In this document: in pieces, positions 1 to 64,000 of the stretch
Numbering within the stretch: the first letter of the stretch is position 1
Layout: each line of letters begins with the position of its first letter
IMG/VR virus record: IMGVR_UViG_3300032249_000542
Coordinates: 1 to 64,000 of that record
Strand: one strand, 5' to 3'
DNA from: a virus
Length of the DNA: 64,000 nucleotides
Translations under genes and position numbers: made by a program
Notes under the pieces: model-generated
What the model saw: only the letters and a program-made list of their open reading frames with translations
What the model was told of the DNA's origin: nothing
Databases searched by the model: none

Positions 1-514
1 AAATGGTACGAATTATATTAGTGTTCCTTACAATATTGCTTCAAATACTGTAACAGTTGAAGTGGTTGCTTCATTTAATCCAACATCATTTTGGGGAACT
101 ATTTGGAGTAATGAAATTTTTGATACTGGCGGGGGATACGTGGCATATGTGGATGGTTCAACAAATATAAGTTATGGTATCCCTTATGGTGAAACCCTAG
201 CAACCATAACTGCTAGTAATGCCATAAGACATTGGATTTTTGTTATTAATGGAACACAATCTAGTGTATTTTTAAATGGTTCACAAGTTGGAACAACTGA
301 TACTACAAGTAATCAAACACTCTTTGCGACAAATGATTTTTATTTTGGGGCAAGGCATAATAATGACGGTATAGGTTTTGGAGGAGATACAATGAACAAC
401 TCAGATTCCGCACTATATCCAGTTTTTTATCAGATGCGGGTGTATAACAAAGCATTGTCTGGTGCTGAGATAACTCAGAATTATAATGCAGTTAAAGGGA
501 CTTACGGAATATAA
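1..514 (+). CDS. LamG/concanavalin A-like domain protein (5' truncated by window)
   Basis: Frame is open from position 2; C-terminal LamG-type signature (MRVYNKALSGAEITQNYNA). Confidence 0.8.
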   Translation, partial: NGTNYISVPYNIASNTVTVEVVASFNPTSFWGTIWSNEIFDTGGGYVAYVDGSTNISYGIPYGETLATITASNAIRHWIFVINGTQSSVFLNGSQVGTTDTTSNQTLFATNDFYFGARHNNDGIGFGGDTMNNSDSALYPVFYQMRVYNKALSGAEITQNYNAVKGTYGI

Positions 515-1222
515 ATGAGAATCGGCACAGGCATATCAATCGGCACAGGAATAGCAATAACAAAAAGCACAGCAGTGGTGACAACTGGTCTGCAATTATA
601 CTTAGATGCAGGTAATGCTTCTAGTTATTCAGGTTCAGGAACCACATGGACTGATTTAACTGTTAATGGTCGTAATGGTACATTAATTGGTGGACCAACT
701 TACAGTAGCGCAAATGGTGGTTCTATTGTTTTTGATGGAATTAATGATCTTGTCCAATGTACAGGTTCTCTCACAGTAACAGCAGCAACATTTGTAACTT
801 GGATAAGACGAAACGGAAATCAAGGCCAATATGATGGTATTTTGTTTTCCAGATCAACAAATACCACTGGAATGGATTTTCAGGTGTCCAATCAAATTGG
901 ATATACTTGGAACGATGCTGGTAATACTTATGGTTGGCAAAGTGGATTAATATTACCAAATTTGACATGGTGTATGATTGCGGTTTCTGTTACAAGCACA
1001 GCCGCAACAGCATATCTATGTCAAACAAGTGGAATTACCTCTGCCACTAATACCGTCAGTCATGCTAGTAGTCTTATAAACGACATAAAGATCGGTCAAG
1101 ATGAGTTTTCCACTAGATATTTTACTGGGAACATAGCCACCGCAATGATTTATAACATCGCATTAACAGCAGGACAAATTTCGCAAAATTTTGAGGCAGA
1201 CAGATCAAGGTTTGGAGTATAA
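515..1222 (+). CDS. LamG/concanavalin A-like virion-associated protein
   Basis: GLQLYLDAGNASSYSGSGTTWTDL...IYNIALTAGQISQNF, typical of phage LamG proteins. Confidence 0.8.
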   Translation: MRIGTGISIGTGIAITKSTAVVTTGLQLYLDAGNASSYSGSGTTWTDLTVNGRNGTLIGGPTYSSANGGSIVFDGINDLVQCTGSLTVTAATFVTWIRRNGNQGQYDGILFSRSTNTTGMDFQVSNQIGYTWNDAGNTYGWQSGLILPNLTWCMIAVSVTSTAATAYLCQTSGITSATNTVSHASSLINDIKIGQDEFSTRYFTGNIATAMIYNIALTAGQISQNFEADRSRFGV

Positions 1223-1660
1223 ATGTTTTTATTGCACTTATTACCTGATGCATTTCTAATTTTCATAATTCATGCACTATTGGTCACTGGACTAATTGGC
1301 ATGGTGATAGGTTTTGTCGGCAGTAAAATACCATTCGTTGGCACATATGCACGAATGATTCAAATCGCATCAATCATTGCTTTCTGCATAGGACTATACT
1401 GGAAGGGTGGGTATAGTGTAGAAGCAGATTGGCGTGAACGTGTTGCAGAGATGGAAGCAAAGATAAAGATTGCAGAAGAAAAGTCTAAGGAAGCAAACGT
1501 AGTAATAGAAACAAAGTATAAAGATAGAGTTAAAAAGATTACTGAGACTAAAGAAGTTATCGTTGAAAAGATTAAGTTGAATGAAAAGATTATTGATGCA
1601 AAATGTGAACTTGATCCAGTAGTGATTAGCATTTTGAATGAGGCAGCGAAAAAACCATGA
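1223..1660 (+). CDS. inner-membrane spanin (Rz-like)
   Basis: N-terminal TM segments then coiled coil; overlaps a lipoprotein gene and precedes the endolysin. Confidence 0.7.
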   Translation: MFLLHLLPDAFLIFIIHALLVTGLIGMVIGFVGSKIPFVGTYARMIQIASIIAFCIGLYWKGGYSVEADWRERVAEMEAKIKIAEEKSKEANVVIETKYKDRVKKITETKEVIVEKIKLNEKIIDAKCELDPVVISILNEAAKKP

Positions 1661-1917
1661 AGAAATTATTGATTCTTTTGCTGCTTGCAGGTTGCAGTAC
1701 AACTGTGCCAGTGGCACGTAAGTTTCCAGAAGTACCTGATGTACTGATGGCACCTTGCCCACCTCTGACGCAGATCAAAGAAGGTACAACTAAGTTAAGT
1801 GAGGTGATTACAGTTGTTACCGATAATTATTTTGAATATCACAAATGTAGTGATAAGAATGACTTATGGATGGAGTGGTTTAAAGCACAAAAAGAAATAT
1901 TCGATTCTGTAAAATAA
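1657..1917 (+). CDS. outer-membrane spanin lipoprotein (Rz1-like)
   Basis: Lipobox LLAGC, Pro-rich segment (PEVPDVLMAPCPPL), ATGA overlap with the Rz-like gene. Confidence 0.75.
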   Translation: MKKLLILLLLAGCSTTVPVARKFPEVPDVLMAPCPPLTQIKEGTTKLSEVITVVTDNYFEYHKCSDKNDLWMEWFKAQKEIFDSVK

Positions 1918-1929
1918 AAGGATTAACAA

Positions 1930-2544
1930 ATGGAACTGACAAAACAACAACTAAAAGAATTGCTTCCAAAAAATCCATACATTGACCAGTGGCATAATGC
2001 ACTAAGTCAATTGCTTCCGGATTATGAAATCAATACTCCACAAAGAATTGCAGCATTCATAGCACAATGTGCTCATGAGTCTGGCAACTTCATTTTTCTA
2101 TCAGAGAATCTAAACTACAAAGCAGAAAGTCTAGTTAAGATATTTGGTAAATACTTTAAAGACATTGATACTGCTAAAGCATACGAAAAGAAACCAGAAA
2201 AGATTGCAAACAAAATCTATGCTGACCGCATGGGTAATGGCAATGAAGCATCTGGTGATGGATACAAGTATCGTGGTCGTGGTCTAATTCAATTGACTGG
2301 TAAAACAAACTACACATGGTTTGCTGCATCACTAGAGATATCACCAGAAGAAGCAGCAGAGTACACTCAAACATTTGAAGGTGCTGCACAATCAGCATGT
2401 TGGTTCTGGGAAACCAATAAACTGAATCAATGGGCAGACAAAGGTGACATTGAAAAGATGACCAAGATCATCAATGGTGGCACAATTGGACTTGAAGATA
2501 GGAAGAAACATTATGCTCACGCACTTCATGTATTGGGAGTATAA
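1930..2544 (+). CDS. glycoside hydrolase family 19 endolysin
   Basis: AQCAHESG, ENLNY, YRGRGLIQLTGKTNY and INGGTIGL motifs. Confidence 0.92.
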   Translation: MELTKQQLKELLPKNPYIDQWHNALSQLLPDYEINTPQRIAAFIAQCAHESGNFIFLSENLNYKAESLVKIFGKYFKDIDTAKAYEKKPEKIANKIYADRMGNGNEASGDGYKYRGRGLIQLTGKTNYTWFAASLEISPEEAAEYTQTFEGAAQSACWFWETNKLNQWADKGDIEKMTKIINGGTIGLEDRKKHYAHALHVLGV

Positions 2545-2774
2545 TGATGAGATATATACTACTTCTACTGTTACCACTCACACTTTTTGCTTGTCAGGAG
2601 CGTTATAGATATCCATGTCAAGACCCACATAATTGGGAAGATTTACAATGTCAGAAACCATATTGTACAGCAAATGGTACCTGTCCTGAAGATTTGAAAC
2701 ATTACATAAAAGATAAAGCTGGTAAGCCAATTGCACCAACGTCTGAAGCACCGAAAAAAGGAGACTGTAAATGA
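2544..2774 (+). CDS. small Cys-rich lipoprotein
   Basis: Signal peptide with LFAC lipobox; YRYPCQDP..C..P.C..NGTC. Confidence 0.65.
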   Translation: MMRYILLLLLPLTLFACQERYRYPCQDPHNWEDLQCQKPYCTANGTCPEDLKHYIKDKAGKPIAPTSEAPKKGDCK

Positions 2775-3217
2775 TATTCACGCAAGAGAAATACACATCT
2801 GAGGAGTTAAATGCACGATTGAAGTTTTTCATCGGCATCATTCTAGGTCTTACTCTATTCGGAATTGTGTTTGTTGTATTGTATAGTTTGATTTTTGTTA
2901 CTCAACCGATGAACGGAATGAGTCCAGTGGATAATAAGTTCTTTGAATTGATTATTCCAGTTGCAACATTCTTGACTGGTACACTATCAGGTATCATGTT
3001 GGCAGGTGACGATAAAGATTTGAGAGCAAAAGCACTTGATGCTTCTGCTAGACCATACACACCTCCACCAGAACCACCTTCAGTTGCAAAAGCATCTGCA
3101 CCAGAATTTACACCATCATTTGATGTTCAAAGTGCATCGAATCCATTCGCATCACAAGTATCAACTGGATTCGGAGGCAAACCTGCACCAGTTCAACCAC
3201 CACATTCGGAGATTTAA
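2771..3217 (+). CDS. two-TM membrane protein (holin candidate)
   Basis: Two hydrophobic helices and a Pro-rich tail, within the lysis cluster. Confidence 0.55.
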   Translation: MIFTQEKYTSEELNARLKFFIGIILGLTLFGIVFVVLYSLIFVTQPMNGMSPVDNKFFELIIPVATFLTGTLSGIMLAGDDKDLRAKALDASARPYTPPPEPPSVAKASAPEFTPSFDVQSASNPFASQVSTGFGGKPAPVQPPHSEI

Positions 3218-3394
3218 ATGAAAAAATTAATCGCATTGTCACTATTGGCTCTAACAACTACCGTATTTGCAGCAGAAGAAAAGAAAGTATGTGTTAAAGA
3301 GTTAGACAGCAAAACTAAGAAAGAGAAGGAAGTCTGTAAGACCATCAAGGTTCACAAAAAACTTGAAGGTACTAAGATCCCTGATAAGAAATAA
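3218..3394 (+). CDS. small secreted Lys-rich protein (58 aa, not in ORF track)
   Basis: MKKLIALSLLALTTTVFAAEEKKVC...C; fills the gap between neighbours exactly. Confidence 0.6.
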   Translation: MKKLIALSLLALTTTVFAAEEKKVCVKELDSKTKKEKEVCKTIKVHKKLEGTKIPDKK

Positions 3395-3395
3395 A

Positions 3396-3860
3396 ATGTA
3401 TCCAGATGACCAACAACTTGCCGATATTAAACTAAAGACAAGTCTATTAGAAAAAGATATTTTACAATCTGAAAAGGTTCTAAATAAACTCTCTGATTCA
3501 ATTCAAAAGATACAGGAATTGAATATTAATGTTATGCAGATGCTTACGATGCATGAATCTAAGCATGTGTATCATACGGAAGTTGAGGCTCAATTGAAAG
3601 ACGATTATAAAGAACTACACTCCCGCATCACTACCGTCAATCGTGAGTTACATGAACGAATAGATCAGGTAGAACGGCATATTACCGAGCGTATTGATGC
3701 ACTACGCTCGGATCTTGCTAACCACAGAAAAGAAGATACTGAGGAAAAAGGACTTGACTTTTTCGAGAAATGGAAGTATATTATAGTGTGTGGAGTATTA
3801 ATAGTAGGTTACATTGGCGGTCAACTTAATTCGGCACAAATACTAAGTCTGATAAAATAA
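3396..3860 (+). CDS. coiled-coil protein with C-terminal TM helix
   Basis: ATG at 3396 in the track frame; heptad-rich with a hydrophobic C-terminus. Confidence 0.6.
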   Translation: MYPDDQQLADIKLKTSLLEKDILQSEKVLNKLSDSIQKIQELNINVMQMLTMHESKHVYHTEVEAQLKDDYKELHSRITTVNRELHERIDQVERHITERIDALRSDLANHRKEDTEEKGLDFFEKWKYIIVCGVLIVGYIGGQLNSAQILSLIK

Positions 3861-3862
3861 GT

Positions 3863-3891
3863 TTGACTTTTGTTGCAGTATATTATATAAT
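3863..3891 (+). promoter_or_regulatory. sigma70-type promoter for primase
   Basis: TTGACT-17-TATAAT; ATG follows 6 nt after the -10. Confidence 0.7.
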
Positions 3892-3897
3892 GAGTGT

Positions 3898-4926
3898 ATG
3901 TTACATATTGATTCTAAGTACGTCCGTTTGATATCCAACCGTCTGCGTAATTTCAAGCAGAAGGATAACTATTTGTGGAACTTCTCTTGTCCTTACTGTG
4001 GTGACTCTCAGAAGAACAAGACGAAGGCACGTGGTTATGTTTTCCAAAAAGATGTAAACCTTTTATACCGCTGTCATAATTGTGGAGTGAGTACCAATGT
4101 TGGAAATCTGGTCAAACATGTGGACCCAACCCTACACAAAGAGTATACCCTTGAAAACTACAAGGAAGGTACTCTCTCTAATGCCAACAGCAGAAGTACC
4201 TCAGTCAACGTACCAACAGTCCGATTCGGAAAAGTACAAAAGAAAAGATCATTCGAACATGCAGAATGGATCAGCCAACTGCCGAGTGGACATTTCTGTT
4301 TAAGGTATGTTGAAACAAGAAAGATACCACTAAAGCATTATAACAAGTTTATGTTTACTGCCAACTATGAGAAATTCATTAAGGCAATAGTACCAGACAT
4401 AGACAAAGATATATCCAATGATGCTAGACTAGTAATCCCTTACTATAATGAATATGATGAATTGATTGCAATAACCGGTCGTGCATTACAAAATGCTGAT
4501 GATCGTTTGCGTTATGTTACTGTAAGAATGAATGATTCAACCACTAAGTTAATGTATGGTATGGATCGACTTGATAAAGATAAGAAAGTTTACATTGTAG
4601 AAGGACAGATAGATAGCTTATTCTTGCCAAATGCAATTGCATCTGGTGATAGTGCATTGGGTGCTACATCAAATTTATTTCAAGCAAAGAATAAAATTTT
4701 AGTATTCGATAATGAACCAAGAAATAAAGAGATTGTGAAGTTGATGCAAAATGCAATCACATCGGATCATAATATCGTCATATGGCCAGATAATGTTGTA
4801 GGAAAAGATATTAATGAAATGGTGATGCGTGGAATGGATCCACTACAGATTAAAGATATTATAGATAGTAATACCACTAACGGTTTGGCAGCACAGTTGA
4901 AGTTTAATTATTGGAAGAAGGTATGA
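3898..4926 (+). CDS. 61: T4-like DNA primase
   Basis: Zn finger CPYCGDS...CHNC; TOPRIM VEGQIDS, FDNEPRN and KDINEM. Confidence 0.95.
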   Translation: MLHIDSKYVRLISNRLRNFKQKDNYLWNFSCPYCGDSQKNKTKARGYVFQKDVNLLYRCHNCGVSTNVGNLVKHVDPTLHKEYTLENYKEGTLSNANSRSTSVNVPTVRFGKVQKKRSFEHAEWISQLPSGHFCLRYVETRKIPLKHYNKFMFTANYEKFIKAIVPDIDKDISNDARLVIPYYNEYDELIAITGRALQNADDRLRYVTVRMNDSTTKLMYGMDRLDKDKKVYIVEGQIDSLFLPNAIASGDSALGATSNLFQAKNKILVFDNEPRNKEIVKLMQNAITSDHNIVIWPDNVVGKDINEMVMRGMDPLQIKDIIDSNTTNGLAAQLKFNYWKKV

Positions 4927-5585
4927 AAGTTGAATTAATTAGTTATTCGAAGCCTGCCGTACATATTGCAGATACTATGACAGACTTGGTTGCATATTGC
5001 GCCAGAGTATCAAATCCTGCAAATCAAAGTAACAAACAAACGAATGAAAAATTGATTCGTTACTTGGTAGACAATCAGCATTGGAGTCCACTAGAGATGG
5101 TCTCCGTGTGTTTGAGCATTGAAACTACCCGTGACATAGCACGACAGATTCTTAGGCATAGAAGTTTTTCATTCCAAGAGTTTAGTCAACGATATGCCGC
5201 AGTGGATTTTGGCACAGCAGGTGAGAATTGGGTAGAACGTGAAGCAAGATTACAAGATACACAGAATCGACAGAACTCTATTGATACTGAAGATGTTGGA
5301 TTACAAGAAACGTGGAAGACACAACAGAGTTATGTAACATATGCAGCAGAAAAAGCATATCGTTGGGCATTAGATAATGGTATCGCAAAAGAACAGGCAA
5401 GAACTGTTCTACCAGAGGGATTGACTGTATCCCACCTATACATGAATGGCACCTTAAGGTCTTGGGTTCACTACATACAACTTCGCTCTGCGAACGGCAC
5501 ACAAAAAGAACACATGGAAGTAGCAAAGGAATGCGGAAACGTAATCGCTGAAGTATTCCCTATGATTAAAGAATTTATAGCATAA
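4923..5585 (+). CDS. thyX: FAD-dependent thymidylate synthase
   Basis: RHRSFSFQEFSQRY ThyX motif; HWSPLE; likely start ATG 4923. Confidence 0.95.
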   Translation: MKVELISYSKPAVHIADTMTDLVAYCARVSNPANQSNKQTNEKLIRYLVDNQHWSPLEMVSVCLSIETTRDIARQILRHRSFSFQEFSQRYAAVDFGTAGENWVEREARLQDTQNRQNSIDTEDVGLQETWKTQQSYVTYAAEKAYRWALDNGIAKEQARTVLPEGLTVSHLYMNGTLRSWVHYIQLRSANGTQKEHMEVAKECGNVIAEVFPMIKEFIA

Positions 5586-5602
5586 TAATAACGGAGAAAT
5601 GA

Positions 5603-7399
5603 TTGAACACTATTCACGGAATAAATATAGATCCCACCAGAGATTCATTGTTTGATGAATTGGGGATCAAAAGACTTAAAGAATCGTACATGAAAGAGGA
5701 TGAAGTTAGTCCACAAGAAAGGTTTGCATATGTTTCAAAAGCTTTTGGCAGTAATGCTGAGCATGCTCAAAGGTTGTATGAGTACAGTAGTCGTCATTGG
5801 TTATCTTACTCTACTCCTATTCTTAGTTTTGGGCGCAGCAAGCGTGGGCTTCCTATCTCTTGTTTTCTACCTTATCTGGACGATTCCGCAGAGGGCTTGG
5901 TCAATACATTATCAGAAGTAAATTGGCTATCAATGTTGGGAGGAGGAGTTGGAATTGGATTGGGAATCCGTAGTTCTGATGATAAGTCTGTTGGCATCAT
6001 GCCTCATCTCCGCACGTATGATGCTTCTAGTCTCGCCTACAGACAGGGTAGCACTCGCCGTGGTTCTTATGCCGCTTATCTTAATATCAGCCATCCAGAT
6101 ATTCTCATTTTTCTTGAAATGAGAAAACCAACTGGTGACCAGAACATGCGTTGTTTGAATTTACACCATGGTATTAACATTACAGATGAATTCATGCATT
6201 TAATTGAAAAGTGTATGATTGATACAGAAGCAGATGATACATGGGAACTAAAAGATCCACACACCAATGAGGTGCGTGATAAAGTATCGGCACGTGAGTT
6301 ATGGCAAAGAATATTAGAAATTCGTATGCAGACTGGTGAACCATATCTACACTTTATTGACACAAGTAATAGTGCAATGCCAGAGTTTCAAAAGAAACTT
6401 GGACTAAGTATCAAACAATCTAATCTATGCTCTGAAATTATTCTACCAACTGATAAAGAAAGAACAGCAGTATGTTGCCTATCATCCGTGAATTTGGAGT
6501 ATTATGATGAGTGGAAAAACGATCCTCTATTTTTTGCTGATATTGCAGAAATGCTTGATAATGTACTTCAGTATTTCATTGATAATGCTCCTGCAGCAAT
6601 CGGACGAGCCAAGTATTCTGCCGAACGTGAACGCAGCATTGGAATTGGAGCGTTGGGATTTCATGCATATCTACAGGGAAGAAATATTGCGTGGGAATCC
6701 GCACTTGCTACGAGTGCAAATGTAAAAATATTTAAACATATTAGAGAAAAATTAAATGAAGCGAATACTAAACTCGGCACAGAACGAGGTGAGGCACCTG
6801 ATGCAGTTGGTACAGGAAACAGATTTAGCCATCTTATGGCCATTGCTCCTAATGCTAGTTCCTCTATTATCATGGGTAATACTTCTCCTAGTGTTGAGCC
6901 CTATAGAGCTAATGCATATAGACAAGATACTTTATCCGGCGCACACTTAAACAAGAATAAGTTTCTGGATAAAATTATCAAAGATAAATGTGATGCAGAT
7001 CCAAAACTAGATTATCAAGAAATTTGGTCATCTATCATTGCAAACGATGGTTCTGTACAGCATTTGGATATTCTTGACGAATGGTCTAAGGATGTATTCA
7101 AGACTGGTATGGAGATTGACCAACGATGGATTGTTGACCATGCAGCCAACAGACAACAATTCATTGACCAAGCACAATCGATTAACTTATTCTTTAGACC
7201 TGATGTGAATATCAAGTACCTACATGCAGTACACTATCAGGCATGGAAGCAAGGATTGAAAACATTATATTACTGCCGTAGTGAGAAACTTGCAAAGGCA
7301 GATAAAGTATCTAAGAAAATTGAACGCAATATCATACAAGAAATTGATTTAAAACAATTGGCTTTGGATGATGGAGTTTGCTTAGCATGTGAAGGTTGA
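5603..7399 (+). CDS. nrdA: ribonucleotide reductase class Ia alpha subunit
   Basis: PISCF, SNLCSEI, APNASSS, KTLYY, C-terminal CLAC; TTG start 6 nt after GGAG. Confidence 0.95.
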   Translation: MNTIHGINIDPTRDSLFDELGIKRLKESYMKEDEVSPQERFAYVSKAFGSNAEHAQRLYEYSSRHWLSYSTPILSFGRSKRGLPISCFLPYLDDSAEGLVNTLSEVNWLSMLGGGVGIGLGIRSSDDKSVGIMPHLRTYDASSLAYRQGSTRRGSYAAYLNISHPDILIFLEMRKPTGDQNMRCLNLHHGINITDEFMHLIEKCMIDTEADDTWELKDPHTNEVRDKVSARELWQRILEIRMQTGEPYLHFIDTSNSAMPEFQKKLGLSIKQSNLCSEIILPTDKERTAVCCLSSVNLEYYDEWKNDPLFFADIAEMLDNVLQYFIDNAPAAIGRAKYSAERERSIGIGALGFHAYLQGRNIAWESALATSANVKIFKHIREKLNEANTKLGTERGEAPDAVGTGNRFSHLMAIAPNASSSIIMGNTSPSVEPYRANAYRQDTLSGAHLNKNKFLDKIIKDKCDADPKLDYQEIWSSIIANDGSVQHLDILDEWSKDVFKTGMEIDQRWIVDHAANRQQFIDQAQSINLFFRPDVNIKYLHAVHYQAWKQGLKTLYYCRSEKLAKADKVSKKIERNIIQEIDLKQLALDDGVCLACEG

Positions 7400-7408
7400 T
7401 ACACCAAA

Positions 7409-8047
7409 ATGCCAACCATTGGTTTATTTGTTCAACATCCTAAATGCTCTGTTCAATCGTGCAATGGTATAATCAAAGCACTTGGATCTAATTACACTTA
7501 TAAATTATATACAAAACATGAAATCGAGGACGACTTTTTTAATTCTGTTGATATTGCTTGTTTTCCTGGAGGTGTCGGTGATAGTGATTCTTACGACACA
7601 TACTTTAGGTTTAATGGAAGTCTTATCACCGACTATATCAAACGAGGTGGCAGATATCTTGGTATTTGCATGGGTGCCTATTGGGCTGGGCCTCATTATT
7701 TTAATATACTGTACGGAGCACAACCAGTCCAGTATATTAAACGACCAAACACATGTACCAGAAAGTCCTACTCAAAAGCAATTGAATGTGACTGGAACGG
7801 CACACCAGACAGATTCTTCTTTTACGATGGACCTGCATTTGTCGGAAACCCAGAGTATTATGAGACAGTTGCCAGATACAAAAACGGAGACGCAGCAGCA
7901 ATTATCCAGGGACGTGTAGGATTGATTGGACCACACCTTGAAGCCGAAGAATATTGGTATAACAAACCATACTTACATCGTCATTGGAATCAAGGTAAGC
8001 ACCATGGATTATTTAAACAATTTGTTGACAAACTGATGGAGAAATGA
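7409..8047 (+). CDS. BPL_N / class I glutamine-amidotransferase-like protein
   Basis: FPGG, YLGICMGAY nucleophile elbow, GPHLE. Confidence 0.75.
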   Translation: MPTIGLFVQHPKCSVQSCNGIIKALGSNYTYKLYTKHEIEDDFFNSVDIACFPGGVGDSDSYDTYFRFNGSLITDYIKRGGRYLGICMGAYWAGPHYFNILYGAQPVQYIKRPNTCTRKSYSKAIECDWNGTPDRFFFYDGPAFVGNPEYYETVARYKNGDAAAIIQGRVGLIGPHLEAEEYWYNKPYLHRHWNQGKHHGLFKQFVDKLMEK

Positions 8048-8048
8048 T

Positions 8049-8201
8049 ATGATAGCAGAAATACCTTACATGCTTGTTTGGGGATTCTTCTCTGCGATGG
8101 GATGGATGACTGCCAATTGGACAGTTGAGAAAGTTTATCCTGATAAAGAGAAAGACAAACCAGCAATAGTACAACCTGAAAAAATAGAAAAGAAAGAATA
8201 A
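8049..8201 (+). CDS. small membrane protein (50 aa)
   Basis: MIAEIPYMLVWGFFSAMGW...; fills gap between neighbours. Confidence 0.5.
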   Translation: MIAEIPYMLVWGFFSAMGWMTANWTVEKVYPDKEKDKPAIVQPEKIEKKE

Positions 8202-8840
8202 ATGGCACACTTAGTTGCAAACCTACCACCTGTCCATTGTTATATCCGTAAAGAGTTTCTTTATGATTTTCAAAAAGGTCACGGAGAATATGAACCGTGT
8301 ATTTGGGTTTCAATCAAAAGTATTCGTGGACAAGCATTTAGAATAGAATCTTACTTACCAAACTATGGCGCAGTTTATGACAAACTACCTCTACATGCGT
8401 ATGTGTCACGCACAACAAATATTGAACCTGAGAAGTTTTTACCTTTAGATACACTACAAATTTGGGATTGTTTTAGTTATGATTTTTCTGTAATTCAAAA
8501 ATCATTCTTGAGAAATTTATCTGCCAAGTTTTATGCCAAAGACAAACAATTTTATCAAGGTAATTATTTGTTTACAGTAGACCACTCTGCTCCTGACTTA
8601 AATATTATAGACACAAGTTATGCAGAGTGGCCAGAGGACCACAAGAGTTTTAATTTTATAGAATTAGACAACGGTCAATATGCAGCACAACCAAACAATC
8701 GTTGCCTATTCTTGGATGCAGCAAGTAATCCAAAACAACTGAAGTTTCCTGATTTTAAAGTTTGCACTAAGAAGTATGTTGTTGAACAGAATCCAAAATG
8801 GGCATTAGGTGATACCACCACAGTAATGTACGAAAATTAA
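8202..8840 (+). CDS. conserved phage hypothetical protein
   Basis: 212-aa ORF (MAHLVANLPP...GQYAAQPNNR) between nrdA and nrdB. Confidence 0.7.
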   Translation: MAHLVANLPPVHCYIRKEFLYDFQKGHGEYEPCIWVSIKSIRGQAFRIESYLPNYGAVYDKLPLHAYVSRTTNIEPEKFLPLDTLQIWDCFSYDFSVIQKSFLRNLSAKFYAKDKQFYQGNYLFTVDHSAPDLNIIDTSYAEWPEDHKSFNFIELDNGQYAAQPNNRCLFLDAASNPKQLKFPDFKVCTKKYVVEQNPKWALGDTTTVMYEN

Positions 8841-8866
8841 CAATAACAACTATAAGAGTAAATCGA

Positions 8867-9859
8867 ATGACAAAAAAACAAAAAAGTAATTTGCAGGAAG
8901 AAAGAACATTCTTCAAACCATTCCATTATCCATTGGCATACGAAGCATGGTTGAAGCATGAACAATCACATTGGATGCATAGTGAAGTTCCAATGGCAGA
9001 AGATGTTAAAGACTGGAAGAATAAATTAACAGCAGAGCAAAAACAATTTCTTACACACATTTTTAGATTCTTTACACAAGGTGACATTGATGTTGCAGGT
9101 GGTTACGTAAACAACTATCTACCATACTTCCCACAACCAGAAGTGCGAATGATGTTACTTGGTTTTGCAGCAAGAGAAGCACTACATGTTGCAGCATACT
9201 CACACTTGATTGAAACACTTGGTCTACCAGATGTAATGTACAATCAATTTTTAGAATATGATGCAATGAGACAGAAACACGATTATGTGATTGATATTGC
9301 ACAACAAAACACAACAAAAGAAAACACAGCAAAGCATATCGCTGTATTCTCTGCGTTTACAGAAGGTATGCAGTTATTCAGTTCATTCATTATGTTATTA
9401 AACTTCCCACGCCAAGGATTGATGAAAGGTATGGGACAGATAGTAACATGGTCTATCGTTGATGAAACAATGCATACCGAATCGATGATTAGATTGTTCC
9501 GTACATATATTGAAGAAAACAAAGAAATATGGAATGACCAACTAAAATCAGATATCTACACCATTGCAGAGAAAATGGTTACATTGGAAGATCGTTTCAT
9601 TGATTTAGCATTTGAAATGGGTGAGATGCCAGGGTTAACTGCTGATGAAGTTAAAACATATATTCGTTACATTGCAGACCGTCGTTTGATTAGTCTTGGA
9701 TTGAAGGGTATCTTTAAAGTTAAAAAGAATCCATTGCCATGGGTAGAGGAGATGATTAATGCACCAACTCACACGAATTTCTTTGAGAATAGATCCACAG
9801 ATTACGCTAAGGGGGCGCTATCCGGAGATTGGGTGGACGTTTGGGGTAAAGCCGCTTAA
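8867..9859 (+). CDS. nrdB: ribonucleotide reductase class Ia beta subunit
   Basis: FFTQGD, EALHVAAY, EGMQLFSSF, DETMH and NFFENR di-iron motifs. Confidence 0.95.
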   Translation: MTKKQKSNLQEERTFFKPFHYPLAYEAWLKHEQSHWMHSEVPMAEDVKDWKNKLTAEQKQFLTHIFRFFTQGDIDVAGGYVNNYLPYFPQPEVRMMLLGFAAREALHVAAYSHLIETLGLPDVMYNQFLEYDAMRQKHDYVIDIAQQNTTKENTAKHIAVFSAFTEGMQLFSSFIMLLNFPRQGLMKGMGQIVTWSIVDETMHTESMIRLFRTYIEENKEIWNDQLKSDIYTIAEKMVTLEDRFIDLAFEMGEMPGLTADEVKTYIRYIADRRLISLGLKGIFKVKKNPLPWVEEMINAPTHTNFFENRSTDYAKGALSGDWVDVWGKAA

Positions 9860-9883
9860 AACTTAAAAATAAGGAGACAAAAA

Positions 9884-10570
9884 ATGCAATGGGAGAACGA
9901 TTTAATAAAAGATATTAAGTATAATACAGATTGGGATGATAAGGATGGGGATCCAAGGATTCCATTTAAAGGTTGGGATGAAGTAACTGAAGCAGATAGA
10001 GAAGCATTGAAAGAAAGATTTTTACGAGTTTCTGAAAATTGTTCTGCTATACTTGAAATTGGAGTTAATAGAAATGGTGACGGTTCATTCACACAAGTAT
10101 TCTTAAAAAATAAGAAAAAAGAAACTATCTATATTGGAATAGATATAGGAGATAGGGACTACTTAATAAATGAAGAAGAAAATATTTTTATTATAAGAGC
10201 TGATAGTTCTAATTATGAAGAAAATATGAAAAAAATAAATGAATGTTTCGAAAAATCTGGAGTATCTAGAAAAGAATTTGATTTTATTTTTATTGATGGG
10301 TGGCATAGTATTAACCAATGTTTAAAGGATTGGGAATACACAAGTATTTTGGGTAAAAATGGAATAGTTGGGCTTCATGATACAGCATATCACCCTGGTC
10401 CAAAAGTATTCATAAGAAATTTAAATAAAGATAAATGGGTTGTTGAGGAAAATGCCATTCAAACTTCTGATGATTGGGGTATTGGATTTGCATGGAAAAA
10501 GGAAAACAATAATTGGTCTCCAGTTGAAGAAGGTTATGAATGGAAAATAGATCCTCCGAATATGCAATGA
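9884..10570 (+). CDS. class I SAM-dependent methyltransferase
   Basis: LEIGV, GID, FDFIFIDGWH, LHD. Confidence 0.75.
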   Translation: MQWENDLIKDIKYNTDWDDKDGDPRIPFKGWDEVTEADREALKERFLRVSENCSAILEIGVNRNGDGSFTQVFLKNKKKETIYIGIDIGDRDYLINEEENIFIIRADSSNYEENMKKINECFEKSGVSRKEFDFIFIDGWHSINQCLKDWEYTSILGKNGIVGLHDTAYHPGPKVFIRNLNKDKWVVEENAIQTSDDWGIGFAWKKENNNWSPVEEGYEWKIDPPNMQ

Positions 10571-10678
10571 CAATTGTGACAGTTGTATTTAAAAACCTAG
10601 TTTAGATAGATATATCATCTAATCAAACAAATCGGTCACAACGATATGGTGACTCTGGAACCGTAACCAGAAACTACA

Positions 10679-11509
10679 ATGGATAAAACCTACCGCAGTA
10701 TCTTTATTTCAGATGTCCACCTTGGTTCAAAAGACTGTAAGGCTGGACATCTAAATAATTTCCTCAAGCATAATTCATGTGAATCATTATATCTTATTGG
10801 CGATATAATCGATGCATGGAAAATCAAAGAAAACAAATGGCGTTGGAAGCAATCACATACAAATGTGGTACGCAACGTCCTTGGTCATGCTAAACGTGGC
10901 ACAAAGGTTGTTTATGTCCTAGGCAATCATGATGAATTCCTCAGACCATACCTGCACTATGGATTAGGATTTGGATTATTAGAAGTTACAAATCAATGTG
11001 AACACATTGGTGCAGATGGTAAAAGATATCTTATAACTCATGGTGATCTATTTGATGGTATCACAAGACTGGCACCATGGCTATCCATATTAGGAGATAA
11101 AGCATATGATTTCGTTCTTGCTCTCAACTCTAGATTCAATTGGCTCCGTCATCGACTTGGTTTTGGCTATTGGTCTCTTAGCCTTTATCTTAAACAACGT
11201 GTAAAACGTGCCATAGATTTTATGTTCCAGTTCGAAAAGAATCTTGCTGGCTACTGTAAGAAAAAAGGTTATGATGGTGTGATCTGTGGCCACATACACA
11301 AAGCAGAGATAAAAGAAATTGATGGTGTAGTTTATATGAATGATGGTGATTGGGTTGAATCATGTACGGCATTAGTTGAACATCATGATGGACGATGGGA
11401 AATAATCTCATGGACACGGGAGAACGATAATGTGGTTAATGATACTGATAGCAGTACACCTAAACGATCCAAGCGATCAACCAGCAAGAATGACGATGGA
11501 GTTTCCTGA
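10679..11509 (+). CDS. plcP: PlcP-like phospholipase C (LpxH-family metallophosphoesterase)
   Basis: SDVHLG, GDIID, GNHDE, HGD, CGHIH and GDWVES motifs; GYWSLS segment as in PlcP; adjacent to a GT4 gene. Confidence 0.8.
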   Translation: MDKTYRSIFISDVHLGSKDCKAGHLNNFLKHNSCESLYLIGDIIDAWKIKENKWRWKQSHTNVVRNVLGHAKRGTKVVYVLGNHDEFLRPYLHYGLGFGLLEVTNQCEHIGADGKRYLITHGDLFDGITRLAPWLSILGDKAYDFVLALNSRFNWLRHRLGFGYWSLSLYLKQRVKRAIDFMFQFEKNLAGYCKKKGYDGVICGHIHKAEIKEIDGVVYMNDGDWVESCTALVEHHDGRWEIISWTRENDNVVNDTDSSTPKRSKRSTSKNDDGVS

Positions 11510-11606
11510 CCAGCAATCTTGTGAACAGGCCAAATCTAGTTTATCATACTGGGTAAAATTTAAGAATTTTAAAATTGAGGCATTATGTCAAAGAAAATCC
11601 TTGTAA
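11430..11606 (+). CDS. small hypothetical protein (58 aa)
   Basis: MWLMILIAVHLNDP...; bridges plcP and the GT4 gene, overlapping both. Confidence 0.4.
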   Translation: MWLMILIAVHLNDPSDQPARMTMEFPDQQSCEQAKSSLSYWVKFKNFKIEALCQRKSL

Positions 11607-12580
11607 TAACAGACAATGTTCCAGATCAAATCAACGGTGTCGTGGTCACTTTCAAAAGCATGGAGGAACATGCTCTTTTGGATGGCTATACTATTGTATA
11701 CCTTACTCCCCTTCAGTTCTTACATTTTAGTTGCCCAGGCTACCCTGAAGTTAAACTTGCCATTCCCTGGAACGTGGGGAAGAAAATTGAGGAGATATCT
11801 CCAGATTATATACACATCGCCACGGAAGGTCCTCTTGGTTTGTGTGCTAGACTTTATCTTGACAAACGGGGCTATCGTTACAATACTTCTTATCATACTA
11901 AATTCCCTGAATTTCTAAAAGCAATCTATGGTATACCTATGCCAATGACATGGGGTTATCTACGTTGGTTCCATAAACATTCAGGTAAGTTGTTGGTCAA
12001 TACAAGATCAATGAAAAAAGAGTTGGAAGGTAAAGGATTCACAGGTCCAATGGTTACATGGACTAGAGGTGTGGATAGAAATAAACTAAGACAAACTAAA
12101 CAGTATGATTATAGTGAAAGACCTATCGTATTATACGTTGGTCGTGTATCAAAAGAAAAGAACCTAGATGCATTGTGCGTAATGCAGGACACCTACGATA
12201 TTGAAATTGTTGGTGATGGTCCATACAGAAAAAAACTACAAGAGAAATATCCTAAGGTTAAATTTTTAGGATATCAGCAAGGTTCAGAGTTAGCCAACAG
12301 TTATGCAAGGGCTGATGTATTTTGTTTTCCAAGCAAATCAGATACATTTGGTATTGTGATGATTGAAGCAATGAGTTTAGGAACACCAGTTGCAGCATAT
12401 CCAGTTGATGGTCCATTAGATGTGATTGATGAATTCACAGGACACATGGATAATAATCTACACAAAGCAATTATGGTTTGCTTAGAGATGGACCGTAAAC
12501 TAGTCAAACAAGCATCTGGCATATGGACATGGGAACAATGCTGGTCTATCTTTAAAAACAATCTTGTAGAGATTATCTAA
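11585..12580 (+). CDS. GT4 glycosyltransferase, Agt-like glycolipid synthase
   Basis: TD..PDQINGV, HIATEGPLG, SYHTKFPE, YVGRVSKEKN, DTFGIVMIEAM. Confidence 0.85.
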   Translation: MSKKILVITDNVPDQINGVVVTFKSMEEHALLDGYTIVYLTPLQFLHFSCPGYPEVKLAIPWNVGKKIEEISPDYIHIATEGPLGLCARLYLDKRGYRYNTSYHTKFPEFLKAIYGIPMPMTWGYLRWFHKHSGKLLVNTRSMKKELEGKGFTGPMVTWTRGVDRNKLRQTKQYDYSERPIVLYVGRVSKEKNLDALCVMQDTYDIEIVGDGPYRKKLQEKYPKVKFLGYQQGSELANSYARADVFCFPSKSDTFGIVMIEAMSLGTPVAAYPVDGPLDVIDEFTGHMDNNLHKAIMVCLEMDRKLVKQASGIWTWEQCWSIFKNNLVEII

Positions 12581-12610
12581 ATAAATCATTCAAATTGAAA
12601 GAAAAAAATA

Positions 12611-13147
12611 ATGTCACATAACTCACAAATAGAATTTGTAAAGAGACTTAGAAACGAATTCCCTAAAAATTTCAATGAAATAAAAATGATGGAAGTTGGT
12701 AGTTTAGATATCAACGGAAGTATAAGGCATTTTTTTAATAACTGTGACTACGTTGGAGTTGATGTTGGCGAGGGTAAAGGTGTTGATTTAGTTTGTGGTG
12801 GACAAGAGGTAGACCATCCAGATGAAACATATGATACCATAGGTTCATGTAATTGCTTTGAACACAATCCTCATTGGGTAGAAACCTTTGCCAACATGTA
12901 TCGTATGGCAAAGAAAAATGCATTAGTCTTTATCTCAGTTCCAACTACAGGTAGAGCAGAACATGGTACTACAGCTGTATGTCCACAAGATAGTCCTTTG
13001 ACTATTGCCATTGGATGGGACTATTATAAGAATTTGACCGAACAAGATTTCCGTGAAAATTTCGATATAGATAATATGTTCAATTCGTATAAATTTCAGG
13101 TTGTTGATGATGACCATGATCTATTCTTTTACGGATTTAAAAAATAG
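12611..13147 (+). CDS. class I SAM-dependent methyltransferase
   Basis: EVGSLDING, GVD, CFEHNP. Confidence 0.8.
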   Translation: MSHNSQIEFVKRLRNEFPKNFNEIKMMEVGSLDINGSIRHFFNNCDYVGVDVGEGKGVDLVCGGQEVDHPDETYDTIGSCNCFEHNPHWVETFANMYRMAKKNALVFISVPTTGRAEHGTTAVCPQDSPLTIAIGWDYYKNLTEQDFRENFDIDNMFNSYKFQVVDDDHDLFFYGFKK

Positions 13148-13153
13148 GAAAGT

Positions 13154-13348
13154 GTGATGGATATAGATGATGAAGCCTTTAAGAAAACTGAGGCAGAAAC
13201 CGATGCAATACCAGAAGCTAAGGTTAGATACGACATTTGCAGGGAATGTGACAGATTATCCATTATAAGGCTATGTAAGGAATGTGGATGCTTTATGCCA
13301 CTAAAAGTTCGAATAAAATCAGTCACTTGCCCGCTTAAAAAATGGTAA
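13154..13348 (+). CDS. small Cys-rich (zinc-binding) protein
   Basis: CRECD...CKECGCFM...CPLKKW. Confidence 0.65.
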   Translation: MMDIDDEAFKKTEAETDAIPEAKVRYDICRECDRLSIIRLCKECGCFMPLKVRIKSVTCPLKKW

Positions 13349-13378
13349 TAAATAGTAATTTAAATTGAGAGGAAAAGT

Positions 13379-13825
13379 ATGAAAAAGTTATATACATTAG
13401 TAGGATTTTTGTTTCTTTGTTTGTTTTTACCAGCACAAGCAGCAAAAACACCAGAAGGTGTGACATATGATGCAGTTATTGTCCGTGTGAGTGATGGTGA
13501 CACCGTAGTTATTGCTGCACCATTCTTACCACCACCATTCAAACAAGAATTGGCTGTCCGTATCTATGGAGTTGACACACCAGAAAAAGGTCACCGTGCT
13601 CAATGTCCAAGTGAAGATCAACGTGGACAAGCAGCATCAGCATTCACTAAAAATGCAGTTAATAAATCAGTTAAACGTCAAGCAACACTTTACGGTTGGG
13701 ATAAGTTCGGTGGCCGTGTACTAGGTGATATTATACTTGATGGCCAGAGTTTACGTGCCATGTTAATTCAGAATGGCTTTGCTCGTGAATACTTTGGTGA
13801 GGCAAAACAATCTTGGTGTAACTAA
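13379..13825 (+). CDS. secreted thermonuclease (SNase family)
   Basis: Signal peptide; RVSDGDT, RIYGVDTPE, DKFGGRVLG. Confidence 0.88.
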   Translation: MKKLYTLVGFLFLCLFLPAQAAKTPEGVTYDAVIVRVSDGDTVVIAAPFLPPPFKQELAVRIYGVDTPEKGHRAQCPSEDQRGQAASAFTKNAVNKSVKRQATLYGWDKFGGRVLGDIILDGQSLRAMLIQNGFAREYFGEAKQSWCN

Positions 13826-13836
13826 GGAGAATTCAA

Positions 13837-13992
13837 TTGGTAAATGTAGACCATACCTGTGACGCATGTGGTTCAGCGTTTAGTATTCGTTATGAACCAG
13901 AGGATACTGAAACAGATCCATCACAATGTCCATTCTGTGGTGAATATATGCACATACCGGATGATGCATACGATGATGAGGAAGATGAATGA
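13837..13992 (+). CDS. small zinc-ribbon protein (51 aa)
   Basis: AAGGAG RBS, TTG start, CDACG...CPFCG, acidic tail. Confidence 0.65.
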   Translation: MVNVDHTCDACGSAFSIRYEPEDTETDPSQCPFCGEYMHIPDDAYDDEEDE

Positions 13993-14396
13993 CATGGTAC
14001 TATGAACATGCTTTAGGCGAGTTCGAAGAATCCCACATTGGTGACAACGTGGGATTTGTTTACTGCATCACCAACAATATCACAGGACAGAAGTATATTG
14101 GCAAAAAGTTATTTACCAAGTCAAAGACCAAACAAGTAAAAGGTAAAAAGAAAAAGTCTAGGGTTTCATCTGACTGGATGGATTACTATGGTTCTAGTGA
14201 AGTATTGAAAGAGGAAGTAAAACAGAATGGACCAGAGAATTATACTAGGGAAATTCTGCATCTATGCAAAACCCGTAGTTGGATGTCATATCACGAAACC
14301 TACGAAATATTCTCCCGTCATGCCCTATTGAGCGAGCATTATTATAATGGATGGGTATCCTGTCGCATACGTAAAGATCACCTGAAAAAGACTTGA
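13989..14396 (+). CDS. GIY-YIG family endonuclease
   Basis: GFVY...KYIGKK...YYGSS...YYN. Confidence 0.85.
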   Translation: MTWYYEHALGEFEESHIGDNVGFVYCITNNITGQKYIGKKLFTKSKTKQVKGKKKKSRVSSDWMDYYGSSEVLKEEVKQNGPENYTREILHLCKTRSWMSYHETYEIFSRHALLSEHYYNGWVSCRIRKDHLKKT

Positions 14397-14421
14397 CTTT
14401 TTGTGCATTGCATCATATAAT
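14393..14421 (+). promoter_or_regulatory. sigma70-type promoter with TGCATTGCA in its spacer
   Basis: TTGACT-17-TATAAT. Confidence 0.65.
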
Positions 14422-14449
14422 ATACTAAATAACAGTATAGGAGGGCGTA

Positions 14450-14596
14450 ATGCTAAAGAAAATTATAGACTGGTTCACAAGACCACAAATAACCGAAATA
14501 GAATACTATATTTCGTCACACAATCCAAAGAACACAGCGGATGTGGAGATGCTAATTAATGAATTTAACTACAAAAGGAAACTACAATGCTTTTAA
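14450..14596 (+). CDS. small hypothetical protein (48 aa, not in track)
   Basis: GGAGG RBS; MLKKIIDWFTRPQITEIEYYISS... Confidence 0.6.
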   Translation: MLKKIIDWFTRPQITEIEYYISSHNPKNTADVEMLINEFNYKRKLQCF

Positions 14597-14844
14597 ACAC
14601 ACCACAATTCCCTACATTTTACACATTTAATGATGTAGTGCGTAAATCAGAAAAAGCAGCAGTAAGGATGGTAGACTTACAAAAAGATATAAATGAGCTC
14701 ACTATTGCCTGTTTAGAGTCAATGACAGATGGATATTTAACTACATATACAAAGAAGATGTCCACCTTCAATACGAACATGGCTGAAGATGCAAAAAAAA
14801 TCATACAAACAGGTACGCAAAGTGTATCTGGAGATGCTAAGTAA
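14587..14844 (+). CDS. small helical protein (phasin-like candidate)
   Basis: AAGGA RBS; amphipathic helical composition; function inferred only. Confidence 0.5.
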   Translation: MLLNTPQFPTFYTFNDVVRKSEKAAVRMVDLQKDINELTIACLESMTDGYLTTYTKKMSTFNTNMAEDAKKIIQTGTQSVSGDAK

Positions 14845-15043
14845 ATCGAAGTCTTGGTCACCCATCGCAAGAAATGGATGGGTGATTAAATTCTCAATAA
14901 TTGGTGATGATATCCTACTGATATTTTTCTCTCAATACACCGCACAAACCATTATCCGTTATTTTAACAATGAGGATGATGCTATTCATTTTATTAATTA
15001 TATGCTGGTCCGTGATTCCTCTATACTCTCTGATTTTGCCTAA
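14834..15043 (+). CDS. hypothetical protein
   Basis: GGAG then ATG 14834 in the track frame. Confidence 0.5.
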   Translation: MLSKSKSWSPIARNGWVIKFSIIGDDILLIFFSQYTAQTIIRYFNNEDDAIHFINYMLVRDSSILSDFA

Positions 15044-15055
15044 TTAACAACAATC

Positions 15056-15119
15056 CGTTGTATTTCTACAACAAATCCTATCATTACCGCTTGACATTAT
15101 GGCCCACTCCTGCCATAAT
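15056..15119 (+). promoter_or_regulatory. early sigma70 promoter with upstream palindrome
   Basis: CGTTGT-N6-ACAACA at 15056-15073; TTGACA-17-CATAAT. Confidence 0.75.
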
Positions 15120-15125
15120 AGTAAC

Positions 15126-15440
15126 ATGATAAAGAAAAAACGAAATGACCGAAATTACGTTATCTATCTGGTAACTTGCCAAGATACTAACGATACCTAT
15201 ATTGGTGTCACAGTGGCAACAGGACGTGCCTTTTTGAAAAGTGTTAAAATACGCTGGCAAAAACACATGTCACGTGCCAAATGTGAAACAAAAAACTGGA
15301 ATCTTTGCAAATTCATAAGACGTAACAAAGATGCAACTTTCACATATGAAATCCTAGAGGTAGTCCGTGGTCGGAAAAATGCCTATGCGATAGAACGTGG
15401 TTACATTTATGACAATGAACCCACGTTGAATACGTTTTAA
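15126..15440 (+). CDS. GIY-YIG-like nuclease
   Basis: VIY...YIG...R..H...E...LN pattern; ATG 6 nt after the -10. Confidence 0.7.
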   Translation: MIKKKRNDRNYVIYLVTCQDTNDTYIGVTVATGRAFLKSVKIRWQKHMSRAKCETKNWNLCKFIRRNKDATFTYEILEVVRGRKNAYAIERGYIYDNEPTLNTF

Positions 15441-15453
15441 CCGAATGTTCCGC

Positions 15454-15482
15454 TTGACATTAATAGCCCATCCCTGTATAAT
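15454..15482 (+). promoter_or_regulatory. early sigma70 promoter
   Basis: Perfect TTGACA-17-TATAAT followed by the conserved leader GATTGTATTGAGTGAGAAATAAGGAG. Confidence 0.85.
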
Positions 15483-15514
15483 GATTGTATTGAGTGAGAA
15501 ATAAGGAGAAACAA

Positions 15515-15727
15515 ATGTCACAAGTTATTAGTTATGAAACAGCATTGGAAATGTATGATTCCATGCTGAATGAATGTAACCCAGTGGTTAAAATCGGTTA
15601 CATCGAATTTGACCCTGCTTATGCGTTGAAGGAATTAGATCCTATCGCATACAATGTAGGTTTTTCTGATTATTGCGCTGACTTAGAGTCGGACGATATC
15701 TTTATTGGAGATGAATATTATGTCTAA
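15515..15727 (+). CDS. small acidic early protein
   Basis: TAAGGAG RBS; strongly Asp/Glu-rich. Confidence 0.7.
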   Translation: MSQVISYETALEMYDSMLNECNPVVKIGYIEFDPAYALKELDPIAYNVGFSDYCADLESDDIFIGDEYYV

Positions 15728-15986
15728 GCAAATGTTTGGTATGTCCGAGAGTGACATCCGTGAGCAGTATATTAATAGCCTCACCGCACGATTAAGCGGG
15801 TTGGAGATGGTAGTTGCTGGTATCCTTAGTGATTGTCAAGAGGAATTGGCTGCTGCTGATAAAAATGAATTTAGAGACCAAAATAGTTTCGAAGCAAAGC
15901 GCCGAGAGCGTATCCGTAAGCAATTAAACGTAGCCAAGTTCATTTTGTTTGAGATGATGGACGTTGAAAAAATAGATGAGCGTTAG
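15720..15986 (+). CDS. hypothetical protein
   Basis: GGAG RBS; coupled ORF. Confidence 0.6.
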   Translation: MSKQMFGMSESDIREQYINSLTARLSGLEMVVAGILSDCQEELAAADKNEFRDQNSFEAKRRERIRKQLNVAKFILFEMMDVEKIDER

Positions 15987-15996
15987 GAGTAGTATA

Positions 15997-16377
15997 ATGG
16001 AAAAACTTTTGTGTAATCGAATTCGTACCCCCGATGGTACAATTCTAGAATCGATGCACCGTCATGACTATGTAACCTATACCGATGCAAACGGCAAGGA
16101 ATACATGGTCGATGGTGGTTTAGATTATCTCCGTCGGAATGTCCATGAGGATGCACCTTATGAGGAATTGTCGTTATATTGCAATTCTGACCATGAGGTT
16201 ATACGTGAATGCTTCAAGTGGGGAACACGTGGCAAAGATGGTAAACAACCACTAACATGGCTTGTGCTGAAAGATATGAAAACCGATCATATCGAAGCAA
16301 TACTTGAAACACAAACTGGATTGCGTGACCACATCCGTCAAGTTTTTATTAATGAATTAAATTTTAGAGGAAATTAA
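15997..16377 (+). CDS. conserved phage hypothetical protein
   Basis: AGGAG RBS; ES.HRHDY...VDGG.DYLRR motif. Confidence 0.7.
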   Translation: MEKLLCNRIRTPDGTILESMHRHDYVTYTDANGKEYMVDGGLDYLRRNVHEDAPYEELSLYCNSDHEVIRECFKWGTRGKDGKQPLTWLVLKDMKTDHIEAILETQTGLRDHIRQVFINELNFRGN

Positions 16378-16378
16378 A

Positions 16379-16630
16379 ATGAGTGCATTTAAGGATATGT
16401 TGATTGACATTCAAGAATCAATCGAGCGTGGTACAATGACGTACCAACAAATTGCTAATATGTACGGCATTCCTGTTAAGGACGTTATGCTGATAGCCGA
16501 GGAATTGATGGATCAATTTGATGATTCACAATTTGACGATTCTATGGACGGTGATTTTGATTCGGCCATGGCAAGTGCAGGTATGGGTACTGACGAGGAC
16601 TATGGTTATTTTGGCATGGAGGACGAATAA
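16379..16630 (+). CDS. very acidic small protein
   Basis: GAGG RBS; DDSMDGDFDSAMASAGMGTDEDYG. Confidence 0.7.
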   Translation: MSAFKDMLIDIQESIERGTMTYQQIANMYGIPVKDVMLIAEELMDQFDDSQFDDSMDGDFDSAMASAGMGTDEDYGYFGMEDE

Positions 16631-16842
16631 TGTTTATTGCCAAACCTAACCTAAATAACACCATGGGAACAGCCGAGTTCCCTACTGAAAAGGAAGCCAT
16701 CGAGTATCTGGAGAAATATACAGGTATCGAGATGGACTTTGAGGTAGTGCGAAGAAAAGACAAAACGACCGGTAAGAGCAAGGTGATATCACGTACCTCG
16801 GACTGGTATTTACTAGGAAAATTAACCAAATCCAATGGATGA
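16630..16842 (+). CDS. hypothetical protein
   Basis: TAATG coupling. Confidence 0.55.
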   Translation: MFIAKPNLNNTMGTAEFPTEKEAIEYLEKYTGIEMDFEVVRRKDKTTGKSKVISRTSDWYLLGKLTKSNG

Positions 16843-17098
16843 CAATCAAGACGACCTCAAGAAACAATTAGAGGCTCACAAACCTAAAAAGAAAAAACTT
16901 ACAGTACCAGAAGGATTCCTCGAGGAAGCAAAATCATACGAGGGTAAACTCATGGCTGTCAAGATTATAGCAGAGCGAGAGAAATCCAGAGTTCTTTTGA
17001 TGATTAAAAAGATGCTCGAACCTCAACCTGAACCACCGAAAAAACGTATTGAACCAACGCTAGAACCACTTAAACCCGTCACTAAAAAGAAAAAATAA
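16835..17098 (+). CDS. hypothetical basic protein
   Basis: Coupled ORF. Confidence 0.55.
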   Translation: MDDNQDDLKKQLEAHKPKKKKLTVPEGFLEEAKSYEGKLMAVKIIAEREKSRVLLMIKKMLEPQPEPPKKRIEPTLEPLKPVTKKKK

Positions 17099-17100
17099 TT

Positions 17101-17682
17101 ATGTTCATGTTTGACATTGAAACCCTGGGAGTCGATTCTAATGCTGTGATATTATCATTGGCATGTATCTACTTTGATCCCGATTCTAATCCAACCTACA
17201 AGGAATTGAAAGAATCCGCATTTTTCGTCAAATTGAACGCCAAGGATCAGGTAGAACGACTAGGACGGAAAATTGACCGTGATACCGTCGCTTGGTGGGC
17301 TAAGCAATGTGATAATGTAAAAATCAAGTCATTGAAACCGTCACCGAATGACGTACTACCAGAACGAGCGATTGGTATGCTACGTGAATGGGCTGACAGT
17401 AAAAACGACAAAAAATGCTACGTATGGGCTCGAGGTAACCTAGATGAACTATTATATCGTGCTCTAGAATTTCAGATTACTGGTAACCGTGATGATACGG
17501 TATTTGCGTATAATCGCTGGCGAGACGTCCGCACGGCCGTAGATTTTCTGACTGGTTCAAGCAATGGTTACTGTAAGGTTGACCATCCTGAATTTAATAG
17601 TGAAATTGACGTGACCAAGCATGATCCCGTTGATGATTGTGCTCTGGACATTATGATGCTAATTTATGGAGTGAAAAAATGA
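17101..17682 (+). CDS. DEDD 3'-5' exonuclease (DexA-like)
   Basis: FDIETLG, WARGN, RDVRT, H.PVDD. Confidence 0.8.
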   Translation: MFMFDIETLGVDSNAVILSLACIYFDPDSNPTYKELKESAFFVKLNAKDQVERLGRKIDRDTVAWWAKQCDNVKIKSLKPSPNDVLPERAIGMLREWADSKNDKKCYVWARGNLDELLYRALEFQITGNRDDTVFAYNRWRDVRTAVDFLTGSSNGYCKVDHPEFNSEIDVTKHDPVDDCALDIMMLIYGVKK

Positions 17683-17885
17683 AAAATGTATACGTGGTAA
17701 TAGAACACATACCGTATGAGGGTGATACGGTCATGCGAGTGTATGAAAACAAGGATGATGCTGAAGCTCATGCTAAGTATCTAGAGGAGTCCGAGACCTC
17801 AGGATATTTTGAGTATAAAGTGATGGAAGAAAAATTATGGGTTCACGTACCAGAATGGTCACTAGCCAATGATGACCATAGATGA
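17679..17885 (+). CDS. hypothetical protein
   Basis: GGAG RBS, ATGA overlap. Confidence 0.55.
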   Translation: MKNVYVVIEHIPYEGDTVMRVYENKDDAEAHAKYLEESETSGYFEYKVMEEKLWVHVPEWSLANDDHR

Positions 17886-18195
17886 TTACAAGTCCTTGAC
17901 GGACCCAACCTTTGTGAGACCGGTCAATTTTTATGTTGTCGCTGGTAATTATAACGAATACCTAGAGTATGCGAAAAACCATGCTGTAAAGTATCCAGAT
18001 GAAAAGAGACGGATATTATTTGTTCAAGACCAAGAGACTTTTCGTGGTACAGAAAATCCTGAGGGTATACTGATTGGTACATGGCGTAACCGATTAGATA
18101 TAGATCAAGTCCTATATGCTCTATACTTGGCCAAGAAAGATAAAGAAGAATCCAAGAAAATAAGAGACTTATTTAAGAGGATTAATTTGCCATGA
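17869..18195 (+). CDS. hypothetical protein
   Basis: ORF in co-directional run. Confidence 0.55.
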   Translation: MMTIDDYKSLTDPTFVRPVNFYVVAGNYNEYLEYAKNHAVKYPDEKRRILFVQDQETFRGTENPEGILIGTWRNRLDIDQVLYALYLAKKDKEESKKIRDLFKRINLP

Positions 18196-18265
18196 ACGAA
18201 GTAATAATCTCCGGTATCATTACAGTTCTAATGATAGCCATTCTATTCTACGTCGGTCTAACCCT

Positions 18266-18493
18266 ATGAGATCAATAATATTCCTAAGTAAAGAAAAAAT
18301 ACATTCGACCACTGGTAATGCATCTGGCTATAAGCATACATTCATAGCACCATTCCATCTTTCAATGGATGACCATTCATTACCTTTCAAGGAATTATCT
18401 AATAGAATGGCTATGGCATTACAGAGAAATAATATGTTACTTCAGCAATCAAACTGGGATGAAATGACTATCCTTTACACTAAGTTAAAATGA
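18266..18493 (+). CDS. hypothetical protein
   Basis: ORF in co-directional run. Confidence 0.45.
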   Translation: MRSIIFLSKEKIHSTTGNASGYKHTFIAPFHLSMDDHSLPFKELSNRMAMALQRNNMLLQQSNWDEMTILYTKLK

Positions 18494-18798
18494 CCGACAG
18501 ATATAAAGAAAAGACCTGTCCAAACTGTAATAAAACGCATAAAAAACGTGGTATATACTGTGGTCAATCCTGCGCTAATGCTATGCGTGATATATCCGAT
18601 GAAACAAAGAAAAAACACGCTCAGAATACAGTAGAATACTATAGAACACCAGAGGGAATTGCGAGTGCTAGACTTGCTTCCATTAGAATGACGACCGGTG
18701 ATAATATAACAGTCGAGGACTTTGCTATCGATATACCAGAATTCCGTGAGATCAACGAAGCAGACTATGGCCAATGGGATAAAGCAGAGGATTGGTAA
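18490..18798 (+). CDS. zinc-finger protein
   Basis: CPNC...YCGQSC. Confidence 0.65.
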   Translation: MTDRYKEKTCPNCNKTHKKRGIYCGQSCANAMRDISDETKKKHAQNTVEYYRTPEGIASARLASIRMTTGDNITVEDFAIDIPEFREINEADYGQWDKAEDW

Positions 18799-18841
18799 GC
18801 TGTAGTAACTGAAGCGGTCGGGCTGCTGTCCAAATTGCCTC

Positions 18842-18862
18842 AAATGCGAATGATTCTCATTT
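18842..18862. promoter_or_regulatory. Fur-box-like palindrome
   Basis: AAATGCGAAT-G-ATTCTCATTT, one mismatch from a perfect 10-1-10 palindrome; intergenic. Confidence 0.55.
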
Positions 18863-18964
18863 ACTAAATGGACTAGGGGGAACGACGGATTATTACTAGT
18901 TTGGCAAGTGACCCAGGGTGTTTCCATTATATTATGTCAAGCGATTTGCGGTGACGACCCAGGA

Positions 18965-19041
18965 TGTTGCGGAAATACAACGAATCTTTTTCATTTTTCT
19001 TCCATTTAGTGGTTGACATAAAGGCCCACTTTGGATATAAT
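18965..19041 (+). promoter_or_regulatory. early sigma70 promoter with upstream palindrome
   Basis: TGTTGC-N6-ACAACG at 18965-18982; TTGACA(19013)-17-TATAAT. Confidence 0.8.
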
Positions 19042-19074
19042 GTTTATATTGAGTGAGAAATAAGGAGTGCCGAA

Positions 19075-19218
19075 ATGTTAACCAATACTGATAGAATTGT
19101 GACAATGATGCTGGCGGATGTTGCCATAAGTGACATTGCTGTCCGACTTGCCATTACTGAAACAGAAGTTGTCGAAGTAATAAGAGAAACCCTAAAAGAA
19201 TTAATTCTTGGTGAATAA
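19075..19218 (+). CDS. small hypothetical protein (47 aa)
   Basis: TAAGGAG RBS after the early promoter. Confidence 0.55.
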   Translation: MLTNTDRIVTMMLADVAISDIAVRLAITETEVVEVIRETLKELILGE

Positions 19219-19310
19219 AATGGAAACTATTGAAATTGTGTTTTTATTGGCAACTATTGTCGGTGCGGTATATATTTTGATGGACGCTCTATTTGACCGC
19301 AACTAAACGC

Positions 19311-19339
19311 TTGACATAAAGCGGACCTTTTGATATAAT
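19311..19339 (+). promoter_or_regulatory. early sigma70 promoter
   Basis: TTGACA-17-TATAAT. Confidence 0.85.
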
Positions 19340-19372
19340 GATTGTGTTGAATAAATGATTAAGGAGAAACAA

Positions 19373-19669
19373 ATGGCTAAGACCAATTCTTTTGCAGCTA
19401 CCCAACTGAAGCAAGCTCGTGCTGAGATTAAAATGCTTCAGATCCGTGTTAAAAATCTAATGTGGGATGTCAAACAGGAAAGGGAAGCGGCACGTAATGA
19501 GCGTGTTTCCATCCGTGCAACTAAGCTGGCAGAGACCGAAGCAAAGCGTGCCGAACGTATTGCCAAGTTGGAAGCTAAGTTAGCTGCAATGAAAGCACCA
19601 AAGGTAGGGATCGCTGCCAAAAAGGCAAGTCGTAAACCTTCCAAAGTTACCGTTACCAAGGTGGCATAA
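19373..19669 (+). CDS. basic Ala/Lys-rich coiled-coil protein
   Basis: TAAGGAG RBS. Confidence 0.7.
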   Translation: MAKTNSFAATQLKQARAEIKMLQIRVKNLMWDVKQEREAARNERVSIRATKLAETEAKRAERIAKLEAKLAAMKAPKVGIAAKKASRKPSKVTVTKVA

Positions 19670-19830
19670 TGATTAGCGCTGCGGAAGCATTCCTTTATGA
19701 TATCGATTATTTGATTAACGACCAAGGCGAGTCCGTAGAGCGTACCGCCTTCATCATGGGATGCTCCGAAGCAATGGTGCTAGACGGCATCCAGATCCTG
19801 CGAGATGCCTTCAGCGAGACCGTACAGTAG
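19669..19830 (+). CDS. small hypothetical protein (53 aa)
   Basis: TAATG coupling; MISAAEAFLYDIDY... Confidence 0.5.
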   Translation: MISAAEAFLYDIDYLINDQGESVERTAFIMGCSEAMVLDGIQILRDAFSETVQ

Positions 19831-20031
19831 CAACACCCAGGGCAATGGCCGCACCGCACCAGTGGCCATCACTAGCCCCCCAAAAGACAGTCCACAAGAT
19901 ACTATCCGGTGGCCACTAAAGCCCGATAAGAATCTAAGGTGGCCAACGAATACGAATTCCCGTTTTACCATAGAGAATCGACCAAGAATTTTTTTTCTAG
20001 TAAAAATCACATAATACTAAGGACTACCAGA

Positions 20032-20307
20032 ATGTCACAGAATACCACAGAGTTTACCATTGAGCGTTATACTATTGACCTCCGTCGTAAAGATGGTCTC
20101 CGTCTAATTGATAAGATGGACTACCTTCCCTCCACTATGGAGCATCTGGATCGTGCCGTGAGTCTCATGGAAGATGACGGTTATATCATTAATTACTTTC
20201 CTACCTACACTACAGAAAAGAACCTCTTGACCGGTGAGTTATATCAAGAGCGTACCGACACACCTAGTTTCTGTTCCCCTTCATCCGAATCATTCTGGAG
20301 CATGTAA
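20032..20307 (+). CDS. conserved phage hypothetical protein
   Basis: TAAGGA RBS; C-terminal DTPSFCSPSSESFWSM. Confidence 0.65.
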   Translation: MSQNTTEFTIERYTIDLRRKDGLRLIDKMDYLPSTMEHLDRAVSLMEDDGYIINYFPTYTTEKNLLTGELYQERTDTPSFCSPSSESFWSM

Positions 20308-20516
20308 TGAACAAACGAATCCAAGAACTAGCAGAACAGGCTGGGATTACTCTCCCTGCTGATACTGAATACAATGGTCACATATACCGTAACGCATTGG
20401 AAAAGTTTGCCAATTTGATTATTGATATCTGTAGAAATATTGCCGAAGATGGTTTCCATGAAGAAATAGACGGTCAGGAAATTAATGATAAAATAGCACG
20501 ATACTTTAAAGGGTAA
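20307..20516 (+). CDS. hypothetical protein (MNxRIxELA family, copy 1)
   Basis: MNKRIQELAEQAG...EKFANLII. Confidence 0.6.
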   Translation: MNKRIQELAEQAGITLPADTEYNGHIYRNALEKFANLIIDICRNIAEDGFHEEIDGQEINDKIARYFKG

Positions 20517-20517
20517 T

Positions 20518-20817
20518 ATGAATGACCGAATTCGAATGGTGGTTCAACCTACAATAGACTGGATACACGATGATTTTAAATCTAATTCTTTTCGTTTTTG
20601 CGTTGAGTTGTTTGCTTGGTCCATTAGTTTGGGATGTGCTATCACTATGGCAATGACAGTCCCAAACCCTCCTTTACTCCAAATGTATCCTGCTTGGATT
20701 CTTGGTTGCGCTATGTACGCTTGGGCTAGTTATTCTAGAAAATCTTTTGGTATGTTGGTTAATTATATGCTGTTAGTAACCATTGACAGTATAGGTTTAT
20801 ACAGATTGCTTGCATAG
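20518..20817 (+). CDS. membrane protein
   Basis: Three hydrophobic segments. Confidence 0.65.
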   Translation: MNDRIRMVVQPTIDWIHDDFKSNSFRFCVELFAWSISLGCAITMAMTVPNPPLLQMYPAWILGCAMYAWASYSRKSFGMLVNYMLLVTIDSIGLYRLLA

Positions 20818-20826
20818 GAGAATTAT

Positions 20827-21057
20827 ATGAAACAGAATATAGTTGATGTTTTCCCTGGAATCCAGATATTTGATAAAGAACCAGTTGTCGTAAAAAATCC
20901 TTTCTCGGGCGTCGGTTTCACATTAAGCCCCGAGGAGGTCGCCGTATACGACTATCTAAAAGGGTGTGAGATGTTAGGTGATTATACTGGTGTGCAAAAA
21001 GGTGTCGATTGGTTCATTGAGAATAACTGTGCGGCATACATGGCTCTGTTGGATTGA
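20827..21057 (+). CDS. hypothetical protein
   Basis: AGGAG RBS. Confidence 0.65.
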   Translation: MKQNIVDVFPGIQIFDKEPVVVKNPFSGVGFTLSPEEVAVYDYLKGCEMLGDYTGVQKGVDWFIENNCAAYMALLD

Positions 21058-21082
21058 CAATAAAGCGGAATTCTGTTATACT
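21054..21082 (+). promoter_or_regulatory. sigma70 promoter
   Basis: TTGACA-17-TATACT. Confidence 0.7.
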
Positions 21083-21106
21083 TATTCACATAAAGGATAA
21101 CGATGA

Positions 21107-21349
21107 ATGAATAATGAACGAATACAACAATTAGCAGATCGTGCTGGTATCGAGTGGGATGACAAATATCATTACTTTGTAAGTGCTGCAACTATGCGAC
21201 TATTCGCACAATCCGTAGCACAAGAATGTGCTGATATCGCATTACGTGAAAGCCATGATCCATATGAATGTATCATGAAACACTTTGGTCTGGAAACGGC
21301 TAACTCCACATTTAGAAGTCGGTCTACGTATTTTGGAAACAATCCGTGA
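21107..21349 (+). CDS. hypothetical protein (MNxRIxELA family, copy 2)
   Basis: MNNERIQQLADRAG...QECA...KHFG. Confidence 0.6.
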   Translation: MNNERIQQLADRAGIEWDDKYHYFVSAATMRLFAQSVAQECADIALRESHDPYECIMKHFGLETANSTFRSRSTYFGNNP

Positions 21350-21501
21350 ATGATGATTTAGTTTATCGATTGAGAAAGCGTGCCGAGATTCGTAGGCAGA
21401 TACCTGGACGTAAGTCTGTGGAAGAAGGTACACCAGATAGAATCGCTGACTTGTTGGAAGAAGCAGCAAATGAGATTGAGAGGTTACGTAATGGTAACTA
21501 A
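21346..21501 (+). CDS. small hypothetical protein (51 aa, not in track)
   Basis: GTG start; DLVYRLRKRAEIRRQIPGRKSV...DRIADLLEEAA. Confidence 0.6.
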   Translation: MNDDLVYRLRKRAEIRRQIPGRKSVEEGTPDRIADLLEEAANEIERLRNGN

Positions 21502-21781
21502 ATCCGTAGTATATTTTAAAGAAGAACAAAAGTTTGGAAGTGGCCTGTGTGTGGTTAACCATGACTTTCCTGGCCATAGAGAGCAAGTGTATTATGCACC
21601 ATTCACATTAAGTGAAGCAGATACTATCTACATAGAGAATATTGGTCCGGTAAACAAAGAATTAAGAAAACAATTAAAAGCCCGTATGAAAGAAGCAATA
21701 ACCATTAAAGGATATACTTTCCATACGGTGCATTGGAATTCTCAATTAGTCCTGTATTTTAAAAGGAATCCAAATGGATGA
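21491..21781 (+). CDS. hypothetical protein
   Basis: GAGG RBS then ATG 21491 in the track frame. Confidence 0.5.
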   Translation: MVTKSVVYFKEEQKFGSGLCVVNHDFPGHREQVYYAPFTLSEADTIYIENIGPVNKELRKQLKARMKEAITIKGYTFHTVHWNSQLVLYFKRNPNG

Positions 21782-21977
21782 AAAAGAAAAGATGGAAGTG
21801 TATTATGCATGGCGTAATGCAGAATCATATCAATTGCCTATGACAGAGGAAGGTATGAAACTGGCAGATGCCCGATACTACGGTTTCCGTAAAGGTTGGG
21901 CATATGCGAAGTTCTTTGCCGAACATGGTCATACTGATATGAAAGAACATAACGAAAGGTATGATGATGAGTCCTGA
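21774..21977 (+). CDS. hypothetical protein
   Basis: AAGGA RBS. Confidence 0.55.
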   Translation: MDEKEKMEVYYAWRNAESYQLPMTEEGMKLADARYYGFRKGWAYAKFFAEHGHTDMKEHNERYDDES

Positions 21978-22362
21978 ACTAGAAAAAAAACTGGTTGACA
22001 AATACCCTAAACTGTTTTCGTCTAAACAGTTTTTTGGCTTTGAGTGTGGAGACGGGTGGTACGATATACTCGACTATCTGTGCGGAGCAATATCGGAGTA
22101 TACCTATTTAGATGTTATGTCTAAATCACCCTATGATTCCAATGAGATATACGTTGACCAAGTAAAAGAAAAGTTTGGTCAGTTGCGTTTCTACTTGTCG
22201 AAGGAAGATGATGTTATGCATGGCATGGTATCGATGGCAGAATACATGTCGGCTCACACCTGTGAAATATGTGGTAATCGTGGTAAGACCCGTGATGGTT
22301 CGTGGTTGGTAACTCTGTGCGATAAACACGATGAAGCACGAATCGGAAAGATGGTAGAATGA
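21961..22362 (+). CDS. conserved phage hypothetical protein
   Basis: ECGDGWY, QVKEKFG.LRFY, CEICG...LCDKH. Confidence 0.7.
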   Translation: MMMSPELEKKLVDKYPKLFSSKQFFGFECGDGWYDILDYLCGAISEYTYLDVMSKSPYDSNEIYVDQVKEKFGQLRFYLSKEDDVMHGMVSMAEYMSAHTCEICGNRGKTRDGSWLVTLCDKHDEARIGKMVE

Positions 22363-22613
22363 ACATTCGATGGCGTGAGATAGCAGTAACCTGTTGGGAT
22401 GAACGAATGGATGGTCTACACTTTGACCAAGAAAAATTCGCCAAGTTGATTATTCAGGAATGTGCTGACTTGTATACACATGATGATGTAATGGCTCCTG
22501 TAGGACAAAGTGCATGGGGTGAAGCGTATCAGGATGGATGGATTGAAGGTACCAAGGCTTATCGAGAAACTATGTTAGAACATTTTGGGATAAAAGATGA
22601 CAGAAATATTTGA
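22359..22613 (+). CDS. hypothetical protein (MNxRIxELA family, copy 3)
   Basis: EKFAKLIIQECA...EHFGI. Confidence 0.6.
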   Translation: MNIRWREIAVTCWDERMDGLHFDQEKFAKLIIQECADLYTHDDVMAPVGQSAWGEAYQDGWIEGTKAYRETMLEHFGIKDDRNI

Positions 22614-22851
22614 TTGGAAAGAAAGAGGATCAACATACTATTACTACGTTGTGAAAACTGGTAAAATTGTTGGTACAGTATCAAAATTAATGTCAAATGA
22701 AATTTGGATAGGACTAGTCTACACCGGAAAATACACATTTACTCTGGATGACGAATGCCATTTAGGTCAATACATTGATGTGAGCTTTGCAAAGGAAGCA
22801 GTTATGCATTTTTGGGATATTCAGAACCGTACATTATTGGAAAATCGATGA
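22597..22851 (+). CDS. hypothetical protein
   Basis: Coupled ORF. Confidence 0.55.
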   Translation: MTEIFDWKERGSTYYYYVVKTGKIVGTVSKLMSNEIWIGLVYTGKYTFTLDDECHLGQYIDVSFAKEAVMHFWDIQNRTLLENR

Positions 22852-23177
22852 TTTATTTTTATGTTTTCACCGGTGTCTTTTTTTCTTTACCATATATACT
22901 TAAATTATGTCTCTACTTAATATAATAATCTTTGGTTTCTTTACAGTTTGGTGTTGGAATGCCTCTGTAAAGGCATTTGATGAAGGACGTACTGGTTGGG
23001 GATGGTTTTCTTTAATTGTTTCAGCCTTTAATGGAGCGTCTTTTGTTTTTGAACTTGGAAAAATAACGTGACACTAGGTGAATTATTACTTTTTTTCATT
23101 GTTTTTGGAATCGTTGGGTTTATTGCAGCTAAAATTTGGCTCAAATACCTCGATGAGGAACTAGATCAACAATAAAA

Positions 23178-23432
23178 ATGAAAGACCTACTAAAATACCT
23201 TCCTCAGATCCTCGAATTTATTCCGGATTTGATGAAAAACCTCAAGGGTATCGTCATACTCTTTTTTGTTTTGGGAATTTTAGGCGGACTTGGGTATCTT
23301 GGGTACATTTTTGTGATGAATTACAAGGATCCTTACAAATGTGTGAGCAATCAGCTTTACAAACAGGTTTCAATGGACTCCGATGTGTATCTTTTTGTAG
23401 GTGATTATTGCGTTGACGGAAAATCGGAGTAA
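23178..23432 (+). CDS. membrane protein
   Basis: Single TM helix. Confidence 0.55.
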   Translation: MKDLLKYLPQILEFIPDLMKNLKGIVILFFVLGILGGLGYLGYIFVMNYKDPYKCVSNQLYKQVSMDSDVYLFVGDYCVDGKSE

Positions 23433-23447
23433 TTTTTTATTTTTAAG

Positions 23448-23497
23448 TGTTGTAAAAATACAACACGCTTGACATAAAGGTCGTTTTTAGATATAAT
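23448..23497 (+). promoter_or_regulatory. early sigma70 promoter with upstream palindrome
   Basis: TGTTGT-N6-ACAACA at 23448-23465; TTGACA-17-TATAAT. Confidence 0.8.
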
Positions 23498-23530
23498 ATG
23501 AAACTTGACCATATATCTAAATATTATATT

Positions 23531-23680
23531 ATGAAAACGACAACAAAACCACGCAACCTAGTTGCCAAAGATTTAACATCGGGAAAATACAATTGCCGTC
23601 GTCACCGTACGGGCAAGGACTATATTCGCTCGATGGAAAAAAACAAAACTTTTAAGGAAATGCGACAATATGCAATCTAA
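23531..23680 (+). CDS. small basic protein
   Basis: KPRNLVAKDL...Y.R motif. Confidence 0.5.
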   Translation: MKTTTKPRNLVAKDLTSGKYNCRRHRTGKDYIRSMEKNKTFKEMRQYAI

Positions 23681-24062
23681 TGCTCCGAGGGAGTATGATG
23701 GCTTTTATTTTCTACCTCATTACGAGGGTGAGGATGAAGGTCTAAGGTTTGATTTTTTTCGATTTAGTGATGAATACGCAAATGGCGTAAAAAAGGACCA
23801 TTGTGAAATGGGTGATATGTACCACATTGTTTTTATAACACAAGATGATGAGGGTGATCCTGTTTTTGATGAAAATTTTGATGCCATTTTCGTTGACCCA
23901 GTGGAATATGTGAATAATTTGTTGGGTGCTGACCTTTTCGGTTGTGTTATAAGAAAAACCGATAAATCTGAAAGATGGTTAGAAAAATACTTGACAAGAA
24001 TCAAAGAATCGAGTAAACTGAGAAACATTAAGAGTGACATTCAATCTATTGCGGATAATTAA
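23670..24062 (+). CDS. hypothetical acidic protein
   Basis: 130-aa ORF. Confidence 0.6.
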   Translation: MQSNAPREYDGFYFLPHYEGEDEGLRFDFFRFSDEYANGVKKDHCEMGDMYHIVFITQDDEGDPVFDENFDAIFVDPVEYVNNLLGADLFGCVIRKTDKSERWLEKYLTRIKESSKLRNIKSDIQSIADN

Positions 24063-24064
24063 TT

Positions 24065-24346
24065 ATGGAAAATTTTGATTTTAGTACAGAAGCAACCAAA
24101 GAATTTATTTGGGACAAATTAAACGAAGGTGTCATCTCGGTATTGTTTACGAAAAAAGATGGTACTGAGCGTTTGATGAAATGTACCTTACATGAGGACT
24201 ACGTTCCAGAACTTAAAGGTACAAAACCAATAAATCCAGATGTAATTGCGGTTTATGATGTTGAAGCATTGGGCTGGCGGTCATTCCGTTGGGATTCTAT
24301 TAAAAATGTTACTATCAAGGTGAAGTATGAACCACAAACAGTTTGA
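24065..24346 (+). CDS. WYL-like / SH3 beta-barrel protein
   Basis: FTKKDGTER.M.CTL...YDVE..GWRSFR.DS. Confidence 0.7.
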   Translation: MENFDFSTEATKEFIWDKLNEGVISVLFTKKDGTERLMKCTLHEDYVPELKGTKPINPDVIAVYDVEALGWRSFRWDSIKNVTIKVKYEPQTV

Positions 24347-24596
24347 TTTAGAGCAAGGCATTTTAAATTGCTGGAATATTTGCGAGGATATGAAAATCAT
24401 CGCTGAGAATGTTTTAGAAGCAAAAACTGTTGACCGTGATAAACTAGCTAATATATTGATTGGTTTGTCGGACTTGTATCAATTAAAGTTTGAGAAAACT
24501 TTTAGTGATTTTGAGGAAACAAGTAAATATTACTATGACCAAAGAAAAAAATTACAAGAAGTAATAGGCAATATCGAAGATCGCCACGTTTTTTAA
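24327..24596 (+). CDS. hypothetical protein
   Basis: FDLEQ.I..CW motif; coupled ORF. Confidence 0.6.
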   Translation: MNHKQFDLEQGILNCWNICEDMKIIAENVLEAKTVDRDKLANILIGLSDLYQLKFEKTFSDFEETSKYYYDQRKKLQEVIGNIEDRHVF

Positions 24597-24606
24597 TAAA
24601 AAGTTT

Positions 24607-24614
24607 TATAAATA
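24607..24614 (+). promoter_or_regulatory. T4-type late promoter
   Basis: Exact TATAAATA, 5 nt before the leader ATG. Confidence 0.75.
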
Positions 24615-24619
24615 AAAGT

Positions 24620-24718
24620 ATGAACAAAATCCTCTCTACAATTAGTAAGCAACATACCCCGATGACGAATTGGTCAGAGGGCTATTGCGCTCGCAGTTTT
24701 GATGGGGGTTTTGTATAG
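24620..24718 (+). CDS. putative attenuator leader peptide (32 aa, all 20 amino acids)
   Basis: MNKILSTISKQHTPMTNWSEGYCARSFDGGFV*; its last codons and stop form the antiterminator arm. Confidence 0.7.
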   Translation: MNKILSTISKQHTPMTNWSEGYCARSFDGGFV

Positions 24719-24755
24719 TAGGCTAATGTAATCTTATAGTCTCTATACAAAACCC
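24706..24755 (+). promoter_or_regulatory. antiterminator hairpin
   Basis: GGGTTTTGTATAG (24706-18) pairs perfectly with CTATACAAAACCC (24743-55); extended by AGGCTA/TAGTCT. Confidence 0.75.
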
Positions 24756-24785
24756 GAATCTAACCAGTTCGGGTTTTTTGTTTTT
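24749..24785 (+). terminator. intrinsic terminator immediately upstream of the first tRNA
   Basis: AAAACCCGAA-loop-TTCGGGTTTT followed by TTGTTTTT. Confidence 0.8.
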
Positions 24786-24873
24786 GGAAGTGTGGCTGAG
24801 TGGTTTAAGGCAGCGGTCTTGAAAACCGTCGTATCGAAAGGTACCGTGAGTTCGAATCCCACCACTTCCGCCA
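24786..24873 (+). tRNA. tRNA-Ser(TGA)
   Basis: Cloverleaf, long variable arm, encoded CCA. Confidence 0.95.
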
Positions 24874-24878
24874 GTAAT

Positions 24879-24970
24879 GGAAATATGGCTGAGAGGCTTA
24901 AGGCAGCGGTTTGCTAAACCGTCGATCATGTTAAAATGGTCCGTTGGTTCGAATCCAACTATTTCCGCCA
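24879..24970 (+). tRNA. tRNA-Ser(GCT)
   Basis: Cloverleaf, long variable arm, CCA. Confidence 0.95.
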
Positions 24971-24975
24971 GTTAT

Positions 24976-25053
24976 GGTTAGGTGGCTGAGTGGTCCAAAG
25001 CAGCAGTCTGCAAAACTGTAAAACCGTCGGTTCAAATCCGACCCTAACCTCCA
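24976..25053 (+). tRNA. tRNA-Cys(GCA)
   Basis: Cloverleaf, U73 discriminator, CCA. Confidence 0.95.
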
Positions 25054-25087
25054 TTATTAAAATGGAAACATGTTGTCAAAATGATAC

Positions 25088-25263
25088 TGTTGTATTTACG
25101 CAACAAACTAATTGTTGACATATAGCGGGTCTTTTGATATAATAGATTTTGTTGAGTTGATAGAGAAAAAGAAAAAAGTGTTGTTTTTATACAACAAACT
25201 AATTGAAATAAGTTGTTGACATATAGCGGGTCTTTTGATATAATAGATTTTGTTGAGTTGATA
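25088..25263 (+). promoter_or_regulatory. tandem duplicated early sigma70 promoters, each with the upstream palindrome
   Basis: 51-nt exact direct repeat (25112-25162, 25213-25263), each TTGACA-17-TATAAT; palindromes at 25088 and 25179. Confidence 0.85.
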
Positions 25264-25273
25264 AAGAAAAAAA

Positions 25274-25433
25274 ACAGACAAGTGCGGTCTGTCTCTGTAA
25301 AGAGTTAAGCAAGGGTTTGGTGCAGTAATGACTTCGGCACCATGTAATAGTCAGTTCCTTGTTAGCATTAGATCAGATGGTAGGCAACTACCCAATGGTT
25401 GTAGGTGACGATGGGCTTTATAGGAACCTTCAA
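25274..25433 (+). ncRNA. unknown structured RNA, copy 1
   Basis: Stems, GNRA loops and pseudoknots covary with copy 2. Confidence 0.7.
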
Positions 25434-25446
25434 GATTTTAAAAAAA

Positions 25447-25638
25447 ACGGAAATGAGCAATCCGTCTCTGAAAAGAGTTTAACAAGGGTGTGGTGCGTTA
25501 ATACTGCTTCGGCATCACGTAATAGCGATCCTTGTTAATGTTCGAGATCAAACGGCATAGGAAATACTACACAAGTTTGTGTAGTACGTAGCTATGACAA
25601 TGGTTGTAGGTGACGATGGGATTCTATAGGAACCTTCA
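25447..25638 (+). ncRNA. unknown structured RNA, copy 2
   Basis: Same architecture with compensatory changes and one extended hairpin. Confidence 0.7.
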
Positions 25639-25688
25639 GATTATTATCGGTTGTGGGTATACGGGTACAGGAACCCTCAAGAATTTAT

Positions 25689-25763
25689 GCACCGTTCGTC
25701 TATCGGTTAGGACCCCGCCCTTTCACGGCGGTAAGAGGAGTTCGATTCTCCTACGGTGTACCA
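25689..25763 (+). tRNA. tRNA-Glu(TTC)
   Basis: Cloverleaf, CCA. Confidence 0.95.
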
Positions 25764-25819
25764 GTTTATTTTTTAGGAGAGTCCATTATGGACAGCGATA
25801 AGAGTATTAACAAAACGAA

Positions 25820-25895
25820 GGAGCTATAGTCAAACGGTTAAGACAGCGGACTTTTAATCCGTCAGGTCAGGGTTCGAATCCCTGTGGCTCCACCA
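25820..25895 (+). tRNA. tRNA-Lys(TTT)
   Basis: Cloverleaf, CCA. Confidence 0.95.
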
Positions 25896-26002
25896 TAGTA
25901 AAGCATATTTCAGGTTGGACTATTTCTAGAATAGTTATTTGGGTCGGTAGATGGGATTTGATGCCTAATCGAGACTAAGATACGGAGTATGCTTTACTAT
26001 GG
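25893..26002 (+). ncRNA. long-stem hairpin element starting at the tRNA-Lys CCA
   Basis: CCATAGTAAAGCATATT / AGTATGCTTTACTATGG 17-bp stem. Confidence 0.55.
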
Positions 26003-26008
26003 TTCAGA

Positions 26009-26082
26009 TGGGAATTGGTGAAATGGTATCACACCGGATTTTGATTCCGAGGTTGTAAGTTCGATCCTTACATTCCCTGCCA
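26009..26082 (+). tRNA. tRNA-Gln(TTG)
   Basis: Cloverleaf, U1:U72 mismatch, CCA. Confidence 0.9.
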
Positions 26083-26086
26083 TCTA

Positions 26087-26362
26087 TAATTAGACGGTAT
26101 GTTTGAGTTCTGCAAACTCCTAGAGTTAATTGTGGTTGACTTGCATACCGTGACAATCTAATGAGTTCATCCAGTATGAATAGTTAGGCATTAGTTTTTA
26201 CTTGAGTTATGGCAAGTGGTCCATAAACAGGAGTGTAACCTGATAGGCATAGAAAATAAATGCTTAACGTGATGAGCCAGTTTTGACCGTGGGCTTTAGG
26301 CAAGAAACACATAAGAAAACGGCAGGCGCTAAACAAGATTACAATCGCCTAGGTAATCAAGA
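26087..26362 (+). ncRNA. unknown multi-domain structured RNA (~275 nt)
   Basis: No ORF; about ten stems and a 3' H-type pseudoknot; lies between two tRNAs. Confidence 0.6.
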
Positions 26363-26366
26363 ATAT

Positions 26367-26441
26367 GGTTCCAAAGTGTTCATGGACGCACGTATGCCTG
26401 TCACGCATAAAGAAGGGGATCGTTACCCCTTGGGACCGCCA
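26367..26441 (+). tRNA. tRNA-Asp(GTC)
   Basis: Cloverleaf, G73, CCA; atypical T loop ATCGTTA. Confidence 0.9.
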
Positions 26442-26467
26442 AAGTATTTTTAACTGATGGAGATAAA

Positions 26468-26656
26468 ATGAGTAAAGTTTACTTAGGTCGTTTTAATCAG
26501 TATAAAGTTGGCACTAGAATTGCCACTGGTATGAAAGAAGCAAAGTTTTATCAACGTGGTTATATGTTGATGAGCGGTAAAGAATATAAGATTGAAAAAT
26601 TAAACAAGATTGTCCGAGTGTGGCACGATATTGATGAAGGTTTTATTGTAGTATAA
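26468..26656 (+). CDS. hypothetical protein within the tRNA array
   Basis: GGAG RBS. Confidence 0.6.
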   Translation: MSKVYLGRFNQYKVGTRIATGMKEAKFYQRGYMLMSGKEYKIEKLNKIVRVWHDIDEGFIVV

Positions 26657-26664
26657 AATTCTAT

Positions 26665-26740
26665 TCCGAGATAGCTCAGCGGTAGTAGCAGTTGACTGTT
26701 AATCAATTGGTCGTAGGTTCGATCCCTACTCTCGGAGCCA
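26665..26740 (+). tRNA. tRNA-Asn(GTT)
   Basis: Cloverleaf, CCA. Confidence 0.95.
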
Positions 26741-26748
26741 GTTTCAAT

Positions 26749-26833
26749 GGAGATGCGGCGCAGTTGGAGAGGCGCGGCTGACTGTAAATCAGTTCTTTCG
26801 GGTGAGTAGGTTCGAATCTTACCATCTCCACCA
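26749..26833 (+). tRNA. tRNA-Tyr(GTA)
   Basis: Cloverleaf with variable arm, CCA. Confidence 0.95.
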
Positions 26834-26835
26834 AT

Positions 26836-26910
26836 GGTGTCTATAGTGTAGTGGAAGCATTGCTCTCTGTGAAAGAGTAGGTACGGGGTCGGTACCCGTT
26901 AGACACCCCA
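26836..26910 (+). tRNA. tRNA-His(GTG)
   Basis: G-1:C73, CCA; atypical T loop GTCGGTA. Confidence 0.9.
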
Positions 26911-26913
26911 AGG

Positions 26914-26970
26914 TTAAGTTTACAATGGCAGCATTTTAAGTTTACAATGGTAGCGTTTTAAGTTTACAAT
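26914..26970 (+). repeat. 22-nt tandem repeat, about 2.6 copies
   Basis: TTAAGTTTACAATGGYAGCRTT x2 plus TTAAGTTTACAAT. Confidence 0.85.
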
Positions 26971-27045
26971 CGGTCTTTAGTAAAATGGATATTACGGTTG
27001 GCTACGAACCAGCAAGTGGGAGTTCGATTCTCTCAGGACCGGCCA
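26971..27045 (+). tRNA. tRNA-Arg(ACG)
   Basis: Cloverleaf, CCA. Confidence 0.92.
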
Positions 27046-27112
27046 TAATGAAATACATTTCGATGCTGTTCCGCGGCAGCGACCAAAAAGAGAGAAGTGT
27101 ATTTCATTATGG
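27043..27112 (+). ncRNA. long-stem hairpin element starting at the tRNA-Arg CCA
   Basis: CCATAATGAAATACATTT / AAGTGTATTTCATTATGG 18-bp stem. Confidence 0.55.
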
Positions 27113-27185
27113 TAATGTAGCACAGCGGTAGTGCAGCTCCTTCATACGGAGTTGGTCGGGAGTTCGAATCTCTCCATTACCACCA
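27111..27185 (+). tRNA. tRNA-Met(CAT), elongator-like
   Basis: Cloverleaf, G1-C72, CCA. Confidence 0.85.
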
Positions 27186-27187
27186 AT

Positions 27188-27263
27188 GCCGATTTAGCTC
27201 ATCAGGTAGAGCAGTTGATTTGTAATCATCAGGTGGTGGGTTCGAGTCCTGCAATCGGCACCA
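27188..27263 (+). tRNA. tRNA-Thr(TGT)
   Basis: Cloverleaf, CCA. Confidence 0.95.
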
Positions 27264-27271
27264 GAATTTAT

Positions 27272-27348
<77 letters not shown>

Positions 27349-27356
27349 GTATTAAT

Positions 27357-27432
27357 GGGGGTGTAGCTCAGCTGGGAGAGCGGTTGCTTTGCAAGCAATA
27401 GGTAGCGGGTTCGAGTCCTGTCACCTCCACCA
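27357..27432 (+). tRNA. tRNA-Ala(TGC)
   Basis: G3:U70, CCA. Confidence 0.95.
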
Positions 27433-27434
27433 AT

Positions 27435-27509
27435 GCCGATTTAGCTCAGTGGTAGAGCACCGTCTTGATAAGGCGGGGGTCCTTGGATCGTTCCCAAGAA
27501 TCGGTACCA
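27435..27509 (+). tRNA. tRNA-Ile(GAT)
   Basis: Cloverleaf, CCA; atypical T loop ATCGTTC. Confidence 0.9.
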
Positions 27510-27516
27510 GTTTTAT

Positions 27517-27592
27517 TGCGGGTTAGGGAAGTGGTCATCCCGTTAGGCTCATAACCTGAAGATCGTTGGTTCGAATCCATCACCCGCAACCA
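27517..27592 (+). tRNA. tRNA-Met(CAT), initiator-like
   Basis: TGCGGGT acceptor with weak 1:72 pair; GGCTCATAACC anticodon arm. Confidence 0.8.
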
Positions 27593-27605
27593 ACAAAGGT
27601 GAACT

Positions 27606-28076
27606 ATGAAAAAAGTTATTGACATTGACGAAGTAAAAGAGTATATTAGTCATTGTGGTCCAGATACTAAGATTTATCTTGGTGCGGACTCTGAACGATT
27701 TCAGATAGGTAAAGAATGGTTCGCCGATTATATTTTAGTTGTCGTTATACATATTGATGGATGCCATGGTTGTAAAATCTTTGGTTCTGTTGAGCGTGAG
27801 CGAGACTATGAGGTAAAGAAAAGTAAACCACGTATGCGTTTAATGAACGAGGTTTATAAAGTTGCTGACTTGTATTTGAAAATGGCAGATATACTTGAGG
27901 ATTTTGAAGTCGAGGTTCACCTTGATATCAACCCAAGTGAGATGCATGGTTCAAGTTGCGTTATTAATGAAGCGATAGGTTACATTCGTGGTATGTGTAA
28001 TGTTATACCACTTGTAAAACCAAAAGCATTCGCAGCAAGTTATGCAGCAGATAGATATAAAAGTTTTGCAGGTTAA
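27606..28076 (+). CDS. RNase H-like YkuK-family protein
   Basis: IYLGADS, RLMNEV, EVHLDIN, KPKAFAASYAAD. Confidence 0.8.
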   Translation: MKKVIDIDEVKEYISHCGPDTKIYLGADSERFQIGKEWFADYILVVVIHIDGCHGCKIFGSVERERDYEVKKSKPRMRLMNEVYKVADLYLKMADILEDFEVEVHLDINPSEMHGSSCVINEAIGYIRGMCNVIPLVKPKAFAASYAADRYKSFAG

Positions 28077-28077
28077 T

Positions 28078-28153
28078 GCGGGAATAGCTCAGTTGGTAGA
28101 GCGTGTGCTTGCCAAGCATAAGGTCGAGAGTTCGAGTCTCTTTTTCCGCTCCA
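28078..28153 (+). tRNA. tRNA-Gly(GCC)
   Basis: Cloverleaf, U73, CCA. Confidence 0.95.
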
Positions 28154-28157
28154 GTAT

Positions 28158-28231
28158 TACGGTGTGGCGTAGTGGCAGCGCAGGAGTCTCCAAAACTCTT
28201 AGTGGGGGTTCGATTCCCTCCACCGTAGCCA
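28158..28231 (+). tRNA. tRNA-Trp(CCA)
   Basis: Cloverleaf, G73, CCA. Confidence 0.95.
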
Positions 28232-28239
28232 AGTTTAAT

Positions 28240-28313
28240 GCGGGATTAGTTTAATGGTAAAACGAAAGCCTTCCAAGCTCTAGTCATCAGTTCGATTCTG
28301 ATATCCCGCTCCA
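28240..28313 (+). tRNA. tRNA-Gly(TCC)
   Basis: Cloverleaf, CCA. Confidence 0.95.
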
Positions 28314-28321
28314 AGTTTTAT

Positions 28322-28396
28322 GCACCGTTAGCTCAGCGGTAGAGCAACTCCCTTACAAGGAGAAGGTCTGCGGTTCGATCCCGTGACGGTGTACCA
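28322..28396 (+). tRNA. tRNA-Val(TAC)
   Basis: Cloverleaf, CCA. Confidence 0.95.
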
Positions 28397-28397
28397 T

Positions 28398-28473
28398 GCT
28401 ACTTTAGCTGATGTGGTCATAGCGGCGGTTTGAAGAACCGTTGAACGTGGTTCGATTCCACGAGGTAGCACCA
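28398..28473 (+). tRNA. tRNA-Phe(GAA)
   Basis: Cloverleaf, CCA. Confidence 0.92.
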
Positions 28474-28479
28474 AGTTAT

Positions 28480-28556
28480 GCGCTGGTGACGGAACTGGTA
28501 TACGTGTTGGTCTTAGAAACCAAATTTTAGGAGTTCGACTCTCCTCTGGCGCACCA
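28480..28556 (+). tRNA. tRNA-Leu(TAG), short variable loop
   Basis: 77-nt cloverleaf; variable loop is only ATTTT. Confidence 0.9.
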
Positions 28557-28557
28557 T

Positions 28558-28634
28558 GGGCCTTAAGCATAAGTGGTATAGGCAACCGACTCATAATCGG
28601 TAGACAGTTGGTTCGAATCCAACAAGGCCCACCA
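28558..28634 (+). tRNA. tRNA-Ile2(CAT), lysidine type
   Basis: GGGCCTT acceptor; CGACTCATAATCG anticodon arm as in bacterial Ile2. Confidence 0.8.
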
Positions 28635-28636
28635 AT

Positions 28637-28711
28637 CTGGCGTTAGTTCAATGGATAGAACAGTAGCCTTCTAAGCTATAAATGCAGGTTCGATTCCTGC
28701 ACGCCGGACCA
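28637..28711 (+). tRNA. tRNA-Arg(TCT)
   Basis: Cloverleaf, CCA. Confidence 0.95.
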
Positions 28712-28787
28712 GATTAATGATTATCACTAGGGTTTTGAATATACCCTTTTGTTAAATAGTGAAGCAGTACCAACCAAGGAGAAACTT

Positions 28788-28862
28788 ATGAAATGGACTA
28801 CCCCCTCAGCACAAGATATGCGTTTTGGTTTTGAAATCACAATGTATATTGCAAATCGCTAA
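28788..28862 (+). CDS. pqqA: PQQ precursor peptide (24 aa, not in track)
   Basis: AAGGAG RBS; MKWTTPSAQDMRFGFEITMYIANR with W..P...R.GFE and ExxxY. Confidence 0.92.
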   Translation: MKWTTPSAQDMRFGFEITMYIANR

Positions 28863-28866
28863 AAAG

Positions 28867-28887
28867 AAAGGACCTTAGGGTCCTTTT
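28867..28887. terminator. bidirectional terminator between convergent genes
   Basis: AAAGGACC-TTAG-GGTCCTTTT. Confidence 0.65.
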
Positions 28888-29060
28888 GCATTTGTTCTTG
28901 TTGGTTTAATTCTAATTTCAGAATCATCCTTTACACTACTGATGGCGTGTTCAATCCTTCTAGCTAAACTTTCATCCGTAGTCACTAGGATCAAACTATT
29001 TCCTTTTTTAGTTCTCACGTAATAATGTTTTTCGTTATCAAATTCTTCAACGTATAGCAT
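28875..29060 (-). CDS. hypothetical protein
   Basis: TAAGGA RBS on the minus strand. Confidence 0.55.
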   Translation of the reverse strand: MLYVEEFDNEKHYYVRTKKGNSLILVTTDESLARRIEHAISSVKDDSEIRIKPTRTNAKGP

Positions 29061-29065
29061 TTACT

Positions 29066-29848
29066 TTAATCCTTATACCCCGGGATTTCACAATCAACCC
29101 ATTTTAGATTATTATATTTTTCGTACAACCAACCACCTTTAGGAAGTAAGCATCGACCTAACTCTGGTGAATGCTCTATCCGCACTTGAACGACTGCCCA
29201 AACTAACCAAACAAAATAGATTATAAAAATTGTAGCAATTCCGTATTTCCATGCTTCACACTTAATTTTATTAATTCGCTTTATTTTTCGTATTGCAGCT
29301 TCTCTTTCATTTTGCATTTTAATACGAATGGCAATACTTTGTTCCTCTTGAATCTTTACCATCATCTTTTCGACTTTAGTATACAAATCACCTAACTCAG
29401 GAGGACTCTGATACACCATAATCTCACGGAGTTCTGCTTGCATTGATTGGAGTTTAGATTGCATCAAAACTCTTTGTAATGCACGTTTCCCTACACTATG
29501 CGGACCTTCATAAACTTCATAAGCATGCCTTTCTTCCTCTTGGAAGATTGCCATACAAGTTGCCATGTTCTCAAAGTAAGCACCTAGGTTTTCGCCAATA
29601 ATTGTATAGATATCATCAGGTTGTTTTTTGCTTAGTTCAATTACCCGATTTTTTTCTTGGATGTACTGATTATGTTCAGCAACGGTAGGAGGGCGATCTT
29701 TATGGGCGGAATGAAACTGGGACTCAAGGTCACCTAAAATTCCTTTTACGTCACTTGCCGCAGACGCAATTTCTTTGTATAATTTACATCCTTGTTTGAC
29801 GGCAGCAACAGCACCATTCGCCAATGCAAAGAGGGTAATCGGATCCAT
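29066..29848 (-). CDS. helical membrane-anchored hypothetical protein
   Basis: 260 aa; MDPITLFALANGAV...; C-terminal TM. Confidence 0.7.
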   Translation of the reverse strand: MDPITLFALANGAVAAVKQGCKLYKEIASAASDVKGILGDLESQFHSAHKDRPPTVAEHNQYIQEKNRVIELSKKQPDDIYTIIGENLGAYFENMATCMAIFQEEERHAYEVYEGPHSVGKRALQRVLMQSKLQSMQAELREIMVYQSPPELGDLYTKVEKMMVKIQEEQSIAIRIKMQNEREAAIRKIKRINKIKCEAWKYGIATIFIIYFVWLVWAVVQVRIEHSPELGRCLLPKGGWLYEKYNNLKWVDCEIPGYKD

Positions 29849-29866
29849 TTATGTTTACCGTTATTT

Positions 29867-29941
29867 TGTTGTAAATAGGCAACATAATAAACCATAACGG
29901 TAAACAATACACTTGACACACCTACATATTTATGATACTAT
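29867..29941 (+). promoter_or_regulatory. sigma70 promoter with upstream palindrome
   Basis: TGTTGT-N6-GCAACA at 29867-29884; TTGACA(29913)-17-TACTAT. Confidence 0.6.
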
Positions 29942-29969
29942 AACACATAATGTAAATTTAGGAAAAGGT

Positions 29970-31034
29970 ATGATTAAAACTCGCACAATTATCCAAGAAC
30001 CAGACGTTAAAGGTATAAGTCTAGACCAGACTACTTTATCGGCAACTTTGAACTGGTACAATCAAAACAAGGACTCTAAAGATTCCCAAAAGTATGCGTC
30101 CGACTATCTGAAGAAAAAGCATAAGATTAGTGCTGATTCGGTATTGAAGTATCGAGGTACTACGTTTGGGTACGTTTGTCGTATTTTGACAAATGGTGGG
30201 ATTCTATCTGACAAGGATCAATCGTGGTTTGATTCTGAACTGGAGAGTTTAAAATCTGACCTGAAGAAAGTAAAAGAAGAAGTACCTGTCGAAAAAACGA
30301 ATGTGATTAACATTCAGGACAGGATTCGTGAAAAGGCAAAAGAGTACATTGGTGAAATGGAAGGTCAGATTGATGATTTGATTATCTCCAACTTTTCTTC
30401 AAATGTTTCACCGTACGGTATAATGCATACAATGGAAGTAAAAGGTGCATACACAAAGTTTATCGTTGACCACTTCAAAACTCGCCGTGCAGAATTTGAT
30501 GAGGTATTGAATACAAAGGACAATGAATTAAAAGAAGCATATTCAAACTTTACAAAACCTAATCTAAAGAAATTGATTGCTTATTGTGACCAAGTTATTC
30601 TTGATTGTGGAAAACTTTCTAGCACAGCAGTTAAATCACGTAAGCCACGTAAACGTAAGGTAAAGAGTGCGACCGAATTAACTGCAAAGATGAATTACTG
30701 TAAAGAATTCGCAGAGTTAAAACTTACGTCAATTAAACCTACTGATATTATTGGAACCTTACAACTATGGGTGTACAATACCAAAACTAAAAAGTTAGGT
30801 GTGTATAATGCAGAAGATGCCGGAGGTCTATCGGTAAAAGGTAGTTCTATTCAAAACTTTTCGGAAACTAAATCTGTACAAAAAACTTTACGCAAACCTG
30901 CGGTAACTTTACCTGAAGTATTAAAAGGCGGTAAAGTTGTGTTGCGTAATATACTAACCGACATTCGTGCTGTTGAATCAGCCTTGACAGGACGAATAAA
31001 TAATGATACTATATTACTTCGTTCTGTAAAATAA
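29970..31034 (+). CDS. conserved T4-like hypothetical protein
   Basis: C-terminal LWVYNTK.KKL, KTLRKP and GRIN motifs; upstream of rnh. Confidence 0.75.
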   Translation: MIKTRTIIQEPDVKGISLDQTTLSATLNWYNQNKDSKDSQKYASDYLKKKHKISADSVLKYRGTTFGYVCRILTNGGILSDKDQSWFDSELESLKSDLKKVKEEVPVEKTNVINIQDRIREKAKEYIGEMEGQIDDLIISNFSSNVSPYGIMHTMEVKGAYTKFIVDHFKTRRAEFDEVLNTKDNELKEAYSNFTKPNLKKLIAYCDQVILDCGKLSSTAVKSRKPRKRKVKSATELTAKMNYCKEFAELKLTSIKPTDIIGTLQLWVYNTKTKKLGVYNAEDAGGLSVKGSSIQNFSETKSVQKTLRKPAVTLPEVLKGGKVVLRNILTDIRAVESALTGRINNDTILLRSVK

Positions 31035-31046
31035 ATTGGAAAAATA

Positions 31047-31895
31047 ATGATTATCTTTGACTACAATCAGGTTGCCATTTCAAACTTGATGGAACAAATC
31101 GGTTCATCCAAAGCACCGGTTGAAGAAAATTTGGTACGCCACATGATATTGAATACTATGCGTACCTATATCAAACGATTTAAAGAATCTCACGGACCAG
31201 AGGTAGTCATTGCATGTGACAATCGTAAATACTGGCGCCGTGAAATATTTCCACACTACAAAGCATCACGTAAGAAAAACCGTGATGCATCTGGACATGA
31301 TTGGAATTCTATCTTTGAGTGTTTACACAAAATCAAAGAAGAACTAAAAGAATATTCTCCTTACAAGGTAATTGATGTTGATGGAGCAGAAGCTGATGAT
31401 GTTATAGCATCGTTGGTTCTGAAGTATTCTCCGCATGGTAAGATCATGATTCTATCTTCCGATAAAGACTTTGCACAATTGCAAAAGTATCCTAACGTGG
31501 AACAGTTCTCACCAATCCTAAAAAGATATATCAAAGAACCACTACCTTCGGTTCAGTTAAAACAAATGATTATCCGTGGTGACAAAGGTGACGGTGTTCC
31601 TAACATTCTAACCAAGGATGATGTGTTTGTTGTTGGTGGTCGTCAGAAACCAATCACCGAAGCAAAGATAATTAATTGGTTGAATCAAGATCCCACCGAA
31701 TTTTGTAATGAAGAAATGCTTCGCAACTATTCTAGAAATGAATCGTTGATTGACTTAACAAAAATACCACAAACAATCGTGTCAGAAATACTAGATAAAT
31801 ACGAGAGTACACAAGCTAAAACAAAAAGTGTATTCATGAATTACATGATTGCAAATAAACTAAAAAATCTCATTGAGGTTTTGGATGAATTTTAA
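31047..31895 (+). CDS. rnh: T4-type RNase H (5'-3' exonuclease)
   Basis: YWRR..FPHYKASR, EADD, SSDKDF.QL, GDKGDGVPN. Confidence 0.92.
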   Translation: MIIFDYNQVAISNLMEQIGSSKAPVEENLVRHMILNTMRTYIKRFKESHGPEVVIACDNRKYWRREIFPHYKASRKKNRDASGHDWNSIFECLHKIKEELKEYSPYKVIDVDGAEADDVIASLVLKYSPHGKIMILSSDKDFAQLQKYPNVEQFSPILKRYIKEPLPSVQLKQMIIRGDKGDGVPNILTKDDVFVVGGRQKPITEAKIINWLNQDPTEFCNEEMLRNYSRNESLIDLTKIPQTIVSEILDKYESTQAKTKSVFMNYMIANKLKNLIEVLDEF

Positions 31896-31907
31896 CATAG
31901 GAAAATT

Positions 31908-32342
31908 ATGAACCAAGGTAGATTATACTTCGAAATATTCGAGGAGTTTGAGAAAGCATCGGGAAAGAATAAAATTGAGGTTCTGCGTAAGTATGAATCT
32001 AAAGCTTTTAAGAACTTCCTTTGTTGCGCTATGTCACCCAGTATCACTTTTGACATTAAAGAAATTCCAGTATTCAGACCTGCTGTAGAACCTGCTGGGT
32101 TAAACTTTGTTTACATCGAACAAGAAATGACACAGGTCTACAAGTACATCACAAATCACCCAGCAAAACCCGTTGGTATTACATTAAAAAAACAAATGGA
32201 ATTATTGGTGGTTACATTAGAATCTTTGCATAAAGATGAAGCAGAATTATTTGCTAACATGTTTAGAAAATCATTAAAGGTACGTGGATTAAATGCAAAG
32301 ATTGTGAAAGAAGCATTTCCGGATCTTCCATTAGAGGTGTAA
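31908..32342 (+). CDS. conserved T4-like hypothetical protein
   Basis: LESLHKDEAE...VKEAFP. Confidence 0.7.
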   Translation: MNQGRLYFEIFEEFEKASGKNKIEVLRKYESKAFKNFLCCAMSPSITFDIKEIPVFRPAVEPAGLNFVYIEQEMTQVYKYITNHPAKPVGITLKKQMELLVVTLESLHKDEAELFANMFRKSLKVRGLNAKIVKEAFPDLPLEV

Positions 32343-32431
32343 CATGAGTAAAGGTTCAAAGCCTAGACCTATTGAAATACCAAGGGATGATTTTGAAAAA
32401 AACTGGGACACTATATTTGAAAAGGTGACTA

Positions 32432-33175
32432 ATGAAGGTAGCTGTGGTAACGCCAACTGTAGGTGCAAAACAACTGGAACAATGTGTCCAAAGTGTTCAG
32501 AACCAAACGTATAAAAATTTAACTCATTATGTATTTGTTGATGGAAAGCAATTTAATAAAAGCGTGGATGAGCTTACAACGGGACTTCCAAATATTCAGC
32601 GTGTTTATTTGGAAGAAAACGTCGGTAAAGGTTGGTATGGTCATCGTGTATACGCTGCATCTTCTTTCTTGGTTAACGCTGATGTCATATGTTACCTTGA
32701 TGAGGACAATTGGTTTGATATACATCATGTTGAGGACTTGGTCAGCGTTCTTGAAAAGGGCAATGATTGGGCTTATTCGTTAAGGAAAATTTATGATAAA
32801 GATGGTGAGTTCGTTTGTAATGATGAATGTGAATCGCTTGGTAAATGGCCTATCTACTTTGATGATAGAGCCTTTCATATCGATACTAGCAGTTTCGCTG
32901 TTCGCCGTAATGTTGCAGTCCAAATAGGACATGCATGGTATGGGCAATGGGGTGCGGATCGTCAATTCTTTAATGCTATCAAACAACACTTTCCTAAGTT
33001 TGATTGTACGAGGAAACATTCAATGTGTTATCGTTTAGATGGTAACGAGAATTCTGTAACAAAAGAATTCTTCATTGAAGGCAACAAAGCAAATCATCAA
33101 AAATATAATTCACAATTACCCTGGTTACAAGAACCTAAGGGTGAACTGATTGGTCCTGGGATAACATTAATATGA
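32432..33175 (+). CDS. family 2 glycosyltransferase
   Basis: VVTPT, SVQNQTY, YLDEDNW. Confidence 0.85.
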   Translation: MKVAVVTPTVGAKQLEQCVQSVQNQTYKNLTHYVFVDGKQFNKSVDELTTGLPNIQRVYLEENVGKGWYGHRVYAASSFLVNADVICYLDEDNWFDIHHVEDLVSVLEKGNDWAYSLRKIYDKDGEFVCNDECESLGKWPIYFDDRAFHIDTSSFAVRRNVAVQIGHAWYGQWGADRQFFNAIKQHFPKFDCTRKHSMCYRLDGNENSVTKEFFIEGNKANHQKYNSQLPWLQEPKGELIGPGITLI

Positions 33176-34116
33176 AAACAGCATTGATTACTGGTGTATC
33201 GGGTTATCTCGGTTCGCACGTTGCAAAAGAATTGAAGAAGGCAGGATGGAAAGTTATTGGGTTAGATATAGTTCATACAATTAATCCTTACATCGATATT
33301 TTTTACTTGTGTAATATATCGGATGCTGTCTCGCTAGATGAATTGTTCAGTAGGGTAAAAATCGACACAGTTTTTCACTTTGCAGGATTGATTGAAGTTG
33401 GTAGTTCAGTTAAAAATCCTGCTGGGTATTGGAAAACAAATGCCGGTGGAACAATCAATCTTTTAGATATTATGAAACGTCATAAAGTAGAAAATATTCT
33501 TTATTCATCTACTGCTGGGTTGTATGAAACAAATAGTATTTTGCTTAATGAAGAATGTCCTCTCAATCCAGACAACAATCCATACGCAGGAAGTAAGTAT
33601 GTAGCAGAAATTGCGATTAAACAGTCGGGATTGAATTATCAGATTTTTAGATACTTCAATTTAGCAGGTGCTGATCCTGACGGTGAGTTTGGTGAGAATC
33701 ATTTTCCTGAAACACACTTGATTCCACGAATCTTTGAAAATCTAAATAACTTCACAATTTATGGCAATGACTATGATACAGTAGATGGCACTTGTGTTAG
33801 GGATTATGTTCACGTATCCGATGTTGCCGAAGCACATGTATTGGCTGCAAACAATTTAAATAACCTCACAATCAATCTAGGTACCGGAGTAGGATACTCG
33901 GTAAAAGAGATAGTCAACTTGGTAGAATTTGTAACGGGTAACAGAGTTAATTTCACTTTCGGTGAAAGACGAGGTGGTGACCCATCACAACTAGTTGCCG
34001 ATATCACTCTTGCCAAAGAGTGCTTGCACTACCGTCCCAAACATAGTATAGTTTCTATTATTGACACAGCATATAAATGGCATTCACAAAATGAAAAAAG
34101 AACCGATACAGTTTGA
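33172..34116 (+). CDS. galE: UDP-glucose 4-epimerase
   Basis: TGVSGYLGSH, YAGSK, RYFN.AGA, DGTCVRDYVHV. Confidence 0.92.
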   Translation: MKTALITGVSGYLGSHVAKELKKAGWKVIGLDIVHTINPYIDIFYLCNISDAVSLDELFSRVKIDTVFHFAGLIEVGSSVKNPAGYWKTNAGGTINLLDIMKRHKVENILYSSTAGLYETNSILLNEECPLNPDNNPYAGSKYVAEIAIKQSGLNYQIFRYFNLAGADPDGEFGENHFPETHLIPRIFENLNNFTIYGNDYDTVDGTCVRDYVHVSDVAEAHVLAANNLNNLTINLGTGVGYSVKEIVNLVEFVTGNRVNFTFGERRGGDPSQLVADITLAKECLHYRPKHSIVSIIDTAYKWHSQNEKRTDTV

Positions 34117-34615
34117 ATCTAATCACTTCCTTACTGGTGATATTAATAACGAAAATATAGAATCTGCAATGAAGTGGGTAGTCGATGCAAATGAAAAAAA
34201 AGTTCCAAGTATAATATCATTATATATTAATTCAGATGGTGGTGATCTGGCAGGTGCTTTTGCATTAATTGACGTTATGCGTGTATCCGCAGTTCCCGTT
34301 TCAACTATTGGTATTGGGAATATAATGAGTTCTGCTTTTATGATATTTGCTTCTGGAACAAAAGGACATCGTGCAATATCAAAAAACACTAGCATAATGA
34401 TGCACCAATTTCATCATGACTTTGGTGGCAAGTATCATGACATAAAAGCATTCTCACAAGAATTTGATCGTATTAATCAAAGAATGCTTAATACGCTTAT
34501 TGATTGTAGTGGTATGTCAGAAGATGATGTAAGGAAGTATCTACTTGGACCAACTGATTCTTGGATTGATGCGTATCAGTTGAAAGAGTATGGAATTGCT
34601 GACTATATTTTTTAA
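34091..34615 (+). CDS. clpP: ClpP-like protease subunit
   Basis: YINSDGG, IMSS (Ser), MMHQ (His), DSW (Asp), YGIAD. Confidence 0.8.
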   Translation: MKKEPIQFESNHFLTGDINNENIESAMKWVVDANEKKVPSIISLYINSDGGDLAGAFALIDVMRVSAVPVSTIGIGNIMSSAFMIFASGTKGHRAISKNTSIMMHQFHHDFGGKYHDIKAFSQEFDRINQRMLNTLIDCSGMSEDDVRKYLLGPTDSWIDAYQLKEYGIADYIF

Positions 34616-34633
34616 GGGGAGTTAAATAGTCAA

Positions 34634-34798
34634 ATGTTAGCGGGCGGAAGTAAATACCAGAAACCGGTCAAGACGAAATTCAAAAAGAATCTAGACCGTG
34701 AAGTTTTAAAATCAGAAAAGAAACGTCACCACGATAAAACTTTATATCGCTTGGCCAAAGAGGAAAAGGAAGAACATGTTACATTCGACAAATCGTAA
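34634..34798 (+). CDS. small basic protein (54 aa)
   Basis: Follows TTAAATA late-like promoter. Confidence 0.45.
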   Translation: MLAGGSKYQKPVKTKFKKNLDREVLKSEKKRHHDKTLYRLAKEEKEEHVTFDKS

Positions 34799-34952
34799 GG
34801 AAGCAATTGTTTCTGAATTAGTTGATTTGGAAGGTAAGATTGCTGATGCACAAAATAATCGATATGACCTCAAAAAAGAATTGGCAGAAATTCGCCGTAA
34901 GGAAATTGAGGAATCGATGAATGAAAATACCCAACAGTTACTAAAAGGTTAA
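34776..34952 (+). CDS. small coiled-coil protein (58 aa)
   Basis: AAGGA RBS; ends QQLLKG. Confidence 0.5.
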   Translation: MLHSTNRKEAIVSELVDLEGKIADAQNNRYDLKKELAEIRRKEIEESMNENTQQLLKG

Positions 34953-34962
34953 CATTTAGTCC

Positions 34963-35013
34963 TGTTGTTTTTATACAACAGGGCTTGACATAATACCTAT
35001 TTTTTGTTATGAT
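34963..35013 (+). promoter_or_regulatory. sigma70 promoter with upstream palindrome
   Basis: TGTTGT-N6-ACAACA; TTGACA-17-TATGAT. Confidence 0.75.
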
Positions 35014-35019
35014 TGTAGA

Positions 35020-35430
35020 ATGAAAACTATTCCTACAGTCGGTTCGGAAGTAGAGGTTACTGTCCGTTATCCAAATTATAATTACTTTACTAGTAATTGT
35101 CAACCTTTTAACGACACCACATACAAGGGTGTCGTTGTCAAAAATGCAAAATGGATTGCACAGGATTGCTTTTGTGTCAAAACTGACAACAAAGTTTATC
35201 CTTTGTCAATTATCACTTTGTCAAAAGTTCATGATATCAAAATACTAAAAGGCGATGTTGCCAAAATAAGAAAATTCAAGGTACTCGGTACCAAGGGTCA
35301 TACTTATTTGATAACATTGTCAAATGGACACTATTCCTGTCATTGTATTGGTTTCCAATATCACAACAAATGCAAACACATAACAAAAGTGCAAGATGTT
35401 GTAGAAAAACAACAAAACTCTACCGCTTGA
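35020..35430 (+). CDS. SWIM zinc-finger protein
   Basis: YSCHCIGFQYHNKCKH. Confidence 0.75.
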   Translation: MKTIPTVGSEVEVTVRYPNYNYFTSNCQPFNDTTYKGVVVKNAKWIAQDCFCVKTDNKVYPLSIITLSKVHDIKILKGDVAKIRKFKVLGTKGHTYLITLSNGHYSCHCIGFQYHNKCKHITKVQDVVEKQQNSTA

Positions 35431-35455
35431 CATAAAGCGGGTAACCCTGTATAAT
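35397..35455 (+). promoter_or_regulatory. early sigma70 promoter with upstream palindrome
   Basis: TGTTGT-N6-ACAACA; TTGACA-17-TATAAT. Confidence 0.8.
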
Positions 35456-35488
35456 GATTATATTGAGTTAAGTATTAAGGAGTTTCAA

Positions 35489-35803
35489 ATGATGTTAGTT
35501 ATCCACACCCAGTACCGTGAGAACTACGGTACACCTTCCGATCCTTTCTGGAAAATGAAAGGTGGCTATAGTCACAAGATTTTAAACGTACCAGTTTATA
35601 ATCAAACTGGCAATTATCGTCAAATAGCAGAATTCGCTGCTTCTAAATTATGTTGCAATAATGAAATGGCTATTGAGAGCATGGAATATTGGTCACTAGA
35701 ACCAGATACCTATCTGTCCGAGTTTGAGCGTAGCCAACTTGAGTATGACGGTAAAATTTTATTTCCCGAATCAACCTTAGAATATTCTAACCTAGGAGGC
35801 TAA
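35489..35803 (+). CDS. conserved phage hypothetical protein
   Basis: TAAGGAG RBS; TQYRENYG...WKMKGG. Confidence 0.7.
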   Translation: MMLVIHTQYRENYGTPSDPFWKMKGGYSHKILNVPVYNQTGNYRQIAEFAASKLCCNNEMAIESMEYWSLEPDTYLSEFERSQLEYDGKILFPESTLEYSNLGG

Positions 35804-35804
35804 C

Positions 35805-36005
35805 ATGCCTTTTATTATCGAACAAATACAACCGCCACCATCTGTAGGTTCTGATAATTCCTCAGATCCTATGATGGCTTATTTGTTTTTGTTATTTCTT
35901 GTTTTTTATTTTTTTCGTGGTTTAATCGTAGGTTTGATTTTTATGTCACTTCGGTTAACCCTATTAGCTATTTTTGGTTTTGCTACTTATAAATTATTCC
36001 TATGA
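35805..36005 (+). CDS. membrane protein
   Basis: GGAGG RBS; hydrophobic. Confidence 0.55.
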   Translation: MPFIIEQIQPPPSVGSDNSSDPMMAYLFLLFLVFYFFRGLIVGLIFMSLRLTLLAIFGFATYKLFL

Positions 36006-36346
36006 TAATCTACACAAATCAAAGCTCTAAAAAACGCAAGCCCAATGCAAAGCAGCGAGAATTGCAAAAGGACTGGAATGACTTGATGGCCAAGTGGTCC
36101 GTCACTTCTACCGTTAAGGAGCGCAAGGTAAAACCTTTGAAGTCCTACAGTTTGCAAATTCCTGCTGAGCGTAATCCTCGCAATTTACCGTCGGTTGATT
36201 CTGGCGTAGGTAATGCAACAAAACCTATCGAGGGTAAACGATACACAGGCGATAAAATGTTAGGTATCGGTACTTTGCACAAGTCTAATGCTGTTCCTAT
36301 TTTTACCGATCAAGAAGCAAAAGACCAAGCCAATATGCGACGGTAA
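36002..36346 (+). CDS. conserved T4-like hypothetical protein
   Basis: YTG..MLGIGTLHKSNAVPIF...A.MRR. Confidence 0.75.
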   Translation: MIIYTNQSSKKRKPNAKQRELQKDWNDLMAKWSVTSTVKERKVKPLKSYSLQIPAERNPRNLPSVDSGVGNATKPIEGKRYTGDKMLGIGTLHKSNAVPIFTDQEAKDQANMRR

Positions 36347-36363
36347 ATGTTGCCAAAAAAGAA

Positions 36364-36413
36364 TGTTGTATTTTTACAACACGCTTGACATAATTGCCGA
36401 CTTTTGATATAAT
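36364..36413 (+). promoter_or_regulatory. early sigma70 promoter with upstream palindrome
   Basis: TGTTGT-N6-ACAACA; TTGACA-17-TATAAT. Confidence 0.85.
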
Positions 36414-36445
36414 GATTGTATTGAGTGAGAAATAAAGGACTTATT

Positions 36446-37195
36446 ATGAAATTACTATCTACTGGTAACCCCAAGACCCTTAAAGGTTTGGCAACAGGTT
36501 ACAATACCTACATTTTACACCTTGCACCTGCAAACCTTTCGGGTTTTGAGACTTGTCCAAAACGCACCGAAGGTTGTACTGCTGCTTGCTTGAATACAGC
36601 AGGTCGTGGCGGTATGTTCAAAAAAGGTGAAACAACCAATGTGATCCAAAAGGCACGAATTCGTAAAACCCGCATGTTCTTTGAGGACCGTGTTTCCTTT
36701 ATGAATTTGTTGGTCAAAGATATTGAGTTAGCAATTAAACAATCTGCTAAACTTAATTTAACTCCTGTATTCCGTTTGAACGGTACCTCCGATATCGCTT
36801 TCGAAAAATACGAGGTTCTCCGTAACGGTCAATCATACACAAATATTTTCTTTGCTTTCCCAGAAGTGATTTTTTACGATTACACCAAAATCCTTGGTCG
36901 TAAAATAAGTTTCATTCCTAACTATTCGTTGACATTCTCTGCTGCTGACGGCAATGATGCTGACGTACAAAAAGCAATAGCACAAGGTTACAATGTTGCT
37001 ACAGTTTTCGGTTTAAAGAAAACAGAAGCAATGCCTGAAACTTATCTTGGTCGTCCAGTATTTAACGGTGACGAATCCGACTTGCGTTTCCTAGATCCTA
37101 AAGGTGTTGTTGTTGGTTTGTATGCAAAAGGTCGTGCGAAAAAAGACACTTCAGGTTTTGTGAAATTTCCTACAATTATGTTGAAGGCTGCTTAA
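36446..37195 (+). CDS. GP88-like protein
   Basis: CP....GC...CL, RLNGTSD, FYDYTK, GDESDLRFLD. Confidence 0.7.
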   Translation: MKLLSTGNPKTLKGLATGYNTYILHLAPANLSGFETCPKRTEGCTAACLNTAGRGGMFKKGETTNVIQKARIRKTRMFFEDRVSFMNLLVKDIELAIKQSAKLNLTPVFRLNGTSDIAFEKYEVLRNGQSYTNIFFAFPEVIFYDYTKILGRKISFIPNYSLTFSAADGNDADVQKAIAQGYNVATVFGLKKTEAMPETYLGRPVFNGDESDLRFLDPKGVVVGLYAKGRAKKDTSGFVKFPTIMLKAA

Positions 37196-37332
37196 CATGT
37201 TAATTGATTTTACCGATGATGAATTAGATTTAATTTATGATTGTTTGAGTGAACGGAGTAAATTCTCAGATGATGAAAATGAATCAGAATTGATTGATAG
37301 TATTCAAGATAAAATGTGGAAGGCATCAAAAA

Positions 37333-37551
37333 ATGCAGAATCTTAATTTGCTCGACTTTAAATCACCCCCAGAGTTTGCTTCTATATTCAAGCATATCCC
37401 AATTGAGAAATATACACCTGAAACAAAAAAACTAATTCGTGAAATTGTTGGTCGTAAGGTGTATTTTAAATTCCGTGGTCCTCGGTATTACAAAGACCAT
37501 TGTCTTAAACGTCATGCGGTAAAGTTTGACGTTTACCCAAGGAACTATTGA
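37333..37551 (+). CDS. hypothetical protein
   Basis: FRGPR motif. Confidence 0.5.
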   Translation: MQNLNLLDFKSPPEFASIFKHIPIEKYTPETKKLIREIVGRKVYFKFRGPRYYKDHCLKRHAVKFDVYPRNY

Positions 37552-37628
37552 TTCTTACCAATAATACCTTGACAAATAACCTGAAGTATGTTACATTATA
37601 ATCTCACTAACTGAATGGAGTTTTAATT

Positions 37629-38066
37629 ATGGCTTATGTTAAACGTGATCCTTCTTGGGAAACTAAACGTAAAGATGCTCGGCGCCACGAGCTTATTCTG
37701 CAAGTCCTAGTAAATGGTGGTGTTGTTACTAAGGATGAAATTGAGCAGACCACACAATACGAAGCAATGTATCGTTTGTCTGCTGTTATGTGGTGGTTAA
37801 AACGTCACGGTGCTGTTATCCGTGTTCACAAAGATGGTCGTAAGGTTGTAGGTTACGAATTGATGAATGTTGCAGATATGACCAAGATGCTTGATGCCCG
37901 TGGTCTCGCAGCAATACCAATCAAAGGTAAGGCCAAGACCAAAACTAAAGCTGTTGCAAAATCTAAGCCTGTTGTTTCAATGAACGAATTGAAAGCAGAG
38001 GCTACTGAAATTACAGCACCTGTTGTTCAACCTGAAGTTCTCGAAGTGACAGAAATTACCGAATGA
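37629..38066 (+). CDS. putative DNA-binding (winged-helix-like) protein
   Basis: GGAG RBS; YRLSA...I...KDGRKV.GYEL.N; fold is inferred. Confidence 0.55.
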   Translation: MAYVKRDPSWETKRKDARRHELILQVLVNGGVVTKDEIEQTTQYEAMYRLSAVMWWLKRHGAVIRVHKDGRKVVGYELMNVADMTKMLDARGLAAIPIKGKAKTKTKAVAKSKPVVSMNELKAEATEITAPVVQPEVLEVTEITE

Positions 38067-38779
38067 AGCGTCTCCTGCCCTTAGCGGCTTTTCTACTTTC
38101 TAGTGCCCATGCAACAACGGGTACTGGAGAGTATTTTTATGGACCAGACACATCCGAAAATATTGCTTGTCAAGTTGCGGAAGACTTTGCACGTACCGAT
38201 GCGATAAGAAATTTTCTTGGAGAGACTTTCGAATCCTCTACAAGTGAGCAATGTTTTAATACCGAATGTTTTCTTTCACAAGACACCAGTAGCAGTATCA
38301 TTGGTTCTATAAAGAAGGTCAATAAAAAGGAAGTGACAAAATCTACTGCCGATGGTAAAATGATTTGTACAGTTACCTTGGATGCTGACGTTGAAAAACT
38401 TGAGAATGATATTTACTTCAATGTTTGGACTGAACAACCAACTTTCCGTCATGGTGACGAAGTGAATTTTTATGCCATGACAAATAGGGCAGGGATGATA
38501 ACTGTTTTCAATTACTACGATAAAAAGTTTAATAAAATCTTGACCAAAAAGGTTACTGACTTTAAAGATGAATTTCCTATCCTAGGTAAGAATCAAGTTA
38601 TGGTTGCACAAGTACCTAAAGATAAGAAGGTATCGAACGAAAGGTTGGTATTCATCTTTACGGAACTTGACACAGAAACAAAATCGGTGTATACTGATTA
38701 TGAAATGCAGAAATTTTTAAAGACTCTGCCGATTACTAAACGGCGAATCATTTACAAAGTTGCACAAATCGTGAGGTGA
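38063..38779 (+). CDS. secreted/periplasmic protein
   Basis: Signal peptide; Cys pairs. Confidence 0.65.
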   Translation: MKRLLPLAAFLLSSAHATTGTGEYFYGPDTSENIACQVAEDFARTDAIRNFLGETFESSTSEQCFNTECFLSQDTSSSIIGSIKKVNKKEVTKSTADGKMICTVTLDADVEKLENDIYFNVWTEQPTFRHGDEVNFYAMTNRAGMITVFNYYDKKFNKILTKKVTDFKDEFPILGKNQVMVAQVPKDKKVSNERLVFIFTELDTETKSVYTDYEMQKFLKTLPITKRRIIYKVAQIVR

Positions 38780-38781
38780 TT

Positions 38782-38907
38782 ATGAAATATATTATGTTAA
38801 TATTATGTACCCTTATTACAGCATGTGGTACAGTTGGTGGCGCATTACAAGGCGCTAGTGAGGACCTTAACAAGGCCGGTGGTTATATTCGTGAAGCGGG
38901 GAAATAA
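38782..38907 (+). CDS. entericidin-like small lipoprotein (41 aa)
   Basis: GAGG RBS; ITAC lipobox then GTVGG...G..EDL..AG. Confidence 0.6.
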   Translation: MKYIMLILCTLITACGTVGGALQGASEDLNKAGGYIREAGK

Positions 38908-39513
38908 ATGAAAAAGTTACTATTGATTCCAATCGTGCTTGCAATGACAGCATGTAGTACAGGTGGTGTTAAGTATAGTTCGGGTGTAGAAATTAAAGGT
39001 CCTGAGTTTGGTGGCGGTAGTCAGCAAGCCGAAGTAAAGTATCCAGATTGGTTTACAGCGCAACCTGAGAAAGGTGATGATGCTCTTTATGGTGTTTCTT
39101 CGGAATACTCTAAAGATTTTCAGTTTGCTGTTGACAAAGCGATGCTGTCTGCCAAACGTGAATTGGCAACCAACTTTTCGTCACATATCGAATCGATGAT
39201 GAAAGATTATGTTGCCGAAATCGGTGAAGCAGATCAATCTACCATTCAAGAAATTAACCGTACAACTAAACTGGTTGTGAGTCGTGTAAATCTAATCGGT
39301 GTGCAACGTACTGGTTACAAAGTAGTGCATGAGAAAGATGGTTATCGTGCATTTGTCAAACTCCGTTATGCAGCTGACCAATCTAACAAACTGTTGGTAT
39401 CTGAAATCAGAAAGAATAGAAAACTAAATGCTAAACTCGAATCTTCAAAAGCTTTCCGAGAGTTGGAACAAAGTATTGATGCTATTAACGAAGGCAAGCC
39501 AGTGGGTAACTAA
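38908..39513 (+). CDS. lipoprotein (LPP20-like)
   Basis: MTAC lipobox; PDWF; A.DKA...AKRELA. Confidence 0.75.
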   Translation: MKKLLLIPIVLAMTACSTGGVKYSSGVEIKGPEFGGGSQQAEVKYPDWFTAQPEKGDDALYGVSSEYSKDFQFAVDKAMLSAKRELATNFSSHIESMMKDYVAEIGEADQSTIQEINRTTKLVVSRVNLIGVQRTGYKVVHEKDGYRAFVKLRYAADQSNKLLVSEIRKNRKLNAKLESSKAFRELEQSIDAINEGKPVGN

Positions 39514-39832
39514 TCTTATCACCGGCATATCAGAAAAAGATAAATGGTTCTGGTATAAACTGTGGTTGGTGATTATGATACTTGCTCTTGCCGCAGGTGC
39601 TAAAGGTCTGTTCCAAATGATTGGTTTATTTTATGTGATGTATCATGTTACGAAACTTTCTTAAATATTGTAAGTACAGCGGGTTGTCAATTACAATCCT
39701 CTGTAACTTTTTTCATTGGGGTATAATTCCTCGATACTATACAGTTAATGATGAATGGGATACGTACAAAACGCATCGATTCTCTTTTCTGTTTATTGGT
39801 ATTTCTTTTTGGATTGACAACGGAGATTGGTA

Positions 39833-40156
39833 ATGAAATATTATGATGAAATGATGGCGTTGGAAACTAAGTTGATTGAAATGGAAACCGCACTTGCAGG
39901 GTTTCGTGGTTTTGTTAATGGTGCTGTGCAATTAGATCAGGAATGTTTGCAAAATGCGCTTTACTTTTTCGATGAATCCCTGCATAATATACATGGTGCT
40001 TGCAATTCTAAGTGGACTGAATTGTGGTCAGCAATAGGAAGTGATGTTACCCCTACTCTGCAACCAGTTCTTCCAGGAGGAGGTGGTGGTGGACATGACT
40101 ATGGTGCCGTTGGTATGGAAAAGAAACGTAGAGTTACCGATAAAACTTTAGACTAA
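39833..40156 (+). CDS. hypothetical protein
   Basis: GGAG RBS. Confidence 0.55.
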   Translation: MKYYDEMMALETKLIEMETALAGFRGFVNGAVQLDQECLQNALYFFDESLHNIHGACNSKWTELWSAIGSDVTPTLQPVLPGGGGGGHDYGAVGMEKKRRVTDKTLD

Positions 40157-40725
40157 TGAATATTTTTTACCTAGATCATGATGTACGAAAATGTGCAGAA
40201 ATGCATAACGACAAACATTGCGTAAAGATGATTCTCGAATATGCTCAACTTCTCTCTACTACTCATCGTATTCTTGATGGTGTTCTTTCTATTGGTGTCA
40301 GTCCATCTGGCAGGAAGAAAACTGTATATGTGCTTGCCGATCAGCGTGATACCATTCTTTACTCTGCTACTCACGTTAATCATCCGTCTGCTGTATGGGT
40401 AAGACAGTCAGATAAGAACTATGATTGGCTATTTGCTTTGTTTCAAGCATTGATGGACGAATATACATATCGTTATGGTAAAATACATGCGTGTTCAAAA
40501 TTAGAAATTGGACTTGCTCGAATACCCGAGAATATTCCACAAGCACCATTTACTGAACCAACACCTGCAATGCCCGATACTTGCAAAGTGAAAAATGATT
40601 CGATTTCTTCATATCGAAACTACTATATAATGAATAAGACGCATCTAGCAAACTGGAAAAATCGTCCTATCCCTGAATGGTACAATGACAATACTCCGAG
40701 AATCTACGAACCTCAAGCATCGTGA
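40156..40725 (+). CDS. pyrimidine-dimer-glycosylase-like protein
   Basis: MNIFYLD...DKH.VKMILE.AQLLST...H.NHP...EY..RYGK.H. Confidence 0.65.
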   Translation: MNIFYLDHDVRKCAEMHNDKHCVKMILEYAQLLSTTHRILDGVLSIGVSPSGRKKTVYVLADQRDTILYSATHVNHPSAVWVRQSDKNYDWLFALFQALMDEYTYRYGKIHACSKLEIGLARIPENIPQAPFTEPTPAMPDTCKVKNDSISSYRNYYIMNKTHLANWKNRPIPEWYNDNTPRIYEPQAS

Positions 40726-41227
40726 AGTAGAGCAAACTAAGTTTGTTCAATATCTTTTGAGTGGAAACATAGTCGAGAAGGATTATGTTTCCTTTCTTTT
40801 TGAATTCCGAACAATCTATGAAGTTATAGAACGATTAAATCATAAGTATGGATATCTGGAAGGATTAGAAGGAATCGAACGTGCTGAATCAATACATGAT
40901 GACTTGTTTGAATTAAACGATAGTTATTTCAGACCATTACTACCTTCTACAATAAAATATCTAGACCGTTTGAATGAATTGTCTGAAGATGAATCAAAGA
41001 GAAATTTATTATTTGCCCATGTATATGTTCGACACATGGGAGACCTTTATGGAGGAAAATTAATTGCTCGCCTTATCCCTGGTTCTGGTCGCATGTATCA
41101 GTTTGATGATCGTCCTAGATTAATCAAATCATTTAATGAAAAACTTACAATGGATTTAGCTGATGAAGCGAATCTAGCATTTGATTATTACATATCAATA
41201 TTTGACGAACTATATGCCAACTTATAA
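40685..41227 (+). CDS. heme oxygenase
   Basis: LRE.T...H...E; AHVYVRHMGDLYGG; EA..AF. Confidence 0.88.
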   Translation: MTILRESTNLKHREVEQTKFVQYLLSGNIVEKDYVSFLFEFRTIYEVIERLNHKYGYLEGLEGIERAESIHDDLFELNDSYFRPLLPSTIKYLDRLNELSEDESKRNLLFAHVYVRHMGDLYGGKLIARLIPGSGRMYQFDDRPRLIKSFNEKLTMDLADEANLAFDYYISIFDELYANL

Positions 41228-41519
41228 TTTTTATGATTCTGAATTAGATGAAGAATTTGAAATGTTCATGAAGATATCTGAACGTGAAGAATATCTAAAA
41301 GAGAATCCACACATCAAACCGGTCGTATCAGCACCATCATTAATTTCTGGTACAACTGTCATTAATAAAGTTCCTGAAGGGTTTAAAGAAGTTCTATCTA
41401 GGGTTGCCGAAGCACATCCAGAAAGTGCAGTCGCTGATCGTTATGGGAAAAGATCAATCAAGAATATAAGAACTAAAAATATTGTCAATCGTCATTACGA
41501 AAAAGCAAAAAAGAATTGA
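41214..41519 (+). CDS. conserved T4-like protein (MPTY family)
   Basis: MPTYNF...GFKEVLSR. Confidence 0.65.
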   Translation: MPTYNFYDSELDEEFEMFMKISEREEYLKENPHIKPVVSAPSLISGTTVINKVPEGFKEVLSRVAEAHPESAVADRYGKRSIKNIRTKNIVNRHYEKAKKN

Positions 41520-41565
41520 GTAGTATTATATAATGCTAACCTGCTGTTGTATATAAGGAGCATTT

Positions 41566-42327
41566 ATGGCACGTAAAGCGGCACTAAAACAGGTTTACAG
41601 TAGTGAAGAATCGTTGGACTTTTCAAAACCAACTAATCGTTTGAAGTTAAGATTAGATGATATGAAAACATTCCAACCACTAACTGAGAACCAGAATAAA
41701 TTTTTTCAAGCATATAAACAAGGAGATTACTTTATAGCATTACATGGTGTTGCTGGAACAGGTAAAACATTTTCAGCATTATATAAAGCCATCGAAGAAG
41801 TGTTGGATAAAAGTAACAATTTTGAGAAAATTATTGTCGTGCGCTCCGCAGTACAATCAAGGGAAATAGGTCATCTACCTGGTAGCGTAGATGAGAAGAT
41901 GGAAATCTATCAGCAACCATATCGTCAAATATGCGAAACACTTTTTGGTCGCAAAGATGCATGGGATAGATTAGAAGAACAAGGTCACATTGAATTCATT
42001 TCAACATCATTCATTCGTGGTATGTCATTTGACAATGCAATTATTATTGTTGACGAAATGCAGAATATGACCTTTGAAGAAATTGATACGGTAATGACTA
42101 GGGTAGGTAATCAATCAAAGATTATCTGGTGTGGTGATTACAGACAGACTGATTTGAACAAAAAGAAAAACGATGTCTCAGGTTTATTGAAATTCTTTGA
42201 TATTGCATACCACATGGATGCATTCACTAGAATCGAATTTACACCAGATGATATTGTCCGTTCAAGTTTGGTCAAAGACTATATTTTAGCAAAATTGAAG
42301 TTTGAGGATCTTTCAGAAAAGACATAA
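41566..42327 (+). CDS. phoH: PhoH-family ATPase
   Basis: GVAGTGKT, GHLPG, RGMSF, DEMQN, GDYRQ.D, DIVRS. Confidence 0.93.
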   Translation: MARKAALKQVYSSEESLDFSKPTNRLKLRLDDMKTFQPLTENQNKFFQAYKQGDYFIALHGVAGTGKTFSALYKAIEEVLDKSNNFEKIIVVRSAVQSREIGHLPGSVDEKMEIYQQPYRQICETLFGRKDAWDRLEEQGHIEFISTSFIRGMSFDNAIIIVDEMQNMTFEEIDTVMTRVGNQSKIIWCGDYRQTDLNKKKNDVSGLLKFFDIAYHMDAFTRIEFTPDDIVRSSLVKDYILAKLKFEDLSEKT

Positions 42328-43010
42328 TGAAAATATTTAATCATGTTACTGTAGACGGTTTAGGATATAAACTTAAACAGATTAATGAATCAACGGGTAG
42401 ACGGTATCAAACACCAGAAGGAAACCTCTACCCGTCAATAACTACAGTTTTAAGTAGTTATAATAAACAAGGGTTGATGGAATGGCGTGCTAGAGTTGGT
42501 GCTGAAGAAGCGAACAGGATATCAACCAAGGCATCCAATCGTGGAACTAAGGTACATGATACAATAGAAAAATATCTATTGAATGATTTGAGTGACATGA
42601 AACTCAATTCATTGATGCCTGACATAAAAGAAATGTTCATCAAGATTCGTCCTTACTTGGATAAACACGTTGGGATGATTTATGGAATAGAACAACCTTT
42701 GTATAGTGATGCATTGAAAATTTCTGGTACATGTGATTGCATTGGCGAATGGGATGGTGTGTTATCTATCATCGATTGGAAAACATCAAATTATCAGAAA
42801 GAAGAAAGTTATATCGGAAACTATTTTATGCAAACTTCGGCGTATGCTGAAATGTTTGAAGAAAGAACAGGTATATCGATTAATCAAGTGGTAGTTGCAA
42901 TAGCGGTAGAGAATGAGGAACCTCAGATATTCATAAAGAAAAAGAATGATTATCTAGAGGAATTGAAACGGTACATTGATAAATATCACTTGACTAATCA
43001 AGCAAGTTGA
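42327..43010 (+). CDS. PD-(D/E)xK exonuclease
   Basis: YPSITTVL, RGT.VH, GTCD, IDWKTS, Q.SAYA. Confidence 0.85.
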   Translation: MKIFNHVTVDGLGYKLKQINESTGRRYQTPEGNLYPSITTVLSSYNKQGLMEWRARVGAEEANRISTKASNRGTKVHDTIEKYLLNDLSDMKLNSLMPDIKEMFIKIRPYLDKHVGMIYGIEQPLYSDALKISGTCDCIGEWDGVLSIIDWKTSNYQKEESYIGNYFMQTSAYAEMFEERTGISINQVVVAIAVENEEPQIFIKKKNDYLEELKRYIDKYHLTNQAS

Positions 43011-43179
43011 TATATAATATGAGTCTAATTGGAGATTATTATGAATGAAGAAAAGAAAGAACGTGACTATAGCAAGATGACCAAGGGCGATTACTATTGG
43101 GATAAGTTTATGAGTGTTATGTGGTTATTATTCATTGTCTCAATCGTCTCTGGTGGCTTCTATAGGTAAAGAATTGTTG

Positions 43180-43439
43180 TAACCCCTTCAAAGCGAAGGC
43201 ATGTTGGACGAGGGTTCGATTCCCTCCATCTCCACCAGAAGCATATTGTGTAGTGTGTTTCTGATGGGGATGACCTGGTTTCGACAGCGTGAGATAGTGG
43301 AGACGGCAACACGGTAGGCGATGACCGTTAATCAAGCAAAACTACAAATGCAAATGACGCATTTTATGGTGAAGATCGCCTAGCAGCGTAACTCACTTGG
43401 GGTTTCGGGAGTGTCCTTATTAACCAATCACTCCCACCA
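43180..43439 (+). ncRNA. ssrA: circularly permuted (two-piece) tmRNA
   Basis: T-arm and CATCTCCACCA end at 43237; GGGGATG starts at 43266 and pairs with it, giving G3:U70; tag ANDAFYGEDRLAA* at 43350-43391; outer ends approximate. Confidence 0.9.
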
Positions 43440-43452
43440 AATTCTATATATT

Positions 43453-44136
43453 ATGAAAATCTATAAATCAAATTATCGTAATCATTGGGTTTCTCCATAC
43501 GTTATACTGGAGAAGGTTTTCTTTTGGCGTGAAATTGATTACGATGAACCACTTATCAAAAAACTTTCCGATTTTCTCGATCCGTTTTCCGTAGCATGGC
43601 TAAAGTTTCTTGACTTTGTACATCCACGTATCAACTATGTGAAGATTGACCGTTATGATACATGGTCAATGGATTCTACATTAGCTGATATCATTCTACC
43701 GATGCTGAAGCAGATGAAAGCAACAAAGCATGGTTCACCAACGGTTGATGATGATGATTTGCCAGAAGAACTGCGTGTTGTTGCACACAAAGATTGGTCG
43801 CAACAACTTGCATTTGAATTTGATGACCATGAACAATACGAAAAGGATTCGTGGGATTTGCAACATCGTCGTTGGGAATGGGTTCTCGATGAGATGATTT
43901 TTGCCTTTGAACACTATGTTGATGATACATGGGAAGAAGCATTCCGTTCAGGTGAACATGATATGATACATGTGCCATGCGAATGGTATGAAGATGGCAG
44001 ACCCAAACTTTACTCAATTGAAAAAGGACCGAACGATACCTACGTATGCGACTATGAAGGTATGAATAAAGTATACAAACGAATGGAGAATGGATTCTGT
44101 TTGTTTGGTAAGTATTACAGAGGACTGTGGGACTAA
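43453..44136 (+). CDS. conserved phage hypothetical protein
   Basis: DTWSMD.TLA.II.PML...FGKYY..LWD. Confidence 0.75.
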   Translation: MKIYKSNYRNHWVSPYVILEKVFFWREIDYDEPLIKKLSDFLDPFSVAWLKFLDFVHPRINYVKIDRYDTWSMDSTLADIILPMLKQMKATKHGSPTVDDDDLPEELRVVAHKDWSQQLAFEFDDHEQYEKDSWDLQHRRWEWVLDEMIFAFEHYVDDTWEEAFRSGEHDMIHVPCEWYEDGRPKLYSIEKGPNDTYVCDYEGMNKVYKRMENGFCLFGKYYRGLWD

Positions 44137-44206
44137 GTAAAAAAATGACTAAATAAGATACTGGCATCACACACAAACCGCCAGTATTACACACACAGGA
44201 GTAACT

Positions 44207-44479
44207 ATGAGTAACTTGACACCGTTCGAGATTCGTCTTGAATTATTGAAAATGGCAAGAGATATGCTTTCCGAAGATTATCACGGAAAGTGTCAACAAG
44301 TAAGCAGCGATTGGTCAGTTAAAGTCGATACTGCTAAAATAAACGGCGGTCAGATTCCAGACCATCCCGTGTTCCCACCATACCCCCCAGAAGCAGATAT
44401 CATCGCAAAGGCACAAGCCTTGAATGGTTTCGTTTCTAACATTTCAGTAGATAAACCCAAAGCAAAATCATCTACCTGA
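44207..44479 (+). CDS. conserved T4-like hypothetical protein
   Basis: AGGAG RBS; PFEIRLELLKMA. Confidence 0.7.
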   Translation: MSNLTPFEIRLELLKMARDMLSEDYHGKCQQVSSDWSVKVDTAKINGGQIPDHPVFPPYPPEADIIAKAQALNGFVSNISVDKPKAKSST

Positions 44480-44526
44480 CGGGACCAGAGGTGCTTCGGC
44501 GCCTCTCTAACTAACAAGGAGAAATA

Positions 44527-45105
44527 ATGCGAAATCAATTCGTATCCAACTTTTTTGTATTAAGCATAGTTGTAATTGTATTGACTATGATATCAATGGT
44601 GGAATTAAATTCCCATCCAATGAGAAATGCATCTGTGGCCGGTGCAAACATTAAACTTTATAATTTAACGCAAGACGCACGACATGAAATTGCTTGCCTT
44701 GCAGAAAACATTTATTTTGAGGCAGCACACGAACCTGAAGAAGGTCAAATCGCTGTCGCATTTGTTACCATGAATAGAGTTAATAGTGGTAAATTCGCTA
44801 ACTCAATTTGTGGTGTAGTAAAACAGAAGATAGGTAGTACATGTCAATTTTCTTGGTGGTGCGAAAGTAAACCTTACGCTATGTCAACCTCTAATGCATT
44901 GACAAAAACTAACAATTCGTTGTATAATAGAATTGTAGATTTATCAGTTAATTTTTATTTGAATCATGACCAAATGAAAGATCCATCGAGAGGAGCTTTG
45001 TACTATCATGCAGATTATGTCAACCCTGGCTGGAAACTACCAAAGAATACGCAAATTGGTAGACACATTTTTTACGGAGAAAGAGATGGTAAAAGACGCA
45101 CCTAA
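44527..45105 (+). CDS. SleB-like cell wall hydrolase
   Basis: CLAENIYFEA, V.MNRV, CQFSW, YYHADYV.P.W, IGRHIFY. Confidence 0.9.
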   Translation: MRNQFVSNFFVLSIVVIVLTMISMVELNSHPMRNASVAGANIKLYNLTQDARHEIACLAENIYFEAAHEPEEGQIAVAFVTMNRVNSGKFANSICGVVKQKIGSTCQFSWWCESKPYAMSTSNALTKTNNSLYNRIVDLSVNFYLNHDQMKDPSRGALYYHADYVNPGWKLPKNTQIGRHIFYGERDGKRRT

Positions 45106-45364
45106 ACCTAAGACAGACACTAGTGGTCATATTAGGCAAAACACTATTTTAACTGTGAGTTTAACCTTGGTTTTACTTGCTTTTATTTTTGCAATAGTGT
45201 ATTATAAGTCTATGGATAGAAGATTGATGGCAGCAAATATTGAGGCAGCAATTGCAAAGAATATTGACCCGTTAGCGGTTCGTTGTTCATATGCAAACGG
45301 TGATGATAATATTTGTGTAGCCTATGCAATTTCTAACAAGTCAATTGACGCACCAAAACGATAA
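45086..45364 (+). CDS. membrane protein
   Basis: Single TM; IDPLAVRC. Confidence 0.6.
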   Translation: MVKDAPKPKTDTSGHIRQNTILTVSLTLVLLAFIFAIVYYKSMDRRLMAANIEAAIAKNIDPLAVRCSYANGDDNICVAYAISNKSIDAPKR

Positions 45365-45379
45365 AAGGAGAACTACATT

Positions 45380-45652
45380 ATGGCAGTAACTCAAATGAGT
45401 GTAAACAAATTGAGCAATCCTGCGGATCGTGATAAACTTTTGAAAGTGATCCGCACTTGTTCTGATTCTATGGCAAGAATGGATGCAGAGAAGGATTTGA
45501 TTCGTGAGGAAATTGCAGAGATTTCCAAAACGCTTGAAATACCAAAGAAGTTGGTAAGTAGGATGGTTAAAGTTTACCATAAACAAAACTATGATGAAGA
45601 AGTAACAACCCATGAACAATTTGAACAACTTTATGAAACGGTGGTGAAATAA
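45380..45652 (+). CDS. dsbA: T4-like dsDNA-binding protein
   Basis: Size, synteny with 33/59/32, VYHKQ...FE.LY. Confidence 0.75.
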   Translation: MAVTQMSVNKLSNPADRDKLLKVIRTCSDSMARMDAEKDLIREEIAEISKTLEIPKKLVSRMVKVYHKQNYDEEVTTHEQFEQLYETVVK

Positions 45653-46188
45653 TGAATACAATAGGCAGATATCAAGATGATGAACGTGGTCAGTATAATT
45701 TTAATTTTAGTGACAATGATGGTAAGCATATAAGTGTATCTTTTCGTGCTGAACCTGACTGGGATTTAAATGTAGTCTTTCAAGAGTTTCGAAACTTTTT
45801 GATTGCATCAGGTCATGATGTTGAAGGTGAAGTTGGTGAAATACATGCGTATGATGAATCAGATGAAGATGATAATTCAATGGAACAAAGTTGGGAAGAT
45901 GATTCTGATGAAGATCACGTAATTACACAAGCACAATCGGCAGATATATTTTCGATGGATCATTTGCCCAACAACGGATGGCCGTTCGGTGGTTTGACTA
46001 CATCACCACTACCTGCACTTAGTTCGCAATCATTTAATCAATTTCCAACAATGGCACCATTGACCTCACAACAAGTTCAATCGTGGAGTTTATCATCCGA
46101 TCAAATTCAAGCATTGACTACTGCTGATCTTTCAATGTGGCGAGTTGATGCTCCTGGGACAATCGGTGGAGCAAAGGTTACTTTCTAA
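45652..46188 (+). CDS. acidic hypothetical protein
   Basis: TAATG coupling; F..FL.A.G motif. Confidence 0.6.
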   Translation: MNTIGRYQDDERGQYNFNFSDNDGKHISVSFRAEPDWDLNVVFQEFRNFLIASGHDVEGEVGEIHAYDESDEDDNSMEQSWEDDSDEDHVITQAQSADIFSMDHLPNNGWPFGGLTTSPLPALSSQSFNQFPTMAPLTSQQVQSWSLSSDQIQALTTADLSMWRVDAPGTIGGAKVTF

Positions 46189-46190
46189 CA

Positions 46191-46412
46191 ATGCCCACTA
46201 AAGATGAGATGATGAAGTTTGCACGCTCGATAGATGAGATAGTTTCTAAAACAGACTATAACTATATTGAAGCAATTGTAGAACATTGCAAAGTTACTGG
46301 CATGGAGATTGAGGTTGCTGCTACATTAGTCAATCAAAATCTTAAAGCTAAAATAGAAAACAATGCAATGGACTTAAACTTGTTACCTAAATCTAATAGA
46401 CTTCCAATATGA
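46191..46412 (+). CDS. 33: late transcription coactivator gp33
   Basis: YIEAIV..C....E.E...LK.KIE..A..LN.L. Confidence 0.85.
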   Translation: MPTKDEMMKFARSIDEIVSKTDYNYIEAIVEHCKVTGMEIEVAATLVNQNLKAKIENNAMDLNLLPKSNRLPI

Positions 46413-47002
46413 CAGGGTATGAAACATTCGCTCTCTTTCATCCACTAAAATTACACTTTACAACAGACTATGATTATTTCAAGTACAATGGAAAGTGTAA
46501 TATTAGTATGGATGCTTTTGAGAGACGAAAAGACAAATATCATTTCTACAAATTGTCACGTAAGTATACCAACGATGAAGAATTAAAGTGGTTTCTTATT
46601 GCCAATCTTGTAGAAAACGATAAACTGTGGGTTGGTGATTTGTTAGGTGATGGTGCGGATCAAAACTTTAAGAGAAGGCAAAAAACCCTACAGTCATTGA
46701 CATACACATTTGAAAATGACTGTAGGAACATCTTTGATGGAGTTGAAAATCCAAACGAATTACTTAGATGCAAGAATGGTGAATATCCACCTCTGCTTAC
46801 AAAGTATTTGCATAGGGATGTACAGATCGAAACAATTTGTATCCTTTCTAGAATACTTGGTCTGACAGATATCTGGAATTCCTGTATTGCTGAAAACATT
46901 CGTTGGCCAACTTTACGAAATACATTTTTAAAATATACACCGTTTCTTCCACAAGATATTACACCTTTTAAGTTAAAACTAAAAATCATAATAAATGAAT
47001 AA
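46409..47002 (+). CDS. 59: helicase loader gp59
   Basis: LKLHF...YDYFKYNGK...F..RKDKY.F.KL. Confidence 0.88.
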   Translation: MTGYETFALFHPLKLHFTTDYDYFKYNGKCNISMDAFERRKDKYHFYKLSRKYTNDEELKWFLIANLVENDKLWVGDLLGDGADQNFKRRQKTLQSLTYTFENDCRNIFDGVENPNELLRCKNGEYPPLLTKYLHRDVQIETICILSRILGLTDIWNSCIAENIRWPTLRNTFLKYTPFLPQDITPFKLKLKIIINE

Positions 47003-47864
47003 ACTACTTCTCATTCTTGCGATTGTATCAATGGGTGCGTTAGCTAAAGAATCTGAACCATCCGTTTTACATTTCGATTCTACTGAAAATAGAATGGAGT
47101 ATAATCAAAACATTAGCAAGGTAAGATCACTAGCAAGTCTTACTAAACTAATGACTGCTATGGTTTCTTTGGACTATGACTCAAATATGCTACGTGAGGT
47201 TGAGTTAAAACCATTGGCGAGTACAAAACTCCCAAAACGTAATTATTCACGAAGTGAACTTTTCCATGCAATGTTGATCCGTAGTGACAATGGTGCAGCA
47301 GAAACGATTGCTTCTGATTACCCAGGTGGTCGTGCTAAATTCATTGCAGCTATGAATAACAAGGCAAAGGAAATGGGTTTAACAAGTACGTATTTCAAAG
47401 ACCCTTCTGGTTTGAGTGCAAGTAATGTGAGTACGGCTCTTGATGTTATGGATATGGTTACTGCTGCATCAACCTATGCAATCATTCGTGAAACTAGTGT
47501 AAAGAAACAGGCAATAATTGAAATGCAGTATAAAAAGAAGGTGCGTACCATTGCATTGAAAAATACTAACCATGCACTATTGTTTGAATTTGATAATGTG
47601 ATTACAAGCAAGACTGGATATACTGTACCTGCAGGTTGGTGTGTTGCAATGATGGTAGAACGATTAGAGAAAGCACCAGAACCCGACAAAGATATCATTG
47701 GTCGCCTTATAGATTTCTACAACGGTAAACCAACTATAGAATCAGGTAAAGGTGTTATTCATCGCCACGTAATTGTGGTAATGGGTGCTAAAAATCCAAA
47801 GGATCGTATTGACAAAGTGAAGGATATCATGTACAATGAGATATTGGATAACGAACTACCATGA
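46995..47864 (+). CDS. peptidase S11 D-Ala-D-Ala endo/carboxypeptidase (PBP7-like)
   Basis: Signal peptide; SLTK (SxxK), SDN, KTG. Confidence 0.88.
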   Translation: MNKLLLILAIVSMGALAKESEPSVLHFDSTENRMEYNQNISKVRSLASLTKLMTAMVSLDYDSNMLREVELKPLASTKLPKRNYSRSELFHAMLIRSDNGAAETIASDYPGGRAKFIAAMNNKAKEMGLTSTYFKDPSGLSASNVSTALDVMDMVTAASTYAIIRETSVKKQAIIEMQYKKKVRTIALKNTNHALLFEFDNVITSKTGYTVPAGWCVAMMVERLEKAPEPDKDIIGRLIDFYNGKPTIESGKGVIHRHVIVVMGAKNPKDRIDKVKDIMYNEILDNELP

Positions 47865-47960
47865 AGTACATTTACAAGGTGACTATATACTAGTATATAA
47901 TGCATACTGTGAATAAGATGTTATACAAAACTATACAACGCAAATACGAAAGGAAATACA

Positions 47961-48860
47961 ATGTCAGACTTTTCTCAATTCAAACGCAATCGTAATTCTC
48001 TAGAGAAACTTACGAAAGCGATTCAAGATACTAATCAACCAGCAGAAAGTGGATCAAAAGAAGATACACGTTTCTGGCAACCTGAAGTAGATAAAGCAGG
48101 AAACGGAATGGCAATCATTCGTTTTCTCCCAGGTTCTTCTATTGACGGTGACGATGCACTTCCATGGGTTCGTGTATTCAATCACGGCTTCCAAGGACCA
48201 GGTGGTTGGTATATCGAAAACTCCCTAACGACACTTGGACAAAAAGATCCAGTCTCAGAATACAATTCTACTCTATGGAATTCGGGTATTGAAGCGAATA
48301 AAGAAATCGCACGTAAACAGAAACGCCGTTTAACTTATATCTCCAACATTCTTGTTGTTTCAGATCCGAAGCATCCAGAGAACGAAGGTCAGATCAAGTT
48401 ATACAAGTATGGTAAGAAAATATTTGATAAGATTAATGAAACTATGAATCCAGAGTTTCCGGATGAGAAGCCAGTTAATCCATTTGACTTCTGGGAAGGT
48501 GCTAACTTCAAACTAAAGATTCGTCAAGTAGAAGGTTATCGCAACTACGACAAATCAGAGTTTGAATCTCCTGCACCTTTGTTTGATGGTGATGATGATA
48601 AACTTGAAGCATTGTGGAAAAAAGAATACTCACTCAAAGAGTTCTTAGAACCAAAACACTTCAAGTCTTATGATGTACTAAAAGCAAAACTTGATAAGGT
48701 ATTGGGTTTTGATGGTGAATCACCTATTGCCAAAACTAAGGCAGAAGATGCTAAGTTGAAAACATATGATGATGACGTACAAGAAATAATGTCAAAGAAA
48801 TTGCCCGCACTTGATGAGGATGATGAATTGAACTATTTCAAATCACTAGCAAACGATTAA
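47961..48860 (+). CDS. 32: ssDNA-binding protein gp32
   Basis: D.RFW, IRFLP, GGWYIENS.TT, PFDFWEGANFKLKI, acidic tail. Confidence 0.95.
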   Translation: MSDFSQFKRNRNSLEKLTKAIQDTNQPAESGSKEDTRFWQPEVDKAGNGMAIIRFLPGSSIDGDDALPWVRVFNHGFQGPGGWYIENSLTTLGQKDPVSEYNSTLWNSGIEANKEIARKQKRRLTYISNILVVSDPKHPENEGQIKLYKYGKKIFDKINETMNPEFPDEKPVNPFDFWEGANFKLKIRQVEGYRNYDKSEFESPAPLFDGDDDKLEALWKKEYSLKEFLEPKHFKSYDVLKAKLDKVLGFDGESPIAKTKAEDAKLKTYDDDVQEIMSKKLPALDEDDELNYFKSLAND

Positions 48861-48865
48861 TCGTT

Positions 48866-48892
48866 AATCCCCGCTTCGGCGGGGATTTTTTA
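48866..48892. terminator. intrinsic terminator between convergent genes
   Basis: AATCCCCGC-TTCG-GCGGGGATT then a T run. Confidence 0.9.
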
Positions 48893-51139
48893 CTAATTAG
48901 AACCACGGGCTACTCTGCGTAGTCCTTCCTCAGTAGCTATTAAGTCATAATTATATACAGTATCACTAATAACCCTATCTCCACTATTTCCATTCTTTTG
49001 TGACGATTTTGTAGAAGCGTCTGCTAACTGGAATAAAGAAGTTGATAGGTCACCGAACATATCACCAAACATAGAAAGGATCAATTCTGTTTCAGACATC
49101 TTTTCATACTTGTTTAATCCAGGTTGATTTTTTGGTGTTGTATTTTCTTGACTAGGAGCACTTTTTGAATTGCTAGCAAGTTGTTGTGAGGATCCCACTT
49201 TCTTTCCACCTTCTCCAACTCCAGAAGGCTCAGCACCATATGCAGTTTCCCATGATGCAAATTTCATAGCTCCAGGATTATTCATTCTATTAGGTAATGA
49301 CCCTGGTTTGAAGAATCCTTCTTGTCTAGCTTGTTCATTCAACAACGCAACTTTCTGTGCTTCCGATAAATCACTAAATTTAGTTGATGCGATTGAAACT
49401 CCTATAGCTTTTTCAAGTCCTTTTCCATAATTTTCAGTTGCATCAGGTGCCCAAGATTTAAGAGCTTCTGCAATAGTCTTTTTTGAATAAAATGGTTTTT
49501 CCCAAAGAGCTCTTTGAGCTTTAAACCCAGCTTCAGCTGATGGAAATTTAGCAAATTGATCCGAACCTTTTCCTTTTCCATCATCACTTGAGGTCAATTC
49601 CGAAACCGTAGATTTACTTGATTCAAAATTATCTGCATAGACTTTTTTGAAATCAAATCTTTCTAGATTTTTCATTTCTTTTTGTGGATCCAACATACGT
49701 AAAACTCTTTCATCCCGACTCATCAAATCTCTAATTCTACCTATAGTTAAACCTTCATATTTTCCGTCTTTTATGTTTTTTTCTATTTCTGCAGGAGTTC
49801 CCTCTCCTCTTAGAGAAGCATATTCTATCCACCACCTTCTGGTGTCAGGAAGATTTAAATTTAATGGAGCATCATCTCCTCTCTCTGTATTTAATTGAAT
49901 AATTCCCGCACCTTTTTCGATCTGAGATTCTAGTTGCTTTATTGCTCCTTCTTTTCCTTCATATTTTTTTTCATATCTTTTTGCTTCATCCTTGTCCCTA
50001 GATGTGGTTAACCCCGCATATGCTTTTGCAGCACCTGCACCTAAAGCTGCTCCAAGTAATGATCCTACTCCTGCTATCGGTGATCCAATAACTGCACCTA
50101 AAGCAGCACCAATCAATACATATATTGTATCTTTATTTTGATCCATCCATAGTCTTGTATATCCCATTATATCTTTACCAACCGCAATCATTACATCACC
50201 TAATGTTTTTGCTGCAGCCAATCCATGTGCTAGAATGGTATTGAAAGTACCTTTAATATTTTTTTCTATAGAACTAGTTGTTTCTTCTAATGATTTGGAC
50301 GCTTTATTTAAGTTTGTAGTGAAAAAAGTTGTATTGAATGTCTCATCTAATTTTCTGGCAAATCCAGTCATAAAAGTTTCACCTTCTTTTATACCAAAAA
50401 ATTCCTTTAAACTTTTGCTAATTCCATCAAATGCATCACCAAATACTGAGTAAAGATCAGTACCAATTTTTTTAAAATTAATACTTTTAGCTAAACTATA
50501 AATAACATATCCTCCAGCTATTAATCCTATTATTCCTGGTAAACCAAAACCAGTCATTGCAGTTAATCCACTTAAAAATGCACCACCAATACTGCCAATA
50601 GTTCCAATTAGTCCAGAAATTATAGCTCCACCAAGTCCAAGAACTCCTCCCCCAATTGATCCTAACGTATCTGTAATTCCACCAAACATTCCAGATTTTG
50701 CTGCTGGACCACTAGTTGATGGAGCTATAGATGGATTAGGTTCTGGTGTTAAAGACTTACCATAATTTTCTCGGGTCTTTGGTTTTAGTCCTTGTTTCTT
50801 TGCCATCATCTGAATATTCTGCCTCATGATATTCATGTCTTTTGCAATAATAGGTAAGAACATAGAATTCCTAGCCATTATTCTAGAACTTGCAGCTTGT
50901 GCTGTAGCAGACTTAGATTGTATTGAAGGACCTTTTGGGCCAGCATATTTGTAAGATTTTCCAAATTGCTTTTCTAAAATAGCTCCTAATATTCCAGATT
51001 TAGGAAGCATATTTCTTACGTCACGTTTTTCTTTTTGCGACTCAGAAATTGCTGTACCTAAGCTGGATATTGCTCCTTTACCGGAGTTCAATTCTTGACG
51101 AAATATAGTTTCAAATCTTGATGTTGGTCTTTTAGCCAT
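48893..51139 (-). CDS. tail length / baseplate hub protein (tape-measure-like, gp29 position)
   Basis: 748 aa, Gly/Ala-rich hydrophobic stretches, NNPG motif; follows the 26/51 pair. Confidence 0.65.
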   Translation of the reverse strand: MAKRPTSRFETIFRQELNSGKGAISSLGTAISESQKEKRDVRNMLPKSGILGAILEKQFGKSYKYAGPKGPSIQSKSATAQAASSRIMARNSMFLPIIAKDMNIMRQNIQMMAKKQGLKPKTRENYGKSLTPEPNPSIAPSTSGPAAKSGMFGGITDTLGSIGGGVLGLGGAIISGLIGTIGSIGGAFLSGLTAMTGFGLPGIIGLIAGGYVIYSLAKSINFKKIGTDLYSVFGDAFDGISKSLKEFFGIKEGETFMTGFARKLDETFNTTFFTTNLNKASKSLEETTSSIEKNIKGTFNTILAHGLAAAKTLGDVMIAVGKDIMGYTRLWMDQNKDTIYVLIGAALGAVIGSPIAGVGSLLGAALGAGAAKAYAGLTTSRDKDEAKRYEKKYEGKEGAIKQLESQIEKGAGIIQLNTERGDDAPLNLNLPDTRRWWIEYASLRGEGTPAEIEKNIKDGKYEGLTIGRIRDLMSRDERVLRMLDPQKEMKNLERFDFKKVYADNFESSKSTVSELTSSDDGKGKGSDQFAKFPSAEAGFKAQRALWEKPFYSKKTIAEALKSWAPDATENYGKGLEKAIGVSIASTKFSDLSEAQKVALLNEQARQEGFFKPGSLPNRMNNPGAMKFASWETAYGAEPSGVGEGGKKVGSSQQLASNSKSAPSQENTTPKNQPGLNKYEKMSETELILSMFGDMFGDLSTSLFQLADASTKSSQKNGNSGDRVISDTVYNYDLIATEEGLRRVARGSN

Positions 51140-51279
51140 TATCGCTTTCTGTTATTTTTTTCTGCTTCCATTTTTTGTTTTTCTGCTTCTAAGAAATTAA
51201 CCAATAAAGTTAAGTATATTTCTCTTTCCCACGGAATCATATTTTCCAATTCTGTTAAACTATATTTGTGATGCTGCAT
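51139..51279 (-). CDS. 51: gp51-like baseplate hub assembly protein (first ATG; probably reached by frameshift)
   Basis: MQHHKYSLTELENMIPWEREIY; frame is open upstream to the end of gene 26. Confidence 0.75.
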   Translation of the reverse strand: MQHHKYSLTELENMIPWEREIYLTLLVNFLEAEKQKMEAEKNNRKR

Positions 51280-51329
51280 TAATGAAAAGTTAGTTTGGTA
51301 GTAATTGGAAAGATTATCATGAGAAAGAG

Positions 51330-52067
51330 TTAACCGAAAAAACTTTGTACACCTTCTAAATTTATCTTTTCTTCAAATCCACACTTAGAACAATTAAAAT
51401 CTAATTCTTTTGATATTTTAGGCATAGTATCAAAGAACGCTTTTATTTTTTCCAAGTGTTGCTGTTGCATACTATCAATAAATTCATTTATTTCATCTTT
51501 TTCTAAATCTTTTACATAGTAGATATTATCTTTATCAAAAATATAGTCTATACATTTAATAATAAGTTCAAAAAGAATTTCTTCCTCATTCTTTCCTTGA
51601 AACTTTTGCATAATTTCAAAGCTAGGGTACTTCATAACAATACCTAAATTATCAGTTATCATTATTTTGTTAGTGTGTTCTTCACCAAATTTTGGATTAA
51701 TCTCAAGTACGTTAATATCAAATTTTTGTGAACCTGGGCAAATATTTTGATTTCCTTCAGGGTCAATAGATAAAACATTGTTACATTTATATGTAACATT
51801 TACCACTTCTCCTACTGACCTTGCACGAAGGTTTAGAAATAAAAACTCCAAATCAAATACAGGTAATGCATCAATATCTAATTCTGAAATTAGGCAATTT
51901 TTTAATGCCTGTTTGATTGAACTGATTACTTCCTCTATTTCCGATGACTGTGATGCCATCAAAAGTAATTTTTGTTCCTTTACTAGGAATGGTCTAAATT
52001 TTACTATTTGATTATTCGATGGTAATGTTGCTTCATAAATCGGCACATCAATTTTTGGTAAAGCCAT
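51330..52067 (-). CDS. 26: gp26-like baseplate hub subunit
   Basis: MALPK...FRPFLVKE.K.LL...RARSVGE...FF..MPK...C.KC...G..SFF. Confidence 0.85.
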   Translation of the reverse strand: MALPKIDVPIYEATLPSNNQIVKFRPFLVKEQKLLLMASQSSEIEEVISSIKQALKNCLISELDIDALPVFDLEFLFLNLRARSVGEVVNVTYKCNNVLSIDPEGNQNICPGSQKFDINVLEINPKFGEEHTNKIMITDNLGIVMKYPSFEIMQKFQGKNEEEILFELIIKCIDYIFDKDNIYYVKDLEKDEINEFIDSMQQQHLEKIKAFFDTMPKISKELDFNCSKCGFEEKINLEGVQSFFG

Positions 52068-52083
52068 AAAAACTCCTTAATAA

Positions 52084-52863
52084 TTATCTATTAAATAAAC
52101 CAGTAAACGCATTTTGTACTTCTCCGATAGCTCTTGCTCCCAGAACTCCACCTACAGCTGCAGCGATTTCATTGCCATCATATTTTCCGTCATATATTGT
52201 TCTATATTTGTGATATGAAAACTGAACTGTTAATCTATGTAGGTTATCATCTGACCAAGAAAGTTGTTGTGATGATATACCAATAGGATATGCATCCATT
52301 AATTCTACGGAATATATTTGTTTTACGAAATCATCGTATTGAATTATTTTTAGTTGGGTCATGTATCCAGACCCACTTTCACCTTTTGCAAATCTAAAAT
52401 TATTTGTTTTTGGTGATCTTATTGATTCTAACCAAGCATCAAATAGTTTTCTCTCACTAAATTCATTATTACAAATGAAGGTTAAAGATATATCATTATA
52501 TACCGTTTGATTTGGAACCTTAAATGTTGGACCATATGTTTTTACGTCAGTTGTAGAATAAGACTTTCCTGGAATTTCTGTTGCTTCACATTGTAATGCT
52601 AACCATCTTGTTGCATCATTTCTCCAACTGAAACTTTGATCTGCTCCTCTTTTTTTATCGTCTCCAAATGGTGCGGTAGATTCACCTCGTGCTATTGAAC
52701 CTATAACTTCATTTGGAAAATTCAATAAATTTGAAAGAAAGTTATCCTCAAATCTTTTACTAAGATATAGTGGAATTGGAATTATAACTTGAAAACGACT
52801 AGACTTTGCCGGACCACCTTTTGCCTTAATGTTGGCAAGAAATAGATTTGGTGAAAATGACAT
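52084..52863 (-). CDS. 54: baseplate tail tube initiator gp54-like
   Basis: GG.AK..RF.V; C....PG; AYP; V.F.Y. Confidence 0.7.
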   Translation of the reverse strand: MSFSPNLFLANIKAKGGPAKSSRFQVIIPIPLYLSKRFEDNFLSNLLNFPNEVIGSIARGESTAPFGDDKKRGADQSFSWRNDATRWLALQCEATEIPGKSYSTTDVKTYGPTFKVPNQTVYNDISLTFICNNEFSERKLFDAWLESIRSPKTNNFRFAKGESGSGYMTQLKIIQYDDFVKQIYSVELMDAYPIGISSQQLSWSDDNLHRLTVQFSYHKYRTIYDGKYDGNEIAAAVGGVLGARAIGEVQNAFTGLFNR

Positions 52864-53441
52864 TAGAATTTTTCCTCTGATTCTGCGAATACTTGATTTT
52901 TAGATGCCTTTGCAAAGTTCTCCATTGGTAACAATGCAGCAATATCCCATTCGTTTGCATCGATTTGTACGAATTTGGATTGAATGTGTTTATACAAATA
53001 TTTCTTTAGACAAGGAGTGTGTTCGTATATTCTTGAAGTGTTTTTAAGGTAATGGTAATTTACTCTTAATCTGGTACTTGCATCATAACGGTTGTTCGTA
53101 TTTGTTTCACTCAACTTGTCTAAAAATATTAATCTTTGTCTCGGACGAATGTAATGCAGATTCAATCCAAGGAACCCATCGCCATGTTCTTCAATAGGTA
53201 TGACTAAAGGAAACTTGTCATAGTATTTCATAAACTCTTTAGTCTTTGGATCGTAGTAATAGAAATACATATTACCTACAATTGAACTATCCCTCAGTCT
53301 AGGTTTATCTTCCATCAGTCTAGTCCTTGACGGATTTAGACTTTTGACTTTAGATTGTAACCACGCACGAGCTTTTTCAGTACGAGGTGCCAATCCCTCA
53401 TTTCTTAAAGACTTTTCTATTCGATTTATTAAGTATGCCAT
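52863..53441 (-). CDS. 2: DNA end protector gp2
   Basis: YDPKTK...YYD.FPL...GLNLHY. Confidence 0.9.
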   Translation of the reverse strand: MAYLINRIEKSLRNEGLAPRTEKARAWLQSKVKSLNPSRTRLMEDKPRLRDSSIVGNMYFYYYDPKTKEFMKYYDKFPLVIPIEEHGDGFLGLNLHYIRPRQRLIFLDKLSETNTNNRYDASTRLRVNYHYLKNTSRIYEHTPCLKKYLYKHIQSKFVQIDANEWDIAALLPMENFAKASKNQVFAESEEKF

Positions 53442-53453
53442 TGTCTATTTATC

Positions 53454-53885
53454 TCACAAACCAAGGTGTTTCTCAGTTATGATTTTAAATTCCCACCCAT
53501 TGTCTTTGCAGAATTCAATAGCCGCTTTCCACTTGGATTGGTTGACAATGTAAGTCATAGATTCCTGAATGTACTTTTTAGTCTGCCGTTTCTGCTCAGG
53601 TTTCTTGGTTTGAATCTCAGGTTTGACTTCAATCACATACGTCATAACGGTACCATCTTTGCGTTTCATCTTTGCCACAAAGTCTGGGAAATAACGATGT
53701 TTCTTATTGTCAATTGGATTGTAGTATGGTATAATAAGCTCTTCGGACGCCCACCAGATTACCTCCGGATGGTCGTCTAGATACTTCATTACACGTAGTT
53801 CCCACAGAGAACGGTAAATGACATTATTTGCATTTCCGTTGTATTTTGTAGGGTTCTTGGGTTTAAATGTTCCTTTGTATGACAT
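53454..53885 (-). CDS. 4: head completion nuclease gp4
   Basis: KY.G....YRSLWE, W.SEE, RYFPDF, IEVKP. Confidence 0.92.
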   Translation of the reverse strand: MSYKGTFKPKNPTKYNGNANNVIYRSLWELRVMKYLDDHPEVIWWASEELIIPYYNPIDNKKHRYFPDFVAKMKRKDGTVMTYVIEVKPEIQTKKPEQKRQTKKYIQESMTYIVNQSKWKAAIEFCKDNGWEFKIITEKHLGL

Positions 53886-53919
53886 AAATACTATCTAGTT
53901 AATCTCTCAAGGCAACCCT

Positions 53920-55305
53920 ATGCAATTCAATTTTTTTGACGTACAATATAATACAGAGGAAATCACTAAACCTATTCCCTCTAGTATTAATAACGACAGA
54001 TTTAATACTAGACGTTATCCCATAGATTTAGGAAATGTAGATAAAGGACATTACGTTTTCTTTACTATCTATCAGCAGATTAGATCCTCATCTGCAACAA
54101 GAACTCCGTTGGCACATATGGAACGTGGGCAAGTTGGAAATCAAACAGCAACCACTAGACAAGTTTTGTCAAAAGAAGGAGTGGTTAATACAGGAACAGT
54201 AGTGGGATATGGGCAAGAAATAGTTGAAGGTGTGGTTAATACAATTTGGTCTGGAGCACAAAACTTTGCATCTAAGCCAGAATTTGCGGAACTTGTAAAA
54301 AGAAATAAAGCTGCATTTACGGCAGTATCAGATACAGTAAATTCCGGAGTCAATGCATTTAAATCGACTACACGAATTGAATCTGTAACTGGTGAAAACT
54401 TGTTTAATCAAGTTGAATTGATAAAAGATGCTATTGCTTTGTATATGCCAGACACCCTAGCATTTTCAAGCAGTCAAAACTATTCGGATGTATCTATGTC
54501 TGATATTGGATTAGGATTGGTTGGAGTTTCTGCTTTAAATAGTTTAAAGTCTGGTGGACTAACAAAAGAAAATATAGCAAAAACTATTGGTGGAAATATC
54601 AGTCCGTTTTTATATGCCGGATTAAAAAAACAATTAGGATCAGCTGGAACTAATTTGTTTACGGCATTTACTGGTCAAGTAATGAATCCTCAACTTGAAC
54701 TGTTATACACAAGTCCAAGTTTTAGAGAATTTAGTTTTGATTTTGCATTTTATCCAAGAAGTCAAAAAGAAGCAAGAGATGTGTTTGACATTATAGAGTT
54801 ATTCAGATTCCACTCTGCACCAGAAATAAAAACTGGAGAAGCCGGTTTCTTTCTATATCCTCCATCACTTTTTGATGTTGAGTTTAGATATGGATCCACA
54901 GAAAACGTAAACTTACCAAAATTATCTAGTTGCGTATTGACTAGGGTGGATGTTGACTATGCACCAAATGGATTTGCTGCGTATGAGACTGGAGAACCTC
55001 GTGAAACAAAATTAACTTCCGAGTTAGGTGGAACAGGTACTCCTGTTGCAACAAGAATGACTCTACACTTTAAAGAAACTATTGTTCAATCTAAACATAC
55101 AATTCTTTATCAAAATCAAAATAAAACATTTAAAACAAGTGGAGATAATTCTGTTTCTGTAACTGCTCCAGTAAAAGTTACAGAATCTAGTGCATCCGTA
55201 CCACAAGCTAAATCTACTGCGGAAATGGGTGCAGTTCCTGTAGTGGAATTAATTGTAGATGGAAGACAACCACCAGTGCAGATATATCCTCCTGGGGCAA
55301 TTTAA
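53920..55305 (+). CDS. 48: baseplate tail tube cap gp48
   Basis: YP.DL; LYMP; NPQLELLY...FR.F.F.F...P.S..EA. Confidence 0.85.
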   Translation: MQFNFFDVQYNTEEITKPIPSSINNDRFNTRRYPIDLGNVDKGHYVFFTIYQQIRSSSATRTPLAHMERGQVGNQTATTRQVLSKEGVVNTGTVVGYGQEIVEGVVNTIWSGAQNFASKPEFAELVKRNKAAFTAVSDTVNSGVNAFKSTTRIESVTGENLFNQVELIKDAIALYMPDTLAFSSSQNYSDVSMSDIGLGLVGVSALNSLKSGGLTKENIAKTIGGNISPFLYAGLKKQLGSAGTNLFTAFTGQVMNPQLELLYTSPSFREFSFDFAFYPRSQKEARDVFDIIELFRFHSAPEIKTGEAGFFLYPPSLFDVEFRYGSTENVNLPKLSSCVLTRVDVDYAPNGFAAYETGEPRETKLTSELGGTGTPVATRMTLHFKETIVQSKHTILYQNQNKTFKTSGDNSVSVTAPVKVTESSASVPQAKSTAEMGAVPVVELIVDGRQPPVQIYPPGAI

Positions 55306-55306
55306 A

Positions 55307-55945
55307 ATGTCAAAATACTTTTCTTATTTTCCAACAACTTTATACAAATCTTCCGATAGTGGAAATGATTTAAATTTAGTTACGAACTTAATGACACGAT
55401 TCAAAATGCAAGAATCGTTAAAAACTAATAGTGCAGCCTATACTACATACTCTATTAAAGATGGTGACACTCCTGAAATCTTAGCTTATAAATTTTATGG
55501 AGATGTTGAGTATCATTGGGTAATTCTCACATATAATAATTTACTGGACCCACAATTTAATTGGCCTCTTGAAGAAAGAACATTAAATAGATACATAAAT
55601 TCAAAATATGAATCACTAGCTGATACTGCGAATAACGAAACTGGATTAATTTGGTCAAGGTCAAATATTCACTCTTATTATAAAGAGTTGACAACAGTTA
55701 CATCCAAGAATTTTTCACATACTCAAATTATTCAAATTGATGCACCAACATATGCAAATACTGTTACCGCAACAAGCACTATAACTTTAACTAGTGGTGA
55801 TTCTGTGACAAAATCTGTTGTGAAAGGTTCTAAAACATATTTTCAATATGAGTATGGTGTGAATGAAAGTTTAAGAACGATAAAATTGTTAAAACCCGAA
55901 TTTATATTTGCGCTAAGAGATGAATTACGTAGAACATTATCATAA
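55307..55945 (+). CDS. 53: baseplate wedge gp53
   Basis: YFSYFP; DGDTPE.LA.KFYG...HWVIL..N...P...WP. Confidence 0.88.
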   Translation: MSKYFSYFPTTLYKSSDSGNDLNLVTNLMTRFKMQESLKTNSAAYTTYSIKDGDTPEILAYKFYGDVEYHWVILTYNNLLDPQFNWPLEERTLNRYINSKYESLADTANNETGLIWSRSNIHSYYKELTTVTSKNFSHTQIIQIDAPTYANTVTATSTITLTSGDSVTKSVVKGSKTYFQYEYGVNESLRTIKLLKPEFIFALRDELRRTLS

Positions 55946-57309
55946 TGGATAATATTAATCAAAGTACAGATTTTAGGATAGTTAAGTTATCCATCGTTGC
56001 ATCAAATGGATATGGAAAAGACTATGACTTGCGAAATGTTTTTATAGAATTAAACATATACGATACCGTATTGTTTTCTTCAGTATCAGGTAATATCATT
56101 ATTAATGATGCAGCTGGATTAATAAACGATTTAAGTTTAGATGGATCTGAAGTTTTACTAGTAAGAATTGGAAAATCTGAAAACGATATTACATACACTA
56201 ATAAATTCAGAATATATAAAATAGGAAACAGGCAACCATTATCTGCAACAAGTGAAGCATACTCTTTACATTTTGTTAGTGATGAATATATTTTATCTGC
56301 ACAAAGAAAAATAAGTCAATCTTATGTTGGAACGTATTCAAATATAGCAATAGCTATTATGAAAGATAAACTTCTATTGAAACCGGAAACAATTTCTGCT
56401 ACACCTTCAATCGGAATAAAAAATGTTGTCGTTCCAAATCTATCGCCGATAGAGTCATTAGAGTGGTTGTCGAGACGAGCTGTTGACAATGACTCGGTCC
56501 CAAACTTCTTGTTCTTTGAAAATAAAACTGGATACAATTTTGTTTCTTTGTCTGATATGATTAGGTCTAGTGAAGTTGCTAGAATAAATATTGACCCTAA
56601 AAATTTAGGTAAGACATTTTTTGAAAAAAAGAATGAGACAGAACTAGGAAATGAATTTTTAGGTGCTAGAGAATTTAAAACTACATCACAATTTGATTTT
56701 TTAAAATCAGTTAAATCTGGTTCATATGCTGGAACATTTTTAGGATTTGATCCCATTACTAGGTCATTTGATAAACAGAAATTCAGTTATTCATCATACC
56801 ATGGAAAGAATCCAGTATACCAAAGTAAAGTACCAAATCTTCCTTTAGTTTATGATACCGAAGGAAAGTTGAATATTGAAAATTATGAATCAAGAAAAAT
56901 AATGTATCCATTTGCATTGTATAGATCAAATAGTGAATACATTAAAAAAAATGGTGGTGCTTTTGAGAAAAATATTGAAGATAATCCACACGAATATATG
57001 TTACAACGTCCAGCAATCCTAAGGTCATTTTTTAATAAAACAGTAAAGTTAGTTATGCCTGGTAATTTCAATTTATCTGCTGGATATAATGTATTAATAA
57101 AAGTTCCAGATAGAGGTGTTGTTTATGGAGAAGAAAATAGAGATGATAGTCTTTATGGTAGATATACAATCATATCCACAAGACATAAAATAACATTCAG
57201 TAAACATGAAACTATATTTGAAGCATGTACAGATTCCACAAATAATGTGTCATTCAAATTACCATCAACCGCTCAAAATCAAGCGTTGAGTAGTACATTT
57301 ACAATTTAG
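55945..57309 (+). CDS. baseplate hub protein (gp27-like position)
   Basis: 454 aa between 53 and 5; FFEN..G..F.S and VPG-like motifs. Confidence 0.65.
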   Translation: MDNINQSTDFRIVKLSIVASNGYGKDYDLRNVFIELNIYDTVLFSSVSGNIIINDAAGLINDLSLDGSEVLLVRIGKSENDITYTNKFRIYKIGNRQPLSATSEAYSLHFVSDEYILSAQRKISQSYVGTYSNIAIAIMKDKLLLKPETISATPSIGIKNVVVPNLSPIESLEWLSRRAVDNDSVPNFLFFENKTGYNFVSLSDMIRSSEVARINIDPKNLGKTFFEKKNETELGNEFLGAREFKTTSQFDFLKSVKSGSYAGTFLGFDPITRSFDKQKFSYSSYHGKNPVYQSKVPNLPLVYDTEGKLNIENYESRKIMYPFALYRSNSEYIKKNGGAFEKNIEDNPHEYMLQRPAILRSFFNKTVKLVMPGNFNLSAGYNVLIKVPDRGVVYGEENRDDSLYGRYTIISTRHKITFSKHETIFEACTDSTNNVSFKLPSTAQNQALSSTFTI

Positions 57310-57317
57310 GACTAGTA

Positions 57318-59342
57318 ATGACTGATAATCAATTTGCAGGATTAAATGGATTTGTTTGGTGGGTCGGTGTTGTTGAGGACCGTCAAGATCCATTAAAACT
57401 TGGTAGATGTAAAGTAAGAATTTTTGGATGGCACTCAGAGGATATACAAAAAGTACCGACAGATTTACTTCCTTGGTCTCAAGCAATGATGCCGTTGAAT
57501 AACGCAAATCCTTATACTCCAAAAGAATCGGATGTTGTTGTTGGATTTTTTCTTGACGGCGATAATGCACAAACTCCAGTAATGATGGGTGTGCTTCCAG
57601 GGATTCCTTTAAACAAAGCAAATCCACAACAAGGTTTTAATGATACTAGAACAAATAAACAACTTGTAGTTGCTCCTGCAAAACCAAATCAAGAAAAAAA
57701 TTCATATCCTAGAAACTTAGATGAACCGACTACATCTAGGCTTGCAAGAAATGAAAATCCTACGCAAATAGATTTATTGAATCAATTAGTGTCAAAAGGA
57801 AACAAATATTTTGTCGCAAAACCTCCATCATATAATGCAAGATATCCTTATAACAATGCAATAGAAACTGAATCTGGACATGCATTTGAATTAGATGATA
57901 CACCAGAATATGAACGAATCAATATAATGCATCGTGGTGGTTCACATCTTGAGTTTAGACCAGAAGGATCGGTTCAACAAAAGATAATGAATAACAGTAC
58001 CCGAATGATTGAAGGCGATGAAACAGTTCATATTAAAGGAAATAAATTAGTTTACATTGACGGTGATTTAACTTACATAGTTGGCGGAAGTGTGACGTAC
58101 CAAGTTGAAAAAGATTTTTCTGTATCTGCAAAAAATGTCACATTCAACGCTAGAGGAAGTTTTTCAGCTGATGCTAAAGTATCAGCTTCATTGAGTGGAG
58201 TAGTTTCTAGCTCTTTAGGTGGATTGACTTCTATAATTACTTCGGTTGATGGAGTTAAAACAGATGTAACTGGAATGGCATCTCTTGATGCTAGTTCGTT
58301 TGGTAAAGCAACATTTGGTGGAAGTGCGACTGTAATTAATGGTGGTACGATTGCTCTAGTAAATATACCTGGCTCCGCTGAAGAAAGTTCAGCATCTAAA
58401 TCTGAACCACCAGCAGTGGGATCACCACTCACTAATCCAACAGTAGCTCCAAATATTACTGAGACAGCAACAGAATCAATAGACAATGCCATAGCCACTT
58501 ATGGTGTTCCAGATCCAAAAGTTTCAGATATTATAGGAACATCTGTATCAAACAAATCATATCTAGATGGTGTCCTCTATGGACCAACAAGTTATAATTG
58601 GACAAATCCAGTATCAATATCACAAAGTATGAGTGCTGTGAATCCAAGCTTTGCTGATTCACTAATAAAAGATTTGGGAAGAGGGCAAGTAGCACTAACT
58701 GATTGGATAAAGGGATTGCCGGAAGATTTGTATAATAAATCTGGATTGATAGAATTGGAAAAAGGATATGATAATGCTATCGCATTAAACAAGACAGCAA
58801 TCAGTTCTGGAAAACTTTCTGATTATGGAAAAGCTGGAAAAGCCTCAGTTGATTTGCTTGCAACAGGTGCTAAAGTTGGAGTTAATATATCAGGATTTAA
58901 CAAAGATGTTATTAATGCTTCACAGTTTGTAAAAGATAGTTGTTTGATAAAAACAGGTAAACAGTTTGCAAAAGACCTTGCACAACCATTAATTGATGCC
59001 GGAGATAAACTTAAAGAAGATTTAAAAGCAATGGATGATAATATTAAAGATTTGGATCCTAATCTAAAAGAAAGATTATCCGAACTAAGAAAATCTATTG
59101 ATAGTTTTGATGAAAAAGCATTGGATGAATTTATTAATGCTAATCATAAAGATGCAGCATGTCAACGATGTGCGAATGAAGCTTATACAAAACTTAGGAT
59201 ACAGGGAGTTGATAGAAAAACAGTATCCGAAGGAGTATCAAATTGTTTGTATAGGGAATATTCTGAATTTAAGAAAACATATGCTTCTAAGATACCTATT
59301 ACAGATAAAACCGCAGCTGATAATTTAAATAATTCTTGTTAG
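57318..59342 (+). CDS. 5: baseplate central spike gp5 (no lysozyme domain seen)
   Basis: WWVGVVEDR.DP..LGR.KVR, LPW, GFFLDG, YPYN...TESGH..E.DDTP. Confidence 0.88.
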   Translation: MTDNQFAGLNGFVWWVGVVEDRQDPLKLGRCKVRIFGWHSEDIQKVPTDLLPWSQAMMPLNNANPYTPKESDVVVGFFLDGDNAQTPVMMGVLPGIPLNKANPQQGFNDTRTNKQLVVAPAKPNQEKNSYPRNLDEPTTSRLARNENPTQIDLLNQLVSKGNKYFVAKPPSYNARYPYNNAIETESGHAFELDDTPEYERINIMHRGGSHLEFRPEGSVQQKIMNNSTRMIEGDETVHIKGNKLVYIDGDLTYIVGGSVTYQVEKDFSVSAKNVTFNARGSFSADAKVSASLSGVVSSSLGGLTSIITSVDGVKTDVTGMASLDASSFGKATFGGSATVINGGTIALVNIPGSAEESSASKSEPPAVGSPLTNPTVAPNITETATESIDNAIATYGVPDPKVSDIIGTSVSNKSYLDGVLYGPTSYNWTNPVSISQSMSAVNPSFADSLIKDLGRGQVALTDWIKGLPEDLYNKSGLIELEKGYDNAIALNKTAISSGKLSDYGKAGKASVDLLATGAKVGVNISGFNKDVINASQFVKDSCLIKTGKQFAKDLAQPLIDAGDKLKEDLKAMDDNIKDLDPNLKERLSELRKSIDSFDEKALDEFINANHKDAACQRCANEAYTKLRIQGVDRKTVSEGVSNCLYREYSEFKKTYASKIPITDKTAADNLNNSC

Positions 59343-59349
59343 GATAGAA

Positions 59350-59655
59350 ATGCCTGGTTTTTTAGCTAAACAATTAGACGTAGTTTCAGATAGAGGATTC
59401 ATCGTTGGAGGTGGCTGGCCACTTGTAACTATTAACGGAATCAACGCAGCAAAACCTGGAGATTTAGTTGCTCCTCATGCATGTTGCGGAGCTCCTGGAT
59501 GTGAGATACATTGTAAAGCCATAATGACAGGTTTACTGAAAGCTGGGCAGATAACAATAAATGGATTACCCGTTGTTATACAAGGTGATTTAGCTACTTG
59601 TGCGGAACCAGTAAATAGACAAACAATACCTAGCGCAGTTTTTATTGGGCCATAA
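59350..59655 (+). CDS. PAAR-like spike tip protein
   Basis: VTING..AA..GD....H; GD.ATC; follows gp5. Confidence 0.75.
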   Translation: MPGFLAKQLDVVSDRGFIVGGGWPLVTINGINAAKPGDLVAPHACCGAPGCEIHCKAIMTGLLKAGQITINGLPVVIQGDLATCAEPVNRQTIPSAVFIGP

Positions 59656-59657
59656 TC

Positions 59658-60452
59658 ATGGGAACATTATTCGATTCTTTACAATTAAATTTTGATACAA
59701 CTAAGTTTGGTAACGCATTAGATCCAAGAGGGACTTTGCAAAGGGACATAATTCTGAGTTCTCCTCCTTTGACTAAATGGCAGTATGATGCTGTTGCTAC
59801 AAATAATGTGGATAGAACAACTTATTTAAAAAATCCACTGGCAAATGTAGTTAATAACATCATCTCAACTGCAAACACACTTTATATAACAACAAATACA
59901 TATGCATACTTACCTAATGCAAACAGTTCTGTTTATAATTTAGAAATTGCAGCTAATAATTTTTTTAGGCATTCTCAAAGAATATCCGGATTAGAAGTTT
60001 CCACTAATAGTGCTTTACCTGATTTCTTTTCAGCAACAAGTTACGGTAGAAGTGTGTTTCCAATTTTTAGTAAATTTGAGGGTGTATCGAACAACAGTCC
60101 TATTTTAGGAAGTATGACAAGTCTGTTTGTAGAATCCGATCTATTAACTTATTCCGTAAGTTTGGAAGCTGCAAAAATAGAATTACAAAATAGTTTAGTT
60201 TCCTCAGGATTTCCAACAGTTACATATTCTTCAAATTTATCTTCAATTAGAATATCTGAAATATGTAACTTAATAAATTCTGCTGCATCATTTATGAATA
60301 CCAGAAGAACACATGATGTGAATTTCTTTGGAAGATTATTGCAGGTATCAAATAATTATATGGAGATTTCTCGTTATTCTGGATTTGCCGATATTGAGGC
60401 TCATTTAATTAGTAATTACATTGGTACAGACACTTTAAAAAATAACCTATAA
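59658..60452 (+). CDS. hypothetical virion protein
   Basis: 264-aa ORF in the baseplate operon. Confidence 0.65.
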   Translation: MGTLFDSLQLNFDTTKFGNALDPRGTLQRDIILSSPPLTKWQYDAVATNNVDRTTYLKNPLANVVNNIISTANTLYITTNTYAYLPNANSSVYNLEIAANNFFRHSQRISGLEVSTNSALPDFFSATSYGRSVFPIFSKFEGVSNNSPILGSMTSLFVESDLLTYSVSLEAAKIELQNSLVSSGFPTVTYSSNLSSIRISEICNLINSAASFMNTRRTHDVNFFGRLLQVSNNYMEISRYSGFADIEAHLISNYIGTDTLKNNL

Positions 60453-60455
60453 ATA
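60448..60455 (+). promoter_or_regulatory. T4-type late promoter
   Basis: TATAAATA, 4 nt before the gp25 ATG. Confidence 0.75.
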
Positions 60456-60459
60456 GAAG

Positions 60460-60864
60460 ATGGCAACCACATTTACAAACGTAACAAGACAATACAGAGA
60501 CTTGGATTTGAATTTTAATATTCATCCAGTCCGTAAAGACATCAATAAAACTGTTGGTGATATGGCGGTTATTAACTCCATCAAGAATTTGATTTCCACA
60601 AACAATTATGAGAGATTATTTAATCCTACGTTTGGTGGAAATATCAGAGCACTATTGTTTGAAAATATGGATCCTGTGACTGCTCTTAGGATGGAAAAAG
60701 AAATAACTAAAATGGTTGAGAATTATGAACCTCGTGTAATTCTTAGTTCAATAACTATTGTTCCTCAATATGAAAACAATGCGTATGATGTCAAGATTAA
60801 GTTTCGTATTGTTAATCGTCCAGAACCGATACAAATTACATTTCAATTAGAGCGACTACGATAA
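60460..60864 (+). CDS. 25: baseplate wedge gp25
   Basis: Y.DLDL.F..HP; ER.F.P.FG; YEPRV. Confidence 0.92.
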   Translation: MATTFTNVTRQYRDLDLNFNIHPVRKDINKTVGDMAVINSIKNLISTNNYERLFNPTFGGNIRALLFENMDPVTALRMEKEITKMVENYEPRVILSSITIVPQYENNAYDVKIKFRIVNRPEPIQITFQLERLR

Positions 60865-62918
60865 TGGCAGACCGTTTACAAATAACAGACCTTGATTTTG
60901 ATACAATCAAGAATAATCTAAAAACATTTTTAACTCAACAATCTGAGTTTCAAGATTATGACTTTGAAGGTTCTGGATTAAGTATTCTTTTGGATGTTCT
61001 AGCGTACAATACGCACTACAATGCATACTATCTAAACATGGTAGCAAATGAAGCATTCATGGATACAGCTTTACTTAGGGATTCTGTAGTATCCCATGCG
61101 AAAGCATTAGGTTATATTCCTTATTCAAGATCACCTGCGGTAGCGAACGTAAATGTTCAAGTTATCGTTAATTCAAATGATACTGTTCAATCCTTGTCTA
61201 TTCCAAAAGGATTTAATTTCCAGTCAAATCTAATTGACAATAAATCATACACATTCAATGTAATTGACCCAATAACAGTATCGAGAACAGGTGATTCCTT
61301 TTATTTTGATAATGTTGATTTGTATGAAGGTGTTCTAATTTCTTTTGGTTCAACATACGATTCAACATCAAATCCTTTTTCAATATTTACTATACCAGAT
61401 ACAAATATTGATACAACAACATTAAAAGTTACTGTTCAATCATCGGCAGGAAATACTGCACTAGAAACATATTCTCTTGCAAGTGATATTTTAAATGTAG
61501 ATGCAACCTCTGCTGTTTACTTTCTACAAGAAGGTAGAAACCAACAATACCAAATATATTTTGGTGATGGAAAAATCGGAAAAGCAATATCAGATGGTTC
61601 TATTGTAACTGTTGAATATTTGATTACCAATGGAGCAGAAGCAGATAAAGCAAATGGATTTATTCCATTAACTGATATTAGTGGGTATGCAAATATTATA
61701 GTTACAGTAAATTCAGTTGCATCAGGAAGTTCAGAAAGGGAGTCTGTCGATAGCATCAAGTACTCCGCCCCATTACAGTTTGCCACACAAAATAGACTAG
61801 TTACTTATAAAGATTATGAATCTTATATTAAGAAAAATTACCCTAGTGTGGACTCTGTTTCCGTATGGGGAAGTGAGGATGACATTCCACCATCATATGG
61901 AAAAGTTATCCTATCACTTAAACCAAAGGAAAATTATTACATTTCTGAATTAGAGAAACAACGAATCATAGATGAAATCATCAAACCTAAATCTATAATT
62001 GCGATTCAAACTGAGATTCGTGATCCAGAATATTTATATCTGTTGGTAAATAATTACGTCAAGTATGATAAACGTAAAACAACAGATACCGAACAACAAA
62101 TAAAAAATAAAATTAGAAATGCAATTCTAAACTATCGTGAATTGAATCTGAATAGGTTCGGCGGACGTTTTGTTCTATCTAAACTACAAGATGCTGTGGA
62201 TAGCACGAACACAACTGCAATTATTGGTTCCGAAACTGTAGTTCGTGTTCAAAAAAGATTTGAACCAGAAATAGGTGTATTGAGAAACTATAAGTTAAAC
62301 TTTAATGTACCGTTACATAGAGGAACATTGACTAACAGATTAACTTCTACAGAATTTGATGTGTTTGATTCACAAGGAGTTTTAAGAACTGTTACCTATG
62401 AAGAATCAGCAGAAACATATACTGGTGTTGAAGATATTCAAGTTGTAAATCCTGGAGTTAATTACACATCTCCTCCAACAGTAACAATTACTGGTGATGG
62501 AAATGGAGCTACCGCAGTTGCAACTATCGTCAATCAAAGAGTAGAAAAAATTACTATTACTAATAGTGGTTTTGGTTATACCCGTGCTGTTGTGACACTT
62601 TCGGGCGGTGGTGGAAGTAGTGCTACAGCTGTTGCAATTGTTACTGCAAGAACTGGATTTTTAAGAACAGTTTATTATGATGCAGATGCACAGAAACAAA
62701 TTGTTAGCTCATCAGCCGGAAGAATTAATTACGAAACAGGTGAAATTACTTTATCTGATGTAGATATTCAAACAATATATTCTTCTGATAGTTTTATGAG
62801 AGTAACAATTGAATCTGATAAAGGTATTGTTGAAACAAACAGAAACACTATATTGGAAATAGATGTGAACGATTCTTCTTCTATAACGGTAGACCTATCT
62901 GAAATAAGTGCGAAGTAA
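60864..62918 (+). CDS. 6: baseplate wedge gp6
   Basis: LDFDTIK.NL; DYDFEGSGLS.L.D.LAYNTHY; QNR.VT..DY. Confidence 0.93.
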   Translation: MADRLQITDLDFDTIKNNLKTFLTQQSEFQDYDFEGSGLSILLDVLAYNTHYNAYYLNMVANEAFMDTALLRDSVVSHAKALGYIPYSRSPAVANVNVQVIVNSNDTVQSLSIPKGFNFQSNLIDNKSYTFNVIDPITVSRTGDSFYFDNVDLYEGVLISFGSTYDSTSNPFSIFTIPDTNIDTTTLKVTVQSSAGNTALETYSLASDILNVDATSAVYFLQEGRNQQYQIYFGDGKIGKAISDGSIVTVEYLITNGAEADKANGFIPLTDISGYANIIVTVNSVASGSSERESVDSIKYSAPLQFATQNRLVTYKDYESYIKKNYPSVDSVSVWGSEDDIPPSYGKVILSLKPKENYYISELEKQRIIDEIIKPKSIIAIQTEIRDPEYLYLLVNNYVKYDKRKTTDTEQQIKNKIRNAILNYRELNLNRFGGRFVLSKLQDAVDSTNTTAIIGSETVVRVQKRFEPEIGVLRNYKLNFNVPLHRGTLTNRLTSTEFDVFDSQGVLRTVTYEESAETYTGVEDIQVVNPGVNYTSPPTVTITGDGNGATAVATIVNQRVEKITITNSGFGYTRAVVTLSGGGGSSATAVAIVTARTGFLRTVYYDADAQKQIVSSSAGRINYETGEITLSDVDIQTIYSSDSFMRVTIESDKGIVETNRNTILEIDVNDSSSITVDLSEISAK

Positions 62919-64000
62919 TGACTAGTTTAAAAATATCAAATTTAGTTCGCAATCAAGTTCCTGAATTTGTTCGTGAGCAACATCCTAAATTTGTTTCTTT
63001 CCTAGAAGCTTATTATGAGTTTTTGGAAACGCAACAAGGAACACAGAAAAATGATTTAATCAATCAGGCAAAGTCTTTACGATATTTGTCGGATGTTGAT
63101 TCTTCATTGGATACGTTTGAAAATAATTTCTATGAAAAGTTTGCATCTTTACTTCCTAGAGATGCTGCGGTACGTAAAGATATTCTTTTCAAAAATCTGA
63201 CAAATCTTTATTTGTCAAAAGGCAGTAGTTCATCATATAAACTTTTGTTTAGAATGTTGTTTGGTGAAGAACTTGAAATCATTGAACCAAAGAATGAAGT
63301 CCTTCGTGCATCTGCAAGCACGTGGTCAGTTGAAAATTCATTACGTGTAGACCCAGATACATTGTATTTACTACACAGCGGTAATGGAACTACTAAAACT
63401 TTTTTATTACCTAGTGCCTCATTTACAGTAAAATCTGTTTTAATTAATGGTGTTGAAACTACGGCGTATCTTGTAAATCAATATTCTAAAAGAATTATAT
63501 TCAATACCGCCCCTAGCAATGGTTCAACAATAAAGATTTTCTTTAATAATTTTGATTACTCTCTTTTAGTAAATCGTAAAATTGAAGGTAAGACTTCAAG
63601 AGCTTCCGGTATTACAGAACGATTTGCGGTCAGTCTTGTTTCAAATAGAAACATTGAGGATTTGTACATAAACTCAAAAACTGTTATAGGATCGTTTTCT
63701 AATGGTGAATTTTGTGTAACAGATATTATTGTAGACGGAAATTTATTAAACATAGAATTTTTAACATCTTCATCATTGCGTACTATTATTATTAATGAAG
63801 GTGGATCGAATTATTCAAACGGAGATTTGGTAATTGTATCTGGTGGTGGTGCAGATCAAGAAGCTGTCGCAGTTATTGAAGAAGTTTTTTCTGGCTTCAT
63901 TGATACGATTAGAGTAAATAAACCAGGAGCAGGATTTACAGTTGGTGGAATCATTGATGCAATAGACCCACCTCTTATCGTAAACGGTTCTATTGCAACG
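62918..64000 (+). CDS. 7: baseplate wedge gp7-like (3' truncated by window)
   Basis: TAATG coupling; QVPEFVRE..P.FV.FLEAYYEF; Y.SKG...S..LLFR. Confidence 0.8.
   Translation, partial: MTSLKISNLVRNQVPEFVREQHPKFVSFLEAYYEFLETQQGTQKNDLINQAKSLRYLSDVDSSLDTFENNFYEKFASLLPRDAAVRKDILFKNLTNLYLSKGSSSSYKLLFRMLFGEELEIIEPKNEVLRASASTWSVENSLRVDPDTLYLLHSGNGTTKTFLLPSASFTVKSVLINGVETTAYLVNQYSKRIIFNTAPSNGSTIKIFFNNFDYSLLVNRKIEGKTSRASGITERFAVSLVSNRNIEDLYINSKTVIGSFSNGEFCVTDIIVDGNLLNIEFLTSSSLRTIIINEGGSNYSNGDLVIVSGGGADQEAVAVIEEVFSGFIDTIRVNKPGAGFTVGGIIDAIDPPLIVNGSIAT

Follow-up and report, generated by a model that had tools for sequence, protein, structure and literature searches.

The window, i.e. the whole analysed stretch of 64,000 nucleotides, contains a viral tRNA array preceded by a short leader. 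The features of this locus are listed below with the evidence for each.

24607..24614, + strand: late-promoter-like box TATAAATA, identified from the sequence; it may alternatively be read as a −10 box TATAAA, and its activity is inferred only
24620..24718, + strand: leader ORF of 32 codons encoding MNKILSTISKQHTPMTNWSEGYCARSFDGGFV and ending in a stop codon (translation; homologous ORFs in 83 distinct elements)
24654..24685, + strand: intra-ORF hairpin containing the only Trp codon, 24671–24673 (minimum-energy folds)
24706..24755, + strand: antiterminator hairpin, further referred to as helix A (perfect 13 bp; covariation in the family)
24749..24785, + strand: intrinsic terminator with the stem-loop at 24749–24777 and the U-tract at 24774–24785 (terminator scan; conservation in the family)
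24786..25053, + strand: tRNA-Ser(UGA), tRNA-Ser(GCU) and tRNA-Cys(GCA), directly behind the terminator (ARAGORN, Rfam tRNA matches)
25115..25244, + strand: two copies of the consensus σ70 promoter TTGACA-17-TATAAT (promoter scan, 12/12 matches each)
25689..28711, + strand: the other 22 tRNA genes of the array (ARAGORN)

Together with the first three, the 22 distal tRNA genes cover all 20 amino acids. Just three tRNAs are located between the terminator and the two strong σ70 promoters. The start of tRNA-Ser(UGA) assigned by ARAGORN (24786) abuts the T-run of the terminator, which ends at 24785.

Many of these features had been described in an earlier note made from the DNA letters without database searches, and its account of the layout proved accurate. 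The ATG at 24620 lies 5 nt 3' of TATAAATA, and no Shine-Dalgarno motif precedes it. Translation of the ORF yields 20 different amino acids, and 29 of the 32 codons are distinct. The 5' arm of helix A (GGGTTTTGTATAG, 24706–24718) is formed by the last codons of the ORF plus the stop codon TAG, and the 3' arm (CTATACAAAACCC, 24743–24755) is its perfect complement. The helix is extended by pairing of approximately 24720–24728 with 24735–24742. The segment AAAACCC (24749–24755) serves both as the end of the helix A 3' arm and as the 5' arm of the terminator.

The sharing of this segment led the earlier note to describe the two helices as mutually exclusive. Folds of the window element with either helix enforced have equal energy (−51.7 kcal/mol for helix A vs −51.5 for the terminator). 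However, the plain minimum-energy fold (−51.8) keeps the terminator alongside a shortened helix A, so that the exclusivity is limited to the G-C core and does not extend to the whole hairpin. In the folding analysis of the window, helix A forms ahead of transcription of the terminator 3' arm. When the footprint of a ribosome at the stop codon was held single-stranded, the terminator was the sole fold remaining; constrained folding with a ribosome stalled at codon 12 left only helix A.

Homologues were collected from IMG/VR contigs with search patterns that specify hairpin and terminator bases only, and 83 distinct homologous elements were obtained. The window element matches the family model with 85.1 bits (nhmmer, E = 5e-24) and the family covariance model with 43.1 bits (E = 6e-7). 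Its near relatives are five distinct elements from six metagenome contigs of the same sub-clade, and the tRNA order behind the element in these contigs is the same as in the window (Ser, Ser, Cys). Judged by sequence, the window carries a divergent sub-clade, with 32 codons, a late-type box instead of a σ70 promoter, and a terminator abutting tRNA-Ser. The position of the family in front of tRNA arrays is invariable. In all 80 elements having downstream sequence the first tRNA of the array follows within 1–535 nt, and up to 26 tRNAs are found within 3 kb. Despite indels and high divergence, all untruncated homologues retain an intact ORF except L154, in which a full-length ATG ORF is lacking.

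Searches of cultured phages at the DNA and peptide levels produced tRNA matches or chance hits only, and the exact DNA pattern derived from the terminator of the window had no match in viral contigs. The single match among 185,579 prokaryote species genomes was judged unrelated: no tRNA follows it, and its candidate ORFs are rich in leucine, with 16 residue types when 32 aa are read and 19 only when the longest reading (57 aa) is taken. Metagenome pattern match L181, having neither the ORF property nor tRNAs, was left outside the family. The 89-aa protein encoded upstream in the window was likewise dropped as a lead: its one relative (58% identity) is without an adjoining tRNA array.

Covariation is observed in both competing helices, as the earlier note proposed to look for in relatives. 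For helix A it was counted on the covariance-model alignment: 88.5% of cells are paired vs 77.5% in shuffles, and 111 cells are changed on both sides vs 33 in shuffles, with none of 500 shuffles as high. The terminator columns of the MAFFT alignment were out of register between clades, and therefore terminator pairs were counted from sequence anchors. In-register pairing is seen in 98% of these cells, and four stem positions show compensatory changes. The segment common to both helices in the family consists of AAAACCC plus 1–3 nt, and in all elements the stop codon is inside the 5' arm of helix A, 60–70 nt before the terminator end. Across homologues, the fold of minimum energy is sometimes one of the two states and sometimes the other. 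A hairpin of at least 5 bp ending at or near the Trp codon is present in 71/71 homologous ORFs, and its stem sequences differ by clade; its role, inferred only, may be to pause or synchronise RNA polymerase. RNAalifold applied to the full-length MAFFT alignment recovered the terminator plus weak CACGCCC/G-run pairing only. The latter is a possible "1:2" helix, which, given the poor alignment there, was not relied on.

Promoter and translation signals were considered for 65 distinct upstream regions. A σ70 promoter with 9 or more of the 12 positions matching precedes the ORF in 39 of them, and the distance from the −10 box to the ATG is 6–7 nt in 29 cases and 9–10 nt in nine. Ten of the other 26 regions have a Shine-Dalgarno-like motif. 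No −35 box is present at the leader of the window. In promoters of the T4 late type, which precede late genes, the box lies about 6 nt upstream of the start site and there is no −35 element. Consistent with the late promoter suggested by the earlier note, the motif is present and the combination of TATAAATA, 5 nt and ATG is conserved in the six contigs of the sub-clade, to which the late-type box is confined. The motif enriched upstream of genes in this genome is (A/C)TAAATA(G), and (A/C)TAAATA followed by 4–7 nt and ATG also precedes gp25-like and gp2-like late genes of the same genome. On the other side, most relatives rely on σ70-type sequences, and TATAAATA itself is not enriched (four occurrences in the window vs 7.5 expected; seven in the whole genome). 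The spacing between the box and the ATG implies a leaderless transcript, and the mRNA appears to be leaderless. Codon differences between homologues are more often synonymous in the frame of the ORF (326 synonymous to 711 non-synonymous) than in the other two frames (147/941 and 78/960). A working translation start is supported by these signals and by the in-frame synonymous excess; translation itself remains unobserved.

The composition of the leader peptide was then assessed against chance. When 32 codons are drawn according to the coding usage of this genome, a simulation suggested in the earlier note, all 20 amino acids are reached in 2.4e-4 of draws. Among the 544 ATG ORFs of 25–40 aa in the 170-kb genome, the leader alone has all 20 residues. 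Shuffled genomes, however, give 0.67 such ORFs each, hence the single case in the window is merely suggestive, and the significance of the property comes from its being kept in relatives. The earlier note had proposed a search for conserved short ORFs of high diversity before the tRNA arrays of related phages, and such ORFs were found. In 67 distinct full-length peptides of 31–46 aa, all 20 residues are present in 47, 19 in 17, and 18 in three; the residues lacking from the 20 incomplete peptides (one or two each) are most often Val or Cys. Random draws reach all 20 in 0.003–0.7% of cases with the usage of this genome and in 0.2–8.6% with uniform usage. Members with all 20 residues occur in 18 of 24 clusters at 70% identity and in six of eight at 40%. 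Under column shuffling all 20 are kept in 4.4 ± 1.8 of 44 peptides vs 31 observed, and none of 2000 shuffles was as high. These coverage, cluster and column-shuffle tests in relatives rule out chance as the explanation of the composition.

The residue set is conserved with positional turnover. For each of Cys, His, Tyr, Glu, Asp and Trp, at least 91% of the peptides have exactly one copy, and Cys uses five alignment columns, His four and Tyr five. Val is single-copy in 64% of peptides and occupies 11 columns. In the sub-clade of the window the single Cys shifts from position 23 to position 9, and all five distinct peptides retain the 20 residues. The codons are diversified as well. Compared with synonymous resampling, both Ser codon boxes are used in 67 of 72 ORFs (50.5 ± 3.6 expected), both Arg codon boxes in 48 of 72 (29.2 ± 3.4), and the fraction of distinct codons is 0.832 (0.751 ± 0.005). 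The leaders contain no runs of regulatory codons, every amino acid occurring about once. No association was found between the residue lacking from a leader and the tRNA lacking from its array, with one joint case. The best explanation we can offer for these patterns is selection on the leader ORF for at least one codon per amino acid.

We consider it likely that the phage tRNA array is headed by a leader-peptide transcription attenuator which depends on the ribosome and senses general decoding capacity. Transcription would start at or beside the AUG, giving a leaderless mRNA. A ribosome finishing all 32 codons would sit on the stop codon and cover GGGTTTTGTATAG; the freed AAAACCC could then pair downstream and form the terminator, and transcription would end just before tRNA-Ser. 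If a charged tRNA is scarce, the ribosome would stall at roughly codons 2–26, leaving helix A free to form first. Helix A would sequester AAAACCC and block the terminator, and RNA polymerase would read into the tRNA genes. The supply of phage tRNAs would thereby be demand-driven and self-limiting. The masking of the antiterminator 5' arm by a terminating ribosome is supported by geometry and constrained folds only. In the absence of translation the folds predict that the antiterminator should win, making ON the default state, unlike in the trp attenuator. That the position of the ribosome decides termination, as well as the direction of the response and its physiological trigger, is inferred, there being no expression, Term-seq or ribosome-profiling data. 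With these reservations, the attenuator interpretation of the earlier note is supported by sequence and predicted structure, and the element probably raises phage tRNA transcription when decoding of almost any amino acid slows.

In its fullest form, towards which we lean, this reading makes the element a general decoding-capacity sensor of uncultured T4-like phages. Its leaderless mini-ORF would sample each of the 20 amino acids and, for Ser, Arg and Leu, both codon boxes; once translated as far as the stop codon, it would terminate transcription of a near-complete tRNA set, and shortage of almost any charged tRNA would switch the array on. Codon-usage mismatch, host shut-off and host anticodon nucleases would be possible sources of such shortage, the actual trigger being an inference. 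Sensing of a stall at almost any earlier codon, as the earlier note had it, is compatible with the placement of most residues but not of all. Val is found only at or inside the masked arm in the window and in the EVCV clades, and Asp is likewise confined in the main clade, where it lies at the boundary; the same note had itself cautioned that stalls in the last several codons would mask the arm. Strictly counted, the sensing zone covers 17–19 of the 20 amino acids, and the description of the sensor as "universal" is weakened, mechanistically to about 18–19 of 20. The note had also mentioned promoters further downstream. The two σ70 promoters at 25115..25244 provide independent entry to the remainder of the array, and in approximately 17 relatives a σ70-like promoter is located between the terminator and the first tRNA. 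Hence the attenuator is not the sole route to tRNA expression.

The same structural evidence would equally fit a translation-coupled attenuator that reports something besides individual charged tRNAs, such as ribosome availability, global elongation rate, translation inhibitors or the host-to-phage translation switch. With so broad a codon sample, the time taken for translation would then average over the tRNA pool as a whole. With each amino acid present about once and without runs, the response to a single shortage could indeed be weak, and the default-ON state without translation follows from the folds. Yet one hungry codon suffices to stall a ribosome, and the selection on each single residue, rare ones too, and on both Ser, Arg and Leu codon boxes goes beyond the specificity that a meter of the average rate would require. 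We regard this alternative as unlikely, while keeping it in consideration.

It is less probable still that the ORF is a stand-alone small gene for a functional peptide of 31–46 residues with its own promoter and terminator, the position before the array and the overlap of the stop codon with the hairpin having no regulatory meaning. Such a gene would account for the in-frame excess of synonymous changes and for the promoter placed after the terminator in some relatives. Several parts of the peptide (W, R, AIE, D and GGF) are positionally conserved, and some peptide function is therefore not excluded; these segments, however, coincide with the conserved RNA helices. Moreover, the peptide sequences diverge strongly from clade to clade, with the residue set retained and single-copy residues moving, which is unexpected for a folded or binding peptide, and the terminator 5' arm is always common to the stop-codon hairpin. 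The reading frame would be incidental if the element were a non-coding RNA, namely a 5' leader or small RNA belonging to the tRNA precursor that acts in processing or stability, or the ordinary terminator of upstream genes. This would agree with the folding of the leader, which is far better than that of shuffled sequence (z = −4.15), and with Rfam matches to sRNAs and leaders, which are weak, lie below threshold and are due to the terminator. It is hardly tenable, however, given that the ORF is intact in the diverged homologues and that the ATG keeps a constant spacing to the −10 box or follows a Shine-Dalgarno motif, and it leaves the all-20 coverage and the codon-position effects unexplained.

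Returning to the attenuator that senses decoding capacity, we found no published description of all-amino-acid leader control over phage tRNAs in the literature. To our knowledge, the regulation of phage tRNA genes is largely unknown, and why phages carry near-complete tRNA sets is still debated. If the interpretation is true, this would be the first known attenuator of tRNA genes and the first responding to all amino acids, and it would act as a viral homeostat of the tRNA supply; it would show that these phages measure host decoding capacity and supply tRNAs on demand. The element is self-contained, about 165 nt long, and driven by a consensus σ70 promoter in most relatives, which makes E. 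coli extracts and defined translation systems suitable for testing it directly. A further use could be as a small reporter for limitation of tRNAs or amino acids and for defence systems that target tRNAs.

Three known types of regulation are close enough to be compared with the phage element. T-box riboswitches resemble it in that read-through into translation-related genes rises with scarcity of charged tRNA via a choice between antiterminator and terminator. They differ in binding one specific uncharged tRNA directly and in needing no ribosome or ORF, and the Rfam scan detected no T-box match in the window element. The pheST attenuator of E. coli controls the phenylalanyl-tRNA synthetase gene through runs of Phe codons. 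Here too a gene of the translation apparatus is under leader-peptide attenuation and the supply of a decoding component follows decoding speed; in contrast to the phage element, pheST is cellular, senses one amino acid and regulates a synthetase rather than tRNA genes.

The leader-peptide attenuators of enterobacterial amino-acid operons include the multivalent thrL (Thr and Ile), ilvL (Ile, Leu and Val), trpL and hisL. They share with the phage element a promoter-proximal short ORF, an intrinsic terminator before the regulated genes, an antiterminator sharing bases with the terminator, and the position of the ribosome as the presumed selector. The Rfam models score below threshold on the window element, with alignments that are mostly terminator (Thr_leader, RF00506, 27.2 bits vs threshold 55; Trp_leader, RF00513, 18.1 bits vs threshold 41). 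Unlike these attenuators, the phage element is viral, has each amino acid about once instead of runs of regulatory codons, regulates tRNAs and not biosynthetic enzymes, has an apparently leaderless mRNA, and places the stop codon inside the antiterminator arm. It would thus extend attenuation of the trp/his type in three respects: tRNA genes would be a new target, any amino acid a new input, and viruses with leaderless mRNAs a new setting.

All sequence features from which the earlier note had inferred a leader-peptide attenuator with all 20 amino acids, gating the phage tRNA array, were found where it had placed them.

Features of the leader element in the window
24607–24614, + strand: late-promoter-like box TATAAATA (sequence; the ATG is at 24620)
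24620–24718, + strand: leader ORF MNKILSTISKQHTPMTNWSEGYCARSFDGGFV with its stop, 32 codons, 29 distinct (translation)
24706–24718 with 24743–24755, + strand: helix A, the antiterminator hairpin, a perfect 13-bp pairing with the stop codon at the end of the 5' arm (sequence)
24749–24777, + strand: intrinsic terminator, T-run up to 24785 (terminator scan)
from 24786, + strand: tRNA-Ser(UGA) (ARAGORN)

The element is single-copy in the genome. The chance of full coverage was simulated, as the same note had proposed: all 20 amino acids were present in 2.4e-4 of trials when 32 codons were drawn from the coding usage of this genome. Genome-wide, one of 544 ATG ORFs of 25–40 aa has full coverage, and it is the leader ORF. 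Since mononucleotide-shuffled genomes contain on average 0.67 all-20 ORFs of 25–40 aa each, the ORF on its own could be a lucky find, and comparative data were needed to decide.

The source record (IMG/VR virus, 169,777 bp with terminal repeats, G+C 36.8%), whose first 64 kb make up the window, is assigned to an uncultured, distant T4-like myovirus, because it encodes T4-type baseplate proteins and ribonucleotide reductase, and its gp6-like wedge protein has ~38% amino-acid identity to the nearest cultured relatives, Methylophilales phage Melnitz and Pelagibacter phage HTVC008M. Its 25 tRNA genes represent all 20 amino acids; the tmRNA gene that it also has is permuted (two-piece; 43145–43482, + strand, tag ANDAFYGEDRLAA, ARAGORN). 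A 156-aa ORF of PHROG 11311 lies inside the array (27606–28076, + strand). Its relatives, too, lie within tRNA arrays, in phages as different as KVP40-like Vibrio phages, Stenotrophomonas DLP_6, Xanthomonas phages and roseophages; since some of them are annotated as ribonucleases, the protein is a candidate tRNA-processing or repair factor.

DNA and peptide searches yielded no match to the leader in any cultured phage. The first relatives were obtained from loci around the 156-aa protein (80 IMG/VR contigs). Several of these contigs carry a very similar terminator adjoining the first tRNA of the array and, upstream of it, a homologous short ORF, e.g. MNKLAHITKECPQYRTFSDNGSWAPASEVCV, also with all 20 amino acids. 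Two pattern scans using only hairpin and terminator bases gave 94 further contigs, and a profile search resulted in 120 matches, representing 83 distinct elements. The window's own sub-clade (six contigs, five distinct sequences) came from the metagenome scan; it is divergent, having a late-type promoter box, the shortest leader class (32 codons) and a terminator adjoining tRNA-Ser.

A tRNA gene follows 1–535 nt past the terminator, mostly within 100 nt, in all 80 distinct elements with downstream sequence; the arrays contain up to 26 tRNAs in 3 kb, and ~17 elements have a sigma70-like promoter before the first tRNA. This linkage was not built in, because the pattern-scan contigs were not chosen for tRNAs. 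The hairpin–terminator pattern is essentially missing from prokaryotes, with one match in 185,579 species genomes. This match (contig L180, 6816–6944) was rejected as a family member: no tRNA is located downstream, and the candidate ORFs are leucine-rich; the 32-aa reading contains 16 residue types, and 19 are reached only by the longest reading (57 aa). L180 is 159 kb long and was binned into a MAG named 'uncultured Pseudomonadales'. The pattern there follows a sigma70 promoter and seems to be an unrelated small-gene cassette, perhaps of a phage that was binned wrongly.

Among related phages (L006–L085, IMG/VR), the arrays are strongly rearranged, both in gene order and in tRNA content. Arrays of several relatives include a tRNA with the CUA anticodon, labelled 'Pyl' by ARAGORN, which may be an amber suppressor. 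The motif GTTCTTTAAAAATTTGCGTACCAAATG is located ~45 nt upstream of the first tRNA-Gln in contigs L006, L009, L011, L015, L018, L021, L026 and L027, and a similar motif is seen in L066, L070 and L074. Many relatives keep it between the terminator of the leader and their first tRNA; it has no obvious promoter and may signal processing of the tRNA precursor.

The earlier note had pointed to regions upstream of tRNA arrays in relatives, and the short all-20 ORF is indeed kept there: all 20 amino acids are present in 47 of the 67 distinct full-length peptides (31–46 residues), 19 in 17 and 18 in three.

Chance of all 20 amino acids, by peptide length (independent draws)
Amino-acid usage of this genome: 0.003–0.7%
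Uniform usage: 0.2–8.6%
Pooled composition of the family itself: 0.03–2.6%

Clustering of the peptides at 70% identity gives 24 clusters, of which 18 are mostly all-20, and clustering at 40% gives 8, of which 6 have all-20 members. In the main clade, full coverage is observed in 31 of 44 peptides vs 4.4 ± 1.8 after shuffling residues within columns, which preserves positional conservation; none of 2000 shuffles reached 31. The contrast is strong, although not an exact probability, because relatedness inflates it. At least 91% of peptides have exactly one Cys, and the same holds for His, Tyr, Glu, Asp and Trp. Cys is spread over 5 alignment columns, His over 4, Tyr over 5, Gln (exactly one in 75% of peptides) over 8 and Val (64%) over 11. 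The window's sub-clade is a direct example of relocation with the full set kept: GYCAR has lost its Cys (position 23), position 9 has gained one (IICKH), Gln and His have exchanged places, and all five distinct peptides retain 20/20. As far as comparison of sequences can tell, the all-20 property is conserved and selected in the family. Codon choice tends the same way, with diversity above that after resampling of synonymous codons.

Codon diversity, observed vs resampled with the usage of the window genome (rows not independent)
Both Ser codon boxes: 67/72 ORFs vs 50.5 ± 3.6
Both Arg codon boxes: 48/72 ORFs vs 29.2 ± 3.4
Both Leu codon boxes: 56/72 ORFs vs 47.4 ± 3.1
Distinct-codon fraction: 0.832 vs 0.751 ± 0.005

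The synonymous/non-synonymous codon differences between closely related ORFs are 326/711 in frame vs 147/941 and 78/960 in the other frames; the leader ORF looks translated. Of 65 distinct upstream regions, 39 have a sigma70 promoter (9 or more of 12 positions matched), its −10 box ending 6–7 nt before the ATG in 29 cases and 9–10 nt in nine. Given this spacing of 6–10 nt, transcription would start at the AUG or a few bases from it, and the mRNA is predicted to be leaderless. In ten of the remaining 26 regions, a suitably spaced AAGGA resembles a Shine-Dalgarno sequence. The window's sub-clade keeps TATAAATA, 5 nt and the ATG, without a −35 box. Although TATAAATA is not enriched in counts over the window and the whole genome, a late leaderless transcript is plausible, because the same geometry, late-promoter-like (A/C)TAAATA, 4–7 nt and ATG with no Shine-Dalgarno sequence, precedes this phage's genes for a gp25-like wedge protein and a gp2-like end protector, as well as several large ORFs (317–788 aa). 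Many of its late mRNAs may be leaderless.

Sites with (A/C)TAAATA, 4–7 nt and ATG
60448–60462, + strand, window
53441–53458, − strand, window
66829, 99805, 103328 and 106959, outside the window (G000:C1, the whole genome record)

Covariation of the antiterminator and terminator stems, also suggested earlier as a check, is borne out by compensatory changes in both. Pairing in register, counted from sequence anchors and hence independent of gapped alignment, reaches 87% in helix A (30–57% when slid by 1–3 nt) and 98% in the terminator (18–68%). The pair at one helix A position is U-A (45 sequences) or G-C (18), and at another G-C (47) or U-A (18); the terminator has C-G (34), G-C (18) or A-U (11) at one position and U-A (24), A-U (22) or G-C (20) at another. 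In a covariance-model alignment of 66 distinct sequences, which was fitted to the structure and hence is biased towards it, helix A has 88.5% paired cells (77.5 ± 0.7 in shuffles), 111 cells with a change in both partners (33 ± 5) and a covariation score of 0.316 (0.144; slid registers 0.03–0.08), values matched by none of 500 shuffles. Helix A and the terminator share AAAACCC plus 1–3 nt, as 3' arm of the former and 5' arm of the latter; this segment and its two G-run/U-run partners are almost invariant, and the stop codon is within the 5' arm of helix A in all homologues.

The minimum-energy fold switches between the two states across homologues. In the window, folding yields −51.7 kcal/mol with helix A enforced, −51.5 with the terminator enforced and −51.8 unconstrained, and a transcript ending at 24762 forms full helix A. 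If the footprint of a ribosome at the stop codon is held single-stranded, only the terminator forms; with a ribosome stalled at codon 12, helix A forms and the terminator does not. All 71 ORFs contain an extra hairpin, with clade-specific stems, that ends close to their one Trp codon; we infer that it may serve for pausing or synchronising.

Judged by its anatomy, the element is a putative leader-peptide attenuator. Translation to the stop codon would cause termination, whereas a stall upstream would allow read-through into the tRNA genes; we regard this general model as probable, in the absence of experimental data. The residues actually sensed are more likely 18–19 than 20, because Val (window and EVCV clades) or Asp (main clade) occurs only at or inside the arm that would be masked by the stalled ribosome. 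One or two residues are missing in 30% of peptides, and these do not track tRNAs missing from the arrays. The switch would modulate tRNA expression with no monopoly, because the window and some relatives have extra promoters downstream; in the window, the further sigma70 promoters mentioned as a caveat in the earlier note are two identical consensus copies (TTGACA-17-TATAAT) in a ~100-bp repeat at 25100–25260. The stretch from 25270 to 25680, between this repeat and tRNA-Glu, has few ORFs and is apparently structured; a similar sequence (…AGCAAGGGTT…TTCGG…) is located after the leader's terminator and a promoter in the relative L034. Host anticodon nucleases as the trigger remain speculation.

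The window element scores below the thresholds of leader families in an Rfam scan. A full-text literature search, in which not all journals were covered, found no paper on a leader peptide or attenuator before phage tRNA arrays, and none on an all-amino-acid leader. The element would work like the multivalent thr and ilv leaders, but the codon runs for regulated amino acids that define those leaders have no counterpart in it: here the regulatory alphabet comprises every amino acid, and the regulated genes are tRNAs.

Follow-up and report, generated by a model that had tools for sequence, protein, structure and literature searches.

Among the tRNA genes of a large freshwater phage, what is the repeated, apparently folded sequence that lies between two duplicated promoters and tRNA-Glu, and is it an RNA? 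The stretch of DNA analyzed here (the window) comprises 64,000 nucleotides, the first 64 kb of a 169,777-bp viral record with direct terminal repeats (IMG/VR record IMGVR_UViG_3300032249_000542). It carries the T4-type baseplate genes gp5 and gp6, a ribonucleotide reductase, 25 tRNA genes at 24786-28711 and a two-piece tmRNA. A sequence-only reading of this window had proposed that a single, double-pseudoknotted RNA of unknown family, present as two diverged and covarying copies plus a third mini-copy of its last domain, heads the main tRNA transcript, and that a ribozyme, a ligand binder or a protein-decoy RNA were all possible. We find that the observation itself is correct, as every helix named in that reading is present. 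Its interpretation is only partly supported, given that the sequence comprises two independent modules rather than one RNA.

Two diverged copies follow duplicated promoters

Between tRNA-Cys, which ends at 25053, and tRNA-Glu(UUC), at 25689-25763 on the plus strand, lie two sigma-70 promoters on the plus strand at 25115-25143 and 25216-25244, each matching all 12 consensus positions and possessing an extended -10. Each is preceded by an operator-like palindrome of 5 nt, an 8-nt spacer and 5 nt (25088-25105 and 25179-25196), which forms part of a longer repeat and lies 9-19 nt upstream of the -35. The tRNA and RNA operon therefore looks like part of a repressor-controlled early regulon. The second promoter ends 25 nt before the repeated sequence begins.

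In copy 1, P1 pairs 25274-25279 with 25287-25292, followed by the P2 hairpin with a GNRA loop (25293-25304). P3 (25309-25315 with 25356-25362) encloses P4 (25318-25323 with 25337-25342). The loop of P4 (25329-25333) pairs with 25349-25353 to form pseudoknot PK2, and the loop of P1 (25281-25285) pairs with 25365-25369 to form pseudoknot PK1. A GNRA hairpin (25379-25392) and an invariant 3' block (25393-25432) complete the copy. Copy 2 (25442-25638) possesses the same layout with the compensatory differences listed in the sequence-only reading, and its GNRA hairpin is replaced by a longer hairpin at 25556-25596. Alignment of the two copies yields 80% column identity, with the differences clustered in helices. 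The mini-copy at 25649-25679 repeats only the last block and carries the paired A/U to G/C change.

Two separable modules rather than one RNA

To examine whether these elements constitute one RNA, we next searched for relatives. An exact 23-mer from the 3' block recovered 13 IMG/VR contigs, degenerate patterns for the 5' part recovered 30 viral contigs, and the same approach recovered 98 freshwater metagenome stretches. In these sequences the 5' part (unit A, 104 nt) occurs alone directly before a tRNA, in tandem arrays of two or three with a 111-nt period, or followed by the 3' part (unit B), while unit B occurs alone between two tRNAs in three of the recovered loci (L004, L011 and L015). Other orders of the two modules also occur. 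The proposal of a single RNA is therefore not supported as written.

In the window the order is A-B-A'-B'-b''-tRNA-Glu, all on the plus strand. Unit A copy 1 (25269-25372) consists of an A-rich lead-in, P1, P2, P3 enclosing P4, PK2 (P4 loop with the J4/3 segment) and PK1 (P1 loop with the 3' tail). Unit B copy 1 (25370-25432) consists of a conserved lead-in, the GNRA hairpin, a 4-nt linker and a compact element that we term the B-core (25397-25432). Unit A copy 2 (25442-25545) is among the most diverged copies found, with different letters in both pseudoknots, and the same variant occurs in loci L078 and L094. Unit B copy 2 (25546-25638) possesses an outer stem (25556-25560 with 25592-25596) carrying an inserted 9-bp hairpin, followed by its B-core (25602-25638), whereas L078 has the same outer stem with a plain GNRA loop. 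The third, minimal B-core (25649-25679) has a short loop and no preceding hairpin, carries G-C at the covarying pair, and lies 9 nt before tRNA-Glu.

Covariation supports the fold of unit A

The sequence-only reading had held that an absence of covariation in homologues would remove the RNA claim, and had suggested a covariance model built from the copies. A covariance model (R1) was constructed from 27 sequences using only the four nested helices. It finds 122 copies in 100 sources at 64-127 bits, of which 88 are distinct, and scores the window copies at 126 bits (E 2e-26) and 92 bits (E 1.5e-18). Pairs were then counted on this alignment with the two pseudoknots added by hand. Of 2,775 cells, 96.3% form standard pairs, compared to 34-41% when the 3' partners are slid by 1-3 columns. 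Fourteen of 32 pairs change on both sides, in 241 cells, and none of 500 shuffles reaches the observed pairing, number of cells changed on both sides or covariation score. Because the sequences are related, the shuffle controls overstate significance, and the nested helices were fitted by the model. The pseudoknots, however, were not part of that model, and their support is independent of the alignment method. All six helices contain at least one pair with compensatory change, namely five in P1, two in PK1 (one of them A-U in 41 and U-A in 40), two in P2, one in P3 (G-U to U-A in 10), two in P4 and two in PK2. By contrast, single-sequence folding, which does not model pseudoknots, was uninformative, with z-scores of -0.8 and -1.75.

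The core of unit A (P3, P4, PK2 and their junctions) is almost invariant, while the adjacent tRNA-Glu differs clearly among the same contigs.

Genomic context of unit A

Across 113 distinct contexts, all 600 tRNAs within 2 kb of unit A lie on its strand. The next feature downstream is tRNA-Glu(UUC) in 39 contexts (3-13 nt away in 29 of them), a B-core in 26 (mostly at a fixed 24 nt), another unit A in 19 (7-8 nt), and tRNA-His, Met, Lys or Arg in 6. Of 88 distinct upstream flanks, 50 carry a strong consensus-like sigma-70 promoter, mostly a perfect 12/12 match, ending 15-42 nt (mostly 22-30) before unit A, with a conserved lead-in between them. The remainder follow another unit A or a tRNA. 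Unit A is thus typically the first folded element of a strongly transcribed tRNA operon, but the leader position inferred from the sequence alone is not universal, as some copies lie mid-array behind a tRNA.

Unit A was found only in freshwater viral and metagenome contigs. A blastn search of 50,697 deposited phage records did not find it, nor did it occur in the phages that carry unit B only; bacterial genomes were not searched for it. Turning to expression, contigs from metatranscriptome libraries of several studies, four runs in all, overlap parts of 25222-25759. The lack of a discrete transcript had also been named in advance as grounds for rejecting the RNA. These contigs are of low depth and show neither starts nor stops, DNA carry-over is not excluded, and parts without cover are not evidence of anything, such that we regard this support as weak. 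No mature ends are known.

The B-core is a wider phage motif

Unit B is a conserved lead-in, a variable hairpin, a 4-nt linker and the B-core. The hairpin occurs with four different stem sequences, all Watson-Crick, usually with a GNRA loop. The B-core (31-37 nt in the window) reads GGUUGU-N-GGU, then a loop of 13-29 nt that usually starts GAC and ends AGGA, then ACC-N'-UCA, forming a 6-bp helix interrupted by one conserved U-U mismatch and closing a loop with fixed ends. A relaxed scan of IMG/VR found it in 23 further loci comprising 16 distinct sequences, in 13 of which N and N' are complementary, as A-U, G-C or C-G. A second covariance model (R2) scores unit B copy 1 at 51.6 bits and the minimal B-core at 38 bits (E 1.5e-6), and adds diverged members with further compensatory changes, namely L153 1224-1264 and two more in L142. 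In 29 distinct sequences the six pairs are 99.4% paired, one pair being AU in 16, GC in 11 and CG in 2. A second pair also changes on both sides, and the U-U mismatch is kept in 28 of 29.

Many of these loci belong to quite different, GC-rich phages that lack unit A. In them the B-core lies about 5 nt after a tRNA or 4-10 nt before one (L142-L145, L148 and L153), behind two or three other hairpins upstream of an ORF (L136, L137, L140 and L155), or upstream of an ORF that looks by eye like a small terminase subunit, on which no family search was run (L141 and L152). Three cultured phages also carry unit B. In Xanthomonas phage XAJ2 it lies between an ORF and an intrinsic terminator, with the B-core 6 nt before the terminator and ahead of the lysis genes. 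In Pseudomonas phage HU1 it lies 19 nt after tRNA-Asn and ahead of a terminator and the terminase gene, and in Xanthomonas phage JGB6 it lies between two unannotated tRNAs. In unrelated phages the B-core occurs beside tRNAs or ahead of late genes, and its distances to tRNAs are about 5 nt after, or 3-10 nt before.

The window's own genome contains only the three clustered B-cores. A scan of 185,579 prokaryote genomes gave five loci, none beside a tRNA, with a complementary covarying pair at only one of six sites, and we treat these as chance.

Comparison with known RNA families

A confident Rfam match had been named beforehand as the result that would remove novelty. Rfam 15, searched at gathering score and at E up to 10 with the window, 14 B-core loci and the three cultured-phage loci, gives no match for unit A or unit B, while the same searches detect tRNAs, tmRNA, one GOLLD and one pistol ribozyme elsewhere. 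Literature searches found no description of either RNA.

GOLLD and ROOL are phage-encoded, ornate, pseudoknotted RNAs of unknown function, often near tRNA islands (PMC12286853). They exceed 500 nt, compared to 104 nt for unit A and about 40-65 nt for unit B, and their Rfam models do not match the window, although the GOLLD model did detect a full GOLLD (210 bits) at L145 13068-13477, in the same tRNA array as a B-core. Phage T4 keeps two small stable RNAs of unknown function (rnaC/species 1 and rnaD/species 2) in its tRNA cluster, on the tRNA strand and directly abutting a tRNA. They lie at the 3' end of the cluster, whereas the RNAs described here lie at the head, and neither R1 nor R2 finds a match in the T4 tRNA locus, nor is any likeness seen by eye.

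Theta (minimal HDV-like) ribozymes are small double-pseudoknotted RNAs, embedded in phage tRNA arrays and with a role in tRNA transcript processing, that lie within about 5 nt of tRNA 3' ends and possess the HDV nesting and a catalytic C (PMC10879173). No ribozyme family matches 25050-26700 at E up to 10. The helix order of unit A supported by covariation (P1, PK1-5', P1', P2, P3, P4, PK2-5', P4', PK2-3', P3', PK1-3') is not the HDV-like order (P1-P2-P3-P3'-P1'-P4-P2', with cleavage at the first base of P1), and the B-core has nothing conserved after its 3' strand that could give a P4 or P2. As to position, unit A lies 5' of tRNAs, while the B-core starts about 5 nt after a tRNA in L143, L144 and L148 but 14 nt or more after one, or next to no tRNA at all, elsewhere, a mixed picture that does not settle this criterion. 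The loop ends of the B-core recall, but do not match, the hammerhead core. In most B-cores the loop starts G-A-C and ends G-G-A next to the helix, which allows the tandem G-A pairs of a kink-turn. The required bulge and second stem are present in only some (for example L143 and L144), and four members lack the G-A, so that kink-turn membership is left undecided. The remaining candidate was a type III antitoxin RNA (ToxI-like), for which repeats of about 34-45 nt beside a ToxN-type gene are expected. The unit A repeat period is 111 nt in relatives and 173-205 nt in the window, and a ToxN_toxin search of the 170-kb genome returned nothing, yet the control genomes gave no match either, leaving this candidate neither supported nor excluded.

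Mimicry of rRNA (the L11-binding region of 23S, helix 45 and the 3' end of 16S) was also considered. Only shared words of 5-8 nt appeared, by our estimate about what chance gives, and without a formal test we dropped this reading. For the B-core, a CsrA-type GGA sponge, T-box or RNase P style pairing of GGU with tRNA CCA ends, and an sRNA seed were considered without being assayed.

Possible functions of the two RNAs

The analyses above establish that both modules are real, conserved folds, unrelated to each other and each duplicated here, that lie on the tRNA strand inside phage tRNA arrays, are packed within a few nucleotides of tRNA ends or of each other, and in this window are driven by duplicated consensus early promoters. 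We hold with high confidence that they are structured RNAs made with the tRNAs. Their job is still unknown, and the ribozyme, ligand-binder and decoy roles were not tested. The following steps, in contrast, are inferences. Both modules would be transcribed as part of the tRNA precursor and released by host tRNA-processing nucleases, with RNase P at the next tRNA setting the 3' side and RNase Z or RNase E cuts in the short AU-rich linkers setting the 5' side. This would give abundant, stable RNAs early in infection, as for the stable non-tRNA species of T4. The mature RNAs would then act in trans by binding a conserved partner stoichiometrically, as a decoy or sponge for a host or defence factor. 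Near-invariant cores, tandem amplification and very strong promoters fit this mode of action best, yet we advance it only tentatively, as no partner is identified and tandem A-A-A arrays, with no tRNA between units, would require another nuclease or self-cleavage for excision.

Several alternatives were weighed against this model. The frequent position just behind a promoter also fits a cis-acting nascent-RNA leader that, like HK022 put RNA or rRNA-operon antitermination leaders, binds the elongating polymerase and renders it resistant to Rho or to terminator-like hairpins along a multi-kilobase untranslated tRNA operon. A near-invariant core would suit contact with a conserved polymerase surface, and the B-core, given its location in XAJ2 and HU1, could play a related role just ahead of terminators. 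The put RNA is a highly conserved, 73-nt promoter-proximal element of two stem-loops at the start of a long phage operon that acts without proteins (PMC9378689), and unit A shares the placement shortly downstream of a promoter. The two long stem-loops of put form a V with a triplex and bind the beta' zinc-binding domain to suppress termination; polymerase binding and sequence likeness to put were not measured here, and the HK022 record does not annotate put. On its face the secondary structure of unit A, with four helices and two pseudoknots, differs. Many copies of unit A lie mid-array behind a tRNA or another unit A, two or three tandem copies are not needed for a cis modifier, and no terminator-like site is predicted inside the window's array between 25300 and 28866. 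We regard this reading as unlikely, though not excluded. Somewhat less likely still is that one or both modules are self-cleaving ribozymes of a new class that cut the precursor into units, as theta and pistol ribozymes do beside phage tRNAs. The compact double pseudoknot with almost invariant junctions, and the tandem A-A-A arrays with 7-8-nt linkers that self-cleavage would resolve, keep this possibility alive, as does a pistol match (38.9 bits, cut-off 34.5) at L148 4057-4104, in a tRNA array and next to a B-core. Against it stand the Rfam results and helix orders described above, and no cleavage data exist.

A ligand-sensing aptamer that tunes tRNA-operon output, with PK1 forming or opening according to a metabolite, is improbable. 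The conservation pattern is aptamer-like, with an invariant core, covarying outer helices and a 3' tail engaged in a pseudoknot, and tandem aptamers occur in other riboswitch classes. However, no riboswitch family matches and no expression platform is present, as unit A is followed by a tRNA 3-13 nt away, another unit A or unit B, with no terminator-like site predicted after it, and the U-runs after the B-core are inconsistent. The variable spacing to the tRNA also argues against direct control of RNase P access. Least likely, and in our view very unlikely, is a role at the DNA level (protein-binding sites, recombination scars or a small mobile element) with an incidental RNA fold. The modules are indeed shuffled, duplicated and recombined between genomes, and the B-core stem is conserved in sequence, not only in pairing. 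Yet compensatory changes keep six helices, including two pseudoknots that make no sense in duplex DNA, the strand is that of the tRNAs in 600 of 600 cases, and the window's genome has only the three clustered B-cores.

These results define two new RNA families with folds of their own among the orphan structured RNAs co-transcribed with phage tRNAs. Phage tRNA arrays are now seen as counter-measures to tRNA-targeting defences, and repeatedly turn out to carry unexplained structured RNAs such as GOLLD, ROOL, theta ribozymes and the T4 stable RNAs. A core more conserved than the tRNA beside it is the signature that has preceded the discovery of ribozyme and riboswitch classes. It is possible, though we consider it unlikely, that unit A is a new class of functional RNA with an active mechanism, either a self-cleaving ribozyme or a protein-free modifier of RNA polymerase at the head of phage tRNA operons, and that the B-core is a new, widespread phage RNA motif recognized by a universally conserved host component. 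If either RNA binds polymerase, a nuclease or a defence protein, it would add an RNA-based layer to how phages control or protect their translation supply. The B-core links T4-type freshwater phages, GC-rich phages and cultured Xanthomonas and Pseudomonas phages through one 31-45-nt motif, and thus provides a direct experimental handle.

Other elements in the tRNA arrays

The GOLLD and pistol matches noted above indicate that arrays carrying a B-core collect several kinds of structured RNA. In the window, a second ORF-free structured region lies between tRNA-Gln and tRNA-Asp (26087-26362). Its first ~115 nt (about 26090-26205) recur closely in L004 and L028, where this sequence directly follows the unit A array instead, and it behaves as a third shuffled RNA module. 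The region also holds a 15-nt stretch (26284-26298) resembling part of the B-core loop. Between tRNA-Glu and tRNA-Lys (25772-25819), a Shine-Dalgarno-like run and a short palindromic hairpin around an ATG are conserved in L004, L022 and L033, and could represent a 13-codon mini-ORF running into tRNA-Lys or simply another spacer hairpin. Two ORFs on the plus strand lie inside the array. A 156-aa ORF (27606-28076) matches Pfam PF04308 (RNaseH_like, E 2.7e-15), a possible nuclease gene embedded among the tRNAs, while a 62-aa ORF (26468-26656) has no Pfam match, although an ORF with a similar N-terminus (a short 'GRFN' run) follows tRNA-Glu in L034 and L036.

In the GC-richer phages (L136 5880-5954, L137, L140 and L155), the B-core is preceded by about 70 nt that fold into three covarying hairpins and is followed by a ribosome-binding site and an ORF, and may form the 3' domain of a larger RNA. 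Finally, in L142 (424-511, minus strand) two diverged B-cores stand in tandem next to a tRNA, one with an A-U and one with a G-C covarying pair, in a contig that also possesses a canonical B-core at 1547-1581.
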